Source: Hormiphora californensis
Taxonomy: Eukaryota > Animalia > Ctenophora
Length of the DNA stretch: 64,000 nt
Assembly (NCBI GenBank): GCA_020137815.1
Contig: CM035351.1
Location: forward strand, 434,001 to 498,000
Reading direction: 5' to 3'
Shown: piece after piece, positions 1-64,000 of the stretch
Layout: the number at the start of each line of letters is the position of its first letter
Position numbering within the stretch: position 1 is the stretch's first letter
Position numbers and translations under genes: made by a program
The notes under the pieces: model-generated
The model's database searches: none
Seen by the model: only the letters and a program-made list of their open reading frames with translations
What the model was told of the DNA's origin: nothing

Positions 1-190
1 AGACAGTGATATCTATTTGTTTGGAATATGACCAGATAGTATATGGGATCGCCTCATAACAAGCACAAAGCTGACAAAAAGCCCAGGACCAGTACACGAT
101 ATTTAAATTAACCCTGTGCGATAGAAATTGGTAAGTCTCGTTAAAGTCAGAGTAGACAGAAAAAGAATTGGACAAGCTTGATTGATGTAG

Positions 191-592
191 TAGAGCAGAA
201 CTCTCCGAGTATTTTCACTTTTCCCGCTCTGAAAAGATACATTCCTCGCTCTATTATATTTGTTACCAGGGGGCTGGAACTCTATCTCGCTATGTTCTGT
301 GGGCACTGGGCGTGTATGCCCGAACAGTGAACCTGCCCCGCCGTGTGTATAATAGAGAGCAATTTCACAGCGAGGAATGTATCATTGTATCTTTTGAGAG
401 CGGGAAAAATGGAAAATACTCGGAAAGTTATATGCTCTAAAGTCGGATTTTTTGAAGTTGTCACCCCCCGTTTCGTGCACGGAATGTTTTTGCGCGTCAC
501 ATCACATGTTAACGTGTGGTGTGCGCGTCAAAATTGATAAATTTCACATGCGCGGTCATTTTGGGGTGACAACTTCAAAAAATCCGACTCTA
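191..592. mobile_element. Two abutting MITE-like inverted-repeat elements (~191-439 and ~438-592)
   Basis: TAGAGCAGAACTCTCCGAGTATTTTC..CCTCGCT (191-250) is the imperfect reverse complement of AGCGAGG..AAATACTCGGAAAGTTATATGCTCTA (369-439). AGTCGGATTTTTTGAAGTTGTCACCCC (441) pairs with GGGGTGACAACTTCAAAAAATCCGACT (563-589). Confidence 0.6.
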
Positions 593-1922
593 CTACCTCA
601 ATCAAGCTTCTCCAATTCTGCTTCTATCCACTCTCACTTCAATGCGTACGTCAGTATTCCCCACTGACCGGCTTCCTTCATTCATAGCTGTGACATGCAT
701 AACTAGAACTGTGACGTGTGTATGTGTGTGTGTTTATAACTGTGTCAATACATTAATTGTCACTGAAAAGATAGTAATGTTGTTACTGTCCGAGTTATCT
801 AGCTTATTCGGGTTTATAAATAAAAATATCAATATCCCCTATAACAAATGAAATTTTCATTTGTTATTGGGGATATTTCTTTGAAAAGGGTACGGGTGTG
901 GTTGTACCATAGTTTTGTGTTAGGACTATCCACTACAACTGTGTTACTGTTATTGTAAACTTAAATTGTAAATTGTTTTTTCCATTTCAGTAACTGAAGG
1001 AGCTGCTAGTGCAAAACTATATGTGGAGGACTACAAAATATATATATAGAGGACTACAAGTGCAAGTGCAGTACAGTGCAAGGGGATCGCTAGTGTCTAA
1101 TGAAGCCGGCTTATCAATTATTGGCGTAATGACGTGGCTGCTCTGACTTACGATGACATTGGATCTGGTATTAATAAAGATTTGACTCTACAAAGACCAT
1201 AAAAAGGCCATGGACTCTATATTCTAAAATACTCGAAGCTTATAAGAAGAGTCATACGACATACGGGCTGTGATTGTGGCTGTGATGAGCTGTCGAGGTG
1301 AGAGGACATGTAGATTTCATGGGTGTAAAGTAACTGTGAAAGTTGTGTTTTCTCCTTTTGGTCGGGATACGAACTGAATAGGGTTTTATTGTAGAACAAC
1401 GCTACGTTCTACAATATGATATCAAAATTAAAACCCGTCGAATACTCTAGTACTCATTTCATAAAGCTGGTCAGTGGTCCAGATCCGGCCGGAAGGAGAA
1501 AACACAGCTTCCTCGTTAATTATGCGGCTAATCAACAATTTTCTCTCAATAGCTGAGAAACTGATACTGATAGTTCCCATAATTTATGTGAAAAATGCGG
1601 ATCTGTGTGTTATATTTATAATTATCAATTGCCTGATTACCATGCTATTCATTATCATATTTTAAATTTTGTTACCTTATTTATAAAACTAAAAGATGTT
1701 TATAATTTGACTCCCTAAACTGGCGAAAAAAAGGAAGATGCTACTGGTTCAAAGTTTCAAACATTGTTTGGTAATGTCATGTCATGTTTTTGTTCATCAG
1801 CAAGCTGCCGTCTGCCCTGGTAAATTGACGCCAGGGCGCGAATGTTTGTCTGTTTGTCTGTGACTTGATGGGAGAAACGGCTGACGCGGAGATCAACTCT
1901 GTGGGAATTTCGCGCGAGATTT

Positions 1923-2095
1923 CACGGCGCGCACGTCGTATGAAAGGTCGAGCACGAGGTCGAGCACAAGGTCTGACCAGTCACGTGACCACTGCGCGTC
2001 GTTGAACCGCCGTTGAGCCGCAGCGCGAAAAAAAGTGCTGACATTGACCGGACCTTGTGCTCGACCTTGTGCTCGACCTTCATGTGCTCGACCTG
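1923..2095. mobile_element. MITE-like element with subterminal GGTCGAGCAC repeats
   Basis: AGGTCGAGCAC x2 on the left arm and GTGCTCGACCT x3 on the right arm, in inverted orientation. Confidence 0.5.
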
Positions 2096-2771
2096 AACAT
2101 TTCCGAGTATGCTCATTTATTTATTTATTTATGTTTATAAGTCGCATGGGACGTGCGTGGTGTACCAGGAGTGGTGGATTGTGAAGCCACTCTTGTTGTG
2201 TCCCTCTCCCACCTTCTCCGTGTGCCAACACAACACTATACTGGTACACCCGCACAGTCGTGTTCCATTTTTTCCGATGCTTCAGTCCATGATTTTTTCG
2301 GCTGATTTTGGATTTTTTCCCCCCACGATTTTTCGCTATCTTGAAAAGCACCAGCACTGTTCAGACTGTACTCACCCCTTTCTTGTCAAGACTCAGCGTC
2401 ATGCCTCGTCGGCTCTGCTGATTTATAAATGGTTCCAATCCATGACAGGATAGCAATTTTAAAAACAACGCGATCGCCGATCGAGTGCATGATCAGCCAG
2501 AAATCCAGACAGGTTTTATTCCTACCAGCCAATCCATGTCCTCCTTCCCTAAACTCTCCACTAATAACTCTTCTAACATAACATGACCCAAATTTTAGTC
2601 GATGAGGCCTACATCGGCTCCCCTTTTTGATTTGCCATCCCGATTCCATACCAAAGTGATTCCCCTGATGTGCCTTTCTGATATCACAGAGAAAATTACA
2701 CAAAACCTTACCCCTCTACGGTATACCGGTAGACTCTACCCCTAACATGTATGACCCTACTTTAGCCTGAA

Positions 2772-4956
2772 ATGTCTACTGGCGAAGATGCGAAAGAGTA
2801 TGCAGAAGAAAAGGGCAAAGAGTTGGCGAATATTTTAGCGGGTGTATCATGTGAATTCGCCACCACGGCAACTTTGACTATCACAGAGGCTCCAAAGCTC
2901 TTGTTCAAGGAAGGCGATGATCCAGATTTCTCTTCGGTGATGTTGGCCCACGACAGCAAGGAATTGGAGAAACAAAAAGAAACCAAGAAAAACCGTGATG
3001 AGGCAGCTAATGCGTTTATGTATGGTGCAGATCCAACAATGATGGTTAACCGGAATGCAGCACTAGCAGAACAGCTGGGACGATTTGAATCGCTTAGAGA
3101 AGCCATGCCACAGGCATCATTTGGCCATGGATCAAAGGTGAGTGAATTACCATGTCAATTTCTAGCCACTGTGTAAACTTGATCTGGAGTTTTCTACTTG
3201 TCCTTGTCCCCTTATTTTCGACCTTTCGAATTTCACCACTACATCTTTTCTCTGTCTCTAAAGTTTTTAATTTATCTAACCAAAACTTTTCACTTTTCAG
3301 ACAAAGTGTGACACTGGTGTTCGTGATGCACTACAACTAACAGCTGATACATTTGAAGTCATGGTGAACCTAAGTGGGAATGCATCGTCTCTGAATTTGG
3401 GTGATGCATTAAAAGATTCAGGAGTTCTAGAAGAGGTTCAGAAAAATCTGGGAATTGACTCTGAGAGGTTTGACTTGGTTGCTGAGCAGTACAGTCTCAA
3501 CATGTACGGGAAAGGAGGCCACTTCAAAAAACACAAAGACACCCCTAGGGGGAGTGACATGGTCGGTACTCTGCTTGTTCAACTGCCTGGAGCCTATTAC
3601 GAGGGTGGGGCTTTGGAGATATCCGTTGGAGATGGTCTGAAGAAAAAAGTGGTGTTGGAAGGGCATCCATCGGTTTCAAATCGTTCCTACTATCGGCAAC
3701 AAGTTAAATGGCAGTTACCTGATCCTACCAAGCTTCGTATTGCCGCCTTCTTCTGTGATATTGATCACGAGGTTTTGGAGGTTGAGGAGGGGTTACGCCT
3801 TACAGTTGCATTTATTCTGCGAATCAAAGAAAAGATTGCTGCAGAGCTTCAAACGTCGGATATAAACAGTTACTGTCCTACCAAAAAGTCTCAGCTCGTC
3901 CGAGAAGGAAACTACATTAGCTGGGAAGTTTGTGGATCTTTGCAATGACGAGGCATTCCTTCCCGTGAACCCATTGAAAATCGATGTAACTAATCAATGG
4001 CAAAGAGAAAGTGGCTATACACGATTTGAGGAACGCCCGATATTTCTTGCATTCCCCTGCTTCCATCTCTACACAAATTCACAAGTTTTCACCAAGAAGA
4101 CAGAATCTGCCGCGACCCCTTTGACATCTACCCAGGTGGCTATGCTCAAAGGAAAAGATGCCGTCGTTGGTAAAGCAGTGTTGGCTGCCTCTGAAAAGAC
4201 TGGTGGTGCAGTCAAGATTTATCTTCAACCGCTGGTAGATCATGACTACACCGATCAAGCTGGTGGTTCTTACCTAATGCCAAAGTTCCCTACTCCAAAG
4301 TTTAAAGTCCCCCGTCGGATGTCAGATGATACTATCGAAACCAAGTTTAAGACGACTGGATGTTTTGAGGATATTTGGCCCATTTGGGTACTTGATGAGG
4401 AAGTTAGGCCATAAACCAGACAAAATTAGGCGGCTGTGAGTGGAATTCTGATGGCTATTTCGGCAACGAAGCGTCTTACATCGATTTCTACGTCAAAAGC
4501 TTTCTGCGAGTTGAGTTTGCACCTTCTGTGCAGAACGAAGAAGCTGATTCAAAAGGCACGAGATCAACCTAGAAAGGTCAGCCGGGCGCCCTGCTGCCCA
4601 AGAGAAAAGCTAACATTGCCTGCTGCTAACCAAAGCCGAAGAAAGCCAAAATGGATAACCCAGGACACTTATGTTATGAGTCGTGGTACAAGCCCAGGAT
4701 TAGAGGCAAGGAGATGGCTGAGAAAGATGCCCCACCCCCTCTAAGCGCGGGTAAAGGGATATCAAAGTATTTTGCCCCTGCCCCTCTGGCCACTCTGGAA
4801 AATGGGCTATCAAAGACGGCTGCTAGGCCGAAAAGGTCATGTGCTCGAGCTGTGAATAAACCTAGTGAGACTGATAGTGAAACCGAAAGTTCAAGCGAGA
4901 GTGAAAAAGAGAATAACTTCTATGTGAGTGAGTCTGATGACTCTGATTGGAGCTGA
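2772..4956 (+). CDS. 2OG-Fe(II) dioxygenase copy 1 (2 exons; several 1-bp frameshifts, either errors or pseudogenisation; 3' end uncertain, 4744 or 4956)
   Basis: Exon 1 2772-3137, GT-AG intron 3138-3300. Motifs QASFGHG/TKCDTGVRDALQL, YSLNMYGKGGHFKKHKDTPR (HxD), EGGAL, FCDIDHEV (distal His), GLRLTVAF (2OG-binding Arg), GYFGNEAS. Frame breaks near 3870, 4400-4430 and 4590-4670 relative to copy 2. Confidence 0.8.
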
Positions 4957-5271
4957 TTGACTTCAGCTAGGGCCACAACTGAGGACCCAACTCTGTAATT
5001 TATTAATTTTAATCCCTTATTTATCACAGTAAATTATCACACAGTAAATTATCCCAGTATCTTATATCCCAGTTACGTAACTTATCACAATTTATCAAAT
5101 TAACTTATTATTTTTCAGTAATGGACAATCGAATTTTAACCATAGTTTATTTTAATTCTCTTCGGAAATGACGAAATGAAACAAATTGATTTTTACGACA
5201 GTTTATAAATGTTTTTAAATTTTCTAAATTAATAGAAATACGGTTGTTTTACTCATCCCATCTTCCCCTTG

Positions 5272-6612
5272 TAAGCCTGTCAAAACGTGTTTCAACCTTG
5301 AAGTCACGAGAGGCAAGCCAATTCCGGTTGTACATCCTAGGTATAGGTCTCCTGAACATAAAAAACCAAAATGTCAGTCTCAATTATTTGGGGGAAGGTG
5401 TGTAATTAGCCCCTAATTGATTGGTAATTGAGCACAAGGGGAAAAAAGCTGTATCTACCCTTAGGAAAGGAGTAGAGACAAAATTAAGGGCACCAAAGTG
5501 TTCAGCGTCCTCGCATTAGTGGGGGTAGGTGCCGGAATGAAGTCTCTATCTCATCTGGTTAATTAGATAATTGGATAATTAGGTATGCGCATAGCCGTTT
5601 GCTGGCCATATGGCTATAGCCATGTTAAGAAAGGAGTAGAGACAAAACAGAGGGCACTAAAATGATCAGCGTCCTCGAATTAGTGGGGGTAGGTGCTGAA
5701 ATTAAATCTCTATCTCATCCGGTTAATTAGATAATTGGATAATTAGTTTTGCGAATAACCGTTTTTAGGCTATATGGCTATAGCCACTTAGGAATGGTTT
5801 AGAGACTTTTCATTGGTGCCATTTTGTAGGCAATGGCCAAGTTATGGGGGGTCGACGTTGGACTTTTAAGCTCTATCTTCAACCGTTTAGCCGTTATTTG
5901 GCTTTAAAGGTGCTCAAAATGAGCAAAAAACGGTAAAAAGCCCGATTTTTGCTCATTTTCAGCACCTTAAAAGCCAAATAACGGCTAAACGGTTGAAGAT
6001 AGAGCTTAAAAGTCCGACGTCGACCCCCATAACTTGGCCATTGCCTACAAAATGGCACCAATGAAAAGTCTCTGAACCATTCCTAAGTGGCTATAGCCAT
6101 ATAGCCTAAAAACGGTTATTCGCAAAACTAATTATCCAATTATCTAATTAACCGGATGAGATAGAGATTTAATTTCAGCACCTACCCCCACTAATTCGAG
6201 GACGCTGATCATTTTAGTGCCCTCGGTTTTGTCTCTACTCCTTTCCTAACATGGCTATAGCCATATGGCCAGCAAACGGCTATGTTCATACCTAATTATC
6301 CAATTATCTAATTAACCAGATGAGATAGAGACTTCATTCCGGCACCTACCCCCACTAATGCGAGGACGCTGAACACTTTGGTGCCCTTAATTTTGTCTCT
6401 ACTCCTTTCCTAAGGGTAGATACAGCTTTTTTCCCCTTGTGCTCAATTACCAATCAATTAGGGGCTAATTACACACCTTCCCCCAAATAATTGAGACTGA
6501 CATTTTGGTTTTTTATGTTCAGGAGACCTATACCTAGGATGTACAACCGGAATTGGCTTGCCTCTCGTGACTTCAAGGTTTGGCCAAAAATCGACACGTT
6601 TTGACAGGCTTA
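5272..6612. mobile_element. 1.34-kb foldback (near-perfect palindrome) element
   Basis: TAAGCCTGTCAAAACGTGT at 5272 and ACACGTTTTGACAGGCTTA ending at 6612. Arms are complementary throughout to a centre near 5930-5945, each has an internal duplicated block, and the element is flanked by direct repeat CTTG (5268-5271, 6613-6616). Confidence 0.9.
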
Positions 6613-6690
6613 CTTGGCACAGTCACAACTAAAACCCGAATCCCTCCCTTTACTTTCTACCCCTCCCATTTGACCCTGCTTTAGCTCAAC

Positions 6691-8658
6691 ATGTCGACTG
6701 GTGAAGAAGCAGAGGAGTATGCGGCAGAAAAGGGTAAAGAGTTGGCGACCATCTTGGCTGGGGTGTCATGTGAATTCGCCACCACGGCAACTTTGACGGT
6801 TACAGATGCTCCGACGCTCTGGTTCCAAGACGAAGTTACTCCAGATTTCACCTCAGTGGTGTTGGAACCAAACAGTGTTATCGTTGATGACTACATTCGC
6901 GAGGCATTGGAGAAACAGACAAAAGAAAAGGAGAAATGTGAACTGGAACGTAGACTATGGTCGTACAAAGAGAAACCAGAAGCGTTGATACGCCGTGATG
7001 GAATACTTCTAGAGCAGCTAGATCGGTTCGAAAGACTACGGGAAGCTATGCCACAGGCATCATTCGGTCACGGATCAGAGGTATACTTTATCTGGCATTA
7101 TATTAGTCTTTTCTGATCGTACTTTGGGCACATCGTATGCAACGTAGTCGTGCCACCCCCGTACGATGTCTCTGATATCGTTGGCAGCTTGGCTGCCAAA
7201 ATTGTAATTGTCCCACTACTCTTTTCACTTCTCTGTCTCTAAAATGTTTCATTTCAGACGAAGTGTGACACTGGTGTTCGTGATGCACTTCAACTACCAG
7301 CTGATGAATTTGAAGTCACTGTGAACATAAGTGGGAGTTCATCCTCACTTGATTTGGGTGACGCATTGGCAGCTTCTGGAGTCTTAGGAGAAGTTCAGAA
7401 AAATCTGGGAATTGACTCTGATAGATTTGATTTGGTCGCTGAGCAGTACAGTTTAAACATGTACGGGAAAGGAGGCCACTTTAAGAAGCATAAAGATACC
7501 CCTAGAGGGAGTGACATGGTCGGTACTCTGCTTGTTCAACTACCTGGAGCGTATTACGAGGGTGGGGCCTTGGAAATCTCCGTTGGCAATGGGTTAAAGA
7601 AAAATGTGGTCTTGGAAGGGCCCAAAAATGTCCCAGACCAGCCTTACTGGTGGCAATGTTTTGCGAACTGGCAGTTACCTGATCCCAATGAGCTTCGTAT
7701 TGCTGCCTTCTTCTGTGATATTGATCATGAGGTTTTGAAGGTGGAGGAAGGATTACGCCTTACTGTTGCATTTATTATGCGAATCAAAGAAAAAACAGCC
7801 CTAGATATAGAGCTTCCATCGTCGGATCTCAACAGTACTGTCCTACCAAAAAGTCTCAGCTCGTCCGAGAAGGAATCAACATTAGCTGGGAAGTTTGTGG
7901 AACTTTGCAATGACGAGTCTTTTCTACCTGTGAACCCATTAAAGATCGATGTAACTAATCAATGGCAGCGAGAAAGAGGCGAAACACGAATTGAAGAACG
8001 CCCGATATTTCTGGCGTTCCCGTGCTTCCATCTGTACACAAATTCACAAGTCTTCACGAAGAAGACGGAATCTGCTAAGTTGCCTTTGACATTGGCCCAG
8101 GTTGCTATGCTGAAGGGGAAAGATGCGGTCGTTGGCAAGGCAGTGTTGTTGGCTGCTGCTGAAAAGACTGGTGGAGCAGTAAAAATCTACCTTCAACCGA
8201 TCTTGGGCCATGACTATACTGATGACGCTGGTGGTTCTTATCTAATGCCAAAGTTCCCTACTCCAAAGTTTAAAGTCCCCCGTCGGATGTCAGATGATAC
8301 TATCGTGTCGAAGTTTAAGACGACTGGATGTTTCGAGGACATTTGGCCCATTTGGGTGTTTAATATGGAATTGGGCCACGAAGCAGACAACATTGGTGGA
8401 TGTGAGTGGAATGATGAGGGATATTTTGGCAACGAAGCTTCCGATATCCATTTTTATGTCAGAAGCTTTCTGCGAGTTGAGTTTGCACCATCTGTGGACC
8501 GAAAGAAAATGATTCAAAAGGCACGAAGTCGACCTAATAAGGAAAACCGAGCCCCTGCTCCCAAGAGGAAAGCTAACATTGCTGCTGCTACAAAGCCGAA
8601 AAAAGCCAAAATGGATAACCCGGGACACTATACTATGAGTCGTGGTTCAAGCCCATAA
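6691..8658 (+). CDS. 2OG-Fe(II) dioxygenase copy 2 (intact, 2 exons)
   Basis: Exon 1 6691-7080, intron 7081-7257, exon 2 open to TAA 8658. HKD...H...R residues intact; ends NKENRAPAPKRKANIAAATKPKKAKMDNPGHYTMSRGSSP. Confidence 0.92.
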
Positions 8659-9036
8659 CTCGTTCAACTGTTGCGAATACACCCTGATATGCCGCTACTT
8701 TCAAGCTGAAAAAAGTTCAGAAAACCGGGATATTTTCAGCAATCGTTTTGTTTTGATGAAAATAGTCAGCAATTTATTTAATAGTTTATAATTCAGAGAA
8801 AACACTTTTTAACTAACTAAGTTATTAATCTATTAACAACGTAGGTACAATATTTCAATTTAAATTACTGAATTTTAAATACTTTTGTAAAATCGTTAGA
8901 ATTGACCATGTTGTGACATCAACGATGTAGTAATTAAATGTCATAATTTCTGGAAATACGAAGCGAACTATTTAGATTGGACATTTTCCGTTTGGGTCAT
9001 CACCCGAAGTTAATTTATTCCGTATAATATCAAACA

Positions 9037-9258
9037 GCTTATCACATTAACTTATCACCACAACTTATAATCACATTAACTTATCACATTAACTTATCAC
9101 ATTAACTTATCACATTAACTTATCACATTATCTTATCACATTAACTTATCACATTAACTTATCACATTAACTTATCACCTTAACTTATCACATTAACTTA
9201 TCACATTAACTTATCACCTTAACTTATCACATTAACTTATCACATTAACTTATCACAT
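9037..9258. repeat. 13-bp minisatellite (CTTATCACATTAA)n
   Basis: About 16-17 directly visible tandem units. Confidence 0.95.
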
Positions 9259-9670
9259 AATCAAATTAATTTCTGTGTAACTTACTGGTTAGTCGAAGGG
9301 ATATCTGTAATTTTGACAACTGAACAGGCGAAATGAATAATATAGTTTTATAAAATGTTTTAATTACGTTTTTAAATTTGTAAGCTTATAAAGTTGTTTT
9401 ACTCATCCCATCTTCCTACTCTTCAATCTACCCCTGACCCCCAATAATAACACCGGCCCACATCGTTGTTGGCATCCCTGCCATCCCATATCCCAATCCC
9501 ATACCAAATGAATTCCCCTGATGTGACTTTTCTCTACCGACTTTGATTGACAGGGCATCGCCAAATTGCTTCATAATATTGGCACAATTTGGCGATGAAA
9601 TGACGCTACCCTGATTTCCCAATGTTTCCAACTATCCTCTAACTCCCTTTTCATGCAACTTTAGTCCAAG

Positions 9671-11793
9671 ATGCCTGGTGATGCAGTAACGGACGCCAAG
9701 GATTATGTCTATGCGATGGAAAGAGGCAAAGAGTTGGCGAACATCTTGGCGGGTGTGGGATGTGAGTTTGCGATCACGGCATCTTTGAAGCTTGCTGAGG
9801 CACCCAGGATCATGTTTAAAAAAGGCAAGTCTACAGTGATAATGGCTCCTGACAACGATAAGATAAAGCTAAAAGTTGAAGACGCAAAGAAAGCAGCAGA
9901 AGAAAAGAAGAATGCTGCTAAAGAAGAAGTTGAAGAGAAATCGTATGATGATTTTGTCGATGAAAATAAACCGGGCTGGATGTTTCACCGTGAAGCGGCC
10001 CTTGCGGAACAGATGGGCCGATTAGCATCACTTAGAGAAGCTATGCCACAGGCAACTTTTGGCCATGGAAAAAAGGTGAGTTGACATCAAATGTTTGTAA
10101 GAATATCTAGTAGGCCTGTTAGCAAATAGCAAGGATAGTTGCACTATGTATTCATAGTGCTGCTTTAAAGGACCAGAAGAGACATGTGAACAATTAGCTG
10201 CAGCAACGTGCACGAAATCAGTTTAATTTTAAATTAAATTTTCGCACTGGATGGTTGTCCTAAAAAATTGACAATTTCTTGTCCCTCGACTGATTACCTA
10301 GTTAATCAAACATGTCATCTTCGAATTCTAACCCTGCTGTGCCTTTTTGCAAAGCAAAAAGGCATCCGGGTGAATTCGGCATTCGCCTGCGAAAGTATCA
10401 TTTATCTAAACAAAGCTTTTCATTTCAGACAAAGTGTGACACTGGTGTGCGTGATGCATTGCAACTGCCAGCTGATACATTTGAAGTAATGGTGAAACTT
10501 GGTGGGAATTCATCGTCTGTTAATTTAGGAGACGCTTTGGCAGATTCAGGAGTCCTAGGAGATGTTCAGAAAAATCTGGGAATTGACTCTGAGAGATTTG
10601 ATTTGGTCGCCGAACAGTACAGTCTAAACATGTACGGGAAAGGAGGCCACTTCAAAAAGCACAAAGATACCCCTAGAGGGAGTGACATGGTCGGTACTCT
10701 GCTTGTTCAACTACCTGGAGCCTATTACGAGGGTGGGGCTTTGGAGATCTCCGTTGGAGATGGATTCAAGACAAAACGTGTCTTAGAAGGGCATAAAACA
10801 ATCCCAAGGTATCCACACCAATGGGATGATTTTCAATGGCAGTTACCTGATCCTACCAAGCTTCGTGTCGCCGCATTCTTCTGTGATATTGACCATGAGG
10901 TTATGAGGGTAGAAGAAGGATTACGCCTGACAGTCGCATTTATCCTCCTAATCAGAGAAAAACAAGTTCCGGAGGTTCCATCTTCGGATCTCAACAGTAC
11001 CGTTCTACCAAAAAGTCTGAGCTCGTCCGAAAAGGAAGCTGTACTGGCTGCGAAGTTTATAGAGCTTTGCAATGACGAGTCATTTCTGCCGAAGAAGCCA
11101 ATGATAGTTGATATTGCTGATGAATGGAGTCAAAAAAGAGGCGAAGAACGACTTGCCAAACGTCCAGCCTTTCTGGCATTTCCGTGCTTCCATCTGTACA
11201 CAAATTCACAAGTCTTCAAGAAAAAGGCTGATTCTGCCAAGCTGCCTTTGACATCAACTCAAGTGGCTGTGCTCAAGGGTAAAGACTCAATCCTTGGTAA
11301 AGCAGTGCTGTCTGCCTCTGAAAAGACTGGTGGTGCCGTCAAGATTTATCTACAACCGCTGGTGGATCACGAATTTACTAAACCAGATTATGAAGGCCGT
11401 GGTCCGTACATGTTGCCAAAGTTTCCGCCTCCTAAGCTCAAAATCCCTAGCCAGATGTCCGATGAATCAATCGAGAAGAAATTCAAAACGACTGGAAATT
11501 TGAGAGATGACATTTGGCCAATTTGGGTATTTGATGAGGAATTGGGACACACGCCTGATATAATAGGAGAGACCGAGTGGAATCATGAGGGATATTTTGG
11601 TAACGAAGCGTCCGACATTGAATTCTACGTTAAAGGCCTTCTTCGTGTTGAGTTTGCACCATACGCAGAACGGAAGAAGATGATTAAAACGGCAATAGGT
11701 CAACTGAACAAGGAAAACCGGGCTGAAGGCTCTAAGAGGAAGGGAAATAGCTCTACCAATTCCAAGGCAAAAAGAGGAAAGAAAACGTCATAA
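9671..11793 (+). CDS. 2OG-Fe(II) dioxygenase copy 3 (intact, 2 exons; lacks the SRGxSP tail)
   Basis: Exon 1 9671-10075, intron 10076-10428, exon 2 open to 11793. Catalytic motifs intact; ends NKENRAEGSKRKGNSSTNSKAKRGKKTS. Confidence 0.92.
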
Positions 11794-12326
11794 TGAACGG
11801 GACTTTTGGTTTTAGTATACATACTATGAAAGTTTAATCGAAATAAAATACTTTTTAATTTAATTTTACATCCATTAAAGTAATTTATTTTTCTGTTTTA
11901 GAATTTTAAGGATTGACAATGTAGTTATTTGGAAAGCTTTCATTCATGCATGATTTAGAGTTGAAAGAAAGTCTAAATAGTTGACACATGGAAGATGATC
12001 ACTGCTTTTTAAAGTTGAATGTTTCTTCACTTTCATTGAGTGCCATTTTGTTTAATTAATTATTTGATGTAACTATTTATACTAGAATTATTTTATTAGT
12101 TTAGGATCGTATCACTCAAGTTCATGAATGAATGTTGTGCAAAAAGTGAAATGAATAAATATGTTTATAAATGTTTTACAATTTTCAATTAAATAAAAAG
12201 TTGTTTCATTATCCCTGGCCCTCTTTTTCTATATTTCCTGACCTCTCTGTTACCTTGCAATCTTAACATTGTACTCCTTTACATAGTCCTAAAATCTCCT
12301 AAAATATTTTCTCTCAGTGACAGATA

Positions 12327-14296
12327 ATGTCGGATTCTGAGAGTTCATCATCTGAGTATGATGATACAGTAAATAACGCTGAGAAGAGAGGATCAGGAAA
12401 CGATTTGGAGAAAATAGTAGAGTATGCTGAGGGGAGAGGGAAGGAATTGGAGAAAATCCTAAATGAGATATCGTGTGAGTTTGCAACTACGGCATGCTTG
12501 AAGCTCAGTGAGGCCGCCTAAACTCACGATAAAGCCCCCTGCTGGTTCCGCAAAAAGTGACGAAGATCTTGTTCCATTGGGTACTACACTGGTGGTGGGT
12601 CCAAACGATGCTGAAATTGCTAAGGGAATACGGAAATATAGAGATGAGAACCCGCTTAAATTAAAAAAGAATGGACAACCGTGTAAGATTCAACCGAACA
12701 AGAAACCAGACTGGGCGATTCGCCGTGATGCGGCACTTGCAGAACAGATGGGCCGATTTGCACCACTTAGAGGGGTCATGCCACAGGCAACTTTTGGTCA
12801 TGGAAAGAAGGTGAGTGCTCTAATAGATTGGGCCAAGTTATTTAGCATTGTGGTCCTCTTCTTCTGTCAATCTGACTTTCAGAACTGTTATGATACTGTT
12901 GAATTTTGCCATTATTTTTCTGGTGCTTCTGCTCTTAACCCATTCTTTTCATTTCAGACAAAGTGTGACACTGGTGTGCGTGATGCATTGCAACTGCCAG
13001 CTGATACATTTGAAGTAATGGTGAAACTTGGTGGGAACGCAACACCGATGGCTCTGGGTGACGCATTAGCAGCCTCAGGAGTTCTAGGGGAGGTTCAGAA
13101 AAATCTGGGAATTGACTCTGATAGATTTGATTTGGTTGCTGAAGCAGTACAGTCTCAACATGTATGGGAAGGGAGGCCACTTCAAGAAGCACAAAGACAC
13201 CCCTAGAGGGAGTGACATGGTCGGTACTCTACTTGTTCAACTACCTGGAGCCTATTACGAGGGTGGGGCCTTGGAGATATCTGCCGGAGTACTGAAGAAA
13301 AAACTGGTCTTTGAAGGGTACAAAACTGTTCCAGAATATTCGTACGGTTACCATTACATGCCAAGCAGTTTTGACTGGCAGTTACCTGATCCTACCAAGC
13401 TCCGTATTGCAGCCTTCTTCTGTGACATCGACCATGAAGTTTTAAAGGTTGAGGATGGATTACGTCTTACTGTTGCATTTATTATGCGAATCAGAGAAAA
13501 ACAAGTTCCGGAGCTTCCATCGGCGAGTCTCAACAGCGTAGTACTTCCAAAACGCCTCAGCTCGTCCGAACAGGAAACCGCTTTAGCTGCAAAGTTTGTG
13601 GAATTCTGTAATGATGAGTCATTTCTACCTGAGGAAGAAGACCTCTCTACCTTTCTTGCGTTTCCGTGTTTTCATCTCTACACAAACCAACAAGTTTTCC
13701 CAAGTTACGTAGACTCTGCTGAAAATCCGTTGACCGAGGCCCAAGTGGCTAAGCTAAAAGGAAAGGACTCAATCATTGGCAAGGCAGTGATGGCTGCTTC
13801 TGAAAAGACGGGTGGTTGTGTTGAGATATATCTTCAACCAATGGTAGATCACGAGTTTGCTTCAGAATATGGTGGTGCATATCTCACGTCACAATTCCCT
13901 GGTTACTGTGGTTCAGAAAGAATGGACGACGATGCCATTGAGAAAGAATTTGAACCGATTGGACACTTTGATGAGAAGTTTCAGCCCATCTGGGTTATCG
14001 ATGAAAAAATGGGCCACAAGCCTGGTGATGCTGGGGAAACTTATTATAGTCCGGATGGGTATTATGGCAACGAAGCATCTCAACTCGAATTTTATGTCAA
14101 AAGCCTTCTTCGGGTCGAGTTTGCACCTTATGCAGAAAGGAAGAAGATGATTGAAGAATACAAGGAGAACTGTGTCCGTGGCGTTAAGCGGAAAATAAAC
14201 ATATCTGCTACTTCGAAACCAAAGAAACTAACGATACGTAAACCAGGCCGTTACGATCCCGACCGCTTTATTGTTAGCCGTGGTTGCAGTCCCTAG
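12327..14296 (+). CDS. 2OG-Fe(II) dioxygenase copy 4 (two 1-bp insertions, possibly sequencing errors)
   Basis: Exon 1 12327-12810 with an extra G near 12513, intron 12811-12957, extra A near 13142 (GCTGAAGCAG versus GCTGAGCAG). Catalytic residues intact; ends RYDPDRFIVSRGCSP. Confidence 0.85.
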
Positions 14297-14764
14297 TTTG
14301 GGCGTTGAGAGCAGACGGGCATTCCCTGTGAAGTAGGCTTGTGAGACCATGGTTTTTAATCAATTATTTATTTTCAAGAGACAATACTTTTTATTTAAGT
14401 TATAACACAGCGTTAAATTAAAAAATACTGATTTAATACTTATTTTAATTCAATTTAAATAACCTATGTTTATTATATTTTTTAAATCAATCAACTGTTT
14501 ATATTAAAATTAAACCCTGCGTTTACTCTGATCTCAAAACCCCCGGCCCCTCTAGTCTGTATTGACACCAAATAGTATAAGACATTGTGCACTACATGTA
14601 CAACCCCATGACATCTAAAGATAGTTTAACATTCTCCAAATATACACCACAAAGTGTGTCCACAATCCCCTTCCTCCAGCTCCCCTTTCTCCCACCCCTT
14701 CCAGAAGTTATCTGAGTTCTGACCCACTAATTTATTAACAACTCAGTCCATATTATAGCCCAGG

Positions 14765-16766
14765 ATGTCTAGAGATATAATAAAGTATGCTCAGAGGCGA
14801 GGCAAGGAGTTGGAGAAAATTCTGTCTGAACTATCGTGTGAGTTTGCAACAACTGCATGCTTGAAGCTCAGCGAGCCGCCTAAACTCACAATAAAGCCCC
14901 CTGCTGGTTCCGCAAAAAGTGATGTTGTCCCTTTGGGTACTACGCTGGTGTTGGCAATATAGGACAAGAAATGCAGAAACTGCAAGATGAGAATCAAGAC
15001 TGGGAGATTCACCGGGAAGCGGCCCTTGCAGAACAGCTGGAAAGATTTGCACCACTTAGAGAAGCTATGCCACAGGCAACTTTTGGTCATGGAAAGAAGG
15101 TGAGTTTTTACTTCTCAACCAAGTTTTTTAGCCCTTTAACGAAGGGTAATTTCAATTAGTTTCTTTTATGTTTGAAATCTTGTGCTTCTTACCAAAACTT
15201 TTCACTTTTCAGACAAAGTGTGACACTGGTGTTCGTGATGCATTGCAACTACCAGCTGATACATTTGAAGTAATGGTGAAACTTAGTGAGAATGCAACAC
15301 CACTGACATTAGGAGACGCTTTAGCAACTTCTGGAGTCCTGAATAAAGTACAGCAAAATCTGGAAATTGACTTTGATAAGTTTGGCTTGGTCGCAGAGCA
15401 GTATAGTCTAAACATGTACGGGAAAGGTGGCCACTTTAAGAAACACAAAGACACCCCTAGAGGGAGTGACATGGTCGGTACTCTACTTGTCCAACTACCT
15501 GGAGCATATTACGAGGGTGGAGCTTTGGAGATATCTGCAGGAGATGGTTCAAAGAAAAAGGTCTTGGATGGATATAAACTTGGCAAAAAATGGCAGTTAC
15601 CTGATCCTACCAAGCTTCGTATTGCTGCATTTTTCTGTGACATTGACGAGGTTATGAAGGTTTTGGAAGGAATACGCCTTACAGTTGCATTTATTCTGCG
15701 ACTCGAAAATATGGCTCCAGAGCTTCCATCTTCGAGCCTCAACAGAGTGGTGCTACCATGTCTTACCCCATCTGCACAGGAAACAGCTCTTGCTGCTAAG
15801 TTTGTAGAATTCTGTAGTGACAAGTCCTTCCTACCGGAGACACTCCATCGCCCGACCTTTCTTGCTTTTCCGTGCTTCCATCTTTACACGAACCAACAAG
15901 TCTTCCCGAGTCATGAAGACACTGCCGAAGTTCCCCTTACCAAGGCTCAGGGCCAGCGTTAAAATCTGGGTGTTTTGGGAGTGCTGACAAACGGTTTTTT
16001 AGGGCTAGGGCTAAAGTAGGGTTAGGGTTAGGGTTGGGGTTTGGGTTGGGGTTAGGCCTTGACATTCCCTACCAGATAAACTTTGAATCAGCCAAAACGG
16101 TTGAGTGGTTTGGCGGTTAGAGCCATTTTAGTGAATCAACTTTTTTGGCAGCGCGCACCTGTAAACAGGCCTCCAAACACCCAGATCGTAACGGCGCCCA
16201 AGGCTCAGGTGGCAAAGCTCAAAGGAAAAGACGCAATCCTTGGCAAAGCCGTGTTGTCAGCCGCTGAAAAGACTGGTGGTTGTGTTGAGATATATCTTCA
16301 ACCCATGGTGGGCCATGAGTATTCTTCAGTAGATGACGGTGGAAATGGTGATTACCTTACGCCACAATTCCCCAAGTACTGTAAAGTTAGAAGAATGGAC
16401 AATGAAGACATAGCCTCACATTTTGACTCCATTGGACATTTTGATGAGGTATTTGATCCCATCTGGGTGATCGATCAGGAGCTGGGCCACAAGCCAGGCA
16501 ATGCCGGGTATACTTGGTGGAGTGCTACTGGTTACTATGGCAATGAAGCAGATGTCAACTTTTACGTTAAATCCTTTCTCCGGGTCGAGTTTGAACCTTA
16601 TACGAAACGCAAGAAGATGATGCAAGGAAATAAGGAGAACTATGTTCCTGGCTCAAAGAGGAAAATAGACATCTCTGCCACCTCCCAACCAAAGAAAATT
16701 CAAATCTGTAAACCAGGGCGTTACGATCCGGCCCGCTATAGTGTTAGCCGCGGTTGTAGTCCCTAG
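14765..16766 (+). pseudogene. 2OG-Fe(II) dioxygenase copy 5, disrupted
   Basis: Stop/frameshift near 14960, intron 15100-15212, distal His codon deleted (FCDID-EV), MITE inserted in exon 2 at 15950-16199. Ends RYDPARYSVSRGCSP. Confidence 0.8.
15950..16199. mobile_element. 250-bp MITE with internal telomere-like repeats, inserted in copy 5
   Basis: Target duplication AAGGCTCA (at least 8 bp; boundary ambiguous) on both sides. Imperfect TIRs GGGCCAGCGTTAAAATCTGGGTGTTT / AAACACCCAGATCGTAACGGCGCCC. Removing it restores LTKAQVAKLKGKD. Confidence 0.88.
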
Positions 16767-17311
16767 TTTGGGTGTTGTATAACAGCATTTGATTTGTAAA
16801 CAGTGAACCTTCGTGTGAAGTAGGCAGGTTTCCCTGTCCGTAGACATCGTTTATCAAGGTGTGTTACTTTTATTTCAAACTAGTGAATAGACACTACTTT
16901 TTATTTAAATTATTGCACAGCGTACAATTAATTGCTTACTGAACTTATTATTATTCAATTTAAATTTAACCTATTTTATCTAACCTATTTCTACCCATTG
17001 TTTTAATTAATCAACTATTTTTAACAAATTTAAACCCTGCGTTTACTCTGATCTCAACACCCCCTATAATTGACACCAAAGAGTAGGAGACATTGTGCAA
17101 TACATGTACAACCCCACACATAAAGATACTACTTACTAGCTAGCATTCTCCAAATAAACTCCCCCATCCCACCCCTCTCTCTCTACTAGGAGTCCTCGAC
17201 AGCCCCTCCTCCCGGGTTCCCCCACAGCTCCTGGTTCCCCCCAATCGTGCTCACAACCTCACTCTGTTCCTACCCAGCTCCCCTAATCGTGCTCACTCGA
17301 TAGGTTAGGAT

Positions 17312-24392
<7,081 letters not shown>

Positions 24393-27300
24393 CGGGGTCT
24401 TTTGATAACATGTGGGTGCTGCAGCACTAGCTAACTTATTCTGGGGTTTGTAGTAACTTTGATATGGTAACTGTTACCATGGTAACACACCAAGTGTTTG
24501 GTGCGCTCTATAGACTGATGATATATCGACTCAGGGGAGAGGGAGAGAGAGATAGAGATAGAGATGGGGAGAGAGAGATAGGGAGAGATAGAGAGAGAGA
24601 GAGAGGGAGAGAGAGAGAGAGAGAGGGGGAGAGACTAGAAAGGGGGAGAGAGAGGGAGGGAGAGAGAGATAGGGAGAGATAGAGAGAGGGGGGAGAGAGA
24701 TAGAGTTAGGTGGGAAGAGAATGGGATTTTTGAGATACTGTTGTCATGTTACCGTCCGTCAAGAAACTGTGAGAGATGAGTCATGAGGTATATATCGATG
24801 ATACTCTGTTACTCAACAACTACTCTGTTACCAAACAGATGCGTGTTAGAGTTATATAACTAGTCAATAACTGATGCTTCACCACCTTCCCGTTTCTCTA
24901 CAGTATTAAGGGCAGTAGAAGTTGATGGGCATGGAGCGAGCCTGGTGGCGCTAGACCCTGTTTCTAACATTGGGCTTAGAGCGGGGTCTGCGTGACTGTG
25001 TCACCAAGTATTTTCCGTGTTTTTGTGAGTGTGTTTGTGTGTGTGTGTGTGCGTGTGTTTGTGTCTCTGAATATGGCGATAAAGTGTTTTTTATCTTTAA
25101 TAAGTTGTAGGTGTCCTTTTTAAGCAGTTTTTATTCACTCAACAAAGCAATAGATCTGGCCTCACATCCTGTTAAATGCTAGCAATCCATGTAATACTGT
25201 ACTAGGTTATATTTGATTCATGAGTGTGTGTCACGATAGTTGCAACATACACCTTATAATGTGTAATGAGATAGTTGCGTCATTCCGTCACACCTTGGAT
25301 CGCACTTTATCGAGTTCTAAATATATCTCGCTAGACAGGGACGTAGTTCTCACCGCTACTACCTGGTAGCTGAGCCCCAATATTACTGTCAGAGCATTGG
25401 CCTGACCCTATTCTCACTTCTTTCGCGTGAGAACTGTGGTCAGTGTCGAGCATTGGCCTGACAACAATATTGGGGCACTACCACCCTGTTAAGATCGAGA
25501 GAGAAATAGAACTTGTTTACCCTTCCTTACACCCATTGAAAGAAAACATTATTTGTGGAAATAATATATTTTACTAAGACTGTGGGATGGTAGAATATCT
25601 GGACATATGTTCCCCGTGGTTTGTCTCCTCTCCTATCTCATGTTTTGGTTGCCATGGTAACATGATAGTTACCATGGTTACCATTACATTGACAGAACGG
25701 AGGTAACCAATATATTAGCACAGCTGATCCCGTAGCATTGCTACAAAATTTAAGAACAATTTAAACGTTAGTGATAGGTTTTTTAAAGAAAGTAATATCC
25801 GAAAAAAGTTAAAAGTAATGGTTTAGTTGTATTAGTACCAGGCAAAGTATAATTTTGATAATATGATCTACCCTGTTACCCACTATAGCGATCTGCTAGA
25901 AGGTAAAAGAGGCACCACGGAGACGTCTTCAAATGTTCAAATCTTGGTGTCTCCTGGTGGCTCTTGATCAGTTTTGGATCGCTATACACCGATAGTCGGA
26001 TTATCTGGTAAAGAGGGTTTTTTACCGTGTTTTTGCCAGATGAAACTGGGATACTATAACAGGAGTTGTGACAACTTCTGGAGTTAGCTGAAAGACTATA
26101 AAACAGGAGATAGTCCTCAGAAAATGACCTATACAAAACAACACCTGAGGATGAGAGAGAGAGATGTGATAGAAATTAGGGATTGTATCCGATTGTATCA
26201 CTAAGTTTTTTAGTTGTGTAACTTGTTTGTAACAGTCCCTTTCAAGCAGCAGCTTATACTGTTGTCATGAGGCAGTATGAACATATTATATGCCAAGGTG
26301 TGGTACAGTAGAGGTACTAGCCAGTACTAATATACTAGTAAACAGCGTGGAACTAGTTTATACCAATTTCTTTTGGTCACAGTGATTTGTCCTTGTATCT
26401 GTTTTCTGTTACGTAAGATAGATCTCTCAACTTAACAAAACTTTTCTTTTATTTTTGAAAACATTTGGAGTGGCGTCTGTGACCCCCAATTCCCGGGTGC
26501 CTTTCCAGCGCTTATTTTGGCACGCGCAATTATGAAGCCGCGCACAATTTCTTCTTTTAGGTGCGCGCGCTAAAAATGGGATCGCGTCGTGAAGCCAAAA
26601 ATTCTGTTTCGCCCGCCAGTTTTTTTAGTTTTTTTGCTCGTGAGTCGTGTCGAGACTCGAGTCCCGCGTGCAGTCTTGACCTGAAACGCGTCGCCAGCGT
26701 ACCCAGAAGAATTGTTGGCATGTGCTGCAGTCCCTGTTCGATCCAGGAACTGTATCGTATGCCAACACATACTTGAGACAGTTTTCTAGACAGCGATTCA
26801 GACAAAATGCTACTCAAAATGCTACTCATTCACCTTAATCCATATAATAAATTCCATAATGTTAGTCAGTCTGTCCGTTAATTGGTTTTTCAAACTCCTC
26901 CCACAGTTTTTGAGCTAGACCCCTGAAAATTTGTACACTGGTACCTTGGACCAAGGCGGATGTAAGTACGGGCTCAGATTTTTGATCCGATCTTTACAGC
27001 AGTGACGTCACGGGGTGACGTCATTGCGACAAAAAGACTTACATTTTTCAAACGCTTCTAAGACCCTGAAAACGGCTCTAAATCAAAAAACTAACGCAAT
27101 AGTGGGGAAAGAGAATCGTTTGAACTTCATTTTACTTGATAGCGATTTCCCGTAACTCAATGTTTAAGGGTCGTAAATCGCGTCGGGAAAGTTAAAAATG
27201 CCAAAAATACGATATTTTTCACCGTAGCCACCCAAAATCTTATCCAATCGATATGAAACTTGGTCGTTATGTGAATTTTAATGTCCTTTGGCCAGGGGTT

Positions 27301-28334
27301 CCCGGAAAACGGATTGGCAAGATGAGAACTGACCGGAGTTCTTATATAATAAATTAATTCATGGTCAACACGAAACGCAAAAGGTTTCAAAAAGGTGCGA
27401 ATTTTTTAAATAAATTGTTTCCAAATAAAATGCAAAGAAATCGCGAGCGCGCGGCAGTTGTTTGCACCGTTAACTACAAAAAGACGCGTGCCACATTTAA
27501 TTTGTCCGGTTGAACTGAAGGTACCAAGTTTGCGCGCAATATTCACTCACTGCGTAGTGTGGTCATCGCGCGTTCCCGACATGTATCGAGCAAAGTGGGC
27601 CAAAATGGGGCGAGAAATCAGAGCGTTTCTGTGTTTATCACAAAAGTAAAAAACATAAATTTAATGGGGCAAGTAAATAAATGTGAAACAAGTATAAAAT
27701 TCAGGGTTAAAACTTAGGATATTTCTCGTCTGTCTCAACTTCTCTTTCAAAAGCAAACTGATTGACAAATTGTCTCGGTTCTCTTTTATAATGTCTTTAT
27801 TCCAGAGTCTTTCCAGTAATCCATCAGTCCATGATGGTTCTGCGGTGATACAGATCGGAGGCTACATCGCACAGGAAGAGTGGCAATGATCTGTGTTGTG
27901 TAAACTTTGACAAGTGGGCCTGCATGTCAATGGAACTGGTGTATTTCGTCTCCACCAATTGGAATGCTCCCTCGCACCTGGAGGAGAAACATAATCAATA
28001 TCGGGATTTAATACGAAAACCAAAGAAAACGAATTTAATAAATTAATTTAGTAGGGAATTTTGAAATTTTAATAATCGTGAGCCCGTTAAATCAGGGAGC
28101 CCAGTGAATCAGGGTCAAATACTGTTAATTTCCTATATATGGGGGCGGGGGAGGTTATATCAGGGTCCGACTGCATTACTCTTTGTTGATTAACTCCCCG
28201 TTCATCCACTAAGTTTTGTGAGAAAATATAATAAGTAACTAACTCGATCCATACTAACTTCTTGAAGAGAAGATTGTGAGTTGGTGATTCAGCATAGAGA
28301 GATACAAGAGAGAACTGTGAGTCCTCGGGGCACG

Positions 28335-28444
28335 TAGTGGGAGACACTAGCGTGGTACGCGCAAAAAAATGCGCGCCACATACCTAAAATAACAGGTGTG
28401 TGGCGCGCATTTTTTTGCGCGTACCACGCTAGTGTCTCCCACTA
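28335..28444. mobile_element. 110-bp hairpin MITE with TAG termini (Academ-like)
   Basis: TAGTGGGAGACACTAGCGTGGTACGCGC.../...GCGCGTACCACGCTAGTGTCTCCCACTA, flanked by ACG on both sides. Confidence 0.7.
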
Positions 28445-28675
28445 ACGAGAGGGTGTATCCAAACATGTATTCAACATTCTCCTTTAATTCACGGATCTGT
28501 AAATAGAGTATTTAGGGTGTTTAGGGTGCAGTGTTCGTGGTGTTCAGGGTGTTTAGAGTGTTCAGGGTGCAGTGTTCATGGTGTTCTATAGTGGGTATAT
28601 TATTATAGTACATGCCCGTGTCGTATTCAGTTCACAGTTACGCTTTACTTCAACGGGTTTTCTAGTAGTGGTTAA

Positions 28676-29341
28676 ATGTGCAAGGCCGAACCGAATCACT
28701 ACTTCTTCTCTCACATAACTGCCACCAAGAGATACCTAGAATGGAAAGCGTTAGAGGAGGGGAATAACTCGAGGTCCTTCATAAGGAACTGCAGCTTTAC
28801 TGAAATGGACCCAAGTGACTTCTCATACTCAAAAGAAACAATGGACCGTTATGGCTGTAAACTGTGGGACGACAGTGTGAAAACATCAATACATGGTATT
28901 CTGCGACAGGACACAGACGTTGAGGAATTGTGCGATATGATCGATACATACATGATCATGAAAGTCCCTCTGCTCACAAGAGCACTTGACAGAGCATCGT
29001 CTACATACATTCTGGATTTTGTACATGGCCGAAGTTTAAGATTCCAGGACTTCGCCTATAGCTACATGAGATCCCACGGGGCGATCGGAACCACCACAGC
29101 AATTCCATACTGCTTAGAGTGTGGGATCCAGCCTGATTCACCATACCACAAACTATTTAAGTGCACCTCTATGGGAGTAGTAACCTCAACTCGGGAGCAA
29201 CTGCTTGGCATTTCTGCATTTGAATCTAACTTTCATATTCCTCTGATTTTTAACTGTAATAGTAACATAAAGAGTAAATTCCGTAACCTAGTGAAGCTAA
29301 CATTAGATAGCTGTATTTTCGATGATAATCTCCTTTCTTAA
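28676..29341 (+). mobile_element. 3' fragment of a non-LTR retrotransposon ORF (C-terminal CCHC-type knuckle)
   Basis: Intronless 221-aa ORF with CLECGIQPDSPYHKLFKC near its end, followed by AT-rich 3' sequence. Confidence 0.55.
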
Positions 29342-29949
29342 TTAAAGATTATCTCCCTCTATAGAACTTAAATACTAGTTTAATATAATTATTTTACTAC
29401 ATTTTATTTTACGTGATTTCTATTTTATGTTTTCTACTACAATTAAATCTCATTCCTACTGATCTTTAAATCAAATGATGTATTGTATACTGTTTTACTA
29501 CTGTATACTGTTTTTTTACTAGATCATTATACAATACTGTTTTATTACCACAGTTTTACCGCTGTATACTGTTTCAACACTGTATACTGTTTCAACACTG
29601 TATACTGTTTTACAATATTTTTATACTTATTAAATTATACTGTTGATTTTATTCTATTAATTAACTTATTATTACCCTTCAATCAGCATATTTTATATTT
29701 CTATCTACTATTTATTAAAACTTATCTACACTTATTTTAAATCTTAACAGCATTAACTTATCTACACTATTTTATCTTATTAATTTAATCACTATCATTA
29801 ACTTAATATCCTATCAGCAGCATGCCCATTTTAACCTAATCTAACTACCTTTTCATTGAAAACCATCACAAACAGACTATCTTTTAATGTTCAAAACAAT
29901 CAGAGTACCAGTTATTTAGCACGCAAGAAGGTGCAATATTACATGTTAT

Positions 29950-32900
29950 ATGTCCACTGACACAGGGAAACTCCAGGAAATCAGGGATAATGGATGGGAT
30001 ATTTTCTCATGCCCCAGAGGAGACAGAGGAGGTGGCGGGATCGGAATTCTTTTTCGAGATGGTATAGTTCTTCGGCAGTGTCCGGTAAAGACCAAGTATA
30101 AGTCATTTCAAGTTCAAGAAGTTCTCATCAGTGACAGGGACCAACCGAAGAGAATCTGTAACATTTACCGCCCCCCATACACACCGAAGTCAAGACTTAC
30201 GGAGGCTACTTTCCTATCAGAGTTTGGTGACTACCTCTCTGAGCTTGTTATGAAGCAAGGTACTCCGATTATTGCTGGAGACCTGAATTTCCAGGTGCAA
30301 GATGATAACAACTTCTATTCAAGGAAACTGTTGGAGCTCCTGGATTCGTTTGACCTTCAACAAAGGGTACCGCTGTTGCCTACTCATAGGCATGGAGGAA
30401 CCTTGGATCTGGTGATAACTACGAGAGAAACTGCTCTGGATGACATATCCATCTTTCCAAATGGTACTACTTCAGATCACTTCCTGGTACGGTTTGGGAT
30501 TCAAGTGAGACCTGACCTGTCTAACTCCCGTCTGAAGAAATCAGTGTTTCGAGAATATGTGGACTACAAGTCAATGGATTTGGAGGGATTTAAAGAGGAC
30601 TTGAGGAAAGCAGATTTTGAGGAAGGGAGGGATCCAGAGGAGGGTGTTGTGAACTTCTATCGTTGGCTGGAAGGGATAGTGGAAAAGCGAGTACCGAGGA
30701 AGCGGGTGAGGACGGGGAAAAAGTTTAAGCCGTGGAGGGATGAGGAACTTAGAGGATTGCTTCGTGAGAGGAGGACTGCAGAACGGTATTGGCGAAAACA
30801 TGGGACTGAGGATGCAAAGCGGAGATTTAACGATCTGAAGAAACTGTATGGAAATATGGATAAAGAAAAGAGGTCACTTTTCATCAAAGAGGACTTGGAT
30901 GCAGTCAAAGGAGATCCGAAGAAACTACAAAATAAGCTCCAGAAACTCCTGGGAAAGGCTGAAACTATTCTCCCTGAAACAACTAGCACTAAGAGCTTGG
31001 CGGATGATTTCTCACAGTTTTTTAGCTCTAAAGTGACTAAAATTCGGAATCAAGTTAACGAAGAACAGCAACAAGCTGGTGACTTTGAGGAACCTGGAAG
31101 AAATTGTCATGCAACGTGGAAGGAATTCAGAGAGGTATCTGAGGAGGAACTTGTCTCAATTGTGAAGTCTATGTCAAGTAAACATTGTGACCTTGACCCC
31201 TTGCCCACTTGGGTAGTGAAGGAGTGTATACGGGACCTTGCTCCTGTATTGACATCGATAGTCAACCACTCTCTCCAGCAGTCGACAGTAGCAGAATCTC
31301 TCCAGAAGGCGATCGTGTTTCCTACTATTAAGAATATCTATGGAGATCGGGAAGCTCTCAGTAACTATCGGCCTGTTTCGAACATCCCATTTCTTTCTAA
31401 GCTTCTTGAGAAGGTAGTTCTCACGCAGCTGAATGACTACCTGGATAGCAATTCTCTTTTGGGCAAGCATCAATCCGGTTACCGTGTTGGGCACAGTTGC
31501 GAAACTCTGTTAGCCAGCATGTTTGATGATGTACTAGGCGAGATGGATAAAGGAAACGTAGTAGCTCTTATTTGTTTGGACATGAGCGCTGCGTTTGACA
31601 CAGTGGATCACGGAAAGTTGTTAGAGGTGTTGCAGAATCGGTTCGGAGTGGATGGTGATCCTCTTCAATGGTTTAAGAGCTACCTGAGTTCTAGATCATT
31701 TAGAGTCTCAGTCGGTGATTGTCTCTCGGATACCCTGGCCTTACTATGTGGAGTACCCCAGGGGTCCCTTCTTGGTCCAATTTTGTTTCTACTTTATATT
31801 GAAGCTGTGCAAGATATTGTGGAACCTTATGGTCTTCGGATAAAGCTATATGCGGATGACTCCCAGCTCTATGTGAGTCTGGTCCCTACGGATTCTACTG
31901 GCTGGTCTGAGGCAAAGGTGGATATTGAGGAGTGTTTGGCGAGGGTAAAGAGGTGGATGGTAGGACAGTGGTTAAAATGCAACGAGGCTAAGACAGAATT
32001 CATCCTGCTTGGAAAGCGCAGTTCGTTAAGTAAAGTCTCTTTTGATCCAGTCATCAGCTTTGGGGGAACGGAAATTTTTCCTAGTGAATGCAGTGGAACA
32101 GATGGTAAAACCCTGGGAATTCTCTTGGATCACAATTTAAATCTCGAACGTCAGGTTAATAATGTGAGGAAACAGTGTGGACTGGTATTACGGAACCTAT
32201 GGCAACTACACAAATGTTTTGATGTCACAACAAAGATAATGTTGGTCAAACAATTGATCATTTCGAGGATTGACTACAGTAACATTCTGTATTATGGACT
32301 TCCTGGCCGAGTTCTCAGTGGGCTCCAGAAACTCCTTAACGCCTGTGTTCGCTTCATATTCAACATCCATGGGCACCAAGAGGATTACATGGAATACTTC
32401 AGGAAGTGTCATATTTTACCGATCTCCTACAGGCTGGACTTCAAAGCCTGTCTAATCGCCTACAAAATAGTCTATGGAACAGCACCCAGTTACCTCCAGG
32501 AAATGGTGCCACTTGATGGCAGTTGGGGTCTCTCCAGGACAACAAGGATGACTAATGTTACTGATCCGTACAGATTGAAACATCCGAAGATGACCAGTAT
32601 CAACGCCAACTCTAAGTTGAGACGCAGGAGACTATCGGTATTTCTACCTAATGTTTGGAATGGACTACCCCTTGAGCTTAGGTCAATCCCCAACGTCGAA
32701 ACCTTCAAGGCCCGCCTGAAAACACATCTCTTCGTTGGTGCATTTGGAGTGGGTGATGGGGAACCCATGACTGAGTTGTAATGTTTGTTGTAGTTGTGGG
32801 GCCTGCGGGCAATCAGTGTCAACCTCTCTCTAGCCATGTTATTATTTCACTACCTAGTATCCTTTTTCCTAGCAGGTGTAAGTAAAGTGTGTTTAATTTA

Positions 32901-33131
32901 TAGCTACAGGTTTATGGGACCAGTTTATCCTTCAGTTTTATATGTCCAGTTAATTTAGTCTTACAATATATTGTTCTTTTTCAACCAGAGTGTTCGTGTG
33001 TGTCATATATTTAATCGAGGATATACCGCTCTGATGACTCGACGGAGCATCGCCAATATTTTGACATGTTTCCGCCGGGTATGGGCGGTATACAAGCGCG
33101 GAATATTATTATATTATTATTATTATTATTA
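29950..33131 (+). mobile_element. CR1/L2-type LINE: 5'-truncated ORF2 (APE endonuclease + RT, 29950-32781), 3' UTR and (ATT)n tail
   Basis: 943-aa open ORF: RGGGGIG, NIYRPP, AGDLNF, PTHRHGGTLDLVIT, SDHFLV (APE); NYRPVSNIPFLSKLLEK, QSGYR, LDMSAAFDTVDH, GVPQGSLLGP, YADDSQLY (RT); FKARLKTHLF. TATTATTATT tail near 33103-33131. Confidence 0.95.
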
Positions 33132-34404
33132 TGTATATCAGAGATAATAAATAAATAAATAATAAATGTGCAATACAGGCATCTGTAACAAAGCTCTAGT
33201 CAAGAATCTAAATTAGACGAACGGTGAACAGAACTTACTAAATTCAAACGGATTCATTATTCATATTTCATGACTTGTTTTGTTCAACTCTTTTAAATTT
33301 ATATCGTGCCAGTTATCAAATATCAGTAGTAGTTCTGTGAAGTGTTGACACCGGTGTTAATTTAATTAAAAGATCTGCAAAATCACCTGACAATTGTAAC
33401 TGCTAAACTGTTTCATCCTTTCAGCAGTGTTTGTACAACGATTGTTGCCTTTATACAATTAAATTGTGTAAGTTATAAAGATTTAATAATAATTCAATAG
33501 TGGCCTGACAATACGCCCACATTACCTGATTCAGGCTACTTCCACTGATAACCATATTTTGAAGCTACTTTGTATTGTTATAATCTTGTTTGACCTGTTC
33601 TGCAGTATTTATCGTGTTTGACATGTTACCCCCCTTCTATAGCGGTTTGTGGTGAAGCTACTTAGTATTGTTATCTTGTGTCAAGTATTGTGCAAGTGTT
33701 TTGTTGTTATCTATACATGTTGTATTTTGTTGTTATCTAGAGGTGTGTTGTTTGACATTGTACCCCCATTGTTCTGTAGATTTTTTAAAATGGGATTAGA
33801 TAACAATATCAATTATGATTAAATGATTAAATGATTAAATTGTTCTGTAGAGGGATGTGGTGACACCTATGGGAAATGAGTGGGAAGAAGCATGGAGATA
33901 AGAGGAAGTGAGTATATGTTTAGTATTTCAAGTGTCCTCCGGGAGGACTCCTCCCTGTTTAGTACAGACTGCACACTACACAGTGTGTCCTCCCCAGCCT
34001 GGAGTAACCCCTCAATCTCTTCTTCTTGGAGATCACATTGAAATGAAAAACTTACAAGTGTTTTTGTTATTCCACATTTTATTGTCGATAACAAATAGTC
34101 TTCTTGTTGCCAGTAGAAATAAACTTGAACCTAGATTCGCATGTCATTTTAATCCCGTAAGCATCAAGTCCAGTTTATCCTAATTATTATACCAGGGAGA
34201 GAGAGAGGTTTAGTAATTTGTGATAATCAGTAAAATTACTGCACATGTAGCAAAGCCTAAATGCATCTTTATGGGTAATTTGGATCTCCCAGAGACCGGT
34301 GTGGCTTGTAAATTATTGAACCCAATTAACTGAGTTACTAGCAGTTTCAGATCAAACCCTTTTTGGAGGTCAATCAGTTTCTAACTTTTTAACTCTCTCT
34401 TCAG

Positions 34405-53499
<19,095 letters not shown>

Positions 53500-53858
53500 C
53501 GGGTGGCGGGTTCTGAGTGGGTGATCCCCGCCACGTCATGATGAGTCAATGTGGGTCTGTTGAGTGTTTGTGGTAAAAAGAGGTCAATTGAGGGTGCTAG
53601 CTGGGCGAGAAAAAGAGAGAGGTTTATTCTTTTATTTATCTCTAGAGAAAATGCGATATGTTTTAGAACCAATAAATCGTATATGATAGTCACTGATTCT
53701 TTTGCTAGGCCAGACCTTGATTGAATCGGGCTGCCCTACTAATGAATATAAATATTCTTTTATTTTTTCATTTACCATCAAATCATTCCTTACAGTTATA
53801 ACGCAATATATATATACAGTTTTTGCTGGCTCATTCTGACTGTGAATCACGTTCCTCA

Positions 53859-54160
53859 CAGTGGTCATCCGACATAATTGCCATATATCTCGACATGAAC
53901 TTCGATGTGGAATTCGACGAGAATTAGCAGGCGTTCAGATGTTGTGAACGCCTGCTGTGCGCGGTGCATTGGCACGTGCATCTTGGGCGCTGGCAGGCTT
54001 CTATATGTTACAACATGTGAAAGCTTGCCAGCGCCCAAGATGCACGTGCCAATGCGCCGCGCACAGCAGGCGTTCACAACATCTGAACGCCTGCTAATTC
54101 TCGTCGAATTCCACATCGAAGTTCACGTCGAGATATGGCAATTATGTCGGATGACCACTG
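53859..54160. mobile_element. 302-bp hairpin MITE downstream of the Clock stop codon
   Basis: CAGTGGTCATCCGACATAATTGCC.../...GGCAATTATGTCGGATGACCACTG, arms near-perfect, TCA on both flanks. Confidence 0.88.
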
Positions 54161-54416
54161 TCAATCAGCTACCAGTACCAATCTGCCAAAAATCTGTCTG
54201 GCAGCACTAGACCCCATTTTGGCAGCGCGACAGTGTGCCCAGATCGGGTCGGCGCCGCCAGACAGCCAAAAAGCAGGTGCTACTGCAGTGATACAGGAAC
54301 CACCAGAATGAACCAGACTTTAATAGATTCACGTTTTACATAGTGTAATAAAAGACACCCTCCACACATACACAGTCCTCATTATACACCCATGTATTTA
54401 TTATATATCTCTCAAG

Positions 54417-54508
54417 CAGGAACCGACCGAATCAGGAAATACTGGTCCTTGATTGGCTGATAACCAGTCACGTGACCTAAATAACGAGTTCTGATTGGTC
54501 GGTTCCTG
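54417..54508. mobile_element. 92-bp hAT-type MITE
   Basis: TIR CAGGAACCGACC / GGTCGGTTCCTG; 8-bp TSD CTCTCAAG (54409-54416, 54509-54516). Confidence 0.88.
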
Positions 54509-55267
54509 CTCTCAAGTTGATGATTTTAGCATTAATCCATATGTGCGTTTAAACTTTTTAACTGCTCTTGTACATAATACAACAATACGATTCTCTGAGT
54601 GAGAGAGAGAGAGTGAGAGAGTGTGTCTGAGAGAGAGAGAGAGAGAGAAATGTATGTCATTGTCTCCATGATATTTTATGATGAGACAGACAGACATGCA
54701 TGAGTTGTCAAGCGATTTGCATCTTAAGTTTGGAAATGGAAATGAATAATCCCTTGCTGAACCTTGTTTTGTTCAAGGCAAGCTGAAGCTGGGCACACCC
54801 TTTAGTGCACTGTCTGGGAGACAGACACCGTTTTGAGAATCAAAATGGAGTCGGTGTCTCCAGACTGCAACACTGTTGTTCATTTCAAACAGTGGCCAGT
54901 GGGTGCACCAAGTTATTCAGTTGAGTTGACAGAGTGTAAGTCGCTTGAAAATATTTCAATCGCTGTGTCAGAAAGAACGGGAATTAGAATCGAGATAGTG
55001 GTGTGGTAATGAGTGTAGAGAGAAATTGAATGAGTATATTTTGAGTGTCGAGTGAGTGAGAGAGAGAGAGAGAGAGAGAGAGTGAGAGAGAGATAGTTTT
55101 TGGTTCGTTTTATGGAGTGTATACCAAGGAAACTAAATTATATTGTGCAAAGAAAACTGTTTGCCTCGTTCTACTAAAAGTTGTCACCTCAACTTCCATA
55201 GATCTCTACAAAACCTCTAATTACAATGATTGTATGGTCCACCCTAGGGGCAACATCAACGATCCTC

Positions 55268-58200
55268 CTAGCAACACATGATGTGACCAATTATAGAACG
55301 CCTTGTCCGACGTTCCATTTTTCTAGCTCTATGGAATTGAGGTGACACCTTTTTCATCGGGAACAGTGATAAATCTTTGATTGGAAATTGAATAAAAGGG
55401 ATAAAATCGGATAAAATCACACAATTACTGTCCAACATCAGTGCATCCTTCAATTTGAAGTTCGAATGTTCATCTCGGCCATAAATCATTTCTTATTCCT
55501 CCTGCAACTACCCTCTCTATAATCCCACACAGAGCAAATATTGGGCACATAATGAATGCCAGTAGCGGCCTTTATTGGTGAGAAATGGGGAATGGGTGGA
55601 AGGCCGGTGTGGAGGTTTAGACTTGATTTCATACTGCTACTCGAGGTGTTCCTGTTCTGAGTTGGGGCTTTCTGTAGTCGAACAGGGTTCAGTCGGTCGG
55701 TGTCCAGTTGTAGTAGCCGGGGTATCAGAAGTGGGGCAGCTACCTCATCCTGTAGGGGAGAGAGCGGGGTAAGTGTTATAGTAGAACTGGCATGGGTATG
55801 TTGTCGTATAGAAAGGCCAAGTTCGGGCTTTAAACCAGGCGGTTAACTGTCAGAGCATTGGCCTCACAACGGTTTATAGTTTGTGAAACAACGTCCCGGT
55901 TTTCAATCTCACCTGTTTAGTAGTGTTTCTGTTTGGCCAGGTTCCAGATTCGGGTGCCTTTGCCACAGGTTTTGTGATGGCTATCTCCTCCAGAGTGGAG
56001 GGTAGACCTACTGTTTCTGTTGAACATGTGACATGGGGGAACAGGATGGAGGAACCTTCCTGTTTCTTAGGGCCAACACTATCCATTATCTTTTTCAGCA
56101 TCGCTGTGGAATAGAATGGGGTTAGAAGTTGTGACGTAGAGACGCTGGTAATGGTCAAATCTTCTGTGAAGTCGTGCAACATCTCTGTGTCGGTGCTGCC
56201 TTCATGGAATGTAGTTTTGGAGGTCGGGGAATGTGAGCGGAGTGAAGAGAGTGTTCCCCTGTATGACGGCGCCATACCCCGGTGTCCTCAGATGGGGTCG
56301 GCGGCGCCAGACAGGTGTTCCCCGGGAAGTACTCACCGTTGTGGTTGATGTGTAGCATGGCAGGTCGGACTATATTTTTAAGGGCTCGTGGATCAGGTAG
56401 AGAACAGAAGAAGTCTTCCTCCTCCTCCAACATCCCGGCACTGTATGTCGCCAATTTCCTGGTGGGGGACAGTATAATGGACTTCAGTCTCCAATCATTA
56501 AGTTATAAGAGCAGATGGTTTTACTCAGTGTCTGGTGGTAGCAGTCGAAATTCGAAACGGATGACAAAATCTTGACTCAACCCCGGGCCGTCTTGTCAAA
56601 TTTCTATATACCCAAGATCGACGTGTAGTTTCTTGTACTGAAGATCCAGTAGATCACGTATCCTCCTGTGTAGTATCATTGCTCTATCAATGTCTTCATT
56701 GTGTTCCATCATCTCCACCTGGTACAGAACACCATTAAAATGCAGCCCGGGGTGATGTTGGTCAATTAAAAGAACATCATTCCACCTACTAGTGGTACTA
56801 CCCCCGGGGGCCCTTATAGTTGTACGTGTTATATCTTCCCACCCACATGCACATTGCACAGACATTGCACAGACACATGCACACATACCTGGATAGCACA
56901 GAGGCGGCGGTACTTTACGTAGGCTTTGAATATCGCTGTGATCTTCTGCTCTCCTATTTCCAACCACCTGAACAGAAAACATAGTTAAACCCCACAAACC
57001 GATTCTTCCCTTAGATATCTCTGACCTACCGATTAAACTTGTTGAACCCTTACTCAACAAGATTAAACCACCCCTGAGGGTGACCCCTCCCCAAATTCTG
57101 ACACAATACCCTCCCAATACCCCCTACAGCTGCCCAGGTCCCCCTACAAACCTATCTCTATCACCTCATGTCCCAGCGCTCATATTCCACTACCTCCCAG
57201 CTCACCTGCCGATAATGTTGGTGATGATCTTGTGTCCCAAGTTACTCAGTTGACCAGCCCGGTGTGCCACATCTAGTAAACCCACATTCTTCCTCTGATC
57301 CGGCACACTAATAAACAGTTTAGGAATCATGGCATCGAACCCAAAATCATCAGCTGGGGTTTTGTTGTTATTCGTTTCAACAGGGGTCGGTTCCTTCACA
57401 GTCACGGCTGACCCGTCAGGTGTTGAGTCAGGGGGTGGGGGTCGAGGGGAGGAGAGCTGTATGGCATCTTGATCGGATCCCTGACGGCCCCAGAACCGGA
57501 CCAAAGCCTTCTCTATCGTCCGCACCTCACTCTCCTGTGTGGAACATTTGAGATAAAGTTTAGATTTTACGAGATGGAGTGGGTGGTTGCCATGGTAACA
57601 AATGGTGACGCACCCCGGAATGTCACCATGGCAATGGACGGAAGTCTAGAAATTCACGAGAACGAACCTGTTGTTTTTCAAAGTCCAGTTCCGTCTTGAT
57701 TCTACTGTTCACCCATTGTTCCCTCTTTAGGACCCTCTCTTTCTCCTTCCTCAGTTTCTCATTGGTGAAATCTGTAACCAGGTAAAAGGACATGATTAGA
57801 AGATGGAGAAGGTGGCCAAGAAAACGGAGAATATGGTGATCACCACGAGGAGAGCGGTCAGTCATCGAACTGACAGGGATACACCGTGCCGGATTGAGGG
57901 CAATCTATTCAATTATCTCCCACACACCTAGCATTGAGAAGACGGTCTTTTCTCGTTCCTTGATCCTCTTATCTAGCTCCTTGTCATCAAGTCGTTTCCT
58001 CCCCGACAAATCTCGAATCTTCATGTCCTTTTCCTTGATTGTCTGAAAAGCAGATCTTTGATCAGATGGGAAGATCAAGAGTCTTATCAAGTCTTATAAA
58101 AAGAGTCGAGATATTGGTAGTTCTGTATTGGTAGTTAGTAACTACTTAGTCCCTCTCATGACTGTTACCTGATAGACTTCAAACTCGAGGGAACTAAGCA

Positions 58201-61200
58201 GCTCGGAACTGGATATCCTCAATTGTAGTGGACTTTGTCCGTACTTGAAGTTCGTCTGGACCACGATCTGAAAAATAGGAAACTTGATATCAGCCCCACC
58301 ATCTTGGGAATCTAAACGGTACAACTCTGTAGCGAGTCCTAAACATTTGTTTTGCAATTGGGGGAGGGGTGGGGGTTGCTATGGTGACAAATGGCAACCC
58401 TCCCCCGTACCTGAGTAATGTCTTTCCCATTGAGTACTTCTGTCACCATATCTTTGAACCTGTGGTAGTATCAGAGTTTGGGGTAGCGGAGAGAGGTTAG
58501 ATAAAAGGGAGCTGGAAAGTTCCTAGTTCCTACTAAGGGGATAACATATACATGATATAGAACATGTGTATTGTGTAGCTACTTTAGGTACAGGTACCTG
58601 TTTATTGAGTACACAATCTTATTGAGTTCCTTCTTATGATTGCTAAGAATCTTCTCATGTTCATTGATCAGTTTCCTCGTTGTAGCCTCATTCCTTGTCT
58701 TCTCCTTTGAGATGAACTCCCTGACCTTCTCCATACCTCTCTCACTCTGTTCCCTCATTGACGCGATATACTTCTGGAGCACCGCTATATCCTGGGAAGA
58801 GAGGGAAGATTGGAGTTGGGGAATTGAGAATTATAGGAGTTAGGGAGATGTGGAGTTGGGGAAGAGGACGAATCAGGACGAAGGAGGAATTAGGAGATCG
58901 GAACACCCGATCGAGGCACCATACTTACATCGACATTCTTGATGGTTTTGTCTGTGTGAGTGTGAGTCTTATCAAACTCCTCAATAGCAGCCAGGTCACT
59001 GCTTGTCATGTAGTGAGTGGGCGCCGCTATACCAAACAAATCTGAGGAAATGTTGTTAGTCCCATTCCCACCCTTGCTCAACAACTGTAGCTGGGATTTG
59101 TCGGTATGTAATAACTCATTTCCCTGATCGAGATCTTTGAGTAACATAAGATATTCTGGAGGAAGATTTCTCACCCTGTTTGGCCATGCTACTCCTCCTC
59201 CTCTCACTTGGTGCCCCTCGAGCAATGGAAGCCCGTCTGAGAGCTGTTTCATTCATCATCACACTCGCCTTCCTAGTTCCCCGTCTCTTCCTTTTGAAGT
59301 TGATTGAGGGCATCTGGTCGGGGGAGCTGGCTCGGGAGTCGGGCTCTGTCTGACACTCACCATCTATCATCTGAGAGGAATGGTATGAGTGGAGAAGTAG
59401 AGGGGAAGGGCTGGGTATTGGAGAATTGGGGGCTGATTTGAGTCTCTAGATTAGAAGTATGAACTGATAATTACTTCTAATAGTAACCACTCTGATGACT
59501 ATCATTACCTCATTCTCCGTGTTTGTAGACTGGTCAATGAAAGCAGTGTAACCACCAACAGAAGACTCAACAATACTGGTAACAGCGGTGAAATGCGACT
59601 CCTCAGCAGGGATAGTTTCCTGTTCAACAATATTAGCTGCCGCCTCCTCCTCCTCTTTCCTTCTTCTCTCCTCCTCTTCCTCTTTCAACCTATCTTCCTC
59701 CCTCTGCTTTGCTTCACTCTCCAACTTTGCTTTCTCTGCTTTGATGGTCTCTGCATCGGCTGTTCCTGCTACAATCGCATCCTCTAGCTGCTTGACGTTG
59801 TCTCGGAGAGATGCTACCTCAGAGTTGAGCAGCACTATTGTACCCTCCAGATTGCGAACCTGGCGAGGGAGGGGGTATTAACTGCGGCTGTTTGGCACAG
59901 TGAAGAGGATTTCAGGTACTACTGGGAAAGTACCTGTTTGTTTTTCCGCACCAGCACCACTCTGATGGCTTCATTGGAGGATGCTAACTGGGTTAACTTA
60001 TCTGAAACATCTCAATATTGACACATCTGTTATCGTGGTTGGGGTGGACAGTTTATTAGATATGGGGAAGTTCAGAGCGGTTTAGAAGGGTTTCGAGACA
60101 AAAAACAGAGTCACAAGATTGAATTCAAAAGGTCTGATTCAGATGACCTGTACCCTACCTTCGACTTCTTTATCAGACGCCTGCATGACATCCTTCAGTA
60201 CAGTTTTAGGTATAACAGCCTGCTTCACCTTCTCCTTGGGCGGCTGCTCCTTCTCCTTCTGTTTTGGTGGTGGTGTCTCCAGGTTCTTGCTTGCCATGGA
60301 CTCAACCGTTTTGATCTTCACCTTTAGTTTGGAAATCTCTCCATCCCGCCCCGCTATATCTTCCTTCAGCTTCTCACACTGCTGACTTAGCCTTACCCGG
60401 CTTTCTTCAAGCTGAAATAAACAGAGGGTTAGAATCAGAAAGGCACATTCTATTGAACATATCTGATAACTTGTCATCTCTCTCTACAACGGGAAGATAG
60501 CTCTTGTATTGTACCTAGCCTCTCCCTTACCACAGTGGGTAAGAAACGGGGGGGATGCTATATTAGGGAATTATACTTTGTCTAGGCATCATTCAGACAT
60601 TTCTTTGTCTTAAATAGCCCTCAAAATGGACTTAAAAGCAAGTTAATATACCTAGATACCAAAATTTTGGACTTTTTACACCCGGATGAGGCTTGAGGAC
60701 ACTCGACGGGAAGTCTATTTTCGTTAAAAAAAGGGTAGAAAATTGTTAAGAAGCGGATAAGTCAGTAATAACAGGGGAAAGTGTGTGACAAAAGATTTTC
60801 ACCACAAATGTGTCCATAAAGGTCATCTTTATCGATTACAATCGATGGCATCATTTATTCGTGGTAAAAAGGGTCCATTTCCGGGTGGGCGTGGCACCTT
60901 TACTTTGAGTGTAGGGTTATAAGTGTAACTACACTTAGGAAAGGAGTAGAGATAAAATTCAAATGGTTCATTATCGGTCATATAATATTTAAAATCTATG
61001 TCTTTTTTCATAACTATTATATAAACATGGGCATTTTCTATCGATTTGCCAAGGGAAATTGGGCTAAACCTACTCTGAACCGGTTAAACCGTATAATAGC
61101 TAAATACGGCTATGCGCATATCTAATTATCCAATTATTTAATTAACCAAATGAGATGGCGACTTAATTCCGGCACCTACCCCCACTAATGCGAGGACGCT

Positions 61201-63329
61201 ACACATTTTGGTGTGGTTATAGTTGTCTCTACCCCGTTTCTAACGGAAGTTACATTTCTCCTTCTCCAGTTTTTATCAAAATTTCTAAGTTTAATCGCAT
61301 AATTATGCAACTTTTGCATCCAGTCGCGTCGCAATCTCCACTTGTACGATGTTCAGGAGGGTCCATATTAACATGTCCCATCAAGAAATATGGCGCCGTC
61401 GGGCGCCGTCTAAACTATTTTTACTTTTTTCGCTTAAAAAATGGGTCAATTTTTACCATGCACACGGAATTTTTCACTGAGAGCAGACAGTAAAACATAA
61501 TTTCATGAACTTAAAACCACAAAAAAGATAAATTTATGTTTTATAATATCATGCAATGAAATTTTGGAGAAAACATGTACATAATTCCGAAAAAAAGGTA
61601 TAAAAACAGCCAATTTAAACTTTGAAAACTGAATCAAGTGTGAAAATTTCCATATGCGCATCATATTTTTAGTCATAACTCGGTCGTATCTCAATATTTT
61701 TTGATGCGACTTTTTTTAGCCGATAGAACAGACAATTTCCTACAAATATACGAAGTTTCAGCAAAATTTATTTTTTCCCTAATATAGCATCGTTACCCAC
61801 TGTGCTTACTGACTGCTGTACTAAGCCACAGTCCCACCATAATACCGACAATAACCATTACCTTGGGAAGTCTAGTCTGTAAGTTATTGATCTTCAGTTG
61901 ATCCTCTGTAGATTTCTGGTTTGCTAGTTTCAACTCTCCTTTAAAGTGGGAGATGGTCTTGGATAGGGCACCGATCCTGGGAAGAATGATGCGTTAACTT
62001 CTCTCAGCTGTCCCTCTCCTCTCCTGTCCCTCTCCTGTCCCTCTCCTGTCCCTATTCCCTAATAACAATCCAGCCCACTATGGCACTATTTTCTGAAAAC
62101 TAAGCAACTCTAACTGGTGGGTTTAGCTGAGTTTTGTTCCATTACTTATTAATAACTGGAACAGATTCCTCCTCAGTGAAGTCCTGGTCCTTCAGAAACT
62201 TGATGATCTCATCCACAATCGGCTGCACTTCCTTATTTGGATTGAATTCCTCTTGTACGGGAGGGGGAGTGTTCACCGACACCTGCAGATACTGGGGTGT
62301 AGTGTTGAGAAAATATATTTGAAACTATTTCAGGACCCCTTTACTTCAGGCCAGTGCTCTGACAGTAGAAACTAGGTTTGATACCCATGGTGCTATAATA
62401 TCAGTCCCCCTCTTTTTTACCCTGCGGAGAGAGTTAGCCAGGCCGGCTAGTTGGTTCCTATCAGTCATCCGGGAGAGCATTCCCATATTTCTACTAGCAC
62501 GTCTTGCCCGGGGGTTACTAGCCATCATCTCGGATATCTCCGACTTGAGGCGACTGAGGGGAGTTTCAAACTTTTAGGCGAGCAAATAAAGGGAGAATTC
62601 GCTTTGAATTGAAATAAGTAGGTATTATTCAATTATTGAATAGCAGGAATGCATAATTAATTACCTGAGCGTGGCGTTACATGTATGAATGTTTTTCTGA
62701 ATGTTGCTCTTATGTTTGGCGTTCTCTGAGAACAGATCCGATATGGCCTAGAGGGAGGTTGCATCATCGAACATTGTAGGAGTCAGGGAACATGTGGGGG
62801 TCAGGGAACTGGGAACATGATACTGAACTCCAATTAGTACTCCAATAACTCACACTAATAGCTGCTGGTTCATTCCACTCTTCCTCCCCCTCTTCATCAG
62901 TCTCTAAATCGTCTTCACTCCCATTTCTTGGATGGTGAATTGTCTCCAGCCTGAACAGCAGATCCTCAATCAGGTCCTCTAATCCCTGCAGTAACTCTCC
63001 TCCCTCCTCATTTCTCGCTTGGAGGCTCTCCGAGATAAGAGAACAAACTCTGATGTTTTCTGATGCCTGCGGGGGGACGTGGAATGGGTGATTGGTCCAA
63101 CTGATTGGAGAAGAATCAACAATTTAAGAAGAATAGAATAGATACCTACATCTCTGGCAATTATATGATCATCATCAGGACCATCATCTAAAAACTTTAG
63201 CCGCTCATTGAACAGCTGATACTCGTCAGCTAACTCAACCCGGCAGCGAGCTTCCTGTGCCGCCTCAATGTCATTAAATATGCTGGTATCGAACAAATCC
63301 TCTATATTGTCGGGTGTCGTAGAATCCAT
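55268..63329 (-). CDS. Large multi-exon coiled-coil protein of unknown function
   Basis: ATG 63329 (MDSTTPDNIEDLFD..). Many minus-strand exons bounded by CT..AC on the plus strand encode E/K/R-rich helical segments (LEESRVRLSQQCEKLKED, EVASLRDNVKQLED, QSERGMEKVREFISKEK), then an S/T/P-rich region; probable stop at 55268. Confidence 0.7.
60531..61804. mobile_element. Non-autonomous Transib-like element with CACAGTG termini
   Basis: CACAGTGGGTAA at 60531 and TTACCCACTGTG ending at 61804; 5-bp TSD CTTAC (60526-60530, 61805-61809); second TIR block ATGCTATATTAGGGAA at both ends. Confidence 0.88.
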
Positions 63330-64000
63330 CAGTCATGGTATGGTACTGCAGACAAAAAGTTGAAAAAGCTAAGCTTCATATTTCGAAAACAAAAGAGGAC
63401 GTGTCGAGAACAGAAAGCATACGGGAGAGAAGAGCAAAGTAATCAAATAAAATATGGCCAATTACCGAGCTACTAGGTATATGTAATTGACTTAGGGGGT
63501 CACCGCACCGTGACATTGGCAATGTCATACAAAGCTGCAAGAGAAGCAAACTGAAACTATACACGAAATGTATAAGCAACTTTACACACAGTCAACAAAA
63601 TGTATTCTGTTACACTGGTTATCGCGCGTTGTACATTCATCTGCACGTGCCAAATCTGAGCCGCGCGCCATGAATCCTCACAAAGTATTGTGATAGCGCA
63701 CGCGGTTATTTGACTTTTACACTGCAACACGACGCGCAATCAAAAAACCTCTACGCGCGCGCTAAAATTTCGCAGGAAAATGACTTTTCAGTTTTCCCTT
63801 TCTTGGATTTTCACTTTTTGTTTTTCAATTTCGATTTTCGTTCCGTCTTACTACGTTTATTTAATAGAACGTTTTGCTCATATCTGACCAAAAGTAATGT
63901 CTCAGCCAGCATGGGCTAGCTGGCCCTTACCTCCAAGTGAGTTATGAGCAATTATGTGTCCGAGAGTGGACGAAAATGCCAGCCTCAAATTTAGAGTAGT

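What the first reader, a model, noticed from the sequence alone, without database searches (positions are those of the whole stretch)
2772..16766. Five-gene tandem array of microbial-type 2OG-Fe(II) dioxygenases in an animal genome
Seen: five same-strand paralogues with HxD...H...R catalytic residues and a single intron at the identical position, beside intron-rich housekeeping genes. Knowledge: the motif set (xFGxG..D..VR, Y.LN.YG.GG.FK.H.DTPR, GTL.V.LP, EGG.L, AFF.D..HEV..V..G.R, YxGNEAS) resembles uncharacterised P4H-like oxygenases I recall from fungi, bacteria and protists rather than animal PHD/P4H/AlkB enzymes. Inference: a horizontally acquired enzyme that gained an intron and was amplified into a diversifying cluster, possibly for specialised chemistry or macromolecule modification. 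This is my best candidate for an undescribed system.
Basis: partly seen in the sequence, partly recalled or inferred. Interest (0 to 1): 0.85.

Follow-up and report, generated by a model that had tools for sequence, protein, structure and literature searches.

The report
Dinoflagellate-derived oxygenase array in comb jelly
A comb jelly carries five side-by-side copies of an iron-dependent oxygenase gene whose nearest known relatives are in dinoflagellates; it was likely acquired by horizontal transfer and is predicted, but not shown, to act on DNA or chromatin.

Summary
The array is real: five same-strand paralogues (55-75% identical), each with one intron at the same site, next to an intron-rich S6 kinase. 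The host is a ctenophore close to Pleurobrachia bachei, which has counterparts of all five, with copies 1 and 2 in the same order. As assembled only copies 2 and 3 are intact. Breaks checked in copies 1 and 4 look like consensus errors; copy 5 is a really broken allele. dN/dS is 0.22-0.30. The nearest non-ctenophore relatives are Amoebophrya and Polykrikos proteins (100/100 support; two motifs shared by exactly these 18 of 205 rows), inside an algal/protist clade. A bacterial sister group is rejected. The protein is a PHD-like barrel plus a 225-residue domain with no match among solved structures, then a Lys/Arg tail. Of 130 relatives scanned, 26 carry SAP, tudor, chromo, HMG or WGR domains, which points to DNA or chromatin. 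Substrate, activity and expression are untested. Transferred 2OG oxygenases are already reported in Mnemiopsis; this family appears distinct. The scan had not noted it before.

The parts
2772..4959 (+). Copy 1 (exon 1 2772-3137, intron 3138-3300, exon 2 3301-4959); frameshifted as assembled, probably by consensus errors; counterpart of the first full copy in P. bachei model P0019
   Evidence: 79% identity to that part of P0019, with a shared acidic C-terminal extension
5271..6613 (.). High-copy foldback/MITE-like element between copies 1 and 2 (557-nt arms, 99% complementary); not part of the gene family
   Evidence: depth far above the genes
6691..8658 (+). Copy 2, intact, 596 aa (exon 1 6691-7080, intron 7081-7257, exon 2 7258-8658)
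   Evidence: 84% identity to the second full copy in P0019
7489..7758 (+). Catalytic motif of copy 2: His 7489-7491, Asp 7495-7497, distal His 7726-7728, 2OG-binding Arg 7756-7758
   Evidence: read from the sequence; His, distal His, Arg invariant or nearly so in 133 relatives
7846..8520 (+). C-terminal alpha/beta domain of copy 2 (C-x-H-x-Y, LKGxD, GYxGNEA motifs); no match found among solved structures
   Evidence: model pLDDT 94; Foldseek no E<=0.001; VIA best Z 3.2, rmsd 3.4, 73 aligned
8521..8658 (+). Lys/Arg-rich tail of copy 2, low model confidence in the P. bachei counterpart; similar tails in copies 3-5
9671..11793 (+). Copy 3, intact, 589 aa (exon 1 9671-10075, intron 10076-10428, exon 2 10429-11793)
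   Evidence: 86% identity to P. bachei P0001
12327..14296 (+). Copy 4 (exon 1 12327-12810, intron 12811-12957, exon 2 12958-14296); two single-base frameshifts, likely consensus errors
   Evidence: 86% to P0013, 77% to P0005
14765..16766 (+). Copy 5 (exon 1 14765-15099, intron 15100-15212, exon 2 15213-16766); broken allele: exon-1 frameshift, distal His codon missing, insertion
   Evidence: 82% to P. bachei P0004, which keeps the His
15940..16197 (.). 258-bp high-copy insertion in copy 5 with 12 bases repeated at its ends and TTAGGG-like runs; absent from other contigs of the species
   Evidence: tables 2 and 5
17312..24430 (+). Neighbouring intron-rich p70 S6 kinase gene (end approximate); shows the array sits in host animal DNA
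   Evidence: exon 20813-20959 best hits S6K beta-1, E 2e-18

Best explanation
This is a tandem family of five Fe(II)/2-oxoglutarate dioxygenase genes in a Pleurobrachia-type ctenophore, likely acquired once from a dinoflagellate- or Amoebophrya-related protist, and the enzymes are predicted to hydroxylate a DNA- or chromatin-associated substrate. Shown: gene structure, paralogy, counterparts in P. bachei, purifying selection, tree position and shared motifs. Inferred history: one transferred gene gained an intron and was duplicated in tandem before the split from P. bachei. The catalytic core stayed almost fixed while a loop in the barrel, the N-terminal part and the C-terminal domain diverged. 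Inferred mechanism: HxD...H binds Fe(II), the conserved Arg binds 2-oxoglutarate, and O2 gives an Fe(IV)-oxo species that hydroxylates the substrate (established chemistry of the fold). The Lys/Arg tail would tether the enzyme to nucleic acid, the job that SAP, HMG, chromo, WGR or UvrD-tudor domains would do in relatives, and the C-terminal domain would help hold the substrate. My most likely substrate is DNA itself (oxidative repair of a lesion or modification of a base, about 0.3), then a nucleic-acid-bound protein (about 0.2). My odds for the origin alone are about 0.8.
For: Origin: IQ-TREE, 54 rows. Ctenophore rows 100/100; with 3 Amoebophrya + 1 Polykrikos rows 100/100; inside a 33-row clade (97/94) holding Biecheleria and clusters with Breviolum and Extubocellulus members (names). 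The same topology appears in the 205-row FastTree. Two motifs at indel sites each occur in the same 18 of 205 rows: ctenophore-clade, Amoebophrya and Polykrikos rows only. AU tests reject ctenophores+bacteria (p 9e-6) and a dinoflagellate-only clade (p 3e-5). Selection: dN/dS 0.22-0.30 over all 10 pairs and 0.00-0.09 in the HKDTPR core. Fold: residues 25-290 of P0004 match PHD-type barrels best (6f0w Z 12.8, rmsd 4.4, 181 aligned; 4iw3 Z 12.6; PiuC Z 12.3). Substrate context: of 130 relatives scanned, 12 carry SAP, 10 PcrA/UvrD tudor, 2 chromo, 1 HMG box and 1 WGR, against 1 Sel1, 1 DUF6398 and 1 weak acidic match. The HMG box is in the same reading frame as the oxygenase in L071, from the close algal clade. 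Basic tails occur even in bacteria: 44 of 46 tails have net charge >= +4, with K+R 0.29 against 0.11 in the core; window 4 of 4. No NRPS/PKS and no conserved operon among 89 same-strand bacterial neighbours. Dinoflagellates are reported as ctenophore parasites (PMC6410321, passages).
Against: No activity, localisation or expression was shown for any copy. The ctenophore, Amoebophrya and Polykrikos proteins carry no recognised DNA-binding domain, only the tail. SAP, chromo and tudor fusions lie on more distant branches and cluster in a few clades, so 26 is not 26 independent events. The 130 proteins were picked by me, favouring long ones, out of about 200 relatives then held. The best structural matches are protein hydroxylases (AlkB Z 9.5, NgTET1 Z 7.8 rank lower), and the core domains are net acidic. 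Most hits are unnamed: only 30 proteins could be looked up, so an unnamed animal or holozoan sequence further out in the tree is not excluded. The AU groups were named after I had seen the trees. Whether ctenophores are nested among or sister to the Amoebophrya+Polykrikos rows is unresolved (85/53; AU p 0.38). Tandem amplification with a variable loop is also typical of detoxification or specialised-metabolism enzymes.
Confidence: 0.45

Rival explanations
1. Same horizontal origin, but the enzymes hydroxylate small molecules (detoxification, or a lineage-specific metabolite such as an adhesive or defence compound), and the copies diverged in substrate.
For: Tandem amplification with a near-fixed core and a fast loop (loop dN/dS 0.33-1.19 on only about 18-28 codons). 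Small-molecule enzymes (PolD Z 10.3, PasI Z 9.2) are among the structural neighbours. Two transferred 2OG oxygenases of Mnemiopsis peak during tentacle morphogenesis (PMC6005172, passages), though these are different genes.
Against: Accessory domains in relatives are almost all nucleic-acid or chromatin modules (26 against 2-3 others of 130). Basic tails are kept from bacteria to ctenophores. No biosynthetic cluster is seen around bacterial relatives.
Confidence: 0.22
2. Same origin, but a PHD/OGFOD1-like protein hydroxylase with a substrate unrelated to chromatin, for example a translation factor or ribosomal protein; the basic tail binds RNA or is only an import signal.
For: Top structural matches are PHD, Pseudomonas EF-Tu hydroxylase, Tpa1 and OGFOD1. 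The weak matches of the C-terminal domain lean to RNA-binding folds (R3H, La, Alba; Z 3.2 or less, not significant).
Against: Identity to those enzymes is 12-20% and a shared fold shows no function. SAP, HMG, WGR and chromo point to DNA or chromatin rather than ribosomes. The patchy distribution does not suit a core translation substrate.
Confidence: 0.15
3. Not a transfer into ctenophores: an ancient eukaryotic gene inherited vertically and lost in other animals, or transferred from ctenophores to the protists.
For: The wider family is large (8208 representatives at E<=0.001) and has fungal clusters. Ctenophores may be sister to other animals. A related Mnemiopsis gene has weak hits in Macrostomum and Folsomia (PMC6005172 supplement).
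Against: The exclusive motifs and 100/100 clade with Amoebophrya and Polykrikos sit inside an algal/protist clade. No named holozoan or other-animal hit appeared.
Confidence: 0.1
4. The family is the already reported Mnemiopsis HGT ML012034a (or ML005129a), so only the tandem array is new.
For: ML012034a is an uncharacterised 2OG-Fe(II) gene of unknown eukaryotic origin, absent from other animals, with a 58% reciprocal hit in P. bachei (PMC6005172 passages and supplement). That is the identity range of these paralogues.
Against: Its best non-animal hit is Pythium at 5.6e-77 and it has no intron. Here no Pythium or Mnemiopsis protein appeared among the hits, and the best non-ctenophore hits are dinoflagellates at 1e-67. 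I could not obtain its sequence, and did not test whether Mnemiopsis is in the database.
Confidence: 0.15

Closest known systems
Mnemiopsis leidyi horizontally transferred 2OG-Fe(II) oxygenases ML012034a and ML005129a (Hernandez and Ryan 2018, PMC6005172)
   Same: Ctenophore 2OG-Fe(II) oxygenase genes of eukaryotic, non-animal origin, among intron-rich host genes; function unknown.
   Different: Reported as single genes with unknown donor, present across ctenophores; ML012034a is intronless with Pythium as best hit. Here: a five-copy array, one shared intron, a defined sister group (Amoebophrya, Polykrikos), and named ctenophore hits only from P. bachei. Orthology could not be tested directly.
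PHD/EGLN-type hydroxylases (HIF-PHD, Pseudomonas PPHD, PiuC, Tpa1/OGFOD1; Pfam PF13640)
   Same: Double-stranded beta-helix with HxD...H and Arg; best structural matches Z 10-12.8.
   Different: 12-20% identity; an extra 225-residue C-terminal domain without a found structural match, and a basic tail; no substrate known.
Uncharacterised microbial PF13640 family with C-terminal Y.GN motif (fungal, algal and bacterial hypothetical proteins; I recall PANTHER PTHR33099 for it, not tested)
   Same: Same two-domain plan and motifs; hhalign 99.8% to a Seminavis member; Atlas nearest clusters are fungal hypothetical PF13640 proteins, score 0.96-0.97.
   Different: The array belongs to a separate HKDTPR branch found in dinoflagellates, diatom-like algae, Planctomycetota, Acidobacteriota and Myxococcota. 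No member is characterised in the papers I could search.
AlkB and TET/JBP nucleic-acid dioxygenases
   Same: Proposed kind of substrate, same catalytic chemistry, similar habit of fusing to nucleic-acid-binding domains (general knowledge).
   Different: Lower structural scores (AlkB Z 9.5, NgTET1 Z 7.8); Pfam assigns PF13640, and no AlkB or TET family was hit.
Ctenophore IPNS-like FYY oxygenases (Francis et al. 2015, PMC4488382)
   Same: Ctenophore non-heme iron oxidases of microbial look.
   Different: Those have an RxS motif and an FYY end and are reported absent from Pleurobrachia (passages); this family has neither feature.

Membership tests
Fe(II)/2OG dioxygenase superfamily (PF13640) | HxD...H iron triad and 2OG-binding Arg | tested here: met
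   Present in copies 1-4 and P. bachei P0004; His, distal His and Arg invariant or nearly so in 133 rows. The window allele of copy 5 lacks the distal His.
Fe(II)/2OG dioxygenase superfamily (PF13640) | Double-stranded beta-helix fold and profile hit above cut-off | tested here: met
   Pfam 32-36 bits against cut-off 27; model pLDDT 88; Z up to 12.8.
Fe(II)/2OG dioxygenase superfamily (PF13640) | 2OG- and O2-dependent turnover | not testable with these tools
   Needs recombinant enzyme.
Animal HIF-PHD / collagen P4H / OGFOD1 orthologues | Sequence orthology to the animal enzymes | tested here: not met
   No PDB sequence hit at E<=1 with copy 2, only 2 unrelated weak hits with a 133-row profile; 12-20% identity in structural alignments; nearest relatives are protist proteins.
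Animal HIF-PHD / collagen P4H / OGFOD1 orthologues | Prolyl hydroxylation of a protein substrate | not testable with these tools
   No assay possible.
AlkB or TET/JBP families | Family-specific profile or best structural match | tested here: inconclusive
   No AlkB or TET Pfam hit; AlkB Z 9.5 and NgTET1 Z 7.8 rank below PHD-type chains but share the fold.
Horizontally transferred gene | Integrated in host DNA (spliceosomal intron, host neighbours, present in other individuals or species) | tested here: met
   GT-AG introns; S6K neighbour; contigs from 2 samples of 2 studies cover it; P. bachei counterparts.
Horizontally transferred gene | Supported grouping with a non-animal clade | tested here: met
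   100/100 with Amoebophrya and Polykrikos; exclusive motifs in 18 of 205 rows.
Horizontally transferred gene | Absence from other animals and holozoans | tested here: inconclusive
   No such named hit, but candidates were capped near 8000 and most of the 150 HMMER hits are unnamed.
ML012034a / ML005129a orthogroups | Reciprocal best match to the Mnemiopsis proteins | not testable with these tools
   Sequences not obtainable; indirect evidence against.

The most novel reading that the evidence does not exclude
Pleurobrachiid comb jellies took from a dinoflagellate or syndinian parasite a DNA-acting dioxygenase of a class distinct from AlkB, TET/JBP and JmjC, with a substrate-binding domain of unsolved fold, and amplified it. 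They would then carry a DNA base modification or oxidative repair route unknown in animals, and the same enzyme family would act on DNA in dinoflagellates, diatoms, fungi and Planctomycetota.
Probability: 0.22. Interest if true: 0.88.

Novelty: new variant of a known kind. Interest (0 to 1): 0.55.

Why it matters
It gives a eukaryote-to-animal transfer with an identifiable sister group, which earlier ctenophore HGT work left as 'unknown', and shows retention and amplification under strong purifying selection. It also flags a large uncharacterised 2OG-oxygenase family (8208 representatives at E<=0.001) whose fusions point to DNA or chromatin and whose second domain has no solved relative. Copies 2 and 3 are intact and can be expressed, so the prediction is directly testable. 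If only the origin holds, it is a good but ordinary HGT expansion.

Tried and rejected
No whole genome is held, so copy number outside the window and the upstream gene context were not checked. No RNA holder was listed, and run X7 (RNA by guess) covered only the repeats; neither counts for or against expression. Contamination by a protist contig was rejected: introns, S6K neighbour, P. bachei counterparts, two samples. A recent array was rejected: dS 0.6-1.3 and one-to-one counterparts in P. bachei. Strong recent gene conversion is not needed: core dS 0.26-0.63 is lower than elsewhere but far from zero, so old conversion is possible. No viral relative was found in IMG/VR. The first metagenome scan with copy 2 found nothing. 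NCBIfam gave only a sub-threshold PiuC-type hit. The PADLOC hit is a generic 2OG profile and was not used. PDB sequence searches gave nothing useful. The C-terminal domain gave no structural match (Foldseek none at E<=0.001; VIA Z<=3.2 among 48,161 chains); this does not prove a new fold. Bacterial neighbourhoods show no conserved operon; a PIF1-like helicase follows the gene in 3 of 57 loci, too few to use. Paper searches that found no description of this family or array: (gene numbers; only unrelated number matches in the 30 of 643 listed). The library lacks most subscription papers, including, as far as I recall, the P. bachei genome paper. Complex prediction was not used, as no partner is proposed.


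Full report
Observation. The five copies are there, all on the + strand between 2772 and 16766, each with one phase-0 GT-AG intron just after the FGHGxx motif. Exon-2 translations of copies 1, 2 and 3 hit PF13640 above its cut-off (3 of 3 scanned; exon 1 of copy 2 hit nothing). Copies are 55-75% identical as proteins and 72-85% as exon-2 DNA. Their introns are not alignable by eye apart from the 3' ends. No other copy lies in the window. The gene starting about 550 bases downstream is an intron-rich p70 S6 kinase.

Integrity. Only copies 2 (596 aa) and 3 (589 aa) are open as assembled. Contigs of DNA runs of the same species, from two samples, lack the extra base near 12513 at all laid depth in X1, X3 and X6. 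Both contigs spanning 3872 in X1 and X3 are one base shorter than the window. At 4403 and 4426 all depth in X5 and about half in X1 and X3 lacks the base. At 13142-13144 most depth lacks it, with paralogue contigs mixed in. I read these as consensus errors, so copies 1 and 4 are probably intact. Further breaks in the tail of copy 1 could not be checked, because the table showed 12 of 95 indel rows. Copy 5 differs. A contig with no difference from the window confirms the missing distal His codon, and the allele also holds a 258-bp high-copy insertion. A second copy-5-type sequence in the same sample appears to keep the His, and contigs in three runs join across the insertion. It is a null allele or a very recent duplicate.

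Host and age. The best hits are EukProt proteins of Pleurobrachia bachei, 8 gene models in all, including a degenerate one without the iron motif (P0105). Each window copy has a counterpart at 79-86% identity. Model P0019 fuses the counterparts of copies 1 and 2 in the same order, so at least that part of the array predates the split of the two species. The careful tree places the first P0019 part nearer copy 2 (95/87) than copy 1, so that pairing rests on identity and a shared C-terminal extension. Nei-Gojobori dN/dS is 0.22-0.30 over all 10 pairs, 0.00-0.09 in the HKDTPR core and 0.33-1.19 in a short loop of the barrel. Two ctenophore-clade fragments come from the merc collection (P0007, P0232). 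I recall this collection as metatranscriptome-derived, which is a weak hint that relatives are transcribed.

Origin. From 254 sequences, 55 were dropped for low coverage and 6 were added back or added, giving 205 rows for FastTree. I then chose 54 rows by hand for IQ-TREE. Both trees join the ctenophore rows to three Amoebophrya AT5.2 proteins and one Polykrikos kofoidii protein with full support. That clade lies among Biecheleria and clusters with Breviolum and Extubocellulus members, and the named bacteria (Planctomycetota, Acidobacteriota, Myxococcota) lie outside. Two motifs at indel sites are each found in the same 18 of 205 rows: ctenophore-clade, Amoebophrya and Polykrikos rows only. 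AU tests reject ctenophores plus bacteria and a dinoflagellate-only clade, though both groups were named after the trees were seen. Whether ctenophores are nested in or sister to Amoebophrya plus Polykrikos is open. The intron site is uninterrupted in 7 of 9 eukaryote-type loci examined, some of which have introns elsewhere; no Amoebophrya locus was available. Limits: only 30 proteins could be looked up for names, the two larger word-based searches scored about 8000 candidates each, and no Mnemiopsis protein appeared although I did not test that it is in the database.

Protein. The model of P. bachei P0004 (pLDDT 88) has a barrel closest to PHD-type enzymes (Z 12.8, 12.6, 12.3 for Trichoplax PHD, Pseudomonas PPHD and PiuC; AlkB 9.5). 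The C-terminal domain of copy 2 folds confidently alone (pLDDT 94) and has no match by Foldseek or VIA (best Z 3.2). The Atlas returns only hypothetical fungal clusters for it. A low-confidence Lys/Arg tail follows.

Function. Of 130 relatives scanned (chosen for length), 26 carry a nucleic-acid or chromatin module: SAP 12, PcrA/UvrD tudor 10, chromo 2, HMG 1, WGR 1. Only Sel1 and DUF6398 (one each) and one weak acidic match fall outside this theme. An HMG box is in frame with the oxygenase in the close algal clade, and one myxobacterial protein has a weak AbiEi-type HTH hit. Proteins without such a domain mostly end in a basic tail, including 44 of 46 bacterial ones, so the tail is not only a nuclear import signal. 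Bacterial neighbours show no operon and no NRPS/PKS. That these domains bind DNA, chromatin or RNA polymerase is established knowledge, recalled. I therefore think the family most likely oxidises DNA or something bound to it. The fusions are clustered on the tree and mostly distant from the ctenophore branch, and the best folds are protein hydroxylases, so this is held at about even odds.

What is known. Hernandez and Ryan (PMC6005172; I saw passages, passages of the supplement and its second half) report two transferred 2OG-Fe(II) genes in Mnemiopsis with unknown eukaryotic donors. ML012034a has Pythium as best hit and no intron, which argues for another branch, but I could not compare sequences. 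Francis et al. (PMC4488382, passages) treat IPNS-like oxygenases, a different family. The peptide-dioxygenase survey PMC2938197 (passages) did not describe this family in what I saw. PMC6410321 (passages) lists dinoflagellates among ctenophore parasites, a possible route. All other papers were seen as search listings only. Searches found no account of this array or family. Subscription papers and unread supplements of ctenophore genome papers may list these genes as HGT candidates. The scan's own index held nothing on this DNA or family.

Verdict. A real, old, selected tandem expansion of a likely dinoflagellate-derived oxygenase in a pleurobrachiid ctenophore: a new variant of a known kind. 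Interest 0.55, rising to about 0.9 if it proves to be a new class of DNA-acting enzyme.

Noticed in passing
window 5271-6613: Foldback element with 557-nt arms at 99% complementarity and internal 162-nt repeats; very high copy in DNA runs.
   Followed up: partly
window 15940-16197: Polymorphic 258-bp high-copy insertion with telomere-like TTAGGG runs and 12 repeated bases at its ends, inside copy 5.
   Followed up: partly
window about 9045-9260: Tandem array of a 13-base unit between copies 2 and 3; a few similar units lie after copy 1 near 5020-5110.
   Followed up: no
window 29920-32781: Uninterrupted 953-aa endonuclease plus reverse transcriptase ORF, a LINE-type element that may be young.
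   Followed up: partly
window 46480-47684: Two abutting AT-rich ORFs (127 and 274 aa) with Cys/His motifs and no convincing Pfam hit; possibly from a mobile element.
   Followed up: no
window 51481-53499: Long Gln/His/Pro-rich repeat reading frame, probably an exon of a host regulatory gene; no Pfam hit.
   Followed up: no
protein P0105 (P. bachei sb|3464805): Diverged paralogue that keeps the two-domain plan but has lost the iron-binding motif; a possible pseudo-enzyme.
   Followed up: partly
proteins P0022, P0023: The long Amoebophrya and Polykrikos proteins seem to carry a second, degenerate copy of the C-terminal domain (3 stretches for P0022; sequences). The Polykrikos sequence might come from an Amoebophrya-like parasite in the culture; not tested.
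   Followed up: no
loci L031, L032, L035: PIF1-like helicase (with HRDC in L032) downstream of the bacterial relative on the same strand.
   Followed up: partly
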